IMG/VR virus record: IMGVR_UViG_3300037067_003400
Coordinates: 32,001 to 96,000 of that record
Length of the DNA: 64,000 nucleotides
Source: a virus
Taxonomy: Duplodnaviria > Caudoviricetes
Strand: one strand, 5' to 3'
In this document: in pieces, positions 1 to 64,000 of the stretch
How positions within the stretch are numbered: position 1 is the stretch's first letter
Layout: the number at the start of each line of letters is the position of its first letter
Position numbers and translations under genes: made by a program
The notes under the pieces: model-generated
The model's database searches: none
The model's input: the letters and a program-made list of their open reading frames with translations, nothing else
What the model was told of the DNA's origin: nothing

Positions 1-365
1 TAATAGAAAGACTATTAAGGTCTGTCCCCTTGGTATAGTCGTAGATACCAAAGGTACCTACTATAGTTACCAAGGTCTGCCTCCTATAAGAGATGCTTTA
101 TATATAAGGTATCCCTCTATAAGATAACTATTTTTCTTAATACACTTCCGAAGATATTTTTAATATCTTCTATTCCTAACTCTATAGAAAGATCTCAAAA
201 TTTAATCATTCTTCCAGCACTAGGTATATATTCAAGAAGGTGGGGGTATACTCTTTGTTTAGCCCAACCCGTTGATGATACATCAACGTCTATCCTCTTG
301 TGTGTATAGCTTTAGTAGACACTCAAAGTAGATTACAGTTACTAAGGCAAAGAAAGGAAAGAACA

Positions 366-905
366 ATGTCTTTCAACTTATTCGAAACAATCGGCAATGC
401 AGTAGCCAACCTGCAAACAACAAAAGTACAGGAAGTCTTAGACTTCGTGTACGATAAGAGTGTTGAGGCTAAAGAAGCCTTAACGCCAAGCTATGATCTT
501 ATCTACGACAAAGTCGTAGAAGTAAAAGAGTCGATAGTTGACTCTTACTACACTGGCTACAACTCAGTAGTCAAGACAACAGAAGAAGAAGTCAACCCTA
601 TCATGTGTGGAGTTGACGAGTCAACAGTTAAAGCGTTCTTTAATGCTTACTTAAAGAACAGAGATATAGATGCTACCAAAGCATCATTCATATCTCTTGG
701 CTTGTTGTCTACTGCACAAGCTGAGTTCATTGCTGCTGCAGTAGCAGCAGATGTGGCCAAGTATGGCAACATACTTGATCCATTAACAGATGAGAAGCCT
801 GTTAAAACAGAGGCTCCTAAAGAAGGATGTGTTTCTTTAGAAGAAGAATTAGAGTCGGCTTTAGCAGAAGCTAAAGAATACGATTCAAAGAGATTGAAAT
901 TCTAG
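366..905 (+). CDS. hypothetical protein with short internal repeats (DFVYDK/DLIYDK)
   Basis: ORF track 300..905. ATG at 366 follows AAGGAAAG and is the likelier start. Confidence 0.7.
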   Translation: MSFNLFETIGNAVANLQTTKVQEVLDFVYDKSVEAKEALTPSYDLIYDKVVEVKESIVDSYYTGYNSVVKTTEEEVNPIMCGVDESTVKAFFNAYLKNRDIDATKASFISLGLLSTAQAEFIAAAVAADVAKYGNILDPLTDEKPVKTEAPKEGCVSLEEELESALAEAKEYDSKRLKF

Positions 906-959
906 TCTCTAGACAGAGCTCTCTGGGTGCATGCTCAGAGGGCTCTACTGTAGGGACTA
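903..959 (+). repeat. conserved long intergenic hairpin, copy 1 (candidate RNase III-type processing site)
   Basis: TAGTCTCTA...GAGCTCTCTGGG/CTCAGAGGGCTC...TGTAGGGACTA. Related copies at 1781 and 3191. Confidence 0.55.
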
Positions 960-1059
960 CAGTGAAGAACATAGTTCTTCTACACTTAAGTTAGTTACTA
1001 CTATGCTAGATGACACTCACTCTAACGAGGGGATTACAGAACTAGCAAAGGAGAGATCA

Positions 1060-1341
1060 ATGCTTAGAAGTATCGAACAGGAATTAGACCGCTTAGTCGA
1101 GTTCAAGGAAATCACAAAAGAAGTCAGACATGACTTCTACCTAGTAGCACTTGACATAGCTGCTAGCTGGGCATTAAGCAACTACCCAGCAACAGCTTCA
1201 CTATCCCTCCAAGCCAGTCACGCTGGTGTTGGAGCTACCGCTTGGTCAGATACCAAATGGTTTGGTGTTTGCCCAGTTACTCGCTCTAGAGGACCTAAAC
1301 TCAATGAGCAGCTAACAAAAATTAGAGATAACCAACTCTAA
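1060..1341 (+). CDS. hypothetical protein
   Basis: In frame with ORF 931..1341. ATG at 1060 follows AAGGAGAG. Confidence 0.6.
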   Translation: MLRSIEQELDRLVEFKEITKEVRHDFYLVALDIAASWALSNYPATASLSLQASHAGVGATAWSDTKWFGVCPVTRSRGPKLNEQLTKIRDNQL

Positions 1342-1347
1342 TCTTAA

Positions 1348-1415
1348 AGCCGAAACTAGGGGAGTCACAATACCCCTAGTCTATGCATACTGAGCATATG
1401 CATACTGATGAGGTT
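1348..1415 (+). ncRNA. hammerhead ribozyme, type II topology
   Basis: AGCC-GAAA, stem III CTAGGGG/CCCCTAG, GTC cleavage triplet (C1381), stem I TATGCATA/TATGCATA, CTGATGA core, then GGTT pairing with AGCC as stem II. Confidence 0.85.
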
Positions 1416-1446
1416 ACTCACAGAAAAACACTCAAAGGAGACTGAA

Positions 1447-1779
1447 ATGTTAAGAGCACCTAAGGATTTTTTGTGGGGTTTTCCACAAGAAAAAGTTGAA
1501 GTTACACAAAGTGTTGAACCAGCACAAAGTGTAGGAGATTTTATTGACGAGGCATTTGATTCAATTGATAGGGAAAGTTATAAGAGAGTGACATTTAAGT
1601 CCTCTCAGCTTTCTCTTAGACTTTTAAGAGAATCCCTTTATAAGGGAGATGAGAAAGACATAAAGTATAAAATCGAGGGTTGCCTCGAAGCTTTAGTGGA
1701 AAGATATGAGTATTGGTTACACAAAGACCCAGAGTTTGAGGCTCTTAGGGTTGTTTGTAAACAAATGGCTGAATGCTAA
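1447..1779 (+). CDS. hypothetical protein
   Basis: ATG at 1447 after AAGGAG, in frame with ORF 1408..1779. Confidence 0.65.
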   Translation: MLRAPKDFLWGFPQEKVEVTQSVEPAQSVGDFIDEAFDSIDRESYKRVTFKSSQLSLRLLRESLYKGDEKDIKYKIEGCLEALVERYEYWLHKDPEFEALRVVCKQMAEC

Positions 1780-1780
1780 T

Positions 1781-1874
1781 TAGTTTCTAAAACATTGCTC
1801 CTTTATTATGACCAACTGCATAGAAGATAGTTTTATCTATCTTCGATAATGAAGGGGCTTTGTTGTAGGAATTA
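1781..1874 (+). repeat. conserved long intergenic hairpin, copy 2
   Basis: TAGTTTCTA..GCTCCTT...AAGGGGCTT..TGTAGGAATTA. Confidence 0.55.
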
Positions 1875-1906
1875 AATCATTAACCTACAATTCAAAGGAG
1901 GAAGTT

Positions 1907-2131
1907 ATGAACGTAGTATGTAAGTTGTCTGGAGCTTCTATAGGAGATGCTCCTAATTGGAGAGGTGTATGTGAACTTGTAAAGAAGTATACCTCTGGGG
2001 AACTTCCAAGTCCCCAAATTCTTAGTCTTGGTGCTGGAATTAACTGCACCACATTACTTGCTCGGAACACAAAAGATTCAGTAACTTTTCCTGTGTTCTA
2101 TTTTGAAGTGTATAACAAAGGAGTGAATTAA
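1907..2131 (+). CDS. hypothetical protein
   Basis: ORF with AGGAGG RBS. Confidence 0.65.
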   Translation: MNVVCKLSGASIGDAPNWRGVCELVKKYTSGELPSPQILSLGAGINCTTLLARNTKDSVTFPVFYFEVYNKGVN

Positions 2132-2415
2132 TGGTGCACGTCTCAGAAATTTTAAAGCAACTCATATTAGAAGAGATTGAGGAAAGAACTTCTGGGGGTA
2201 ATTCTTTGACCCCAGATGATTTTGTTTCTATTGTTGAGAGAAAGGTTAATCTCTTAGGAGACAAAGCCTTCTCTCAAGACGTGGTATCTACTGCTCGTGA
2301 AAACAAAAGACAAGCAGAGAAAGCTATCGGAAAGAGGGCGGAAGAATCTTCCCAGTTTACCAGGGAAGCCGCATTGAATATTCTTGCAAGTATAGTTTCT
2401 TTAGGAGGGATGTAA
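2131..2415 (+). CDS. hypothetical protein
   Basis: ORF with AGGAG RBS, translationally coupled to the upstream gene. Confidence 0.65.
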   Translation: MVHVSEILKQLILEEIEERTSGGNSLTPDDFVSIVERKVNLLGDKAFSQDVVSTARENKRQAEKAIGKRAEESSQFTREAALNILASIVSLGGM

Positions 2416-2416
2416 A

Positions 2417-2587
2417 ATGAATAAGTGGATTAAAACATTAGTAGTGTTAGGCGGATTTGTAGTAGTGGACAGAGTTATAGCAAAGGCTATAAATGAAGCT
2501 ACAAAAGCAAGTAATAGAAGAGTCATTGAAAAAATACTTGCTGACTTCCCAGATAGAAACATAATCACATTTGGAGGCAAGAAATGA
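2417..2587 (+). CDS. small membrane-anchored protein, 56 aa, not in the ORF track; paralog of 2584..2766
   Basis: Translates to MNKWIKTLVVLGGFVVVDRVIAK...KILADFPDRNIITFGGKK. AGGAGG RBS. Aligns with ...QILEAYPERKFIVLGGK. Confidence 0.65.
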   Translation: MNKWIKTLVVLGGFVVVDRVIAKAINEATKASNRRVIEKILADFPDRNIITFGGKK

Positions 2588-2766
2588 ATAAGGTACTTGG
2601 AATTATTGCTATAGCTATTGCAGCTGTAGCTGGTGAAATTCTGATTGACAAACTAATTGAGGAGCCTTGTAGAAAGGCTCATGAGAGAACAGTCAAACAG
2701 ATTCTGGAAGCATACCCAGAAAGAAAATTCATTGTGTTGGGAGGCAAAGATGAAAAAGGCAATTAA
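2584..2766 (+). CDS. small membrane-anchored protein
   Basis: GGAGG RBS and N-terminal hydrophobic helix. Confidence 0.65.
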   Translation: MNKVLGIIAIAIAAVAGEILIDKLIEEPCRKAHERTVKQILEAYPERKFIVLGGKDEKGN

Positions 2767-2932
2767 AGTATTACTGGCTGCTGTTGCAGTCATAGGTTTC
2801 CTCTTTCTGCTGGAGTACACAGCAGAATTTGTAGCTACTAAGATACCGGCAGAGGTAGTCATACCTCTGTTTTTTGTAGGGCTCTTCGTAGGGCTCTACA
2901 TCTTCTTTAGCAGAGAAGATAATTAATTCACT

Positions 2933-2965
2933 GGGGAGCTCTCTTTGGGCTCCCTTAGTTTATTC
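2933..2965 (+). terminator. putative intrinsic terminator
   Basis: GGGAGCT/GGCTCCC hairpin followed by T-rich sequence. Confidence 0.45.
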
Positions 2966-3190
2966 ACCTCTCGATTTGTAAAAGGAGTACATTAAATGGA
3001 ACAGCTTATTGGATTCGTAGGAAAAAACGTAGACCATGAGGTCGGCGACGTTATGGAGCTTGGGACCGTCACAAAAGTAGAATATGATAAAACTACTAAC
3101 GTAACAACTGTTACAATAAAAGAAACTAATCCCTGTGAGGGATGTTATGAAGATGAATGCACAAATATAGCTTGTGCAAACTACATAGCT

Positions 3191-3267
3191 TAGTTTCTAC
3201 ACCAAGCTCCTTGCCCACACACCGAAGGAGGAATTCTTCTCCGCAGGGGGCTTGGCTGTGGGAATTA
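3191..3267 (+). repeat. conserved long intergenic hairpin, copy 3
   Basis: TAGTTTCTAC..CAAGCTCCTTGC...GCAGGGGGCTTG..TGTGGGAATTA. Confidence 0.55.
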
Positions 3268-3511
3268 CCGAAGAATCAATGATTCTTCTACATACCCACT
3301 ATACCCAAAGGAGGGTAACATGAAGAATATAATTGTTTTAGTTAGAGGTGATCCTATTGTTCACCTAACGGAATTGGTATATCGGGAGTGGCTTGTAGAA
3401 TCAGAGCCTTCCGAGGGAACTGGGAATGTAGTTTCCGGCGACGAACTTATAGCTCTATTAAGAGCACTGAGGTCTCAGTATGGGACAGAATTTAAAGTGG
3501 AGAGATATTAA

Positions 3512-4003
3512 ATGAAACAGGAAGCTCAAGCAACAATTATTGAAATGGCAAAAGGTTGTAAGTTTGGTGGAGAAACTTACAATATAAATGATGCTGTATA
3601 CCCAGTGAAAGAAACTATGATAGGTTTAACCTATATGACTATAGGTAAAATTACTGTCATACAGCAAAATATTGCTAAGGATCCAGCAAATAAAAAAGCA
3701 ACCCTGAATAGGTTTGTTGTAAGCTTAGATGCTGGTTCTACCGACGAATACTTCCTCACGAAGACAATAGGGGAAGTCTTTTATACTCGTAAAGGTAATA
3801 TCTTCAAATTCAGTGAATACAAAAACACTGAAGCAAGAAAGACAATGAAGAAAGTTGGACCCAAATCCAGAAGTGCGGATACTTCAATAGCATCCACCGG
3901 GAACTCTGCTAGAGTTCCCTACACTGGGTCCAAGGAGTCGAAGACTCCGGTAGCTGCTAAAGCGTCTGCCAACAAAGATGCTGAGGCTACTAAAGTTGCC
4001 TAA
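3512..4003 (+). CDS. hypothetical protein with basic low-complexity C-terminus
   Basis: ORF with GGAG RBS. Confidence 0.65.
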   Translation: MKQEAQATIIEMAKGCKFGGETYNINDAVYPVKETMIGLTYMTIGKITVIQQNIAKDPANKKATLNRFVVSLDAGSTDEYFLTKTIGEVFYTRKGNIFKFSEYKNTEARKTMKKVGPKSRSADTSIASTGNSARVPYTGSKESKTPVAAKASANKDAEATKVA

Positions 4004-4016
4004 TCTTAGTAGACAA

Positions 4017-4051
4017 TGGGGAGTAGTTCTTACTCCCCAGGTTACTATTTT
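4017..4051 (+). terminator. putative intrinsic terminator
   Basis: TGGGGAGTA/TACTCCCCA hairpin just after the stop at 4003. Confidence 0.5.
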
Positions 4052-4278
4052 CTGTAACCTTCTAATAGAGGGGGTTGAATTTGTAAGAGATATATTTAAT
4101 ATCTCTGGTGTTAGAAGCTATCTTGTAGCTTCTTTAGTTTCCTGGGAGTTTCATCGTAGATATAAAATATCTACTTTATCGAAGTTCTCAGGGACAGCGT
4201 ATGAAGGGGTAGAAGATATTATATATCTTCGTGTAGAAGATACATGTGTATCTTCGGGTGGATGCTTATATTTATGAT

Positions 4279-4323
4279 TTGCTTTAAATTAGTAGGAATA
4301 CTATATAGTGTTACATGTGTAAC
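4279..4323 (+). promoter_or_regulatory. sigma70-like promoter followed by a GTTACATGTGTAAC palindrome
   Basis: TTGCTT-N17-TATATA, then the 14-bp palindrome at 4310-4323, upstream of gene 4357. Confidence 0.4.
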
Positions 4324-4356
4324 TTGTTTTGTATATTTTAAAGGAGAGTACTTGAA

Positions 4357-5916
4357 ATGTCAAAGAAAGATTTAAACTATGTCAAATGTGACAACAATGA
4401 GTTGAAAATGGTTACCTTACATGGTGACTATGCTACCTTCGAATTTCGTTTTGGTAGCTGGATCAGTGAAATAAAAGTATCCTGGTCTGTAGGCGGGGAT
4501 ATACAAGTAGATATAGATTTACCTATGAAGTATCTTAAAGAGGGTAAATCATATAGTACAGTAGAAAGTGACTGGGAAGTAAGAACAAGTCCTTTTACTT
4601 TCATCGTTTGTAGACTTACTCCAAGAGAGTACGTTTTCAGACAGATGGTTAGTTCTTTTAGGGAATATTTCCCAGGCGATAGGGGAAGGTTTTGGACAGC
4701 TCCTAAAGAAACACTTAATATGCTTAAAAAGCTGATATTCAAGGCAGCTTTGTCTTTACCACATGACGATGTTTATGACATTCTCAAGGGCCGTGTATTT
4801 AGGCATGGTTGTACTGAGAAACAATGGTACTGGGGGCAGTGTGACCCCAGATTTAAAAGGGTTCTCGCAACTGCAGAGAACATAAATGAAGAGCTCCTTC
4901 CTGATGGGGAGGCTCTGAGATTAGGGCTATGTGAGAAATATAGCCGATATGTTTCTGGTAAAGCATTGTTGGCCAGAGACTTTGAATCAAAAGATAGATG
5001 GGTAGCTTTATTGGTTGCCCACATTTATGGGAGAGGATTTTTTGCAAGAGGCTTAAGTGCTGGGCTTCTTCCTATGTTTAGAAGGATGGATAAGCAGTCT
5101 ATTATAAAGGCTGCTAAAATAGTGAAGGAATATAATAGAAGCAGGATGATAGATCTTGCTGTACGTGTTGACTGTAGGCGACCTAAAGAGGTTGTAAAAA
5201 TGTTAGAGGATATGTTTGATATGCCTGTAAATAAGGTATATTATTCGTTACTTACTTTTGTCAGGGATAGTATTAACTGGCATGAAGCTGAATTAACTGA
5301 AAGGGAGCTTAGAAGAAGACAAGAAAATCAGATAGATAGTATTAGGAAGGATATAGCTTATCCGTTTGCTGCTATGCCAACTCATAAAGAGTTGACTATT
5401 ACTAATATCAATAATACTACTGATCTTTATGAAGAAGGTAGTAAGATGTCTCATTGTTGCTATACGATGAGACATACTTTTGTTGCTGGGAACTATGTAT
5501 TCTTCCATGCAGTACATAGTGATAAATCGGAAGCCACTGCCCACATAGAAGGTTGGGAAGATGGTAAGTGGAGATTTGTTTATGCTAAAGGGCCTCGAAA
5601 TAGTAATAATGCAGCCACTGAGGCTCTTGAGAAATGCTTGTCCAAATTTGTAGTTGGGCTTACACGTGTAACACCTCATAGTGTTACAGTAGATGTAGAA
5701 GGAACTGTTATGTCTTTAGCAGAGTTTGAAGCAATGGTTTCTGGGAAATCTTCTTCCGACACTAAAGATGTAGACTTTGATCCTCTTGCTGATGAGGATG
5801 ATGAGTTTGAGGATCCTATAGTAGGTAATGCCACTATTCCTGCCGATGATGGTAGGACACGACTTATAGATCGTGAGTTGATTCCATTGATAGAAGAGAG
5901 AGCTTTAGAAATATAG
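4357..5916 (+). CDS. PcfJ-like domain protein
   Basis: C-terminal LYEEGSKMSHCC...KGPRN motif typical of the PcfJ family; AGGAG RBS. Confidence 0.65.
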   Translation: MSKKDLNYVKCDNNELKMVTLHGDYATFEFRFGSWISEIKVSWSVGGDIQVDIDLPMKYLKEGKSYSTVESDWEVRTSPFTFIVCRLTPREYVFRQMVSSFREYFPGDRGRFWTAPKETLNMLKKLIFKAALSLPHDDVYDILKGRVFRHGCTEKQWYWGQCDPRFKRVLATAENINEELLPDGEALRLGLCEKYSRYVSGKALLARDFESKDRWVALLVAHIYGRGFFARGLSAGLLPMFRRMDKQSIIKAAKIVKEYNRSRMIDLAVRVDCRRPKEVVKMLEDMFDMPVNKVYYSLLTFVRDSINWHEAELTERELRRRQENQIDSIRKDIAYPFAAMPTHKELTITNINNTTDLYEEGSKMSHCCYTMRHTFVAGNYVFFHAVHSDKSEATAHIEGWEDGKWRFVYAKGPRNSNNAATEALEKCLSKFVVGLTRVTPHSVTVDVEGTVMSLAEFEAMVSGKSSSDTKDVDFDPLADEDDEFEDPIVGNATIPADDGRTRLIDRELIPLIEERALEI

Positions 5917-6113
5917 GAGGAAGCTATGACTAAACAAGAAATAGGTATCCAAGTAAGAAGATTGTGGCAGTTTTATTCTTTGCCACAGGACACAACTGAC
6001 CCAGAACTAAATGAGTTACTGGACTTGATGACTTCTAAGGTTTCTGGTGAAGCCTATGATTCTAATAGGTATTTCTTTCTATTAGATATTTATACTAATA
6101 GTTATCAGTTTTA

Positions 6114-6329
6114 GTTACACATGTAACAGAAAGTGTTACACATGTAACAAGAATATAGTGTGTTTGGTAGTCTCTATTTGTGGGTGTATTTGTGGGTCAC
6201 TTTTGATCTCAATTGTTTGCTTATTTGTTTGGAAAAGGTGGCCCGCACTTGAGTGTAATAGACTCAAGTAACCTATCAAAAAAAGTGCCTTACTTGCTAT
6301 ATTTTAAATCTCGTTGTTACACATGTAAC
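6114..6329. repeat. cluster of three GTTACACATGTAAC sites (parS-like or operator)
   Basis: Identical 14-mers at 6114-6127, 6135-6148 and 6316-6329. Confidence 0.75.
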
Positions 6330-6589
6330 GGATACTATGTATTCGTGGTGTATTAAAAAGGAGAGTATAATGAATCTGGATATGTTTATCCTATCCCATC
6401 TTAAGAAGGCACAGCAAGCTTTATGTCTTCGAGAGTATTGGGACGTGGTATCAGAAATCTCTGTACTGGGCAAAATAGACCCAGCTTATGGAGTATTACT
6501 ATCTAATACAGAAGAACAGTTAGTTCTTATGTTAAGATGGCAGATTGCTTGTGTAGTAAATAGAATACATATTGAGAAGGGACACTAAA

Positions 6590-6728
6590 ATGGAAGACGT
6601 AAGCTGTAGGGGCTTGCTGGTATAGAGAGAAGAGCAGCTCTTAGTGGTGTGTGGGAAGACGTTTAGATTGTGAAGAGTGTGAACGTTTGTTCACATGTGA
6701 TGCCTTTAACTCCAGGGGTAAACACTAG
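6590..6728 (+). pseudogene. possible degraded Cys-rich (zinc-finger-like) gene
   Basis: MEDVSCR, a one-base frameshift, then ACWYREKSSS*WCVGRRLDCEECERLFTC. Confidence 0.25.
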
Positions 6729-7587
6729 CACTTTGGTGTCTACCCCTAAGACTATCTTAAGAGTGTGACTATGAAAAGTATGAGGTATGACTATTGATTG
6801 TATCTGTCGTTAAGTTACTGGTAGGTAGTAGACAGGTGATGCTCTCTTTCTTGGAGAGCAGGGTACTGCCGTCCCTACATAGTAGGGGTTAACAGTTTTT
6901 CTGTTATACGTAACTAACCTTGTACGAGTTAGAACATATATTGTGTAACTCTTACTGTTTATTTACTGTTAAAAGTTAATTACTTTTATATTAAATGTGT
7001 TTACTTTATGTTTACAGATACAAAAACTCCAGTAGTTTTGTTCTGATAAATGTTAACTATTTCTTATGTATTTGTGATTACTAACACATATGCCTTCAAA
7101 TAGGTATACATAGGTGCCTTCGGCACCCGTGTTATTGTAGGTATGATGAGTGGTTTATGATACTTGCCCCTACTTTGAGCCTGAGGTGAGCTTATTTCAA
7201 ACGTGAAATGAGTGTCCACGTGTTTTGGTAGGGTTTTTGTAAGAAAAGACAGGTCTTTTAATGGGTAAACACTTGTTTACTTATCTCATTTTCTAAGAGA
7301 AGCTGTTTCTTAGACAATTATAGCTTTAATTTAGAGGCTATTTCTAATTAGACTGTTAAAATTAGAAGCATTTACTACTACTTTGAGCTCAATATAGGTA
7401 ATTCCTTATATAAAGAGCTCATTTATCACTGTAAGGCTTCCTTTAATTATGTTTTATTAATTAAAGGCTTAATCTACTGTTCTATCAGGAATAGTAGGTT
7501 GTCTTATCTTTGTAACTATGTTCAAATCTGGGAAATAATTGCCTCCCGGACTTAACAGGTCTACTTTTAAATTAAAGGAGTTTTAAA

Positions 7588-8115
7588 ATGAAAAGGTATG
7601 ATTTAATGCGAGACACTTACTTCGGTGACCACACAGATTTCATAAGTGTGGGAGATGTGGATAGCTACGATGAGGCTACCCAAGCTATATACAACTTACT
7701 TGATAGAGAGGATAATCCTCCTAAATCAATTAAGATGAAAGTCATATTCGATGGCGATGACCCAACCGTTACCTTCCATACCTCAGGAGACAAATTTATG
7801 TTGGTGCCTTGTAGGTTTGTTATAAGAAGAGGTATCTACGGTGCAATAGTAGGGTATGCCAGAGACAACGATAGTGGAGCTGTCTATGATAAAATCATCA
7901 CTGATGATATGAACAGGGATAACCCATTGGAAATGGTAAAGGGTGAGCTTGTTCATACAGGTAAGGTTACCATAACCTCTAAACCCTTTATTCCAGATGA
8001 GGGATTGACAGCAGTAGTAGTTGCTTCAAGTCCGTTTGATAATGTCACTTACGAAATTTATGACTTAGATTATAAGGAGTGTGACAATGACGAAGATAGG
8101 GAGTATCCTCTATGA
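7588..8115 (+). CDS. hypothetical acidic protein
   Basis: ORF with AAGGAG RBS. Confidence 0.7.
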   Translation: MKRYDLMRDTYFGDHTDFISVGDVDSYDEATQAIYNLLDREDNPPKSIKMKVIFDGDDPTVTFHTSGDKFMLVPCRFVIRRGIYGAIVGYARDNDSGAVYDKIITDDMNRDNPLEMVKGELVHTGKVTITSKPFIPDEGLTAVVVASSPFDNVTYEIYDLDYKECDNDEDREYPL

Positions 8116-8529
8116 AGAAATCTGATATGGATTTAGTAAGATTTGACGCCCAGATTGATAGATTGGCTATTGAAAACAATCTAGCAGAGCTTGATGTCTT
8201 AGAAATGAAAGAAGAGTTGAGAATGGACATTAAGCCCCAGTATGCCGTAGTAGACTTTGCTTCTCAAGAAAGCATAGGTCACGTCTACTTTCAGGTTGAA
8301 GTCCCTGCGTTAATTAGAGACTACTTAGAACCTGAATTCAAGTCAGTTCCTCTGGTCTTTAAGATAGTGAAAAGAAAAGAGGTTGTTTACCACGCTGTTG
8401 GTTATGATAGTGACGAGAGTAGATTTTTTACTCTTGTGCATCTATAAATGTTACATATGTAACCTATAATTCTTTAAATTATAGGAAATCAGATGGTGAA
8501 CCAATCGACATTTCTTAAGGAGATATGGT

Positions 8530-9033
8530 ATGTTTAAAGGAGACCAATTCTTTCTCAGTAACTTCTACCCCGTCAGTATCAATTATGACGGGGACGTTTA
8601 TCCTTCAGTGGAGAATGCTTTTCAGGCGGCTAAAACTGCTAAAGAAAACAGAGCTCCATTTCTTACTTGTCACCCATCTATAGCTAAGAAGCTTGGTAGA
8701 AAAGTTAAGCTTAGAAAAGATTGGGAGAAGAGTAAAAAAGACTTGTTGCTTTACTTATTGAAAGTAAAGTTTATGCATCCAGAGCTACGTAAAAGGTTAT
8801 TGTCTACTGGTAATACAATACTGGTAGAAGAGAATACGTGGCACGATAACTTTTGGGGAAAATGTATTTGTCCCCTATGTGATAGTGTCTCACATCTTAA
8901 TGTTCTTGGTGACTTGCTTATGCAGGTTAGGGAGTCTATGAAACAGCTTCAAGTTAAAACTCAAGGCTCTAAAAAACCTACTTATTATTATATCAAAGGA
9001 GATACTGAAAGTATCACCGTCAAAGGAGATTGA
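8530..9033 (+). CDS. NADAR (YbiA-like) ADP-ribose/N-glycosidase family protein
   Basis: FLSNFYP, SVENAFQAAK, AKKLGR, KF...LLSTG...LVE, WHDNFWG, NVLGDLLMQVR motifs. Confidence 0.9.
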   Translation: MFKGDQFFLSNFYPVSINYDGDVYPSVENAFQAAKTAKENRAPFLTCHPSIAKKLGRKVKLRKDWEKSKKDLLLYLLKVKFMHPELRKRLLSTGNTILVEENTWHDNFWGKCICPLCDSVSHLNVLGDLLMQVRESMKQLQVKTQGSKKPTYYYIKGDTESITVKGD

Positions 9034-9034
9034 T

Positions 9035-9688
9035 ATGAAAATCTATACAGATGGTTCTTATGACGTTGCCCGAGAAATGGGTTCGTGGGCATATGTAACT
9101 GAAGCTGGAGAATCTGCCTCCGGCATTATAGCTTATCCAGAGGCTCGTAACATTGATGGAGAGATTTTAGCTGTGATAATGGCTATAGACAAATATCCAG
9201 AAGCTCAAATCTTCACAGACTTACAGGGTATACCAAGATGGGTTTCCAAAAAGTGGAAAGCCAATACACTTGTATCACAGAACTTGCAGAATTTTATGAC
9301 TGGAAGAAAGAATGTTATCACGTGGGTTAAAGGACACAGTGGAAACCCAACCAACGAGCAAGTGCACAAGTTAGCATCTTCGATTCTAAAGTCAGAAGAA
9401 GCTACCAAGATATACAACCGTAAAAAGTGCAGGGCTCAATACTCCCCAGAGTTTAATACTCTACCTGATACTTTTAAAAAGACTATAATAGGTGATGTAG
9501 TCCAAGAGGCTATAGCAAATAATATAGTCTTCAACTTCGAGAGACCAGATTATGGTATCACTGAATTTCTTGCTGATTATGGCTTAGAGTTTATGAGTGG
9601 CAAAACCAATTTCATAGGCACTAAAGATATGTCAGTAGAGACACAGCTTATTATAGTCAAGAAGCTTGTTAATGCTCTTGTCTTGTGA
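9035..9688 (+). CDS. rnhA: ribonuclease HI with C-terminal extension
   Basis: IYTDGS, GEILA, IFTD, WVKGHSGNPTNE motifs. Confidence 0.85.
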   Translation: MKIYTDGSYDVAREMGSWAYVTEAGESASGIIAYPEARNIDGEILAVIMAIDKYPEAQIFTDLQGIPRWVSKKWKANTLVSQNLQNFMTGRKNVITWVKGHSGNPTNEQVHKLASSILKSEEATKIYNRKKCRAQYSPEFNTLPDTFKKTIIGDVVQEAIANNIVFNFERPDYGITEFLADYGLEFMSGKTNFIGTKDMSVETQLIIVKKLVNALVL

Positions 9689-9775
9689 TTTATGCCCTGC
9701 GACCTTTTCTGAGTGGATCCCTATGCTCCAATATGCTTAGTGGATCCCTCTTAACTTTTTAACTCTTGCTATGGT

Positions 9776-11311
9776 ATGGATATTCTTTCCATAGCTATTC
9801 CTGTTATCAGTAAGCTACAACAATACTTAGTATGCTTACTTAAGGGGAGTAATTCCCAGAAAGAGAGAGTTAAGTTGGACACTGAATCTAAATCTTCAGT
9901 AGTTCGAACAGGCTTTGAGGTTACAAGCCAGTTGCAAACAATGGGCGGAGTCTCATCATCCGAATTTGTTTGGAATAGAAAAAACCTAAGGAATACTATC
10001 TTTGACCCTTGTTTTATGGGCAAAGATGTATACATTGACCTTCTCAAAGTGTCGAATGGCACTGGTTTCCCAATGTATGAGGATGGTATTCCTCTTCAGC
10101 TAATACTTATTCCTTGGGATTTACGCAAGGACTTAAAGAAGAACTATAATGGAACCTATCTGCTTAGTGGGTTGTTAGCATCTGCTAATGAGCTTGCAGG
10201 TGAGGTTTCAAAGGCTAAAGTTTCTGGTGATATAAAGAGAGTTCAATCTTTAGTAACCAGAACTTGTTGCGCTTATGCTGAAGAACTATTGAGAACTCTC
10301 AATATAGATTTAGCACGACCAAGAAATAAATTATCTGGGAACCTTGTTGCCGTCCCAGATATAAGACACGATATCTTCTCGAGTTTAACTGCCTTTAAGA
10401 GAGGCTTGATTTCAGACTTGAGACCTGGTGAGATAGGTGTCTCTACTAAGGTTCTTAACAAAATTAATAACGGGAGAGACGTTCCAAAACGTATTGTTAA
10501 GAATGGTGACTATTTCATCACGAGTCGTTGGCCGTGCACTGATGTGCGTCCAATGAAGATTGTTGAACGGAATGAACATTCCTTTGTTGCTTACGTGTCA
10601 GCTGATTGGTTTACAACTACAGAGCACGAAGCTCCTATTCAACAGATGAAACTCTTCGAAGGAGACAACGACGGAGACACATTATTCTTCAACTTTGTTA
10701 CACATGTAGCAGAGGTGATGGATATATATGATAAGTTTATGGACGACGTAACCGTAGTTCCATTTACTCCAATGTCTTTAACTTATTTAGACCACGAGGT
10801 CTTAGATTGTAACGAGTTGCAGATAGCAACTGATAAGGCAGACCAGAAGAACTGGATTATGCCTTTAAGTGCAGCTATGTATGCTGGTTATGCTTTTATG
10901 GAGAACCGTGAACAACAAGGTCTCCCAGTCAATATGACTAAGCTTGAGTGGTGTGAAACTATGACTCAGGCTTTAGAGTTGTGCTTTGATAAAAAGCATA
11001 ATAATAATTCTAACCCTCGTCCTTTATATGGTATGCTCCAAGCAAAAGAGGGTTATACGTGGAATGCTGTTGTTAAGTTGCTGGAAGTCCAGAATCTTAA
11101 CATTGACATCCTTTACAAAATGCACGAAATGCTTGACGGTCAATCCCTAAGAGAAGCCGCAAGTGCTAATCTTCCGTTTAAAGTCGTGCACCAAATGCGT
11201 GGTGCTGATACTAAGAAACGCTTACAAACCATAGAAGCTTTGCTTCAGCAACCTGAACTTTGTAAGTGGTTTGTTTCTAACCTAGTTCCATCTTTACAAG
11301 GAGAGTGTTAA
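9776..11311 (+). CDS. divergent RNA polymerase beta'-like catalytic subunit (two-barrel fold)
   Basis: FEGDNDGDTL (DxDGD at 10664-10678), DYFITSRWP (cf. VLLNRAP), RNKLSGNLVAVPD..LRPGEIGV (cf. RVDYSGRSVIVVGP.L..HQCGL). Start codon uncertain. Confidence 0.8.
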   Translation: MDILSIAIPVISKLQQYLVCLLKGSNSQKERVKLDTESKSSVVRTGFEVTSQLQTMGGVSSSEFVWNRKNLRNTIFDPCFMGKDVYIDLLKVSNGTGFPMYEDGIPLQLILIPWDLRKDLKKNYNGTYLLSGLLASANELAGEVSKAKVSGDIKRVQSLVTRTCCAYAEELLRTLNIDLARPRNKLSGNLVAVPDIRHDIFSSLTAFKRGLISDLRPGEIGVSTKVLNKINNGRDVPKRIVKNGDYFITSRWPCTDVRPMKIVERNEHSFVAYVSADWFTTTEHEAPIQQMKLFEGDNDGDTLFFNFVTHVAEVMDIYDKFMDDVTVVPFTPMSLTYLDHEVLDCNELQIATDKADQKNWIMPLSAAMYAGYAFMENREQQGLPVNMTKLEWCETMTQALELCFDKKHNNNSNPRPLYGMLQAKEGYTWNAVVKLLEVQNLNIDILYKMHEMLDGQSLREAASANLPFKVVHQMRGADTKKRLQTIEALLQQPELCKWFVSNLVPSLQGEC

Positions 11312-11312
11312 T

Positions 11313-13271
11313 ATGGAATTTGCATATGAAATCGAGAAAGACCTATTTGAAATATATAAAATAGGTTTAGAGAAGTTCCTTGTTCTAAACTATAAGGGCA
11401 AGGAATATAAGACCAGAATTCCTATCACAAGTGATGGTAGGATAATACTGCCTTCAGGTTCTCAGCCTGTGTTTAGAAAGACTGTCGAAATCACATATGA
11501 TGATTTCAAGCCAGAAGTCAAGATGTATCAGAACATTGAGCAGTGGATTATAAAAGACTGCCAAGACCCTAAACTTCAGGGTTATATAGTTAGTATGCTG
11601 AAGCAGTCAGAGGGTGATGTCTCTGCTTGTGAAAACTTAGTTCGTGGTTTGCTTCTTAAATCATTGAATAAGTTTTATAAGTCTACTACGGTTTGGGAAG
11701 ACCCTGGTTCAGATTTTGAGTGTTTTGCTCAGAAGCTAACCTATGTCTTAGCAGATGGTGTGCCTCCTACTCGTAGAGGCGGATTCTTCCCTGATTCAGT
11801 AACTAAACACAGATTGACATTTCTCCGAGCTTTAGAAAATCAGGGAGTGTCTTCCTTGTGTGCAACTCAGCCCGGTGACCCGGGCACAACAGCTGATTGG
11901 GTTGATAAAGCAACTGGACTTCCTGTTTATATGGGAATTCAGCCGATGGCTTTAGAATGTCATCCTATGCGTTATGCTATTCAGAGAGGCTTAACGCATT
12001 TTGTTAAGTTACAAAACTCTGAAGCTCCATTTGTTAATGTAGAAGAGACATTAAAGTATCCGTCTCTTCAGACTGTGAATGCTAATGTCATTTGCGGAGA
12101 CTTAGGTCTTAACGATTCGGTGATTATTTCCCAGGACTTAGCAGATAGACTTACTGGTCTTGAGGATGAGGTTCACACCCATACTCTTGACGGTTTGATA
12201 ACTTGCAGAGGTGAAAGTGAGCCTTTAACTTTCCCAAGCGTCGTGAAGAGAAGTATGCTTCAGAAGACTGAAACTGCTTATGATGTCTTTGTGAGATATC
12301 GCAGACTATGGCTCTCCAAGTATGGGGATGAGAGCAAGGTTAGCCAAGTTCGTAAGAAACATCTTCTTAGTGTGATGAAAACGTGCCCGCTATTAAGTGT
12401 GGTATGTCCTGATGTTCAGGAACGTATCCACTTGAATATGTATAACTGTGAGTATGGAGAAAATAGCTCCGAGAGTTTTACTAAGTTTCGCAGATGGTTA
12501 CAACTTAATGACAAATATGCGACAGATATGTTGCCTTTTAACCATCTTAATCAGCCTGTGTCAAGAAGATTTCCCGGTGTGGGAATTGATAGACTTATAG
12601 CTGAATCTAATTCCGGTAGAAGTGTTCTTTATAAAGAATTTCACGGAATTGACAAGAATAAATGCCGAGTCGGTGCTAAGTTACAGACCGACGCAGACTT
12701 AGCAAAAGGTGTTTGTAACATCTTTGAGAATGAGCGTATGCCATTTATCAAGAGAGCTGATGGCACTATGGTTAGAGCAGATTTAGTCGTTGATATGGCT
12801 AAATCGACCAAGAAACACGGTTCTCTTCGTTTTGCTCATCTAACTATGGCTTTATATGCTATAGGACAAGCTAAAGGCGGTATAACCGTAAAGGTTTCTG
12901 AGCCGTGGAGTGATGAGAAGATTGTTGCAACTGGTAAGAGATTGGGTATCTATGATGATGAGTCTCTTACTTGTGAGATGTGGAATGATACACAGACTCA
13001 CGTTCTTGGGAAATTTCCTGCCGGCGTTATCCGTATAGGTAGACATCGTCAAGACCCTGATATTCAGGGCGGTGTCGTTGGTGAGTTAGGCAAGAAAGAG
13101 TTAACTGCAAGAAACGTTCTTAAAGAATCTGGAGTTAGAGATGGTTTTATTGATACTAACGTTCAGATGGCTTTTGGTTTCATAGAGTCAGCTAAAGAAC
13201 TCAGGCGTGTAACTCCCAGTGCAAAGAAGAAAGTTAATGCACTTGAGAGAGTTTTAGTGTTCAATAACTAA
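11313..13271 (+). CDS. divergent RNA polymerase beta-like subunit
   Basis: IPITSDGRIIL, NDSVIISQDL, VGAKLQTDADLAKGVC..ERMPF..DGT..ADLVVD (cf. GDK..GRHGNKGV..EDMPY..DGTPVDIV), SGVRDGFID (cf. GGQRFGEME). Confidence 0.8.
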   Translation: MEFAYEIEKDLFEIYKIGLEKFLVLNYKGKEYKTRIPITSDGRIILPSGSQPVFRKTVEITYDDFKPEVKMYQNIEQWIIKDCQDPKLQGYIVSMLKQSEGDVSACENLVRGLLLKSLNKFYKSTTVWEDPGSDFECFAQKLTYVLADGVPPTRRGGFFPDSVTKHRLTFLRALENQGVSSLCATQPGDPGTTADWVDKATGLPVYMGIQPMALECHPMRYAIQRGLTHFVKLQNSEAPFVNVEETLKYPSLQTVNANVICGDLGLNDSVIISQDLADRLTGLEDEVHTHTLDGLITCRGESEPLTFPSVVKRSMLQKTETAYDVFVRYRRLWLSKYGDESKVSQVRKKHLLSVMKTCPLLSVVCPDVQERIHLNMYNCEYGENSSESFTKFRRWLQLNDKYATDMLPFNHLNQPVSRRFPGVGIDRLIAESNSGRSVLYKEFHGIDKNKCRVGAKLQTDADLAKGVCNIFENERMPFIKRADGTMVRADLVVDMAKSTKKHGSLRFAHLTMALYAIGQAKGGITVKVSEPWSDEKIVATGKRLGIYDDESLTCEMWNDTQTHVLGKFPAGVIRIGRHRQDPDIQGGVVGELGKKELTARNVLKESGVRDGFIDTNVQMAFGFIESAKELRRVTPSAKKKVNALERVLVFNN

Positions 13272-13340
13272 GGTACGGCCTTCGGCCTACCTACTACGAC
13301 TTACTTTACCACACTTTATATCTCTCGAGTTGATGGGATT

Positions 13341-13377
13341 GGGAGCCTGCCCTTAGCGGGGTGGGCTCCCCCTTTTT
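13341..13377 (+). terminator. intrinsic terminator downstream of the RNAP genes
   Basis: GGGAGCCTGCCC/GGGTGGGCTCCC hairpin plus TTTTT. Confidence 0.7.
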
Positions 13378-13415
13378 GGCTTCTGAAAGCCATATCACAA
13401 TTCCCGTCAGAAAAG

Positions 13416-14678
13416 GTGAGAGCTATGCGAGTTAGGAATGCTAAAGGTGAAGAATACGAAGTCATTCGTTACACAGGTAACAATGACAAAGAGGTTTTAA
13501 GTTTCATGGCTGAATGTGCTAAGCCACATTGGAAAGACCCGTTAGAGGAAGGTTCTTGGTTACTTAAGAGCCATTTTAGTCCTAAAGCAGGTGTTGTGCA
13601 TCCTACTGTCATGCGTATTAAAAGTGACGTTTTTGACAAGAATTTCACACTAATTGATATGGATATGTCCGTGTTTTCTAAAGGTTGTAACAATTGCGGC
13701 ACAAGTGTGGGCTGTGATGACAAGATGGTATGCAAAGGCTGTTATGATGACCTTAGCCATCTGTTCCATAGTATGTGTGAGCAAAATAGTAGCCTTATCA
13801 AGAGAAATAAAGACCTTGAAGGTAGCCATACATTTGTTGAGGGTAGACTTACTACTCTTCAAGCTAAGTATGCTGAACTTTGTGAAGACTATAGAGAATT
13901 AACACGTATAGAGAATTCTCAACGTGTTGAACTTTCTAAGCTTCATGATAAAATACCACCTATTACAAATAATGGTGTTCCTCCCATTGGTGAGGTTTAC
14001 AACCATCTTATAGAGCTTACTGAAAGCTTAGTGACTCATAAGGCGCATCGTGTTAGTTATAATGGCACTACAGCTGTAAAAGAAGCTGATGTTTTAGCTA
14101 TCTACGTTACTGAAGAAAATGAAGAGATAGCTAATCACATTATTCATAGGGATACCGATTGTGAGCAAGATATTAAGCCAGGGTTCTGGTTTATAATTGA
14201 GGGAGACAAGTGGGCTTCTACAAATAATTCTACTTACTTCCATCAGTTCTACCATCTCCTCACACCGGACTCAAAAGGTTTCCCAGAACCAGGTTTACAG
14301 TTAGATAAAGTAGTAGAGTCTTTCAAGCCTGAAGTCTTAAAGGTTGAAGACCTTGTATTAGAACCTTCGGTTCCAAAGGTCAAGAGCTCTATGACTATCT
14401 CTGGTGAGACTATGAGAGATATATACGGCGGTGTTGTAGTAGCTACTGTATATAAGAAGACTAGAAATGGAACCTTAGATTACGATAAGCCTTTTAGGGC
14501 TATTCGAGTTATGGGTCTTAACTATGAAAAGGCTTGTGAGATAGTAAAGAAGTGCTGTCCTACTTGCCATGTAAAACCAGCCAAGTTCTCTTGGTTTGTG
14601 TGGGATGAGAATGGATGGTTCCAAACTATCTTTACACACAAAGACTTTCATGGTCGTTATCACATAGAGGATAACTAA
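13416..14678 (+). CDS. multidomain hypothetical protein (three diverged repeats, Cys cluster, coiled coil)
   Basis: Repeats EVIRYTGNN..GSWLL, LAIYVTEEN..GFWFII and RAIRVMGLN..FSWFVW; CxxC..CxxC; heptad region. Confidence 0.65.
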   Translation: MRAMRVRNAKGEEYEVIRYTGNNDKEVLSFMAECAKPHWKDPLEEGSWLLKSHFSPKAGVVHPTVMRIKSDVFDKNFTLIDMDMSVFSKGCNNCGTSVGCDDKMVCKGCYDDLSHLFHSMCEQNSSLIKRNKDLEGSHTFVEGRLTTLQAKYAELCEDYRELTRIENSQRVELSKLHDKIPPITNNGVPPIGEVYNHLIELTESLVTHKAHRVSYNGTTAVKEADVLAIYVTEENEEIANHIIHRDTDCEQDIKPGFWFIIEGDKWASTNNSTYFHQFYHLLTPDSKGFPEPGLQLDKVVESFKPEVLKVEDLVLEPSVPKVKSSMTISGETMRDIYGGVVVATVYKKTRNGTLDYDKPFRAIRVMGLNYEKACEIVKKCCPTCHVKPAKFSWFVWDENGWFQTIFTHKDFHGRYHIEDN

Positions 14679-15217
14679 AAAATTTTGTCTCCTGAAAGCT
14701 ATACTCGGGCTACTTAGAGGAAGATACTCTTCTTCTATAGGTAGCCCCTCTTTATTTTTTACCTGAAGGTAGGTGATGTGTTGAAAGCTAATTGGATTGT
14801 GTTGTTTATTATATTGGCTGTCATCTGTGCTATCTTTGGACCGGGAGCTGCCTTGATAGTTCTTGGCATACTCTTGTTTGCCAGATGGTGTGCGTATGAT
14901 GATGAACAACAAAGAAAGAATAAGCAGTAGGTGTTGGGAGGCTGCGCCCCTTCGGGGCTTGCCTTCTCTTGGACGGGGCGTGTCGTCATCACGGAGTAGA
15001 AGATACGTTCGTATCTTCGGAGTGATACGGACTTCGTCCTACCTACTACGGCTTACGCGCCGTTTACTATTTATCTCTTTTTGTGAGGGATTCAGAGAGT
15101 GTTTCCTTCTATGAGGCAACAAACCTCAACAAGAACTATGTAGGTTAATTGCCTTCGTATCTTCTATTGTTGTTCGAGGTTGACGAGACCTCTATTCTAT
15201 ATCTTAGGAGTATACTA

Positions 15218-15862
15218 ATGTCTAAAACGCAAACACCAGCAGATACTGCTGAAGACCTTGGCACTATTGTTTCTTTAGAAGAAGTTAAAGAAGCAGTTGC
15301 CAATGTAAAACCAGAAATCCTTGCAATTTCTGATTTAGATTTAGGAAGTGATACGGTCGATACCAAACTTCCAAGATTTGAACGTGCGATGGTCAAGAAG
15401 TATAAATACTTCGCAGAATTAGACGGCATTAAAGCCTTCTATTCCCTTGTTTTTGTTAAAACAGAAACAGGTGTGGTCAAGACCAATCCACAGGGTAAGC
15501 CAATTATTAGTGGCTTGCAGGTTGGGATTATCTTCGATGTTTTAGGTTCTCCAGGTATGCTTGATAGCATATACATAAAGAAGAACCCAAGTGGCAACTT
15601 CTTCTGGATTGTCGGTGACGCTCAACAGACTATAACCGGCAAGATAAAAGACGTTGACTATGAACAAGTCGTGTCAAATATGTCAGCTGTTGGAACAGGC
15701 GACTCCGTCAAATACTTTGATGAATGCCGTTTCAATAAGCTCACACCAGCTAAAGAGGGAAGACCTAAAGGCGGTATCTACCCTGTCTTCGCATTGAATA
15801 TGAAAGAACTTGCTCCTGTGTTATGGGCAGGGCTTTCAAAAGCAGAACCTATAGTTATATAA
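15218..15862 (+). CDS. hypothetical protein
   Basis: ATG at 15218 after AGGAG; followed by a hairpin at about 15877-15908. Confidence 0.7.
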   Translation: MSKTQTPADTAEDLGTIVSLEEVKEAVANVKPEILAISDLDLGSDTVDTKLPRFERAMVKKYKYFAELDGIKAFYSLVFVKTETGVVKTNPQGKPIISGLQVGIIFDVLGSPGMLDSIYIKKNPSGNFFWIVGDAQQTITGKIKDVDYEQVVSNMSAVGTGDSVKYFDECRFNKLTPAKEGRPKGGIYPVFALNMKELAPVLWAGLSKAEPIVI

Positions 15863-16159
15863 GTGTTTTTTTTGTGGTATGGGGAATAGTTAAACTATTC
15901 CCTATGCCTATTTCTGTTAATTTTTTACATTAATTTTTTAAGATGTGGGAGCTTTGGTAGCTTTTATTCACCTCGTAACCAAAGCTCCTGCTTTAAATTC
16001 TTGCTATTATAAAGTATATCTGATGAGATACTCGTTATCTCAATCATTGAGGTAGTCTACGGTTTCTCTCTCTCCTTTACGTAGGCTACCTCTAAATTAA
16101 AACAATATGATTTAGAGGCTACCTCTAAATTATTAAATTTATATTTAGAGGGTTGTATT

Positions 16160-19100
16160 ATGTATCTACTATTTTTGATTTACCACATATTTGTTTTAGT
16201 ATTAGCCACTGCTCTTGTAGCTTATTCTATTAAGCAACAGGGTAACACTATCTTTAGTAAGATGAACTTACTATTCTACCTTGTAGGTATTGGGGCTATC
16301 GTTAAGATAGTTTATAATATTTATATGCTATTAGGTAAATAATTCTGGGATAGTTTTTTAGTCCTCTTTACTTTAGTGAGTTATAGTTATGATAAAGCAA
16401 AGATTAAATAGAGTTATTTTAAGGGCTGATAATGCTTCTGGTAGAAGACTTGTTAACAAGAAGCTTAAGAAGGTAAAACGACATTATGCCCATCTTAGGA
16501 ATTTACTATGGAAAAATTATACAAAGTCACATGGTATCCAGACGGTAAGAGCAGCAACCCAGTAACTGTTAGGACAGCAGAAGTTTTTGCCGATTTTGAT
16601 TGGCGGGCTGAATTTAAGGCTTGGGAACGTTTTAGTGGTCACGACGGTAAGTTCAGTGATTGGGTTGATGATACGAACGCAGAAACTGAGCTGTGTGTTT
16701 TTAGTGAAAAAGAAAGACGAGACAGACTGTGGCAATTGCAAAGTAGACTTGAAGATTTGAAGATGGAGCATAGCTTTATAACCTCTGAAATTGGTAAATA
16801 TAGAAAGTATATAGCTTACTGGAAGAAAGAGGTAGGTGAAGAATGATAGAGTCTATTATTACAGTTTTAGTAGTTCTTGCTTTGGTAACTGTGTTTTATG
16901 TTACCTTTTTACCATATAAGTTTAAACCTGTTACTGGAATAATTTTATTAATTATATCTTGGGTTACAGTAGCAAACGGTGTATGGTTTATATTGGACAA
17001 GGTTTTTGGTAGAATATAGGGATTAAGTAGGTATACCATGAAAAAGTTACTTACATATTTAGTGATTGGTTTTATACCAATTATTATAGTTTTAGTGCTG
17101 GGTTTTCTTATCTGGTTTCCTCTGGGTGCTCTTACTTATGAAGCTCCGGGGTCTCTTTTGTATAGTTTTGGCATAGTAGTAGGGATTATAGACATTTTAT
17201 TAGTTGCCCTTTTCTTTGGGTGGCTAATATGTGGTGGTATGGTTTCAGATTGAGGTGATACTATGAGTTTATTTAACTGGGGATTTGTTACATGTGTAAC
17301 AGGGTGTATAGTTTTCTTTATGACTCTATGGTTAGAGGAAAAGTTAACCTTAGACTCTGCTATTATATGGATGCTGGTAGCATTCATTGTAGTTATTATA
17401 GGTGCCTGTATTATGTTGGGGAGCCTTGTAGTTCCAGGTATAATCCACCTTGTAAGACAGTTATAGGTGATGATATGATGGAAAAAGATAATGGCTCTGG
17501 GTTAGATATTTTACTATGTATCTTAGTATTCTTAGCCCTTTTAGCTATTCCAGTAATTCTTGTAGAAACAGGTAAATAATATGGTAGAGTGGGGAATTAA
17601 TGATGATTGGGCTATTCGTATACTAACTGAGAATCATATTATAGCTACTGAATACAATGGGTTTAATGTGAAGATAGTTAGTGCTTCTTTAAAAGAAGTT
17701 AAGCTACTGTTAGATAATGGTAAACAAGTTGTGTTAAGTTTAAATCCGTCTCTGTCTTTTAATGAGGCAGCACGTTGTTATCTGGATAATGCTCTTGAAG
17801 AGTATGCTGTTTTAAAGATACGAACTAAAAAGGGGTGCTTAACTGTAAAGCATAAAAGTAGGTTATATGATGGAAAGTATGGAAAAAATTCAGGACATAA
17901 TTAGGAACTATGCCAGAGCTAAGGGTGTGGATGTTGATATAAATGGTATTAAGGGTGGTTTTTCTGTTAAGTTAGATGAACCCTATGGTTCTGGTTTTCC
18001 TCGTTTTGGTGACTTTCTCCTGGATGATTATGCAGATAGTTTGAAAGAAATAAAGAAAAACATTGACAAGTATGTTGATGATAACCCAGTTATTCAGGGT
18101 GAAATACTTGCTAGAGAGTTGTTTGGGTATTAGTATTATGGAAAAGTTTGCTCATGATTTGACTTATCTTGCAGCTTATGGTGGGGAGCTTGTAGAAATA
18201 AAGAAGCTTCCTATATGTTGTGAGAACTTTGACTATGAGGATGAGAAAAATCCCCAGTGTAAAGAAGATGCAGCTTATGCATTTTCTTATGAGACCCACA
18301 CTAAATACTTTTGTGCTAAGCATGCAGAAGAGTATGCTAAGAAGAATTTTATAGAGTGAGTATGATGATAATAAAATGGACTAAAGGAACCATTACAGTT
18401 GATGTAGATGGTGAAGAAGTTGAAGTCATCCAGTATGAGGGTAAGTTCTCATCTGCCAGCTTCTATATAATGGAAGTCGGAGATAACTTTTACCCAGAGT
18501 ATTGCTTACATGGTGTTAGTCTCAGTAGAAATCCCCTTAATACTTTAGAGGAAGCACAACAGATTTGTGAAAATTTCCTTGTAACGATGGGTCTTAGTAA
18601 ACAACTACGTAAGGTAAAAGTTGCTTAAGTTATAGAGAGTTGGTAGAACAATGGGTGAGAATCTTTATCTACTATATAATAAAGACACTAAGGAATGTGA
18701 CTACCAGATTAGTTTTAGCGTAGCCAAAGTAGTACCTCTTTCAGATTTCTATAGCTGTGGTATTTTAGTGTTTAGAGATTCCTCAGTTAGTTACGTTAGT
18801 TCTTTATACAACAAGTATAACGAGTCTAATGTGCATGAGGAGTATACATTTGAAACTTTCCTTCGTATGAGACATTGTGATATTAGGTTTGTCAATTATC
18901 GTTATATTGATGAAGTCTCTCTTAAGGATAAAACCATTTGTTTTTGTGATGGAAGTAAAATAGGTACTTATGAAGACCTTGGATTGTCCAGTTGCAAAAA
19001 GTATATAAGTAGTATTCGAAATAGTAGAGGGAACACAGTACTTTTTGAATGTTGTGATACTTACGAACTTATTGAAGAATGTAGGGTAGCCAATATATGT

Positions 19101-21325
19101 TGTGAGGGTAAAGCTTATTTTAACCATAAGTATAGCTATGCGTGTGTTTATAAGGTTAAAGACAATAGTGATAAACTATTCTATATTTTAGTTGAAGCTA
19201 GTCAGTGTCCTGATTCAAGTAGTATTGTTAGTATACATACTGATTTTAATGAATGCTTAGATTTCTGTGTATATGATGCTGTTAGAGCGTCCAGACATAG
19301 TAATTGTTTTGATGATGTAGCCAGAGAGAGACTGGTTGAGTGTTTTAAGTAGGTGTAAATAATGGAAGCATTGATGACAGTAACTACTGCTTTATATGTA
19401 GCAAGCACAGTTTTTTTAGTTGCAATGTGTTTACGTTTTTTAAAACGTATTAAAGATGAGCAACAGCGATGAATGCATTAGATGTTATAGACTATGTTGA
19501 GTGGTTTAATAGGCAGTATCCCTATACGTCGTTGGGTTTTGAGTTAGAACTTGATGATATGCTTGAGATACTTTACCTTGTTAATACTAAGACCAATAAA
19601 TTTAATGCCAGCTTTATTTTATGTGACTTTAAAAGTCTCGATAGTTTAAAGAATACCATTATTCATTATCTACTTCGTAGATATATAGAGCTTGAGAAGT
19701 TCTTGCATTCTGTGCAGAATTACATAGAGGAGAATATTGATGGACAAAGTGGAAGTTACGAAGAGATTAACTGAGATTACTGAGTCAGTAGACTATAAGA
19801 CTATGCATGCAGTTTCAGAGGCTTTAGAAGAGTTTCTTCAGAAGACTTATGAGAATTCATGCAGAAAATATGGTTGTAGGTCATATTCTTTTCAGGCTAT
19901 AGTCTATGATATTTGTAGTGTGCTAAAAGCTGATTATAATGACATAGAAAAGAGAATCTTTGGTAGACCTGTTACTATAACTGTCAAGGAATTAGTAGAG
20001 GTTTTCGATGCACTGGGGTTTGATTTAATTATAACCCCTAAGTTGAGGAAATAATATGAATAGTGATGATATTCGTATAACAAGGTTTATTGATCTTTGG
20101 AAGTCTACCTTTGGCAAAGAATCTAAGTATGATATACAGCATTTTTATGGAGAAAAGTGGTCAACTACTAATAGGTTATCTATTCGTTGGAAGGATTCCT
20201 ACGATTATATAGTAGAGGTTGACCTTAATTATGTGCACAGTTTATTACAACTTGTAGAACTTGTTCACAGAAAATTCGTAAATAATGTATCTTGTGTATG
20301 TTGGAAAAAGAAAGAGGATTTCTCTCCATATGCTGCTGATGTAGCTAATATGTCTAATATTCTTTCTAATATCCAACGGGTAGCAGTCTTTGATGATACT
20401 ATACTTGAAGAGCAGGTTCATGCGTTTATTAATAGTTTTCAGAAAGAATTTGGGAATGCTTGGACTGGTGGGTATAATATTTATCGGGAGGACAACGAGA
20501 GATATGGTCTTTGCGTTGTTATAACTCCTGAGCAGAAGAATCGTGAAGAATATTTTCCATTCTCTCTTGGTATTGATAAAATAATAAGTCATATATCTAA
20601 GTGGGTAGAAGCTGATATACAACAGACTATTGAAAGAGCTAAGAGAACTTTAGAAATTAAAGAATCTCAGGTTGGTCTTGTTGGTAAGATTAAAGACACT
20701 ATGCTAAAGCTGGGGTGGTTGAAAAGTTATGAACCTAAACAAGAAGAGGATATCGTTTAAGAAGTTTCATAATATAACGAGAGACTTTTACTATGTAAAT
20801 GTTTCTGTTAATATGGACCTTCAGGACAATTTATACCCAGAGATAATAGACTATCTTTGGGAAAAAGATGGGCACTTAATAAGGTACATTTTCCATATAT
20901 GGACTGCTGTTACTGATGATTCTATGAGTCGTATAGATTTCGTACCTGAGTATGGTGATAGAAGAGGTAAAGTGTTGTCTATCCCTGGGTGTCTCGATTT
21001 GAAGTTCTATTTATCTACAGTGTCACATGATACTTTTTATGTACACTTAGATGATGATGTCTTTTTAACTTTACATTTTTATTAATCTTGTTACACAGGT
21101 AACAGATTGAGTGGTATAACTATGGCAAATCATAATTGGTGTTGGGAAGGGGAGTGTGAAGATCATTGGTGTGTTTCTTGCGCTCATGGTAAAGATGACT
21201 ATTTTGTATGTGCTCCCGTTTGTGTAGAGTGTGGTGGTCATGGGAGTCATGACTTTGCTGTTAGGGGTTCTCTTCCATGTCATTGGGTGCCTGAAGTAAC
21301 TATAAAACCTATAGAATATGAGTAG
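16160..21325 (+). other. run of about 15 small hypothetical and membrane protein genes
   Basis: Contiguous, coupled + strand ORFs with no recognisable family motifs. Confidence 0.6.
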
Positions 21326-21333
21326 GTGTTGTA

Positions 21334-21495
21334 ATGCGAGGGTGGACTAAGAAAGTTAGAAAGATTATTATACTACCTCTATTTAAAAGGGGCGGAATAA
21401 TTTACCCAGAGAAAGGTAAGGGTAGTAAGTATAGTAGAAAGATAAAGCATCGTGGATTAGATGATTTACAGTATAAGGATGAGAGTGATGGTTGA
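21334..21495 (+). CDS. ArfA-like alternative ribosome-rescue factor, 53 aa, not in the ORF track
   Basis: Translates to MRGWTKKVRKIIILPLFKRGGIIYPEKGKGSKYSRKIKHRGLDDLQYKDESDG. Compare ArfA PLFRQ..KKGKGSYxRKGKH. AGGTG upstream. Confidence 0.6.
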   Translation: MRGWTKKVRKIIILPLFKRGGIIYPEKGKGSKYSRKIKHRGLDDLQYKDESDG

Positions 21496-22615
21496 AATAA
21501 ATTCTGTTACAAAGAAAATATATGGTATGTTTTACCCTAAAAACAATATGCTTTTTATAGACAGGATATACAAATTTATAACAGATACAATTCCTGCAGA
21601 AGCATATGACCAACCTATTAGAGACACTAATATTGGTAGTGGCATGATGCCTTACTTTTTTAGGCAAGCTAAAGGAATACCTTCTGATGATTATCATTGG
21701 AAAGGGTATGATATAGTAGGTAGCTCTGCTTTAAATCCAGCGTTGGGAGTGCATGTTACTGTTGTAGAGCAGGATAATCTTATGGGTGGGGGAGCTAAGT
21801 TTCCTGGGCATGCTATGTTTGCTGTTAGCACTCCTCCATTTAATGCTCATTTTGAGAACATAGCTCATTTATCTTATCTTATTGGAGCGGATGGTGAAGT
21901 TCATAAAGATATTTATTTATCTTGTTTGTCTCATGATATAGCAAATGCAGATTATGTTTTAGCTATAGTTCCAGCTCAATTTGCTAGTGAAGGTTTATTT
22001 ACTGATAGGTTATTGGAAGTTGTTAATATACCAGGTATATATTCTCGTAGTGTTAAGTTAGCTATATGTGCAGCCCTATTTGTTCCAGCAGATGTTAAGT
22101 TGAAGTTGACTGGAGATCAGTATAAGTTTTCTGTATGGGATTGTGCAACAGGTTCTACTATTAGTACATTATCCGGTGTGTGTTCTATAAAAGATCCTAA
22201 CTTTGATAGAATTAAAAGGTTTGCTGATAAGCACAACCGTAAAAGTAATTCTCCTTTTAATAGATTTGGTATCATGAGTGGTCTTAAAGATTACCGTGGT
22301 AGAAGACACATAGTTTTTTTGAGACACTATATAAATTATGGCAAGCATTTTTGTACGTCTGCGGAGTTTGATAAGATGTCTAATGCATTTGCTTATGGAG
22401 CTTATTGTAGGATTTGTGCGGACTATCCTGATTATAGTGATGAGGAGATAGTAAATCACTGTAATGCTGCTTTTACTTTATTTAGTAGAAGGTATCCTAA
22501 TTTTAGACATTATAATGATGCTTATGTTAATGGTAAGCCTTATACATTTAAATATAAAGTAGGGGTTGCTCTTAGCTTTGTATATGAACAGTTTGAGAGG
22601 GGTTGGTTATTTTGA
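21488..22615 (+). CDS. hypothetical protein
   Basis: Long ORF. ATG at 21488 overlaps the stop of the ArfA-like gene. Confidence 0.7.
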   Translation: MVEINSVTKKIYGMFYPKNNMLFIDRIYKFITDTIPAEAYDQPIRDTNIGSGMMPYFFRQAKGIPSDDYHWKGYDIVGSSALNPALGVHVTVVEQDNLMGGGAKFPGHAMFAVSTPPFNAHFENIAHLSYLIGADGEVHKDIYLSCLSHDIANADYVLAIVPAQFASEGLFTDRLLEVVNIPGIYSRSVKLAICAALFVPADVKLKLTGDQYKFSVWDCATGSTISTLSGVCSIKDPNFDRIKRFADKHNRKSNSPFNRFGIMSGLKDYRGRRHIVFLRHYINYGKHFCTSAEFDKMSNAFAYGAYCRICADYPDYSDEEIVNHCNAAFTLFSRRYPNFRHYNDAYVNGKPYTFKYKVGVALSFVYEQFERGWLF

Positions 22616-22942
22616 TACGACTACCTGAAGATGACTTTGAAGCTAAAGAGTATGAGATGTCTCTTCTAGATATACTAAAGATGTTTAAGACTTCTCCTGA
22701 TAGTATAGCTATTCTTTCTTATAAGAAAGAGAAAGATGAAGAAGCTATAGTTATTAGAACTAATATATGTGTTGTATTAGATACTACACTTATAAAATCT
22801 ACTGTTTCTGGGAATCCTTTGTACCGTGTAGAGTATAACTGTTCTGATGATACTGTTATGTTTTATCCAAGTTTAGAAGGTACTAAGAAGATACTTGAGA
22901 ATCTTTTTTATGCTATTGGTTTAGTAGATTCTGTAGCTTGCG

Positions 22943-24185
22943 ATGCTTTTAAGAGGTCTTTTTATGGATAATAATACATATGTAGCAATTGTAGTAGATC
23001 GTAATGAGTGGGCTATAATTCTTTTTGAGATGTGTAAGACTCATGCCAGTGCCAGAGACTCTATTTATGAATGGGTTGTTGATCATTGGGATGATGTTGA
23101 AGATGAGTTAGGCTCCATTGATGATCATGGTGATACTGATAATGTTATCACTGCATACTTCGAAATAGAAAATTGTAATCTTTGGTGGGAAATAAAGACT
23201 ATTCCTGGAAAGTTTATATCTCCGATAAGTTATGAGTAGGTATAAGTTATGTATATTTCTTGTTACTATAGACCTGTTAATGATTACTGTGGTGACTTAG
23301 CTATATTTAATACTAAAGCTGCTGCAGATGAACATGCTATTGCTGTGGCTATGCGTAATAATGTTACATGTGATGGTGAGGATATTGCTTTAGTTTTAAA
23401 AGAGCGATATAACTTAACCTATGTGTGTAAATACTTTAGTGGCACTATCATTGAGGAGACTTCTAATCCTGATAGTATTTATCCTTATCTTATTTCTAAT
23501 GCTGAAACATCAGAGATAGTAGAACTTAACTATATTGTTCATCGTGATGTAATCTTTGCTTCTGAATTATTAGATAAAAAAATCTGGGAGTTTGTAAGAA
23601 ATAGGTGGGCGGAATATTTCCCAGGAAGAGATTGCCGCTATAATGATACCGATATAGATGATTTCTTTGATAAGAGTCCTTTTGATTATGACTATGTTAA
23701 GAAGCTTTATCGTTTTATACCAGCTCCAACGTATGAGTAGACTATTCTACATATGAGTAGGTGATTAAATGTATCTTTGTTTTGTTTGGGTTAAGCAGTC
23801 TCACACTCTTTATGATACATACTATGCTAATGATAAAGAGACTATAGATGGCTGGTGTAAAGGGTATGCTGGTTCTGATAAGTATGTCGTTGTTCTTCAC
23901 GAATTTCCTGGTAAGTGTATACAAAGAAGTATGGAAAATAGTTACTTTAATTTCTTTTGTGTTATGCGTAGAAGTGACTACAAAGTAATCCACGTAAGTC
24001 GTGGTAAAGCATCAGGTAATCTTTCTTATAAGTATGTTTCAGATAACTGGGATAGTTTTATGAATATCCCAATGGAATCTGTGAAAAATGCAGCAGATGC
24101 ATATTTTTGGGATGTAGCAACCCACCAGTTATGTAGAACTAATATTACTGCATATGGTAAGTATCAATACTTAGAATACGAGTGA
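22943..24185 (+). other. three tandem paralogous genes (22943, 23249, 23769), related to 54998..55258
   Basis: Shared aromatic-V-x-x-(H/R/N)-W ... (Y/F/L)F(W/E/D) ... YE-stop pattern. Confidence 0.6.
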
Positions 24186-24326
24186 GTTGTAAACAATTAA
24201 CATGTGAATAGGATATGAACATTATGATAAAAGAAATTATAATATGTGCTATACTTGGATTTTTTATTGGGTATGGTTTAGTATCTTTTGTAAAGGATAT
24301 CTGTAAAAGATCCTTGTGAGGTAGCT

Positions 24327-24761
24327 ATGAAATTTGAAAACCGTAAGGGCGAGATTGTTGATGTAAAAGATTTGGAAACTTCTTTTCTAAAGCATCAATT
24401 GTCTTATTTTAGAAACAGATGTAGAGAAGATGAGAACTACATTGAAGCTTTTGAGAATGAGTTGAACTGTAGAAATGGGTTGCCTAATAATACTGAAAGG
24501 TGTTATCCCACAACGTGGAAGTCTAAGACTGGGGATATTCTTATCTACCAGATGAGTACAGACCATATACAAAAATGCATATCATATTTAAAGACTAATG
24601 TATCAAAAGATAAAGAGGCTATTGCTTTAATGGCTGCTGAATTTGAAACAAGAACTGATGACCATGAGTATGAGCACCCCAGTAACGGTAGCGGTGGTTA
24701 TCCATATATAGATGAGGATAACGCTGACTGTATAGACCCAATGGTTAATTGGGGTGACTAA
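24327..24761 (+). CDS. hypothetical protein with an internal domain duplication
   Basis: FENRKGEIVDVKDLETSFLKHQLSYF versus WKSKTGDILIYQMSTDHIQKCISYL. Confidence 0.65.
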   Translation: MKFENRKGEIVDVKDLETSFLKHQLSYFRNRCREDENYIEAFENELNCRNGLPNNTERCYPTTWKSKTGDILIYQMSTDHIQKCISYLKTNVSKDKEAIALMAAEFETRTDDHEYEHPSNGSGGYPYIDEDNADCIDPMVNWGD

Positions 24762-25339
24762 AAGGAGGTAGTATATGCTTTCTGAAACAATAAATGCAGA
24801 CTCTTTATATCTTATAAATGGTACCTATATAAAAGTTAGTAATGTAGGGTATGAAGCAGAAACAGATACTTATTCTGTTATGCATACTTTTTGTGGTAAG
24901 ACACAGAAACTTATTATCCCAGCGAGGTCTGTGCTATACTTTGTATTAGAACAAGATAAAGCTGAGGTGAGTTAATATGCGTTGGTGGCTTCATAAAAGA
25001 AAAAAGATGTATCGTTATAAGGCTATGCTTTTGAGACCATGTAAACCAGACCCAGAAGGTTATTGTAAGACTGAAAGTTTGGCAGTGGTAATTGAGACTG
25101 ATATGGAAAATTTTAAGTCTTTTAAAGATGATGTCTATGGCAAGTGGATAGTAGGTGCTGTAGCAAAGATATAAAAAGTAAGTAAAGACGCACAAACAGA
25201 GGGAAGTGAAAAGATATTTAGTAGTTGTTCCTTAATTCTCATGGCATGCAACTGTCAGGACTGGAGGAGTGTATGTAGTATGTATGGTTGTACCTCAACT
25301 TATTTTTTTTGGTTCGCTTTTTAATTGAATCTTTTTTGT

Positions 25340-26052
25340 AGGGAGGTTAGCATGTTAGACAGTATCCTCTCTTGGCTTGGTGATTTTGATTGGTATGACT
25401 TCGATAGACCGTACTATTGTAACGGAGACATTAAGGTTTATGTCCGTAGTTTGGAAGCTACATACCTTAAATCTAAAATAGTTATCAAGTTGAGTAAAGT
25501 TGTGCTTGTAACAATAGCTGCTGTTAAACAATCTATATTAACAGCAAGCAATGCATTGAAATGCAACTCGCCTCCGGTGATGAAAACTATATAGAATAAT
25601 TATTAATTAGGGTTTGGCAAGAAAGGTTTACATGCCTTTGCTGTGCCAAGTGGGGTTCTTACTACCCAGGGATTAGGATTAACCCGAAGATACTTAGTAT
25701 CTTCTATATGACTGTTCTTGAAATAAGAGTGTGTCTATGCACAGATATCTCCTCATAGGCTTAGGAAGCTTGGCTTCTGTGACGGTAGCAAGATTGTAAT
25801 TGCTAACTACAATTATATACTAAACCTCTGTTAGTAGCTACCGAGACTTGGAGACCTTGTAATACAGAAACAATGCCTTAAATAGTGGCTCCCTTAGCAA
25901 CGGAGTATGCTACGTGTGTCAGTCTTGCTCGAGAATGTAGACTGTGGTTAGGGTAGAGTCGCTGTGGTGCGTACACAGACCGTAGAGATACATAACAAAC
26001 ATCTCTACCGAGATAAAGAGCTGGTTGGATTCCAGTGCTCTATCGTCAACCA
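25340..26052 (+). ncRNA. candidate large structured ncRNA; boundaries and strand uncertain
   Basis: Gap with only one weak ORF and many complementary stems (TTGGCA/TGCCAA, CGGTAGC/GCTACCG, CAGTCT/AGACTG, GTAGAGAT/ATCTCTAC, AGAGC/GCTCT). Confidence 0.45.
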
Positions 26053-26637
26053 TATACTTTGCAATTATTGTTAACAAATTTTGTTAAGGATGGTGTATGT
26101 TATGAGAGAACATAAAGGTTTTTGGTGGCATGTGTTAAGAGCACAAGCTATGCTATTTGGTTATGGTGCATTGATAGTAGGTGGATTTATTGCCTTAGTG
26201 CTATTTGTTACTTGGGCTTCTACGTTACATGGTATAGCTGCTCTTATATTCTGGGTATCAGTACTTCTACTAATAGGTTTAGTAGCTGGTATTATAAGCT
26301 ACATAATGCAAGATTTGTAGGGTTATAATGATGGGTAGATTAAGTGACCCAGATGTTTTAATATTGATTGCTGTAGTAGTAATAGCTATTGTTATCTTTG
26401 GCTTCTTTGCTATGTATGAGCGAGTGAATACTGAGTATATAGTAGTTATAAGGCATACTCCTAATGGGAATGTTTCTACTACATATTCTGGGTATAAACA
26501 TTCTGATATTTCTTGGGAATATAATGTCCTGTCTTTAGATTACGGCAGGGATACTTGTTATCATGAGATAAAGGGTTGTGATGTTAAGGTATACAATGAA
26601 GGTTGTGGATATCTAAAGAGAAAGTAAGGAGCATGAT

Positions 26638-26799
26638 ATGGAAAGAATAATCTGTAAAGAATGTGGTACTTGCCATGAAGAAGAGAATGGTAGCAAAGAA
26701 GTTACTGAACAGTCTGGTTTTCTTTGTGGTAGTTGCTACGAAAAACTAAGAACTATTAAGCAAGCTCAAGATACAGTTGCTTATAAAACGAGAAGCTAA
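26638..26799 (+). CDS. small zinc-ribbon protein, 53 aa, not in the ORF track
   Basis: MERIICKECG...FLCGSCYEKL with AAGGAG RBS. Confidence 0.6.
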   Translation: MERIICKECGTCHEEENGSKEVTEQSGFLCGSCYEKLRTIKQAQDTVAYKTRS

Positions 26800-26841
26800 T
26801 ATTTTTAGGTTATAGTGTGATGGCTTATGCCTATATCACTA

Positions 26842-27011
26842 ATGGGTGTTACTGTTTAAAGTTTTTTTATTTGGGTGGCTGGACTGGTATTCTAGTGTTA
26901 GACTAGTGGGAAACTTAGGTGAGCTAATCATACTCGGATTTTTGCCCAAGGAGCTGTCCCTAAGTACTGTAGGCTCGCAATATACAGGGAACCCCACCCT
27001 TTTACACCCAT
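26842..27011 (+). ncRNA. candidate multi-branched ncRNA or leader
   Basis: Outer stem ATGGGTGT/ACACCCAT, inner stem GGGTGG/CCACCC, and three internal arms. Confidence 0.4.
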
Positions 27012-27027
27012 CTATAGGAGGTTAATT

Positions 27028-27489
27028 ATGAAATCGTTTATTGGTATTGCATTAGTTTTTATTGTAGTATTTGCTGTAATTAGTGGCATCTTCTCTGTAG
27101 TAGGGTGGCTTACTAAAGCATCCAAGGTAGTAGAGAAAGAGGTTGACCCAGCGAATCTACAGAGGAAATATGAGTGGTTTAAAGACCAGTCTGCTGCCCT
27201 TACCCAATTAAATGCAGACATCAAGGTATACTATACTAATGTGTCTGAGATGAAGTCTGACTACAAGGGTATTCATAGAAGTAAGTGGACTAGAGATGAT
27301 AGGAACCAGTATGCACAGTGGAGAGCTGAGTGTGCTGGTGTAGTAGCTAAGTATAATGAGCTGGCTGCTGAATACAATAGCCAGATGGCTAAGTGGAATT
27401 GGAAGTTTTGTAATGTGGGTAGTCTTCCCAAGGGAGCCAGTGAGGTTTTACCTAAAGCTTATGCTCCTTATAAGACAGATTTGGAGTAA
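27028..27489 (+). CDS. membrane-anchored helical protein
   Basis: N-terminal TM helix; AGGAGG RBS. Confidence 0.7.
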   Translation: MKSFIGIALVFIVVFAVISGIFSVVGWLTKASKVVEKEVDPANLQRKYEWFKDQSAALTQLNADIKVYYTNVSEMKSDYKGIHRSKWTRDDRNQYAQWRAECAGVVAKYNELAAEYNSQMAKWNWKFCNVGSLPKGASEVLPKAYAPYKTDLE

Positions 27490-27492
27490 CCT

Positions 27493-28041
27493 GTGAAAAT
27501 TCTATTAAGTTTTTGTGTAGTATTAATGATACTACTTAGTGGTTGTGAGTCTCAACCTGTAGAGACTGCTATAGATTCTCCTAAGAGAGTTCAGGTAAAA
27601 GTAAAGACAGATTCCGATGGGTTAACTGTAGAGCAGAAGAATATATCCAGGAGACTTACAGAAGATAATAAACCTGGGGCTGTTAAACATTTATACCTTA
27701 TTTCACCGTATTCTGGACAAGCTATAATGTATTCTACTGTCAATGGTAAAGTTACTTCCTCTGAGAAGAGGCTTACTCCTAAGACTGTTGGATGCACTGG
27801 TGGAGAATATGTATATAGGGAGAATAGGGGTATTGCGGTTGCACTACCTAATGAAGGCACTAAAAATACCCCAGAGGTATTAGGTGATGATGGTACTTAT
27901 GGAGATAGCTACCAGTATATTTACTGGTGGGATACTAAAGGAAGATATCATCAAGTTATTCCTGGGAATTGTATAGTCCTGATTACAGATAAGCCGCTGG
28001 TAACTAATAAGGTTACTATTGATTTGAGGAATGTGCAATAA
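27493..28041 (+). CDS. putative lipoprotein
   Basis: Signal peptide with lipobox LLSGC. Confidence 0.7.
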   Translation: MKILLSFCVVLMILLSGCESQPVETAIDSPKRVQVKVKTDSDGLTVEQKNISRRLTEDNKPGAVKHLYLISPYSGQAIMYSTVNGKVTSSEKRLTPKTVGCTGGEYVYRENRGIAVALPNEGTKNTPEVLGDDGTYGDSYQYIYWWDTKGRYHQVIPGNCIVLITDKPLVTNKVTIDLRNVQ

Positions 28042-28096
28042 AACAAGAAGAGATAGATGAACTCTTTACTATAGAAATAGAATAGTTGGTGCTAAT

Positions 28097-29077
28097 ATGG
28101 AAATCATAGAAAGAATACCAGTTCCTACAGGGGACATTTTAATAGTCGAAGGTGAACATGGTAAGTTAGAATGTTTATCACTGGGTGACTATGGCAAAGA
28201 TGTTAATGTACACTCTGATGCTCTTGGTTTATCAAGAGATATAGAAAAAGTAGAGCATACTAAACTGCTTCCTTTAGAACACAAGTGGGTAGTAACTATA
28301 TCTACTCAGTATGGGTGTTCTATGAAGTGTAAGATATGTGATGTTCCTAAAGTAGGTCCCGGAGTAAATGCTACCTGTGATGATCTTGTGAACCAAGTAA
28401 GAGTGGCTATGAGTATTCACCCAGAGGTAGTATACTCCAAGAGACTTAATGTACATTATGCCAGAATGGGTGAGGCTACTTGGAATCCAGAAGTTCTTGA
28501 TGCGACAGTTGTTTTACATAGTCATCTTCCTAAGGAGTTTCTTTTTCATCCTGTGGTATCTACTATGATGCCTAAGACTAATAAAAATTTGTATGAGTTT
28601 TTATCTCAGTGGATCTTTTTAAAGAACCAAGTTCTAAATGGTGAGGCTGGGCTACAGTTATCTATAAACTCTACTGATGAGGAAGAGCGTGTACACTTGT
28701 TTGGTGGCAGTGCTCTCTCATTAGATAAAGTTGGGAAGCTGATGTCTCGATTTGATTCTAGACCCCTGATAGGTAGGAAGTATACACTCAACTTTGCAGT
28801 TGCTGGATGGGAAATATCCCCAGAGATTTTATTAAGATACTTTAATCCTGAGAGGTACATTATTAAGTTGACTCCTATGCATAAGACTATAACTGCATTG
28901 GAGAATGATATTAAAACATCAGGAGACTATACTACTTTCCATCCTTATAAAGAAGTTGAGGAAGAACTAACAGCTGCTGGGTATGATGTACTTGTGTTCA
29001 TTGCTTCCAAAGAGGAAGACATGGGAAGAATTACCTGTGGAAATGCTATACTTTCTGGAACGAGACCAGAATTGTAG
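28097..29077 (+). CDS. radical SAM protein, RlmN/Cfr-like
   Basis: ISTQYGCSMKCKIC (CxxxCxxC), RMGE, LQLSIN, C-terminal ITCGN. Confidence 0.8.
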   Translation: MEIIERIPVPTGDILIVEGEHGKLECLSLGDYGKDVNVHSDALGLSRDIEKVEHTKLLPLEHKWVVTISTQYGCSMKCKICDVPKVGPGVNATCDDLVNQVRVAMSIHPEVVYSKRLNVHYARMGEATWNPEVLDATVVLHSHLPKEFLFHPVVSTMMPKTNKNLYEFLSQWIFLKNQVLNGEAGLQLSINSTDEEERVHLFGGSALSLDKVGKLMSRFDSRPLIGRKYTLNFAVAGWEISPEILLRYFNPERYIIKLTPMHKTITALENDIKTSGDYTTFHPYKEVEEELTAAGYDVLVFIASKEEDMGRITCGNAILSGTRPEL

Positions 29078-29635
29078 ATAATAGGAGAGTCTTATGGATA
29101 GGGCTATTATAGTTGATAATGAGAATAGATGCTCTTACTATTATCCTTATGAGGTAACTCTTGAGGATGGGGAGCTTGAGTTAGCTATCAGGTTCGCCAA
29201 TCCTATGATGCTGCTCTATAAGATCACGAAGAGTGGGACTACTTATATAAAGTTTGATTCTAATAAGGAATTCTATGATAGAGTAGCAAATAATATAACT
29301 TCTGGGAAAGCTAAACTTGAAAATGATGGAGGGCTTACTGGTTATAAATACCCTATATACTCTATAGTTACTCGTGAAGAGAGTGAGTTTATAGAGCAGG
29401 TTACTATATCAGTGTGTGCTCTACCCTCTTATAGGGATGGAGAACCAGACAGATACAGAATCTTCATAGACCAAGGAGACTACCATATGGGGTGCCATAC
29501 TTACCATCAGAAGTCCAAGATAGGTAAGAGACTAAAGGCTCTCTATGATGCTATGGTTAAGAAGCATGCTATCCAGGAGGTAGTCCCTGTTGAGAGGAAA
29601 GGTCTTGGAGAAGTGTTGTTTGGGGAGGTGAGCTG

Positions 29636-30227
29636 ATGTATGGAGAACCCTTAAATCCAGGAGCTATTGTCGCTATGACTTGGATATCTAATATATGTTT
29701 CTATTTATGCGTGCCTTTAGTTGCCTTGGCTATCTTAGACAAGTATGAGCATGAGTTTCTATGGGTATCAGTAGCTGGTCTTGCATTTATGTGGATCAAC
29801 TTTGAGGGTGGGTATGTTGCAAAGACAGGGGATTTCTCTGTGATACTTACACAATTCTTATTCCTGTTGGGGTGCTCTATCCCTATAGGTATCCATTACG
29901 TTATTATGCGCCTACTTAGAGTCAGGAGACCTTACCATGGGTTTTAGTGAATATAATTATGCTTTTTATCTAGGGTATGCTCTTTTAGTATTATCTATAG
30001 TTATGATGTGGGCTGCAGTGGTAAGTAAGATTGAGTTGCTTGGAGTTTATGCTCTAGGTGTAGTGTTTCTTCCAGCTACAGCTTTCCTAGGATTATATTA
30101 TGAGTATGGAGACAGGTCCATACTGATAAATCATGTATCCTTCCTAGTAGGGTGTGGTATCACTGGATATATTGCTCTTGTTATATGGCTATTGTGTATA
30201 GGTAAGGAGAGTTATCATGAGTATTAG
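29636..30227 (+). other. two tandem paralogous membrane protein genes (29636, 29937)
   Basis: GDFSVILTQFLFLLGCSI versus GDRSILINHVSFLVGCGI. Confidence 0.6.
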
Positions 30228-31879
30228 TTATCTATTCTGGGGCTTTGTTATAAGCTCCTCTATTTATGTGGTATATCTTATTGCTCCACACGTGCGTCGC
30301 TTTAAGAAGCGAGATTCTTGGGATTTGTAGGTATTGCAATGAGAGTTGATAAACAAATTGATAAGAAGCTAAGAGAGATAAACTCGAGATGTAAACCTAA
30401 TCAAGCAAAGAAGATAGTTAAACTTGCTAAGAAAAGTTCAAGCTCCAAGCGAGAACTAATAACTAAGCTTTGGTTCTATGATATAATGAGGCATACTAAA
30501 TGAAAAGTATTGTATTAGTAATTGTTATCTTGGTGGTATCTTCTTCTTGTTTTGCTGGTGTATTAGAGGAAGCAGATAAGTTATCCTCTGAGAATAAGAG
30601 TATACAGGCTCAACTTGATGATTTACTCCACAGGGGGTTCTTTGGATATAGTAACAATGAGGATGTAGCTAAGGAACTTACTCTGAGGTATAAGTATAAC
30701 AGGGAACGTTATGAGGAGTTGAGGAAAACCAAGGAGGGTTCATCTCTATACCCTATGCCTATTGTTCAAGCTGCTTTCGGGGATGATGACATGCCTCGTA
30801 CCAAGTTAGAGATTGCTAAGATTAAGAAAGATGAAGAGAAAGTTGCTAAAGAGTTTGATAGGATAGCTTGGGATGTAATGGTAGTTATATGTGCTATTGT
30901 TATCTTTACTCTATTCTTTATGGGATGTAGATATTTAATAATTGCTGCTTGTGATAGCGTTGCTAATGCAGCAGCTAAAGAGAAGAAGCCTAATAAGTTT
31001 GATTATTGAGGTAGTTATGAAAGAATTTGATGTGATAGTTAAAGCAACAATGGAGTTTAGGTTTACATGTAAAGCTAAATCAAAGAAAGCTATTCGTGAT
31101 ATGGATAATGATGATGATAGTTTACTTGATGGAGCAAGTTATATGTATACTGAATCTAATGGGTATGACTGGAAACATGCTGACATAATAGAAAAAGGCA
31201 AAGACTAATGAAAAAGTTTTATATTAAGTACAAAAGAACTATTCAAATTGTAGCTTTTGTTTTGATTATGATAGTAACTATATTTATAGCTTGGTTTATG
31301 CACCATATAGGTTTGAGGTATTAGCATGTATTATATCATAGGTGTTGCTATTCTTATAGTAGGTGTGGTAGTATTAGATAGGGGTTATCCTAAGGTTTCC
31401 CTTGCATGCGTAGTATTATTATTGGGATGGACTATCTTTTGCCACTTCTATTCTCCTGGTAAGGTTACTCGTGTAACAGATACTACTTACCTGGGTGAAA
31501 TTGCCCTCCAAAAATCTGTTAAGTTACGAACTGGGTGGTGGGTAGATGTAATGGGAATCGAAAAATACCCCAGAGTTGAGTACTACCTTCGTGTTGATGG
31601 TGAAAACATAAGAGTAGATAAAGAAAGCTATGATTTTCTGAAAGATTACTATACTAAGTAGGTAATATAATGAGTGATAAAGAATATGTTAAAGCTCTTG
31701 AAGAAGAGAATACCAGACTTAGAGCCAAGTTAAAGGCTAAACAACAGGCTAACTGTAGTCATGATGATTATAGTCTTTATTGTAGTAGCTATGAAAATAG
31801 AGCCCCTTATACCACATATAAGTGTAACAAATGCGGGTATATATGGGATGAGAGCATTAGTTGCTAATAGGAGAGTGTT

Positions 31880-33031
31880 ATGGATAATAGTTGGAAAGAA
31901 ACTTCTTGGAAAGTAACTATAGATGGTAACTTAGCGTTTACTGTTCACAAAATGGTTCCGTGGTATATTTATGAAGAAGAATGGTGGAGAGAGAACGAAA
32001 AAGGTTACTGTATAAGTGATAGTAACCTCAAAGATTGTACTGGTATGAAGTCAATCTTCAGCAGAATTGTTGAAATAGTCAAGAAGCGAAGCCCACGGTT
32101 CAAGGATTCCAAATTTAATTATTATGCTTCTAAGTATGTGCTTAATACTGGTGTTAGTGGACAAGACCCAGAGGATTGTGACTGTGACTTACCTACTGAG
32201 GTACAAGTATACCTTGATACCAATACTCATTGCTTATATGGGTGGTGTATTTCTGAAGACCCAGAGACCAGGTTTGAAGAGTTATCTGATTATGTTTTTA
32301 AGACTGAAGCAGAAGCTATGTCTGTAGCCAGTGAGTATATAAATAGTAATTTTAATCCTTACGTTTTTAATGAGTATACTATAGAGCAAATCAATTCTTT
32401 GGGTGATTCCAAAGAAGAAGAAGTTACTGATACTAAGACTGTTGACTCTTCTAATAGTGGTGTGTCAAGTGAAGATAGTGAGTGGTTAGTAGGTAAGGTA
32501 TGTTTCTATGACCGTACTACACACAAGCTTCTTAGGATTTTGGCTAAGAATAATGTGGGGCACTGGGTATCCAGTGATACTATTCTTGGTGACCCAATAC
32601 CTATATGTGATAGTGAAATATTAGGAATAGCTTTTAGTAAAGTTACTGCTGACATTTTTGACTATGAATATGTAGTGACTAAGTACTATAAGAAATTTGA
32701 AGACATGGTCTTCTTTGTTAGTGCTTCACCCTTTGATTCTAATGGAGAAGGTGTTACCAGAATTTGGAAGATTAGTATGACTGATAATAATATAGGTATT
32801 GTAAATGCTCTTACTTGTAGGTCTTTTTCTAAAGAAGAAGATGCTATGATAGAGGTGGATAGCTATATAGACTTTCTTAAGAAGGACAAGACTATTAAAG
32901 ATTCTTCTGGTTTATTAGATACTAAAGAAACTATAACTTTAGAAGATAGAGTAGTTGAGTTAGAAAAGGATACTGCTTTTCTAAAGCAGACTGTTAGGAC
33001 TCTTAAGAGAATAGTTATGGGGTCTGATTAG
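31880..33031 (+). CDS. hypothetical protein with C-terminal coiled coil
   Basis: 383-aa ORF with AGGAG RBS. Confidence 0.7.
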   Translation: MDNSWKETSWKVTIDGNLAFTVHKMVPWYIYEEEWWRENEKGYCISDSNLKDCTGMKSIFSRIVEIVKKRSPRFKDSKFNYYASKYVLNTGVSGQDPEDCDCDLPTEVQVYLDTNTHCLYGWCISEDPETRFEELSDYVFKTEAEAMSVASEYINSNFNPYVFNEYTIEQINSLGDSKEEEVTDTKTVDSSNSGVSSEDSEWLVGKVCFYDRTTHKLLRILAKNNVGHWVSSDTILGDPIPICDSEILGIAFSKVTADIFDYEYVVTKYYKKFEDMVFFVSASPFDSNGEGVTRIWKISMTDNNIGIVNALTCRSFSKEEDAMIEVDSYIDFLKKDKTIKDSSGLLDTKETITLEDRVVELEKDTAFLKQTVRTLKRIVMGSD

Positions 33032-34542
33032 AGGTGTAATATGTTTGTTCTTATTATATTAGTGTTAACAATAATTCTTTTTATTGTTGCCGTGGTTTCA
33101 GACGCTAAGGTATCTTGGAAGTATGGTATTGCTGCTTTTGTAAGTACGATACTTTGTGCTATATTTGGTCTTTACTCTCAGGTGCATCCAGATTATAAGT
33201 TGTATGCTAAAGAACAAGTAGGTAATACTATTATCTATAGATATAAAGATAGTAATAGTAGTTTCTTCCATGCTCCTAATGGAGATACTTTTTATATTAG
33301 TATTGCTGGTTCTCCAAAGATACAAGTGCAAGAGGAGGAAGTAAAGAAGAAGTTATACCCTAAGGAAGAAGCTGGAAAAGTTAAGGAACATATTTTTGAT
33401 TAATAGTAGGGGTAAGTACATCCCAGAGGCAGAACAATGAATAGTTATGACGCTGTAGTTACAAATAATAAAAAGAATTTAGATGCTTTTATTACTAAGA
33501 CTAATGAGCACCTTAAGAGTAGTGGGTTCTCTATTAAGTTTATTGATAATGAGACTATAGAGGTTCTCTGTGGTAGTATGTCGGTGGATATCATACCTAC
33601 TAAGTGGATTAGTAGATTTGGATATCTGTATTATGGTAAACTTTCTGAAGAAGTATTGGATGTTATCAATAAGTATTCAGTTAATCTTAGCAGTAGGTTA
33701 GCTAAGGAGATGGATTTCACTGGTGGCAGTCCTATATTAACTATACATCAGATAGAAGAAGACCTCAAAGAATTACTGGGAGATGTGTATACTGTACAAA
33801 CTCGTGGTAATTATAGTATTGTTGTAAAGGACCGTAATGAAACTATTCTTGAATGGTTTATGGACATACCAACTTGTTCTACTTGGGATGCTGGAAAAGA
33901 TGTAGCTAAGATATTGGAACGCTTAAATTTAGAGTTCCAAGGTAATAAGCGTGAATGTGAACGACGAGTGAAATTTTATGACGGAAAATTGAAAGAGTTG
34001 TCAGAAAAATCCAAGGCTTTAGTGTCTAAGTATTCTATATATGGATGAGGCGCAGCAATGGAAAAAGATATTTCCTTAGGTAAGTTGTTAGGTATTGTAG
34101 CTCTTGGTCTTATAGGTGGTACTATATTAGCTATAGTAGATATAGTTACTGGAAAAGAAGGAACTTATCCAACACCAGATGAGAGTATTGTACTTAGACG
34201 TGATAGAGTATGAGAATTAGAAAATAGAGTTGAAGAGTTGGAACATAAATCTCATTATGACCCAGACGCTGACAATAGCTGGTATGGGTTCATAGGATTA
34301 TGAGTATGGAGGCTGAAAAAATATGAATCCAGTGATAACAATTGAGCAAATTAATGATGACCATAAAGGTTTTACTTTTAATGGAATAAACATAATCTTT
34401 GCAAGTTGTAAAGAAGATGATGAGTATTATTTACTTATACTTTACAATGATGCTGGTGAAGAGATGGGTTCCATAGAAACTGATAAGTATACTATAGAGT
34501 ATATATAATAGATTTGGGTGGTTGTAACGTTAAGGATTAGCT

Positions 34543-35163
34543 ATGATAGATATTAATTATATAGTAAAGACTTCTAAGAAAATATATCATGCTATAGATA
34601 AGGAGTTTACTAAGAACCCCATTAATGTAGATATACGGGAAGAAGATGATTGTATTTATACAAGACCAGAAAATTCTACTGAGTTTAATAGGAAGTTTAG
34701 AACTTTAGCTTCTCGTTTTACTGCTATGAAGATAACCAATCATCTTGGTAAGATTACTTTTTCTATGGGGCCAGTTCAAGAGGCTCACGGTGGTGGGCAA
34801 TACTGTATGGTGAAGAATAATATATGGATTAGTCCTCATTATGTATGTATCTATAGGGGGAGGGGTTGTGGTTATAGTATCTTAGATGTTATAGTTCATG
34901 AGCTTACTCATTCTATGGATACTTCTCTTACTCCTACTGGAGAGTATGTTCAAGATTACTTACCCTGGGAACTTCAGTCCTGTGAAGTGCTTGCTGTATC
35001 TGCTACCATAGCAGCCAGGATCATTAGTAGTAGACTGGAGACTGGAGATATACCTATCATAGCAAGGATAGTTCTTGATGATTTGGCTATACCTTGGGAG
35101 TATTACAAACGATATTGTAAATTAGCTTTTAGAATGTTGAGAGCTAGTAAATATAAGAGGTAG
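34543..35163 (+). CDS. putative zincin-like metallopeptidase
   Basis: VIVHELTHS (HExxH) with a downstream PWE..E motif. Confidence 0.55.
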   Translation: MIDINYIVKTSKKIYHAIDKEFTKNPINVDIREEDDCIYTRPENSTEFNRKFRTLASRFTAMKITNHLGKITFSMGPVQEAHGGGQYCMVKNNIWISPHYVCIYRGRGCGYSILDVIVHELTHSMDTSLTPTGEYVQDYLPWELQSCEVLAVSATIAARIISSRLETGDIPIIARIVLDDLAIPWEYYKRYCKLAFRMLRASKYKR

Positions 35164-36121
35164 TTACTATGTATATATTTTTTTCTTGCTTTAGTTTTCT
35201 CCTTTTTGTTGTTGGTATTCTAATACTAATAGAAGGAATTAAGATTCCTGATGATACTGAGTTCATAGGAGGTACTTTTATTAGTGCTTTCGCTTTTGCT
35301 TTTACTTGTGGGCTTCTTATGACTCATGTTGGGGGTATCTTTAGATACATTACTGTTGGATTGTTTGTTGGCTCTATTATATTTATAATTCTTTTTGCTT
35401 TACTATGTATTTATGATTACTATATTTTGAAAGGAAAGAAATATGAAAACTGATGAGTATGATAAAACTGTTGAAGGTACATGGGTAGCGTTATTATACC
35501 TACGTGTGTACAGAGACATAGAGATTTGTGTTAGCTGTGATGACAAAGATACTGGTCTCTGGTGTCTTGATGTTAGTTATAGGTTAGAATCTGGAGAAAT
35601 AATTTCTAAGGATTTGGGAACTGATTTTCCTGATTACAATGAAGCGATGATAGTTGCGAATAGGTGGGTGTATAAGGAAGCCGATGATTGGTTGCTTAAT
35701 GTTACAGGTGGAACTGAATCTGATGATACACAAGTAACAGAAAATGCTACCTCTGATATAGAAGACGAGGATTATCTTGAGTATGTAAAAAATGCTAAAG
35801 ATGGTGAAGTTCCTGAAGAAGATGATAGCCCCTTTGATGGGGAGGAATTAATTATCCCAGCTATAGAGACTAAAGACTTTACTAAATGCAATGACTGTAT
35901 ACTATCTAAGATATGTATTCGTCCGAATAGTAATGACTGTGAAGCAGAGTCTACTACAGTAGAGGTAATAGTTTCTGCTATAGATACTGCTATTGCAAAG
36001 ATAGTAGAATTAGAACTTGCTACTAATGAATTGAAAAAGTCTGTCTCTAATTTGAGGACATCCATTGCCCAGCGTGGTAGTAGTGGTAGTGGTTTAATAG
36101 GACTACCCTAAAGGTGTTGCT

Positions 36122-36595
36122 ATGATTCATGTTGTTACTAAAGATATATTTGAGAAACCAGTAGAAGCTTTAACTATACCTATAAATTGTGAGGGTAAAG
36201 TAGAGACTGGGATTCTTAAGAAGTTTAGCATCTTGTTTCCAACAGAAACTTTTTTCTATCAGGAAAATTTATGTACAGCTACTACACGGTGGCGTATGTG
36301 GGATGCGTTTATTTATACTCGGCATCAGTCTTCTCCTAAGTATGTTGCTTTCTTTCCTACTAAAGATTTTTATGATGATGAGGCTACATTAGATGATATA
36401 GGTAGGGGAATTGATGATTTAGCAAATCATATTAGGATCTTTCCTATTAGTTCTATTGCTATACCAGCTTTAGGTTGTGGAAGTGGTGGGTTGCAGTGGA
36501 AAGATGTTAAAGAAGTTATGGAGCATGGTTTAAGACGAGCTGCTTTGCAGTGTGAGATTTATTTACACACTCCTCATACTATTCCTTATGAGTAG
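36122..36595 (+). CDS. macrodomain protein (DarG-like), paralog 1
   Basis: PINC, FFPTK, SIAIPALGCGSGGLQW. Confidence 0.85.
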   Translation: MIHVVTKDIFEKPVEALTIPINCEGKVETGILKKFSILFPTETFFYQENLCTATTRWRMWDAFIYTRHQSSPKYVAFFPTKDFYDDEATLDDIGRGIDDLANHIRIFPISSIAIPALGCGSGGLQWKDVKEVMEHGLRRAALQCEIYLHTPHTIPYE

Positions 36596-36674
36596 ATTGT
36601 ACATTGTGGACAATTGCTTGTTACATTTGTAAAAAATGCCCTGCCATGGGTTTGGGTAATGTGGAGTTTATATT

Positions 36675-37148
36675 ATGATAACATTTAGTCATGGTAATAT
36701 ACTTGAGGCTAATGTAGAGTGTATAGTTATACCTGTTAATTGTGTAGGTGTAATGGGTGCTGGATTAGCTAAACAGTATAAGGAAAAGTACCCGACAGCA
36801 TTCAGGTACTATAGAGATAGTGTATGTGCTCTTGGTAGATTAACTATTGGCGATGCTTTTATTTACTGTCATGGTAGTAGAAACTCTCCTATGTATTCTC
36901 TTTGGTTTCCAACTAAGGCTGATTGGAGATGTGCTTCTCGTATAGAGGATATAAAAAATGGATTAGATGATATGGTTTTTCATATGAGAGACTCCGGTAT
37001 AAACTCTATAGCTATTCCTGCTTTAGGATGTGGTCTCGGTGGGTTAAACTGGGATGATGTTAAGCCTCTCATTATGAAGGCTATAACTGATGAGTTTGAC
37101 ACTACTAAAATTGAAGTTATTATATACGAACCAGATAGGTATGAGTGA
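36675..37148 (+). CDS. macrodomain protein (DarG-like), paralog 2
   Basis: GNIL, PVNCVGVMGAGLA, FPTKADWR, SIAIPALGCGLGGLNW. Confidence 0.9.
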   Translation: MITFSHGNILEANVECIVIPVNCVGVMGAGLAKQYKEKYPTAFRYYRDSVCALGRLTIGDAFIYCHGSRNSPMYSLWFPTKADWRCASRIEDIKNGLDDMVFHMRDSGINSIAIPALGCGLGGLNWDDVKPLIMKAITDEFDTTKIEVIIYEPDRYE

Positions 37149-37156
37149 GGTGTGGT

Positions 37157-38170
37157 ATGGAAAGAAAGTTAGCATCAGTTCAAGTTGTATCTAATCTTGT
37201 ACCAATAGAGGGTGCAGATTTTATAGAAATGGCAGTCGTTGGTGGTTGGCACACTATAGTTAAGAAGGGTGAGTTCACTATTGGTGGACTTGCTATATTC
37301 TTAGAAGTAGATAGTGTGTTGAATCCAGATCTTTGCTGGGTACAAGAGTATGCTTCTTTTATGGAAGCTCGTAAGTGGAGAGTAAAGACTCTTAAGATGA
37401 AGGGTGTTCTTTCTCAGGGTTTACTAATACCTATGTCTGTTCTGGGAGAATTTGCCGACGCTACTGAAGATACAGATGTAACAGAAGCATTAGGTATCGT
37501 AAAGTATGAAGTTCCAGAATTCACTGGAGTAGGAAGGTTTACTGGTAGGAGAGTTTCTACTTTCCCAACTCACTTAATCTCTAAGACTGATGAGACACGT
37601 ATACAATCTAAGATGAAACTTCTTAGTGAATTAAAAGGCTTGCCTTATTATATTACCGAGAAAGCAGATGGTAGTAGTGTTACATATGTAACAGTAAGCG
37701 ATGAAGTGGTAGCTTGCTCAAGAAACAATATGCTTGACAAGGAAAATACTTTCTGGGAAACTGGAGAACGTTACGACTTATTAAGAAAGTTAACAGAGCA
37801 TCCAGAGATAGCTTTACAAGCAGAGATTATAGGACCTGGTATTCAGAAGAATAGATATAATCTCTATGTACATGAGCTTAGATTCTTTAATGCTTATAAC
37901 TTAGTAGACAGAAGATACCTTGACTTCGAGGGGTTAGTTAGATTATGCCTGGACTGGAACCTTCCAATGGTAGAGGTAGTAGAATGTGGTGATTGTTTTG
38001 ACTATACTTTGGAACAGTTATTAGAATTGGCAAAGGGTAAATACCCAGGGACAAGTAATGACAGAGAAGGTATAGTTGTCAGGCCACAGGACGAAACTTA
38101 TTCCCAGAGTTTACAAGGTAGACTTAGTTTTAAAGTACTTAACAACGACTTCTTACTCAAGGAGAAGTAA
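37157..38170 (+). CDS. RNA ligase, Rnl2/DRB0094 family
   Basis: N-terminal RKLASV..PIEGADFIE, motif I TEKADGSS, AEIIGPGIQKN, REGIV, FKVLN. Confidence 0.9.
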   Translation: MERKLASVQVVSNLVPIEGADFIEMAVVGGWHTIVKKGEFTIGGLAIFLEVDSVLNPDLCWVQEYASFMEARKWRVKTLKMKGVLSQGLLIPMSVLGEFADATEDTDVTEALGIVKYEVPEFTGVGRFTGRRVSTFPTHLISKTDETRIQSKMKLLSELKGLPYYITEKADGSSVTYVTVSDEVVACSRNNMLDKENTFWETGERYDLLRKLTEHPEIALQAEIIGPGIQKNRYNLYVHELRFFNAYNLVDRRYLDFEGLVRLCLDWNLPMVEVVECGDCFDYTLEQLLELAKGKYPGTSNDREGIVVRPQDETYSQSLQGRLSFKVLNNDFLLKEK

Positions 38171-39082
38171 ATGAAAGTTATTAGATTTGATGAGAAGGAA
38201 AGGCTACTGAACCCAAAGGATTTAGATGAGCTATTGCGTACTCTTGCTGAGAAACTACAGAGTATGTTGGGAACTGATTTAAATATTACATATATAGTTC
38301 ATGCAAATTCTATTGTTGTCGGAGTATGTACAGATGGACAGGATGATAGCTATTACAAGAGTAATTTTCTTCTTTCTGCATGCAAATCTTCCAAGCCTCA
38401 ATGCTATGATAATGCTAAGATAGTATTAAATGTTGGTATGTGCATCGAGACAATTTTAGGAAATAAGGCACGGCATTTAAGTGATTTGGCACGTTGTATT
38501 ATGGTAGCTCATGACAATGTTAGCAATGTGTGTAATAAATTCTTAAGAGAGAACTAACTATGAGTGTATTTGAGAAACTAATCGGTGACTTAGCATACGA
38601 ACACATACAAGAGAGGGATAAGCGATATCCTTTTGTAAAAACCACTAAGTGTTCACGATGTGGACATAAGTGTCATACTATAAGTCAAAATGATATACAT
38701 TACGTTCCTAAGTTTAGGAGTCCGTTTACAAGCAAGCCTCTTTGTTACACGTGTATTAAAGAAGTGTTCTCTTGGGTGTGTGATATATGTTCTCGTTTCT
38801 CTGATGGTTATGATGATTCATGGGTAGAGATAAAAGGTCGTATGTTTTGTGATAACTGTGTTGAGAAATTGGCAGATAGATTAGTTGATAAACTGGAAGA
38901 GTTAAGCAGATGATTATATATAATAAGACACATAGAAAGAAAGCTAAAACTATAGAAGAGAGACTAACTATATTAGAGAAAGAGTTTAAAGAATTTAGAG
39001 ACTCTACTCCTAAGTATGGTGTCTTCGTGACTCCTTCTAATCAACCTACTTACTTTCCAAGAGAAATTGGGATAAGATACTA

Positions 39083-42000
39083 ATGAATAAGTACATTAAA
39101 CTACTGGAGAATGGTTCTATAAACTGGAAAGAATTGCAGTCTTTTCTTGATGAGTTGAATGAAGAGCTAAAGTTAATTGGGAACTTCACAGTTGCTATTG
39201 AGCCTTTCCTTGAATATGTATGTATCTTTACTGATACACAATATGTGTCTAAAAAGATAGCCATTTCTGATATGTTAGTTGATACTGGAAATATTCTTGA
39301 CTTTGGTAGTCTACGTGATGAGGTGTATGCAGCTGTTATAAGTTGTTTGTATGCAAAAAAATCTTATATTGATGACACTATCATTACAGTTGAGACTAAA
39401 ATAACAGATGCTAAGCAACTTCGTAAGAAGTTTGGTGTTAGGATGGAGACTTAGTTAGTAAGAGTATATTAAATAGGTGGGTTATTATGAAAGATAGAAC
39501 TACTATGACTACTGCTCAGTTAGAAGCAGAGCGTGAAGAGATTGATAATATTATTGCTGATAGGGAAGAAGCTAATGAAGAGAGGGTTGAGTCTCTTAAT
39601 ATAGTACTTCATCCCTTAGGGTTTAATGCCCGGGCACCATACTTTGATTCTATTGGTTTAGCCCTTGGGGTAAATGGTGCAGGTGATTTTAAGAAGTTTC
39701 CTAAAGAGGAGTTCCTTGGAAAAGATGATATGGTAGACACCGAAAAACTTCTTGTTGCTATGCTTCTTGTTATAAGAAGAGAGCTTACCAAAGGTATACA
39801 GACCGCAGAGACAGAGCTAACTACGAATACAGTAGTTTTGCAGGATAGAGTAAAGACATACAAAGCATCTCTTGACAAATGTGAAGAACTTTTATCTAAG
39901 AAACTTTACGGACCTGTTGGAGGGTAGTATAATGTTTAGAAAGATACCTGTTATTAATGGTGATATAAGCAAAGAAGAGATAGGTTGCCTAACAAGGTCT
40001 ATAAACTGGTCTATTCCTGGTATTACTAATATTTGTGTTGAGTATTATACATTAGACTCTGCTAAGATTCTTTCTTCAAAGCGTTTACACTTGAGGAACC
40101 GTGGTACTGAAAAAGAATATGGTAAAGTGTTTCTTCTTGAGCAGTATGTTTGTGAGGATGGGCTTGATACTCTTGCTTTGGCAGCTGATGTTCTTTCTAC
40201 TATTAACGGTCTTGGGATTAAGTTTGATTTAATGAATATATTAGGAAAAGTTGAAAGAGAATACGCAGAAACTTATGTTAATTTGTTTTTACATAATATA
40301 AGTGAGGTTCTTTCTGATATAGGTATCTCTGTTTATACTGATACCAATGAAGTTTATATTAGGAGAGAAGGTAGAAGCTTCAAGTCATTCCTTCTTTCTT
40401 GTCATATGAAAGAATGTATACTCAATGAGAAGACTTGTAGAGATGCTGTTATAAAGAATGCTATGTCTCTACTATCTGAGACATGTGATAGCTGTAGAGA
40501 ACAATTGTCTGAGTGTTTAATGAATATTAAATTCTTGGAAGAATATAAAGATGATTGTAGTAGTCTAAAGTAGCAAGAGTTAGAGAGTGTTACACTGTGG
40601 AGGTGTATTATGACTGAGAAACAAGTGAGACAGGCTATAGGTTTGCCTCCAGAATATAAGAAGATAGATGTATTTGAGTCTGTTTTACTTTATGATAAGG
40701 GTGGGCTGGGGCATGATGGTATGACTTTTCTTAGTAGCCTTGCTCTTAGTATAACCGAGTCCCTTGAAGAACACTCTGATATATGTGAGATAGAAGTTAA
40801 GAGTTATCCTTATGTAGATGAGATTGAAATTTCTATGGATAGTGAAGATATCTTATTTGAAGATGATGCTAATGTATTACATGTTTCAGATTTTATGCAA
40901 GGTGATATCCTTGATGTTAAAGCATTAAGGTATAGTATCTATGCTACTATTTCTAGACTATTAAAAGATGTAGCTGAAGAATATAGGCAACAGTCTTTAA
41001 AGTTTTCGGAGTATAGTAGTAAGACTACTGAACTTTCTAAGAAAGTTTATGATGAAGTGGTGAAAGGATAGTATTATGGTAGAGCTTGTAGAAGATGCTG
41101 ATTTCTATGTAGATCCAAGTGTCCAGATGCAAATCGAAGCTTTAGTGGAAGCTATTAATGCAGACTTAGAAAGTATTCCTTCTGAGATGTTCTTAGTTTC
41201 TATAGATTACTTCCCTTGTGATATGCAGTTAGAAATAATTGTAGAAGATATAGTTACTTCTGACTTGATAGAATTCCCAGAAGATAGAAATGTAGTAGAA
41301 TTAGATCAGTATATAGAAGGTGAGCATCTAAATACTTCTGCGTTGGTATATAAGTTACGAACAACCATTGATAAGTTGTTTGATGATATAGCTACTGATT
41401 GCAGGGAAACTATTAATAGTGCTGCTGATTATAGCATAGCTGTTCTTGGTAGAGAATGGGGAGATATAGATATTAGTTTAGTAGTACTGAATATGATTGA
41501 AGAAGGTTGAAGCATAGTAAGGAGAACAGTTTATGGAAGAAATATGTTATCAACTTAATGAGTATCATGGGTTTGTAGATGAAGAGGATGATAATGCTGC
41601 TTATGATGCTATAGATAGAATTCTTAATCCGTATAATATAGATTTTTGTTGGGATGAGGATGAGATATCTTTTACAGATCGTGATCCATGGTTTGATGGA
41701 GAGGGAGCTGAATTTGAGTTACCCTCCTTAGATATTGCAAACTATATAGATGATGAGGATGTATTAAACTTATCTCAACTTTTGATAGCTGTTATAAAGG
41801 CAATCAAAGAGCACTTCCAGTGGAAAGTATCACATGCAAGTTCTATATTAACTCTATCTAAGAAACAAGAGAGACAGTTTGCTATGGCAGTTTCGTCTTA
41901 TGTTAAGGAAATAGAATATGAGTAGAGTGAAGTCTTGTGTTCCTGTTAGTCAAGGTATATTCTTTACGATAGCAGAAGCTGGTAGTCGTGTTAAGAAATA

Positions 42001-43126
42001 TGGTTATCATGTTACTGGTAGAGCTTCTGATAAAGAAGTTGAGTTAATATTGTGGGGGCCAGCCCCCAGAAGCTCTATCTATAGTACAACCAAGTCTCTT
42101 AAAGATGATGGTACTATTGATACTGATTGCTTAGTTAAGACTGTATGTGTTTTAGCTATACTGGATCTTACTACTCAAGTAGATGAGTTACGTTCTAATA
42201 TAAGAGAACTTTCTGGGATATTTGGTGTCGAGTTTGATGGCATTAGTAGTAAGAATGTAAGTGAGGTAACTTAGATGGTTGCTATTCCTTGGTTGATATT
42301 AGTTATTGGTATGGGGCTTCTTGTTACGTTCTTGTTGTGTGATGATTCAGATCATGCTACTGTATTAAAGCGTCGTAAGAAAGAACGTAAATACTTTGAA
42401 GAAAGAATGAAATGTTATGACAAGAATGTGAATGCTGAGGTATAGATATGAAGATAGAACTTCCCTTTGAGTTTGGTGATTGGGTTTATGTTGTTACTGA
42501 GCAGACGGAATATACAAACTACGAACCTTGTGAACATTGTGGTATGATAAAACCAATAGCACATTCAAGGTATATAGTTGTTAGAATGATTGTAGATTAT
42601 GTTGGGTCTGATGGTGAAGAGATTAACATTAATTTATATGATGAAACAAATGTTCAGGAAACTCTTTATGCTGTACATCCTGATATGGTATTTGTTAAAT
42701 TAAAAGATGCTCGTGCTAAATGTAAGGAGTTGTCTGCTAATGCTTGATAAATATGTAGTGGATATGCTTGGGCATTTTATGGATGAACGTGCCGAGGAAA
42801 CTATAGTCTCAGAAATTAATGAGGTTATAAAACCTTTTGGTTTTACTTTTCATGGTGACCAATATAGTAGACGTATTCTTAAGGGCTATCTTGTTCGAAA
42901 TATTGATGAAGCTGTAGTTCATTCCAATATACCAAAGGGTCATTTTATAAGGGATGGATTCTTTCATGCTAATGTTCTACTAACATTCATACTTAACAAT
43001 ATCGAGAGCCGATTAGAAGATGTTGTAGATGATTGTGAAGAAGAACTTAGAGATGCTAAAAAGAAGTTTGACTCTTTTACTGCGGTAAGAAAGAAGTATG
43101 TAGATGAAAATAGGGATAGTGTCTGA
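39083..43126 (+). other. tandem array of about 8 diverged paralogous genes
   Basis: Shared (F/Y/L)(I/L/M/V)..(D/G)..(L/I/V)(D/N)xxxL motif followed by a long helix. Confidence 0.55.
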
Positions 43127-43778
43127 TCTGCATGGTGGACAGGGTGGTATATTATCAACACTCCTTGCTTGGATAGAGTATACTAAGGTTGATATGATAC
43201 TTCAACTGGGTGACTTTGGTTTGTATGATTACAAGTTTCCTGTTCCAGTGTATTGGACATATGGAAATAGAGAGTACGAGCCCCGAGTTTCTGAAATGAG
43301 TAACAGATATGCACAACTGTCTAATTGTATTAACAATAATATTCCTATGGTAGATTTAACACCATATTATTTTGGTGATGTTACATGTGTATCATTAGGT
43401 GGGGCTGAGTACCCTAAAGGTGATGGCTATATAGTAGAACATAACTGGGATTATATTAATCATATTATTCCTTCTCTAAATGAGGGTGAAGTAGATATAT
43501 TTATATCTCATGAGACACCTATTAGCAAGAAAGAAAAGTCAATTGTAACTGGAGAAGTTGTTAGCACTCATAATAAAGCTTTGCGGCATTTTGTCAGGAA
43601 GCTTTCTCCTAAGTTCTCTTTCTCTGGGCATTGGCATATAAATATGGAAGAGCTTATTCCTGGGAATAAATTTCCTATCGACTCTTATTGCTTAGGGCTT
43701 CGACCAAGAGACTGGCTCATCTTTGATACTGAATTGTATAAAGCAGGTAAGTTTCCTATTAGTAGATTGGAGATGTGA
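43104..43778 (+). CDS. calcineurin-like metallophosphoesterase
   Basis: SDLHG, LGDFG, GNRE, FISHE, SGHWH motifs. Confidence 0.85.
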   Translation: MKIGIVSDLHGGQGGILSTLLAWIEYTKVDMILQLGDFGLYDYKFPVPVYWTYGNREYEPRVSEMSNRYAQLSNCINNNIPMVDLTPYYFGDVTCVSLGGAEYPKGDGYIVEHNWDYINHIIPSLNEGEVDIFISHETPISKKEKSIVTGEVVSTHNKALRHFVRKLSPKFSFSGHWHINMEELIPGNKFPIDSYCLGLRPRDWLIFDTELYKAGKFPISRLEM

Positions 43779-53273: not shown

Positions 53274-53402
53274 GAAGATACGTAGAAAGGTATAGCCTTT
53301 CTGAAGCAACCCACCAGAGGATAGGTAGCTATCCTCACCTTGAGGTCTTTGTAGTAATATGAAGACCTCATAAATTTTTGTCTCTATAATTAGGAGGACG
53401 GT

Positions 53403-54998
53403 ATGAAATACACAGATCATTTTGGATTTAAAAAGACCCCACAGTCTGAGCCTATACCATTTTCTAATATGGTAGCTAACTCAGCTGGGGGTTTTTCTTT
53501 CGCCATAGATAAGTGGGTATCTCTTCGGAGATTTCTTATTCTTGGTGCGGAAGGTGGAACGTATTACATTTCAGAGAAGAAGCTTACAGTTGATAATGCT
53601 AAGTCAGCTTTAGCTTGCTTAACTGAAGATGGTAAGAAAACTTTAGATATGGTAAAGGAAGTAAGTGTAGGTGGTAAGGCTCCAAAGAATACTCCTGCTA
53701 TATTTGTTTTAGCTATGGCTATGTCACTACCTGGTGATCAGTTCATAGCTATTAGACAATACGCCGGAGAAATATTCCCAGAAGTTTGTAGAATTCCTAC
53801 ACATGTATTTACTTTTGCTGAATATATGGAAGCTTTCAGAGGTTGGGGTAGGGTAGCTAAGAGATCAGTTGCTAACTGGTATATTAACAAGACTCCCAAT
53901 GATTTACTTTATCATGCTACTAAGTATAAACAAAGAGACGGTTGGAGTAATAGAGACCTTCTTAGATTATCACATCCTAAGTTTACTGGAGAAGCTAATG
54001 AAATTGCTAAGTATATAGTCTCTGGGAAGATTCCTTCCGACGACTGTTCCCTTAGTGAGCATATCCAGATTTTAGAAGAACTTGAGAACTATGACATATC
54101 TAAAGTAGCTGATAGCATAGTTAGGTTTAACCTTCCAAGAGAAGTAATACCTACTAAGTATTTGAAGGAGAAAGTTATTTGGGATGCCTTACTTTATAAT
54201 GGTATGCCAATGACTGCTATGCTTAGGAATCTTGGTAACATGAGTTCTTATGGTGTCTTTGATACAGAGGCTAATGTTACACGTGTATTAGAAGCATTCT
54301 CAAATAGAGAGAGCTTAAAGAAAGCTCGTATACATCCTATATCTATACTTGCTGCCCTAATGACGTATAGCGAAGGTTCTGGAATAAGAGGTAGTAATAC
54401 CTGGGTGCCTAATGAAGATATAGTTGAAGTATTGAATGAAGCTTTCTATAAAAGCTTTGATTTTGTAGAATCTTCTAATAAAAATATTATGATAGGTATG
54501 GATATTTCTGCATCTATGACTTGGAGCGATGTGTCTGGTATTCCAAACCTTACCCCAAGAGTAGCAGCTGCAGCAATGGCTATGGTTACTGCAAAGACTG
54601 AGCCTAATACTTACGTTAGAGCTTTTAGTGATGAGCTTATCCCTATTACTATGCTTCCTAATGATAAGATTGAGTATATGACTGCAAGGATAGAGAAAAT
54701 GCGTGCTGGTAGTACTGATTGCTCTTTACCAATGTTAACAGCCAAAGTTGAGAAGTTAGATGTAGATGCTTTTGTTGTGTACACAGACTCAGAAACTTGG
54801 TGCGGTAGAACTCACCCAGTACAGGCATTGGAACAGTATGAGAAGTTCATAGGTCATCCTGCTAAGCTTATAGTAGTTGGTATGGTAGCTAATGAATTTA
54901 GTATAGCAGACTCAAGTAAGGCTAACATGTTAGACGTAGTAGGCTTTGATACCTCTGCTCCAAGTGTTATCTCGGAGTTTATAGCAGGAAAGATATAA
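53403..54998 (+). CDS. rsr: Ro60/Rsr TROVE-vWA RNA-binding protein
   Basis: NSAGGFSF, LRRFLILGAEGGTYY, KYKQRDGWSNRDLLRLSHP, MPMTAMLRNL, MIDAS DISASM, GSTDCSLPM, YTDSETW, LDVVGFD. Confidence 0.95.
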   Translation: MKYTDHFGFKKTPQSEPIPFSNMVANSAGGFSFAIDKWVSLRRFLILGAEGGTYYISEKKLTVDNAKSALACLTEDGKKTLDMVKEVSVGGKAPKNTPAIFVLAMAMSLPGDQFIAIRQYAGEIFPEVCRIPTHVFTFAEYMEAFRGWGRVAKRSVANWYINKTPNDLLYHATKYKQRDGWSNRDLLRLSHPKFTGEANEIAKYIVSGKIPSDDCSLSEHIQILEELENYDISKVADSIVRFNLPREVIPTKYLKEKVIWDALLYNGMPMTAMLRNLGNMSSYGVFDTEANVTRVLEAFSNRESLKKARIHPISILAALMTYSEGSGIRGSNTWVPNEDIVEVLNEAFYKSFDFVESSNKNIMIGMDISASMTWSDVSGIPNLTPRVAAAAMAMVTAKTEPNTYVRAFSDELIPITMLPNDKIEYMTARIEKMRAGSTDCSLPMLTAKVEKLDVDAFVVYTDSETWCGRTHPVQALEQYEKFIGHPAKLIVVGMVANEFSIADSSKANMLDVVGFDTSAPSVISEFIAGKI

Positions 54999-55258
54999 TG
55001 TTTCTAATTACAGTTATAAATCAGGATTATGATGACTATGAAACATACTGCTCACTACAAACGATAGTAGCTACAAAAGAAGAAATGGAAGCTACTCTAT
55101 CTAAATTTGTACTGGAGCATTGGGAGTTTTATGCTGGAGACGATGACAATATGGATGAGCATACTGATCCAGAAGACTTGTTCTGGGATAATTCAAATTA
55201 CTGGTACTGCATAACTGAAGTTCCAGGTAAGATTGTGTTACCTACTAAGTACGAATAG
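54998..55258 (+). CDS. acidic hypothetical protein, paralog of 22943..23239
   Basis: FVLEHW...VPGKIVLPTKYE versus WVVDHW...IPGKFISPISYE. Confidence 0.65.
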   Translation: MFLITVINQDYDDYETYCSLQTIVATKEEMEATLSKFVLEHWEFYAGDDDNMDEHTDPEDLFWDNSNYWYCITEVPGKIVLPTKYE

Positions 55259-55638
55259 ATTACTGCATAGTCTACTCATACGTAGACTATGTCTAATTTA
55301 TGTTTAAATTGTAACGAGGAAAGTAATGAGAACTCAAAGTAAATTTTACTGTAGTTATTTAGAAGCCAGTGATTTTTCTACTGCCCATGGTTTCTTTGAA
55401 CAGTTTGCTATATGTCATAGGTTGACACAGCAATTGTTAAATGTAGAAAGTATATCACCTATTACTAAGTATAGTAAACGAGATGGATATTTACTAATGG
55501 ATGTTGAACTTGGTTCAACCAGAGAGTTCGCTAATATGTTCTTTGAATTGTTTTGGACTAAGTTCTTTTATTACTTAGTCGATCAGGTAGATGAGTGTAA
55601 GATTTGTATGAGGTTTAACTGGAAAGGCAGTAAGAGTA

Positions 55639-58600
55639 ATGAGTAATTCATACACCTTTGATGAGGTGTTTGAGGCAACCAAGAATTATTTTGGTGGTGA
55701 TGATTTAGCAGCAGCTACCTTCTTTAAGTATGTTCTTTGTGATGATGAAGATGTATACTATGAGAAGACACCTGAAGATGCTATTAATAGATATGCAAAA
55801 GAGATTCATAGAATAGATTGTAAATATCCAAAGCCTATAGGCTATGGTGACATGATTTATTTGTTAGACCATTATAAAAGAGTTATACTGGGTGGCTCCC
55901 CTATGGCAGGGATAGGTAACGACTTTTCAAGGATGTCGTTATCGAATTGTGTAGTGGCTCCTTCTCCAGAAGATAATATCTCTTCTATATTTGATGTAGC
56001 TAAGATGTTAGCAATCTTCTTTAGTAGAAGAATGGGTGCAGGTTTAAACTTATCTACATTACGCCCGGCAGGTGATGCTGTTAGTAATGCAGCTAAGACT
56101 ACTACTGGAGCCTGGAGCTTTGCAAGTCTATATAGTTTTGTCTGTAGATTGATAGGACAAAATAATAGACGTGGTGCCCTTATGTTAACTATGTTAGTCA
56201 GCCACCCAGATATAGAAAAGTTTATTACAATGAAGCGTAACCTTACTGATGTAACTGGTGCCAATATATCAGTTCTTATAACTGATGACTTTATGACAGC
56301 AGTAGAAGAGGATGGTGATTGGGATTTAGTATTCAATGGTAAGGTGCGTAGAACAGTAAAGGCTGTTGATATATGGAACTTGATTATAGAGAATGCTACT
56401 GCTGCTGCTGAGCCTGGTGTATTGTTCTGGGATACATATAAAAAATACAATCCTTTAAATGAATATCCTGGCTTTAAGATGATTTCTACCAATCCTTGTC
56501 AGCCTGGGTTTGCATACTTACAAGGAGCAGAGAATCTTATTACTATGTATGATGTGAAAGTTGGGGATGAAATATGGAGTCCTATCCCTGGTACTAAAAA
56601 TGCTGGGCAGTTTTCAAAAGTGGTAAGGAAGGTTTCTTCTGGTATAAAGGATGTCTATAGGTATAGAACTACCTTTGGGGAATTTATAGGTACTGAAGAC
56701 CATAAGGTTTATGATGGTGGTAGTAAAGTAAAAGCTAAAGATGCTATGTGTTTAGACAGAGCTGTCTTTGGTGGAACAGTGTTTAATAATCATCAGTTGT
56801 TGAATCCTGAGTATATAATGTATGGATTATTGTTAGGAGATGGCTCTGTTCATAAGGCTTCTAACAACAAAGTCATACTATATATAGGTGATGAAGACCA
56901 GGACTACTTCAATGATTTAGATATAAAACACTTAATAGTTGGTAAGACAGGCATAGGTGAAAAAGCGTATGCTGTTGATTCTAATATCTCTCCAGAGGTA
57001 TTAGTTAGAACTTATGACAGAAGTATACCTAAAGAATTTATGGTTGCTGATAAAGTTAAGGTTCGTAGTTTACTAAGAGGTATCTACTCAGCTAATGGTT
57101 CTATTATTAATGGTAAAGGGAAACGTATATCTCTTAAGTCAGCAAGTTTAGATATGATAACTGATGTTCAGTTATTGTTATCTTCTCTTGGTATTAGTTC
57201 TTATTATACTACTAATAAAGAATCTACAGTTCTGTTTCCTAATGGTGAGTACGTATGTAAACAGTCTTATGATTTAAATATAACTACTGATATGAATAAG
57301 TTCTTTGCTTTGATAGGATTTATCCAACACTATAAGATGTGTGCATTAGTAGATGTTATAGAAAATAAAAAGAAAGCTTCTAAGATTAGAGGAACGCAAG
57401 AGCGTATAGTTTCTATAGAGTATCTTGGTAAGCATGAGGTATTTGATATAACAGTAGACTCTGATTATCATACCTATCTTACGGGTGGAAGCGTTGTAGG
57501 AAACTGTGGTGAGCTCGGGCTTTCTGGAAATGCAGGCTGTATGCTCTCGTCTATTAACCTGAGAGGGTTTGTATTGAATCCTTATACTCCAGAAGCTACA
57601 TTTGATGCTGAGGGTTTTGAGAGTGCAGTACGAAAAACCATTAGGATGATGGATGATATGATAGACCTTGAGCTTGAGGCTTTGGATAAAGTAATAGCTA
57701 AAGCTGATACTCAAGATGTAAAGGATATCTTTAAGTTAGTTCAAGATGTATTTGTAAAGGGTAGACGTATAGGCTTAGGTACTACTGCTTTAGCTGATTG
57801 TCTTATTGCTCTGGGAATCTCTTACGGCTCTGAAGATTCAAAGGATACAATAGATTATATCTATTCGATGTTAGAGTACTTTGCTTATGATGAGAGTGTT
57901 AACTTAGCTATAGAGCGTGGACCATTCCCTATCTTTGATTGGAATACTGAAAAGGATAACCTATTTATAGTTGGGCTACCTTTAGAACTACGAGAAAAGA
58001 TTAAGAAGTATGGTAGAAGACATGGTGCATTGTTAACTAATGCTCCTGTTGGTAGTGGAAGTATCTTAGGGCAGTGTTCCTCTGGGATAGAACCTGTGTT
58101 TGATTTATACTACACACGTAGGAAGAAACTCACAGGAGATATAACATCAGAGAGAGTAGATTATACTGATGCCAATGGAGATAAGTGGCAGTTCTTTACA
58201 GTGGTGCATCCTGAAGTTATGTGTTACATGCGTAACGAGGGTATAGCTACTGCTGGATTAGATAGAATAGCTACAGAGTCTCTACTCATAGATGATTTAC
58301 CTGCTGATTTTATAGAGGCGGTAAAAGAACTCCCAGATTATTTTGTTACTTCTTCTGGTATAAAGTGGGAAGATAGAGTAGAGATACAAGCTATCATAAC
58401 TTCACACTTAGACCACAATTGTAGCAGTACTGTCAATTTACCTGAGGGAACTACTCCTGAAGTAGTTAGTGGTATATATAAGACAGCCTGGAAGTCTGGA
58501 TGTAAAGGTATTACCGTTTATGTACAAGGTAGTAGAGATGGTGTGTTGGTTTCAGCAAGTCCTTGTGCCAAGACTTTAGATGAATGGTATGATAGACCTG

Positions 58601-59133
58601 AAGCTTTATTCTGTGAGGTTCATTATATAGAAGCTACTTTTGATAAGGTAAGAAAGCCTTATGCAGTTATAGTATCCTTTAAAGATGATATACCTTTTGA
58701 AATATTTGGTGGTGAATACTCAGCGGAAGAGGTGTCTTCCCAGTTTCCTCCGTATGTAAATGATAAAGTAATGAGTGGATTGATTACTAAGAAAGAGCTG
58801 GCTGCTGGAGCTAAGTATACATTAACCATAGAGGGTAATGGAGTTATACAGAACTTAGGTGGAGAGTTCCATTACGGACAGACAGCTACTATCAATAGGG
58901 TTATGTCTCTTTGCTTGCGTAGTAGACCAGATAACCTTATTCATTTGATAAAGCAGATTTCTAAAGACAGAAACTATGCTGGATATATGAAAGCTGTAGG
59001 TAGAGTACTAAAGAAATATATCCCAGATGGTACAAGTTCAAGATTAACCTGTCCTCAGTGTGGGCAGAAGACCTTACGATATGAGGGTGGTTGCACAGTG
59101 TGTCAGTCGTGTGGATATAGTGGATGTAGCTAA
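55639..59133 (+). CDS. nrdJ: class II (adenosylcobalamin-dependent) ribonucleotide reductase containing an intein
   Basis: LSNC, RRGALM, HPDIEKFI, ANISV, EPGVLF, STNP|CGE, APVGS, SSGIEP, SSTVNLP, GCKGITVY, C-terminal Cys clusters. Confidence 0.92.
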   Translation: MSNSYTFDEVFEATKNYFGGDDLAAATFFKYVLCDDEDVYYEKTPEDAINRYAKEIHRIDCKYPKPIGYGDMIYLLDHYKRVILGGSPMAGIGNDFSRMSLSNCVVAPSPEDNISSIFDVAKMLAIFFSRRMGAGLNLSTLRPAGDAVSNAAKTTTGAWSFASLYSFVCRLIGQNNRRGALMLTMLVSHPDIEKFITMKRNLTDVTGANISVLITDDFMTAVEEDGDWDLVFNGKVRRTVKAVDIWNLIIENATAAAEPGVLFWDTYKKYNPLNEYPGFKMISTNPCQPGFAYLQGAENLITMYDVKVGDEIWSPIPGTKNAGQFSKVVRKVSSGIKDVYRYRTTFGEFIGTEDHKVYDGGSKVKAKDAMCLDRAVFGGTVFNNHQLLNPEYIMYGLLLGDGSVHKASNNKVILYIGDEDQDYFNDLDIKHLIVGKTGIGEKAYAVDSNISPEVLVRTYDRSIPKEFMVADKVKVRSLLRGIYSANGSIINGKGKRISLKSASLDMITDVQLLLSSLGISSYYTTNKESTVLFPNGEYVCKQSYDLNITTDMNKFFALIGFIQHYKMCALVDVIENKKKASKIRGTQERIVSIEYLGKHEVFDITVDSDYHTYLTGGSVVGNCGELGLSGNAGCMLSSINLRGFVLNPYTPEATFDAEGFESAVRKTIRMMDDMIDLELEALDKVIAKADTQDVKDIFKLVQDVFVKGRRIGLGTTALADCLIALGISYGSEDSKDTIDYIYSMLEYFAYDESVNLAIERGPFPIFDWNTEKDNLFIVGLPLELREKIKKYGRRHGALLTNAPVGSGSILGQCSSGIEPVFDLYYTRRKKLTGDITSERVDYTDANGDKWQFFTVVHPEVMCYMRNEGIATAGLDRIATESLLIDDLPADFIEAVKELPDYFVTSSGIKWEDRVEIQAIITSHLDHNCSSTVNLPEGTTPEVVSGIYKTAWKSGCKGITVYVQGSRDGVLVSASPCAKTLDEWYDRPEALFCEVHYIEATFDKVRKPYAVIVSFKDDIPFEIFGGEYSAEEVSSQFPPYVNDKVMSGLITKKELAAGAKYTLTIEGNGVIQNLGGEFHYGQTATINRVMSLCLRSRPDNLIHLIKQISKDRNYAGYMKAVGRVLKKYIPDGTSSRLTCPQCGQKTLRYEGGCTVCQSCGYSGCS
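56497..57504 (+). mobile_element. intein (336 aa) with LAGLIDADG endonuclease, inserted at the RNR NP|CGE motif
   Basis: Starts CQPG, block B GTEDHKV, YGLLLGDG and LRGIYSANG motifs, ends VFDITV...VVGN|C. Confidence 0.9.
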
Positions 59134-59215
59134 GTTCCCATAATTGGCAATGGCCCTGACTGTTAATCAGAGTGCCCGAAAGGGGATATAGGTTCGAGTC
59201 CTATCTTAGCTGCCA
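59128..59215 (+). tRNA. tRNA-Asn(GTT) with a long variable arm, overlapping the nrdJ stop codon
   Basis: AGCTAAG/CTTAGCT-G-CCA, CTGA-CTGTTAA-TCAG, variable arm CCC-GAAA-GGG, ATAGG-TTCGAGT-CCTAT. Confidence 0.8.
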
Positions 59216-59248
59216 AATTTTAAGGGAGGGGTTTCCCCCCTCCCGATT

Positions 59249-59998
59249 ATGTGTGAGGATTACATGATAATATTTGCTAAAGAGAAGAGTGATACTATCG
59301 TAGATATTATAACTGGTAAGAATACAGTTGTTACACTTGTGGATACCTATAGACATATCACTCCTTCTTATGGAAGTACTTTTTTGAAAGTTATAATGTA
59401 TGAGTTCTTTCCTACTGTAGGACATTGGTTTGTTTGGGTTACTGCGTCTGGGATTTTTGGTAACTCATTCTTAGAAGGGTTAGCTGGACCATTACCCAAG
59501 ACATTTGATTATTACTATCCTATTCTTAGAAGCTTACATCCTTTTTTAAATGATATAGAAGGAACTGTTAGGTTTGAGGATCCATATTACGGTGGGTATT
59601 CATTAGATAAAAAATGTTATCTTTATAGTATACGTACTGGATCATATTCGGACCATAGATTTGTTACAAAGGTACGTAGTTCTGATGATAAATTAAAGTA
59701 TATAAATCCATCATGTAAGAATTGGGAGACTCTTATTAGGGAGTACGATCTATATGATTTGTCTGCGAGTAGTTCGGAAGAACATATTTTTAGACAAAAG
59801 TTTAGTGAAGAAGTATTATTTAGTATTCCTACTAATTTTAAGCACCCTAATAGAAAATGTACTGAGTGCAAGAATTGTGAAAGTTGTAAGGATTGGGAAC
59901 AGAATTATGTAAGCCCACATGCTTTACTACTTAATGAATACTTAGCTGCATATTGTGGTAGCTTTGTCTGGGAGGCAGATAATGTTCGGCGTTTCTAA
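59249..59998 (+). CDS. hypothetical protein with C-terminal Cys cluster; paralog of the next gene
   Basis: YEFFPT.G..F.WV, GPLPKT, CTECKNCESCKDW shared with 59982..60716. Confidence 0.7.
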   Translation: MCEDYMIIFAKEKSDTIVDIITGKNTVVTLVDTYRHITPSYGSTFLKVIMYEFFPTVGHWFVWVTASGIFGNSFLEGLAGPLPKTFDYYYPILRSLHPFLNDIEGTVRFEDPYYGGYSLDKKCYLYSIRTGSYSDHRFVTKVRSSDDKLKYINPSCKNWETLIREYDLYDLSASSSEEHIFRQKFSEEVLFSIPTNFKHPNRKCTECKNCESCKDWEQNYVSPHALLLNEYLAAYCGSFVWEADNVRRF

Positions 59999-60716
59999 GG
60001 AAAAGAATCAGTTAGCAATAGATACTATAATGGGTAAGTCTACAGACATACGCTTCACAGATAGGTTTCGTCATATAGATAGACCAGGGAGTGGTGAGCT
60101 TAGCATATACGCTTACGAGTTTTATCCAACCTTAGGAGTGTACTTTGCTTGGGTGTATGTTAATCATAGTTCAATATGCTGTGACGAAAGGATATTAGTA
60201 GGACCATTACCTAAGACACTTGAGTTATCATATCCAGTCTTTAGAAGTTTTGTTCCAGTAAGGCCTGGACATGGTATAGCTGGTATAGAAGTTAACGAAA
60301 CTACATTTGGAAAGTGGTATATTAAAGAGACTACTTCTATTATTAATATTAGGTATTGGATAGATGATTACGGCGGTGTACAGTTTAATTATAATACCAG
60401 AGCTACTCCATACCTTAATATAGGATGGGATACTGTTACAGCAGACGATATTCCTACCATATTTAAAAAAATGGAGAGAGATTTTAGTAAGTCTCAATCT
60501 TTCTTAAGTAATTTCTTGCATATGTTTCCTATGAAAGATGTGCTTACTGTAGCATCCCCCTTTAATGAGTTGCCTAATAGGTGTACCAGCTGTAAGCATT
60601 GTGCTGTCTGTAAAGACTGGGGACAATATAAGGATAGCTCTTATATGAGAGAGCTTAATAAGATGTGTGCCTGTTACTGTGTGATGTTTGAGGATAGCCA
60701 TGAAGATATTTTCTAA
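59982..60716 (+). CDS. hypothetical protein with C-terminal Cys cluster
   Basis: YEFYPT.G..F.WV, GPLPKT, CTSCKHCAVCKDW; GGAGG RBS. Confidence 0.7.
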   Translation: MFGVSKEKNQLAIDTIMGKSTDIRFTDRFRHIDRPGSGELSIYAYEFYPTLGVYFAWVYVNHSSICCDERILVGPLPKTLELSYPVFRSFVPVRPGHGIAGIEVNETTFGKWYIKETTSIINIRYWIDDYGGVQFNYNTRATPYLNIGWDTVTADDIPTIFKKMERDFSKSQSFLSNFLHMFPMKDVLTVASPFNELPNRCTSCKHCAVCKDWGQYKDSSYMRELNKMCACYCVMFEDSHEDIF

Positions 60717-62814
60717 GAAGAAGCCTCCTTATGTAAAGCCTAAAGCTATGCTGGTTGTAGGTGGAGCTGGATTTATAGGTTCTCATTTTGTAGAAGCGGT
60801 AGTTAATAATACTTCTGATGTAGATACTTCTGGAGTAGAGGTTGCTGTAGTAGATGCTTTAACTTATGCTGGGAATAAAGATTATCTGAGCTCCGTAGAA
60901 GATAAGATAAAGCTTTGGGTAGAAAATATATCTAATGATGATTTCTTTAATTCTATGCGTACTATATTTCCTATGTATGATACTATTGTTAACTTTGCTG
61001 CTGAGAGTCATGTGGATAGATCTTTTGAAAACTACAGAACCTTTATAGATACTAATATAAAAGGAGAGGCTGCTATTTTAAAAGCTATATATAAGGCTAA
61101 GAATCTTAGACACTTATATGTATCTTGTTATGATACTGCTACTCGTGCTCTAACTAAAGACGGGTTGAAATATTATGACGAGTTAAAAATTGGGGATGTT
61201 GTATTTACATTAAATGCTTCTGATAATTTGGAAGAACAGCCTATAGAAAACATTATAATTCAAGACTATTCAGGAGATATGATTAGTCTATCTAATAGAC
61301 GTGTAGATATATTAGTTACACCTAATCATAGGATGTATGATAGAAACCTAAATGTTTTTGAAGCATGTGATTTGTTAAGAGGTTCTAAGTATAAATCTTA
61401 TGAATTACCATATCCTGTAGTAGGTATTGGTTGTAAAGATAGTATAATAATAGATGGTAAAGAAGTAGATTTGTGTGATTTGTTTTATTTATCTGGTATT
61501 TTTATAGGGGATGGTTTTTTAGCTTATCAGGAAAAAGAACTTGTAAATAAAAGTGGTCTAAGTAGACAAGGTTTTTTGAGCAGAAGAAATTCTAAAGGGC
61601 AGTTTGTTTCAGGTAGAACGGGAGATGTTTCTACTACTACCTCTAAGGGTTGGCGCATTTTTATTGACGTACCAGAAAATGATAAATGTAGAAAACGTTT
61701 GGAAGATACTTTAAGTAGATTGGATATAAATTATTCTATACAAAAGGGTAAGTCTGGAGAGCATATATACTTCACTTCCGAAGTGTGGTCTGATTATTTT
61801 AAACAATTTGGTGAGTATGCACAAAACAAAACTATACCAGAATGGATGCTACAATATGATCCACAGTATCTTATGTGTTTGTTTAAAGGACTTATGGATT
61901 CAGACGGCCATGTCATAGATCATAGTTGCTTTATGTATTCTACTGTTTCTATTAAACTTACAGAAAAGATATGCGAGCTTGGTTTAAAAGTAGGGTACTA
62001 TCCGAAGGTATATGATAGATATTGTGAATCATATATAGATGGAAGGAAAATTTCTGGTAGTAGCAAACAAATATTATTTGGTATGCGCCCTAGAACTATT
62101 AGGTACGATAAAATATGTACCAAAGAATATAATGGTAAGGTTTGGTGCATTAAGGTAAAGAATAAAAACTTCTTAACTGAAAGAAATGGTTGTTTTTCTT
62201 TTTCTGGTAATACTGATGAAATTTATGGGACTCAATCTTATGTCCCATCAGTAGAAACTACTCCAGCTGATCCTACTAATATTTATTCTATAACTAAGGT
62301 AGCTGCTGAGCAGTTAGTTGCCTACTACCATAAGAATTATGGAGTTAATACAATTGTAACAAGAGGCTCTAACACTTATGGAACCAGACAATATCCAGAG
62401 AAAGTTATTCCCTGGTTTATAAATAACTTACTAAAAGGAATTAAGTGCCCTGTATATGGTAAGGGTGAAGCCAGAAGATACTATATGCATGTGGATGATC
62501 ACGTTAATGGTATACTACATGCTCTTTACTATGGTGAAGCTGGTGAAGCTTACAATGTAGGAGCTACTAATAGCGAGTATAGTACTGTAGAACTTGCTAC
62601 TATATTAATTAGTGTCATAAAGAAGATTAGTATAGAGGAAGCTAAAGACTCTCTAAGTAACTATATAGAATTCATAGAAGATAGAGTTGCTAATGACAGG
62701 CGGTACATGATGAATTCCCAGAAACTAACAGAACTATCAGGATGGTATCCTAAGAGAACTTTAGTTGATGGTATAGAAGAAGTTATTGATTACTATAGAG
62801 AGAGGATTATTTAA
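60700..62814 (+). CDS. rmlB: dTDP-glucose 4,6-dehydratase containing an intein
   Basis: GGAGFIGS, DALTYAG, NFAAESHVDRS, VS|TDEIYG, YSITK, RGSNTYG..QYPEKVIP. Confidence 0.9.
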   Translation: MKIFSKKKPPYVKPKAMLVVGGAGFIGSHFVEAVVNNTSDVDTSGVEVAVVDALTYAGNKDYLSSVEDKIKLWVENISNDDFFNSMRTIFPMYDTIVNFAAESHVDRSFENYRTFIDTNIKGEAAILKAIYKAKNLRHLYVSCYDTATRALTKDGLKYYDELKIGDVVFTLNASDNLEEQPIENIIIQDYSGDMISLSNRRVDILVTPNHRMYDRNLNVFEACDLLRGSKYKSYELPYPVVGIGCKDSIIIDGKEVDLCDLFYLSGIFIGDGFLAYQEKELVNKSGLSRQGFLSRRNSKGQFVSGRTGDVSTTTSKGWRIFIDVPENDKCRKRLEDTLSRLDINYSIQKGKSGEHIYFTSEVWSDYFKQFGEYAQNKTIPEWMLQYDPQYLMCLFKGLMDSDGHVIDHSCFMYSTVSIKLTEKICELGLKVGYYPKVYDRYCESYIDGRKISGSSKQILFGMRPRTIRYDKICTKEYNGKVWCIKVKNKNFLTERNGCFSFSGNTDEIYGTQSYVPSVETTPADPTNIYSITKVAAEQLVAYYHKNYGVNTIVTRGSNTYGTRQYPEKVIPWFINNLLKGIKCPVYGKGEARRYYMHVDDHVNGILHALYYGEAGEAYNVGATNSEYSTVELATILISVIKKISIEEAKDSLSNYIEFIEDRVANDRRYMMNSQKLTELSGWYPKRTLVDGIEEVIDYYRERII
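61126..62211 (+). mobile_element. intein (362 aa) with LAGLIDADG endonuclease in rmlB
   Basis: Starts CYDTAT, block B VTPNHRM, SGIFIGDG and FKGLMDSDG motifs, ends VWCIKV...FSGN|T. Confidence 0.9.

Positions 62815-64000: not shown

What the first reader, a model, noticed from the sequence alone, without database searches (positions are those of the whole stretch)
9776..13271. Miniaturised, highly divergent two-subunit multisubunit-type RNA polymerase
Seen: a 511-aa protein with R-W-P and GDNDGD motifs, then a 652-aa protein that matches beta motifs collinearly from N- to C-terminus, including the two lysines (GAK...AKG). A strong terminator follows. Together they total 1163 aa, less than half of bacterial beta plus beta', and the order is reversed relative to rpoBC. 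I could not find the beta' bridge-helix or trigger-loop region by eye. Known: two-barrel phage RNAPs exist (phiKZ/AR9 split enzymes, YonO, crAss-like). Inference: this may be a distinct minimal lineage; adjacent RNase H could resolve its R-loops.
Basis: partly seen in the sequence, partly recalled or inferred. Interest (0 to 1): 0.82.

Follow-up and report, generated by a model that had tools for sequence, protein, structure and literature searches.

The report
Tiny two-subunit phage RNA polymerase
An uncultivated 211-kb phage carries two adjacent genes whose products fold like drastically shrunken versions of the two catalytic subunits of cellular RNA polymerase, and they belong to a very rare family that I did not find described.

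Summary

- **The genes.** Window 9776-11311 (511 aa, "A") and 11313-13271 (652 aa, "B") are translationally coupled and are followed by a strong hairpin terminator.
- **Sequence searches.** Neither protein hits Pfam, PHROGs or GenBank phages.
- **Folds.** AlphaFold models match only RNA polymerase subunits. A matches the largest subunits (Z 12.7). B matches the second-largest subunits (Z 24), and the next unrelated fold scores Z 5.9.
- **Catalytic residues.** All eight residues invariant in two-barrel polymerases are present and nearly invariant across the family.
- **Heterodimer.** A predicted A-B complex places these residues at the interface (score 0.84, best control 0.00).
- **Family.** It has only 25 representative clusters among 1.84 billion proteins. 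It includes single-chain A-B fusions of 930-1045 aa and one three-piece form. The order is always beta'-like then beta-like, the reverse of rpoBC and YonO.
- **Neighbours.** An RNase H gene lies near the polymerase genes in five loci.
- **Rest of the genome.** It has no second polymerase set and no alpha or omega homologue, but it does encode a sigma-70 factor.

Still unproven: activity, template, promoter, and whether two subunits suffice.

The scan noted this stretch before, but only on this same genome. I class it as a new variant of a known kind.

The parts
9035..9688 (+). RNase H gene (217 aa; RNase H domain at residues 2-116 plus an unassigned C-terminal part), directly upstream of the polymerase genes
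   Evidence: Pfam PF00075, E 2e-14. Homologous RNase H genes lie within 0-3 kb of the A/B genes in L002, L003, L008 and L031.
9712..9749 (+). Two exact copies of AGTGGATCCCT, 27 nt apart, in the 87-nt spacer before gene A. This may be an operator or promoter element. Its function is unknown.
   Evidence: With up to one mismatch there are 3 matches in the window (these two exact copies plus one 1-mismatch site), against 0.87 expected.
9776..11311 (+). Subunit A (511 aa by the longest ORF; possibly 478 aa from TTG 9875). It is a beta'/Rpb1-like catalytic subunit. Layout: N-terminal helical region, DPBB at ~184-318 with R251-x-P253 and D297-x-D299-G-D301, a long helix at 347-380 (bridge-helix-like), then a helical C-terminal domain.
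   Evidence: Model pLDDT 86.2, pTM 0.81. The top 50 Foldseek hits are all largest subunits. VIA Z 12.7 with 375-410 residues aligned. DPBB-only proteins map to 184-318. Atlas TM 0.65 to Rpb1_2+Rpb1_5 proteins.
11313..13271 (+). Subunit B (652 aa), a beta/Rpb2-like catalytic subunit. Its DPBB is split by a ~150-residue, mostly helical insertion (291-437). Key residues are D268, K456 and K465, plus the GRHRQ and SGxRxG motifs. It is translationally coupled to A.
   Evidence: Model pLDDT 70.9. The top 50 Foldseek hits are all second-largest subunits, best E 2.6e-10. VIA Z 24.2 with ~400-430 residues aligned. In the wide search, nine RNAP subunits score Z 18-24 and the next fold scores Z 5.9. A PDB profile hit to AR9 nvRNAP 7s00_C covers LNDAVIISxSAA. 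The Atlas neighbours with a Pfam family all carry PF00562.
13341..13378 (+). Intrinsic-terminator-like hairpin (13-bp stem, 9 G-C pairs) followed by a T run, 70 nt after the stop codon of B.
46862..47581 (+). Context only: a phage-encoded sigma-70 family factor (239 aa; regions 2, 3 and 4). It implies that part of the phage programme runs on the host RNA polymerase core.
   Evidence: PF04542 E 4e-11, PF04539, PF08281 and PF04545.

Best explanation
A and B assemble into a heterodimeric two-barrel nucleotide polymerase of the cellular (beta'/beta, Rpb1/Rpb2) type, reduced to about 42% of the bacterial catalytic pair.

The active site is formed at the interface of the two double-psi beta-barrels. 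A supplies the Mg-binding DxDGD loop and the R-x-P element. B supplies D268 and the two lysines, K456 and K465.

The most likely function is DNA-dependent transcription of one temporal class of genes of this ~211-kb phage. The enzyme would be made from an operon (unknown genes, NADAR, RNase H, A, B, terminator) that the host polymerase first transcribes.

The phage's own sigma factor redirects the host core for another gene class.

The conserved neighbouring RNase H probably removes RNA-DNA hybrids left by an enzyme that lacks the flap and other RNA-separating parts.

Shown here: the fold, the catalytic residues, the predicted interface, the family and the synteny. Inferred: activity, DNA template, gene class, and the role of RNase H.
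For: **Folds**
- A: pLDDT 86, Z 12.7 to Rpb1-type chains across model residues 18-511.
- A: TM 0.57-0.65 with 369-429 residues aligned to Rpb1_2+Rpb1_5 proteins.
- B: Z 24 to Rpb2/beta.
- B: a gap from Z 18 to Z 5.9 after the nine RNAP subunit representatives.

**Catalytic residues**
- All eight residues that PMC2919709 lists as invariant in two-barrel RNAPs are present.
- They are nearly invariant in the family.

**Heterodimer**
- Predicted complex ipSAE 0.84 (three runs 0.83-0.85) against a best control of 0.00.
- The runs agree in at least 75% of contacts, and the partner pLDDT is at least 64.
- In the tool's calibration, 58 of 80 solved complexes and 2 of 110 mismatched pairs reached the mark. 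Because my own alignments were used, these counts hold only roughly.
- The interface contains A 250, 253-259 and 297-300, and B 262-269, 452-456 and 465-467.
- This pass may partly reflect likeness to solved RNAPs.

**Independent support for joint function**
- Nine relatives are single chains with A fused to B.
- The A-then-B gene pair is conserved in five other loci.

**Genome context**
- RNase H is a neighbour in five loci.
- There is a single copy of A and of B, and no other DxDGD-type ORF.
Against:
- Sequence profiles do not place A or B in PF00623 or PF00562.
- hhalign of the A family against E. coli beta' finds only the DxDGD stretch, with probability 14%.
- The acidic residue that precedes the catalytic Asp of beta in cellular enzymes is Asn in B.
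- The flap (SBHM insert) seems to be replaced by helices, and is absent in the fused relatives.
- A trigger loop could not be identified.
- No promoter class could be assigned to the enzyme. The one clear promoter-like motif in the genome looks sigma-70-like.
Confidence: 0.72

Rival explanations
1. The same enzyme works mainly in replication. It would make RNA primers or open origins by transcription, and the linked RNase H would then remove the RNA.
For: RNase H is the only conserved neighbour, in five loci and in both split and fused forms. The genes sit among early or replication-type genes.
Against: The phage has a Toprim/DUF3854-like primase candidate, though the match is weak, and two family-A DNA polymerases. 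Every characterised phage two-barrel enzyme named in the papers read here (YonO, P23-45 gp64 and gp96, AR9 nvRNAP) transcribes genes (PMC5467207, PMC10770324, PMC9209446).
Confidence: 0.12
2. The enzyme is an RNA-templated or dual-template polymerase like QDE-1, making double-stranded or antisense RNA rather than mRNA.
For: B lacks the Glu that precedes the catalytic Asp, a trait of the YonO/RdRP group. QDE-1 and plant RDR2 appear among the fold matches of A at Z 9.2.
Against: B matches cellular beta/Rpb2 at Z 18-24 over ~400 residues, including the N-terminal lobes. crAss gp66 scores only Z 4.7, and QDE-1 is not among the 50 rows listed. The domain order is opposite to that of QDE-1 and YonO.
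Confidence: 0.06
3. A and B are only the catalytic core of a larger enzyme, so the 'two-subunit, minimal' description is wrong. Further phage subunits, or the phage sigma factor, would be needed for assembly or for promoter recognition.
For: phiKZ and AR9 non-virion enzymes need a fifth, specificity subunit (PMC13282480). The genome encodes a sigma-70 factor and many unassigned large ORFs. The helical hairpin 132-180 of A could be a clamp-helix-like docking site, but that is inference only.
Against: Apart from RNase H, no gene is conserved next to A/B in the loci compared. No alpha, omega or further beta/beta'-like piece was found. Fused relatives of 930 aa occur on contigs whose called neighbours include no RNA polymerase family. 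Sigma region 4 normally docks on the flap, which seems to be missing here.
Confidence: 0.5
4. The proteins are catalytically dead relics, or a two-barrel DNA polymerase of the PolD type.
For: The sequences are extremely divergent, and two-barrel DNA polymerases do exist (PMC7708050, listed).
Against: All catalytic residues are kept under strong conservation in 25 clusters that are only 20-40% identical. No PolD chain appears among the matches listed. The phage has its own family-A DNA polymerases.
Confidence: 0.04

Closest known systems
Cellular and NCLDV multisubunit RNA polymerase catalytic subunits (beta'/Rpb1 and beta/Rpb2)
   Same: The structural similarity runs the whole length of both chains (Z 12.7 and Z 24). 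There are two DPBBs, all eight invariant active-site residues are present, and further beta motifs are collinear (GRHRQ, SGxRxG).
   Different: The pair is 42% of the bacterial size. There is no detectable profile similarity. The gene order is beta' then beta. No alpha or omega was found. The flap is apparently replaced by helices. The Glu before the catalytic Asp of beta is missing. The two lysines are 9 residues apart in the split forms (8 in the fused forms).
phiKZ / AR9 jumbo-phage non-virion RNA polymerases
   Same: These are phage-encoded enzymes of the cellular type without alpha or omega. B residues ~198-594 match the beta C-terminal subunits 7s00_C (Z 19.6) and 7ogp_C (Z 18.2). The only PDB sequence-profile hit of B is AR9 7s00_C (E 0.031).
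   Different: In those enzymes beta and beta' are each split, giving 4-5 subunits. They come in virion and non-virion sets and are recognised by Pfam. Here there is one set of two small subunits (or a single chain in relatives), and the phage also has a sigma factor, which the reviews associate with RNAP-lacking jumbo phages (PMC7824862, PMC13282480).
YonO of phage SPbeta and other single-chain two-barrel RNA polymerases (QDE-1, crAss gp66, P23-45 gp64 and gp96)
   Same: They are of similar small size. YonO has the same DNDGD metal loop, and there is no Glu before the beta-type Asp. The fused relatives of this family are also single chains of about 930-1045 aa.
   Different: The domain order is opposite: YonO has its beta-like motif at ~193-217 and DNDGD at ~535 of 839 residues. 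hhalign shows no significant similarity (E 0.26 and 0.6). B resembles cellular beta far more than it resembles crAss gp66 (Z 24 against 4.7).

Membership tests
Two-barrel (double-psi beta-barrel) nucleotide polymerase superfamily | DPBB fold carrying the DxDxD metal loop and the R-x-P element | tested here: met
   A residues 184-318 superpose on DPBB-only proteins: designed DPBB 7dww at Z 9.3 (rmsd 1.9 A over 83 residues) and the CDC48 N domain at Z 9.8. R251, P253, D297, D299 and D301 are nearly invariant.
Two-barrel (double-psi beta-barrel) nucleotide polymerase superfamily | Second DPBB carrying one Asp and two basic residues | tested here: met
   B residues 253-580 match DPBB-only proteins at Z 5.5-5.9. 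D268, K456 and K465 are nearly invariant. The residue list is taken from PMC2919709.
Two-barrel (double-psi beta-barrel) nucleotide polymerase superfamily | The two barrels face each other to form one active site | tested here: met
   This is a prediction only. ipSAE is 0.84 against a best control of 0.00, and the catalytic residues of both chains lie in the interface. The pass may owe something to likeness to solved RNAPs.
Cellular-type multisubunit RNAP large subunits (clade 1 of PMC10770324) | Full-length structural correspondence to Rpb1/beta' and Rpb2/beta beyond the barrels | tested here: met
Cellular-type multisubunit RNAP large subunits (clade 1 of PMC10770324) | Recognition by the Pfam profiles RNA_pol_Rpb1_2 and RNA_pol_Rpb2_6 | tested here: not met
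   No hit even at E 10, while the controls matched in 14 of 14 genomes.
Cellular-type multisubunit RNAP large subunits (clade 1 of PMC10770324) | SBHM 'flap' domain inserted in the beta DPBB (PMC7824862) | tested here: inconclusive
   The insertion 291-437 is predicted to be mostly helical. It is absent from the nine fused relatives. No residue-level superposition was available.
Cellular-type multisubunit RNAP large subunits (clade 1 of PMC10770324) | Bridge helix and trigger loop after the beta' barrel | tested here: inconclusive
   A has a 34-residue helix at 347-380. Sulfolobus RpoA' aligns over model 19-376 against chain 13-828, and P23-45 gp96 over model 184-438. These ranges fit a bridge helix. 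A trigger loop was not identified.
Cellular-type multisubunit RNAP large subunits (clade 1 of PMC10770324) | Alpha-type assembly subunits and omega | tested here: not met
   PF01193 and PF01192 are absent from the 98%-complete genome, while the controls matched in 14 of 14 genomes. The same is true of phiKZ and AR9 enzymes according to PMC7598289.
YonO-like / RdRP-like single-chain two-barrel RNAPs (clade 2) | Beta-like barrel N-terminal to the beta'-like barrel, with family-level sequence similarity | tested here: not met
   The order here is beta'-like then beta-like, in both split and fused forms. In YonO the order is opposite, and hhalign gives E 0.26 and 0.6.
phiKZ/AR9-type jumbo-phage RNAPs | Split beta and beta' subunits in paralogous virion and non-virion sets | tested here: not met
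   There is a single copy of A and of B, and no other candidate. One relative (L006) does split B into two ORFs.

The most novel reading that the evidence does not exclude
This is an undescribed third lineage of phage polymerases of the cellular (beta'/beta) type, and the smallest enzymes known of that type. It exists as one, two or three polypeptides, always in the permuted order beta' then beta. It would work without alpha, omega or flap, in obligate partnership with an RNase H. It sits in jumbo phages that also redirect the host polymerase with their own sigma factor. If the 930-aa fused forms are active on their own, they would be the closest thing yet to a single-chain cellular-type RNA polymerase.
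Probability: 0.45. Interest if true: 0.85.

Novelty: new variant of a known kind. Interest (0 to 1): 0.72.

Why it matters
Two-barrel RNA polymerases are the universal transcription enzymes. How much of their roughly 400-kDa core is truly needed, and what their ancestor looked like, are open questions.

YonO showed that about 100 kDa can suffice, but it belongs to the RdRP-like branch.

This family keeps recognisable beta and beta' architecture well beyond the barrels. It does so in 1163 residues, or about 930 in the natural fusions. It therefore offers a minimal model of the cellular branch for structural and mechanistic work, and possibly a compact orthogonal polymerase.

It also breaks the reported split between jumbo phages that have their own RNAP and those that have sigma factors. 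And it points to a conserved RNAP-RNase H partnership that can be tested directly.

Tried and rejected
**Searches that found nothing or little**
- Pfam and PHROG scans of A, B and ten relatives found nothing useful. The only RNAP-named row was a chance-level phrog_2986 match (E 0.048) in one fused form.
- tblastn of A, B and a fused relative against 50,697 phage records found no match.
- A PDB profile search with A found nothing.
- A scan of 185,579 species genomes found no relative.
- IMG/VR holds only two more contigs with the pair, of 213 and 217 kb.

**Family comparisons**
- Profile searches of SPbeta, Acinetobacter phage ME3 and Microcystis phage MaMV-DC with the family alignments found nothing. 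The BFVD fold matches to the last two are therefore other families.
- hhalign against E. coli beta' recovered only the metal loop.

**Other polymerases in this genome**
- T7-type RNAP (PF00940) was not found. However, the control also rang nowhere, so this result says nothing.
- Large unassigned ORFs (1948, 967, 906, 771 and 745 aa) gave no polymerase signal in Pfam or PHROGs and carry no DxDGD-type motif. The 745-aa ORF has only an unconvincing DIDVD.

**Promoter search**
- K-mer enrichment upstream of genes gave only a sigma-70-like motif. No promoter could be tied to A/B.

**Technical failures**
- Two calls to the search for related loci with the wide alignment failed for lack of conserved stretches.
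Full report
**Setting**

The window is bases 32001-96000 of a 210,951-bp IMG/VR virus record that is estimated to be 98% complete. Almost all genes in the window are on the + strand. G+C is 34-41%. The record is a jumbo phage with no close cultured relative: its family-A DNA polymerase is at most about 27% identical to anything in GenBank phages.

**The observation**

- ORFs of 511 aa (9776-11311, called A here) and 652 aa (11313-13271, called B) are present as described.
- The stop codon of A and the ATG of B are one base apart. GGAGAG lies 8 nt upstream of that ATG.
- A 13-bp hairpin with 9 G-C pairs and a T run follows at 13341-13378.
- The N-terminal ~40 residues of A have no counterpart in the homologues and are poorly modelled. 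An in-frame TTG at 9875 behind a purine-rich stretch may be the true start.

**Sequence searches**

- Neither protein matches Pfam or PHROGs, even at permissive thresholds.
- PF00562, PF00623 and PF00940 do not match anywhere in the genome. For PF00940 the control also rang nowhere, so that result says nothing.
- tblastn against 50,697 phage records finds nothing.
- The word-indexed search of 5.8 billion proteins gave two homologues for each protein.
- An exhaustive HMMER search of 1.84 billion representatives with an A profile gave only 25 proteins at E up to 0.001.
- Nine of these are 930-1045 aa long. Their N-terminal halves match A and their C-terminal halves match B (hhalign probability 99.8 for P0018; domain tables). 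They are natural A-B fusions.
- The A-then-B gene pair is adjacent in five other loci.
- In one locus (L006), B is itself split into ORFs of 426 and 235 aa.
- The family therefore occurs as one, two or three polypeptides, always in the order A then B.

**Conservation**

- In 25 A sequences that are 17-41% identical to P0001, these residues are invariant or nearly so: R183, R251, P253, G296, D297, D299, G300, D301, K358, E401, D405, K407.
- In 14 B sequences these are conserved: R55, T185, G188, R220, D268, G454, K456, D462, K465, H502, H578, Q580.
- The set includes all eight residues that Ruprich-Robert and Thuriaux list as invariant in every two-barrel RNA polymerase (PMC2919709):

| Yeast residue | Residue here |
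|---|---|
| Rpb1 R446 | A R251 |
| Rpb1 P448 | A P253 |
| Rpb1 D479 | A D297 |
| Rpb1 D481 | A D299 |
| Rpb1 D483 | A D301 |
| Rpb2 D837 | B D268 |
| Rpb2 K979 | B K456 |
| Rpb2 K987 | B K465 |

- The Glu that precedes the beta Asp in nearly all cellular-type enzymes is Asn here. That paper associates this trait with YonO and the RdRPs.
- The two lysines are nine residues apart in the split forms and eight apart in the fused forms.

**Folds**

Using the family alignments, AlphaFold2 gave a confident model of A (pLDDT 86.2, pTM 0.81). The model of B is fair (pLDDT 70.9, pTM 0.61), with low-confidence stretches at 289-321, 410-444 and 584-634.

For A:
- All 50 top Foldseek PDB hits are largest RNAP subunits, and 301 hits have E below 0.001.
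- VIA-align gives Z 12.7, with 375-410 of 511 residues aligned across Rpb1 25-1469.
- In the Foldseek-independent search of 48,161 chains, the best matches are again largest subunits (Z 9.6-12.6).
- DPBB-only proteins map precisely to residues 184-318, for example designed DPBB 7dww at Z 9.3 with rmsd 1.9 A over 83 residues.
- Other two-barrel enzymes follow: QDE-1 at Z 9.2, P23-45 gp96 at Z 8.9, AR9 beta'-N at Z 8.7.
- Against ESM Atlas models, A superposes with TM 0.57-0.65 over 369-429 residues on proteins carrying Rpb1_2 plus Rpb1_5.

For B:
- All 50 top Foldseek hits are second-largest subunits, with a best E of 2.6e-10.
- VIA-align gives Z 24.2, with about 400-430 residues aligned across Rpb2 59-1103.
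- In the wide search, nine RNAP subunit representatives score Z 18-24. They include AR9 7s00_C (Z 19.6, model 199-594) and phiKZ 7ogp_C (Z 18.2).
- The next fold scores Z 5.9. It and the following rows are DPBB-only proteins that map to 253-580.
- crAss gp66 scores Z 4.7.
- The only sequence-level link to a solved structure is a weak profile hit of B to AR9 7s00_C over LNDAVIISxSAA (E 0.031).
- The language-model and structure neighbours of B in the Atlas that carry a Pfam family all carry PF00562.

That criterion is not met, so the reading stands.

**What is left of beta' and beta**

- A consists of an N-terminal region with a helical hairpin (132-180), the barrel (184-318), a 34-residue helix (347-380), and a helical C-terminal domain.
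- The aligned ranges to Sulfolobus RpoA' (model 19-376 against chain 13-828) and to P23-45 gp96 (model 184-438) fit the long helix being the bridge helix.
- According to PMC10770324, the bridge helix is conserved in all the two-barrel RNAPs it analysed.
- I could not obtain residue-level superpositions. The bridge helix is therefore probable rather than shown, and a trigger loop is unresolved.
- In B, the barrel is interrupted by a mostly helical insertion (291-437) where cellular enzymes carry the SBHM flap.
- The fused relatives have no insertion at that point at all.

**Heterodimer**

- The predicted complex used A residues 44-511 and B residues 121-652, each with its own family alignment.
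- It scored ipSAE 0.84 (three runs at 0.83-0.85), with 450-470 contacts.
- The best of three controls scored 0.00. The runs agree in at least 75% of contacts, and the partner pLDDT is at least 64.
- In the tool's calibration, 58 of 80 solved complexes and 2 of 110 mismatched pairs reached the mark. That calibration holds only roughly for user-supplied alignments.
- The confident interface includes A 250, 253-259 and 297-300, and B 262-269, 452-456 and 465-467. These are the catalytic elements of both barrels.
- This pass may reflect the model's memory of solved RNA polymerases. The natural fusions are independent evidence that A and B act together.

**Rest of the genome**

- Profile searches find no second copy of A or B.
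- No other ORF has a convincing DxDGD-type motif.
- The large ORFs are structural proteins, intein-bearing proteins, polymerases or unknowns, and none shows a polymerase signal.
- Alpha-type (PF01193) and omega (PF01192) subunits are absent.
- The phage encodes a complete sigma-70 family factor at window 46862-47581.
- A sigma-70-like motif, GTTTAAA-N~17-TGGGTATAATAT(A/T)TATAGG, recurs at ten or more mostly intergenic sites on both strand blocks.
- Recent reviews describe jumbo phages as either RNAP-encoding or sigma-encoding (PMC7824862; PMC13282480). This phage is both.
- I could not assign any promoter to the A/B enzyme.

**Neighbourhood**

- Across the compared loci, the only gene conserved near A/B is an RNase H.
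- It is directly upstream in the window and in L031, where the polymerase is a fused form.
- It is two genes upstream in L002, 3 kb upstream in L008, and 2.4 kb downstream in L003.
- This supports a functional link. R-loop or hybrid removal is the simplest reading, and a replication-priming role is the main alternative.

**Comparison with known systems**

- B, and to a lesser extent A, belong structurally with the cellular-type branch (clade 1 of PMC10770324), not with the YonO/QDE-1/crAss branch.
- Yet the enzyme shares small size with YonO. It also shares the DNDGD loop and the missing Glu.
- YonO has the opposite domain order: its beta-like motif is at ~193-217 and its DNDGD at ~535 of 839 residues. 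It shows no significant profile similarity to A or B.
- phiKZ and AR9 enzymes are the nearest phage relatives by structure. They are split differently, come in two sets, and are recognised by standard profiles.
- I found no paper describing this family. However, I could not compare it with the 23 family alignments of PMC10770324.

**Verdict**

This is a real, conserved and very rare family of miniaturised cellular-type two-barrel polymerases. It is most probably a phage DNA-dependent RNA polymerase. Activity, template, promoters and subunit sufficiency remain to be shown.

Noticed in passing
window 46862-47581: A phage-encoded sigma-70 family factor with regions 2, 3 and 4. It is unusual for it to occur together with a phage-encoded two-barrel RNA polymerase.
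   Followed up: partly
window 20472, 51659, 63986 and at least 7 further sites in the genome: A recurring promoter-like motif, GTTTAAA-N~17-TGGGTATAATAT(A/T)TATAGG, mostly intergenic and on both strand blocks. It is sigma-70-like with an extended -10 element and a conserved downstream part.
   Followed up: partly
window 9712-9722 and 9739-9749: Two exact copies of AGTGGATCCCT in the short spacer between the RNase H gene and gene A.
   Followed up: no
L006:1549-3555: In this metagenomic relative, the B homologue is split into two ORFs of 426 and 235 aa at the site of the barrel insertion. That gives a three-piece enzyme, unless it is a frameshift.
   Followed up: partly
L047 (Microcystis phage MaMV-DC, record 66652-77334): The best viral fold matches of A are uncharacterised proteins of Acinetobacter phage ME3 and Microcystis phage MaMV-DC. 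MaMV-DC ORF82L is a 3560-aa hypothetical protein that contains a DFDGD codon string. It may be an unannotated giant two-barrel polymerase in a cultured phage. I did not confirm that ORF82L is the BFVD entry that matched.
   Followed up: partly
window 55639-59133 and 60688-62814: A ribonucleotide reductase large subunit and a GDP-mannose dehydratase/epimerase-like gene are each interrupted by LAGLIDADG-type intein or homing-endonuclease domains. Further intein-bearing ORFs lie elsewhere in the genome.
   Followed up: no
window 53403-54998: A Ro60/TROVE protein with a vWA domain. Earlier notes of this scan describe Y RNA-like genes upstream of it.
   Followed up: no
window 13275-13304: A short GGCC-TTC-GGCC hairpin sits immediately after the stop codon of B and ahead of the main terminator.
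   Followed up: no
genome 121836-123602 (L024) and 190330-192414 (L020): There are two separate family-A DNA polymerase genes, and a Toprim/DUF3854-like 340-aa ORF next to a UvrD helicase.
   Followed up: no
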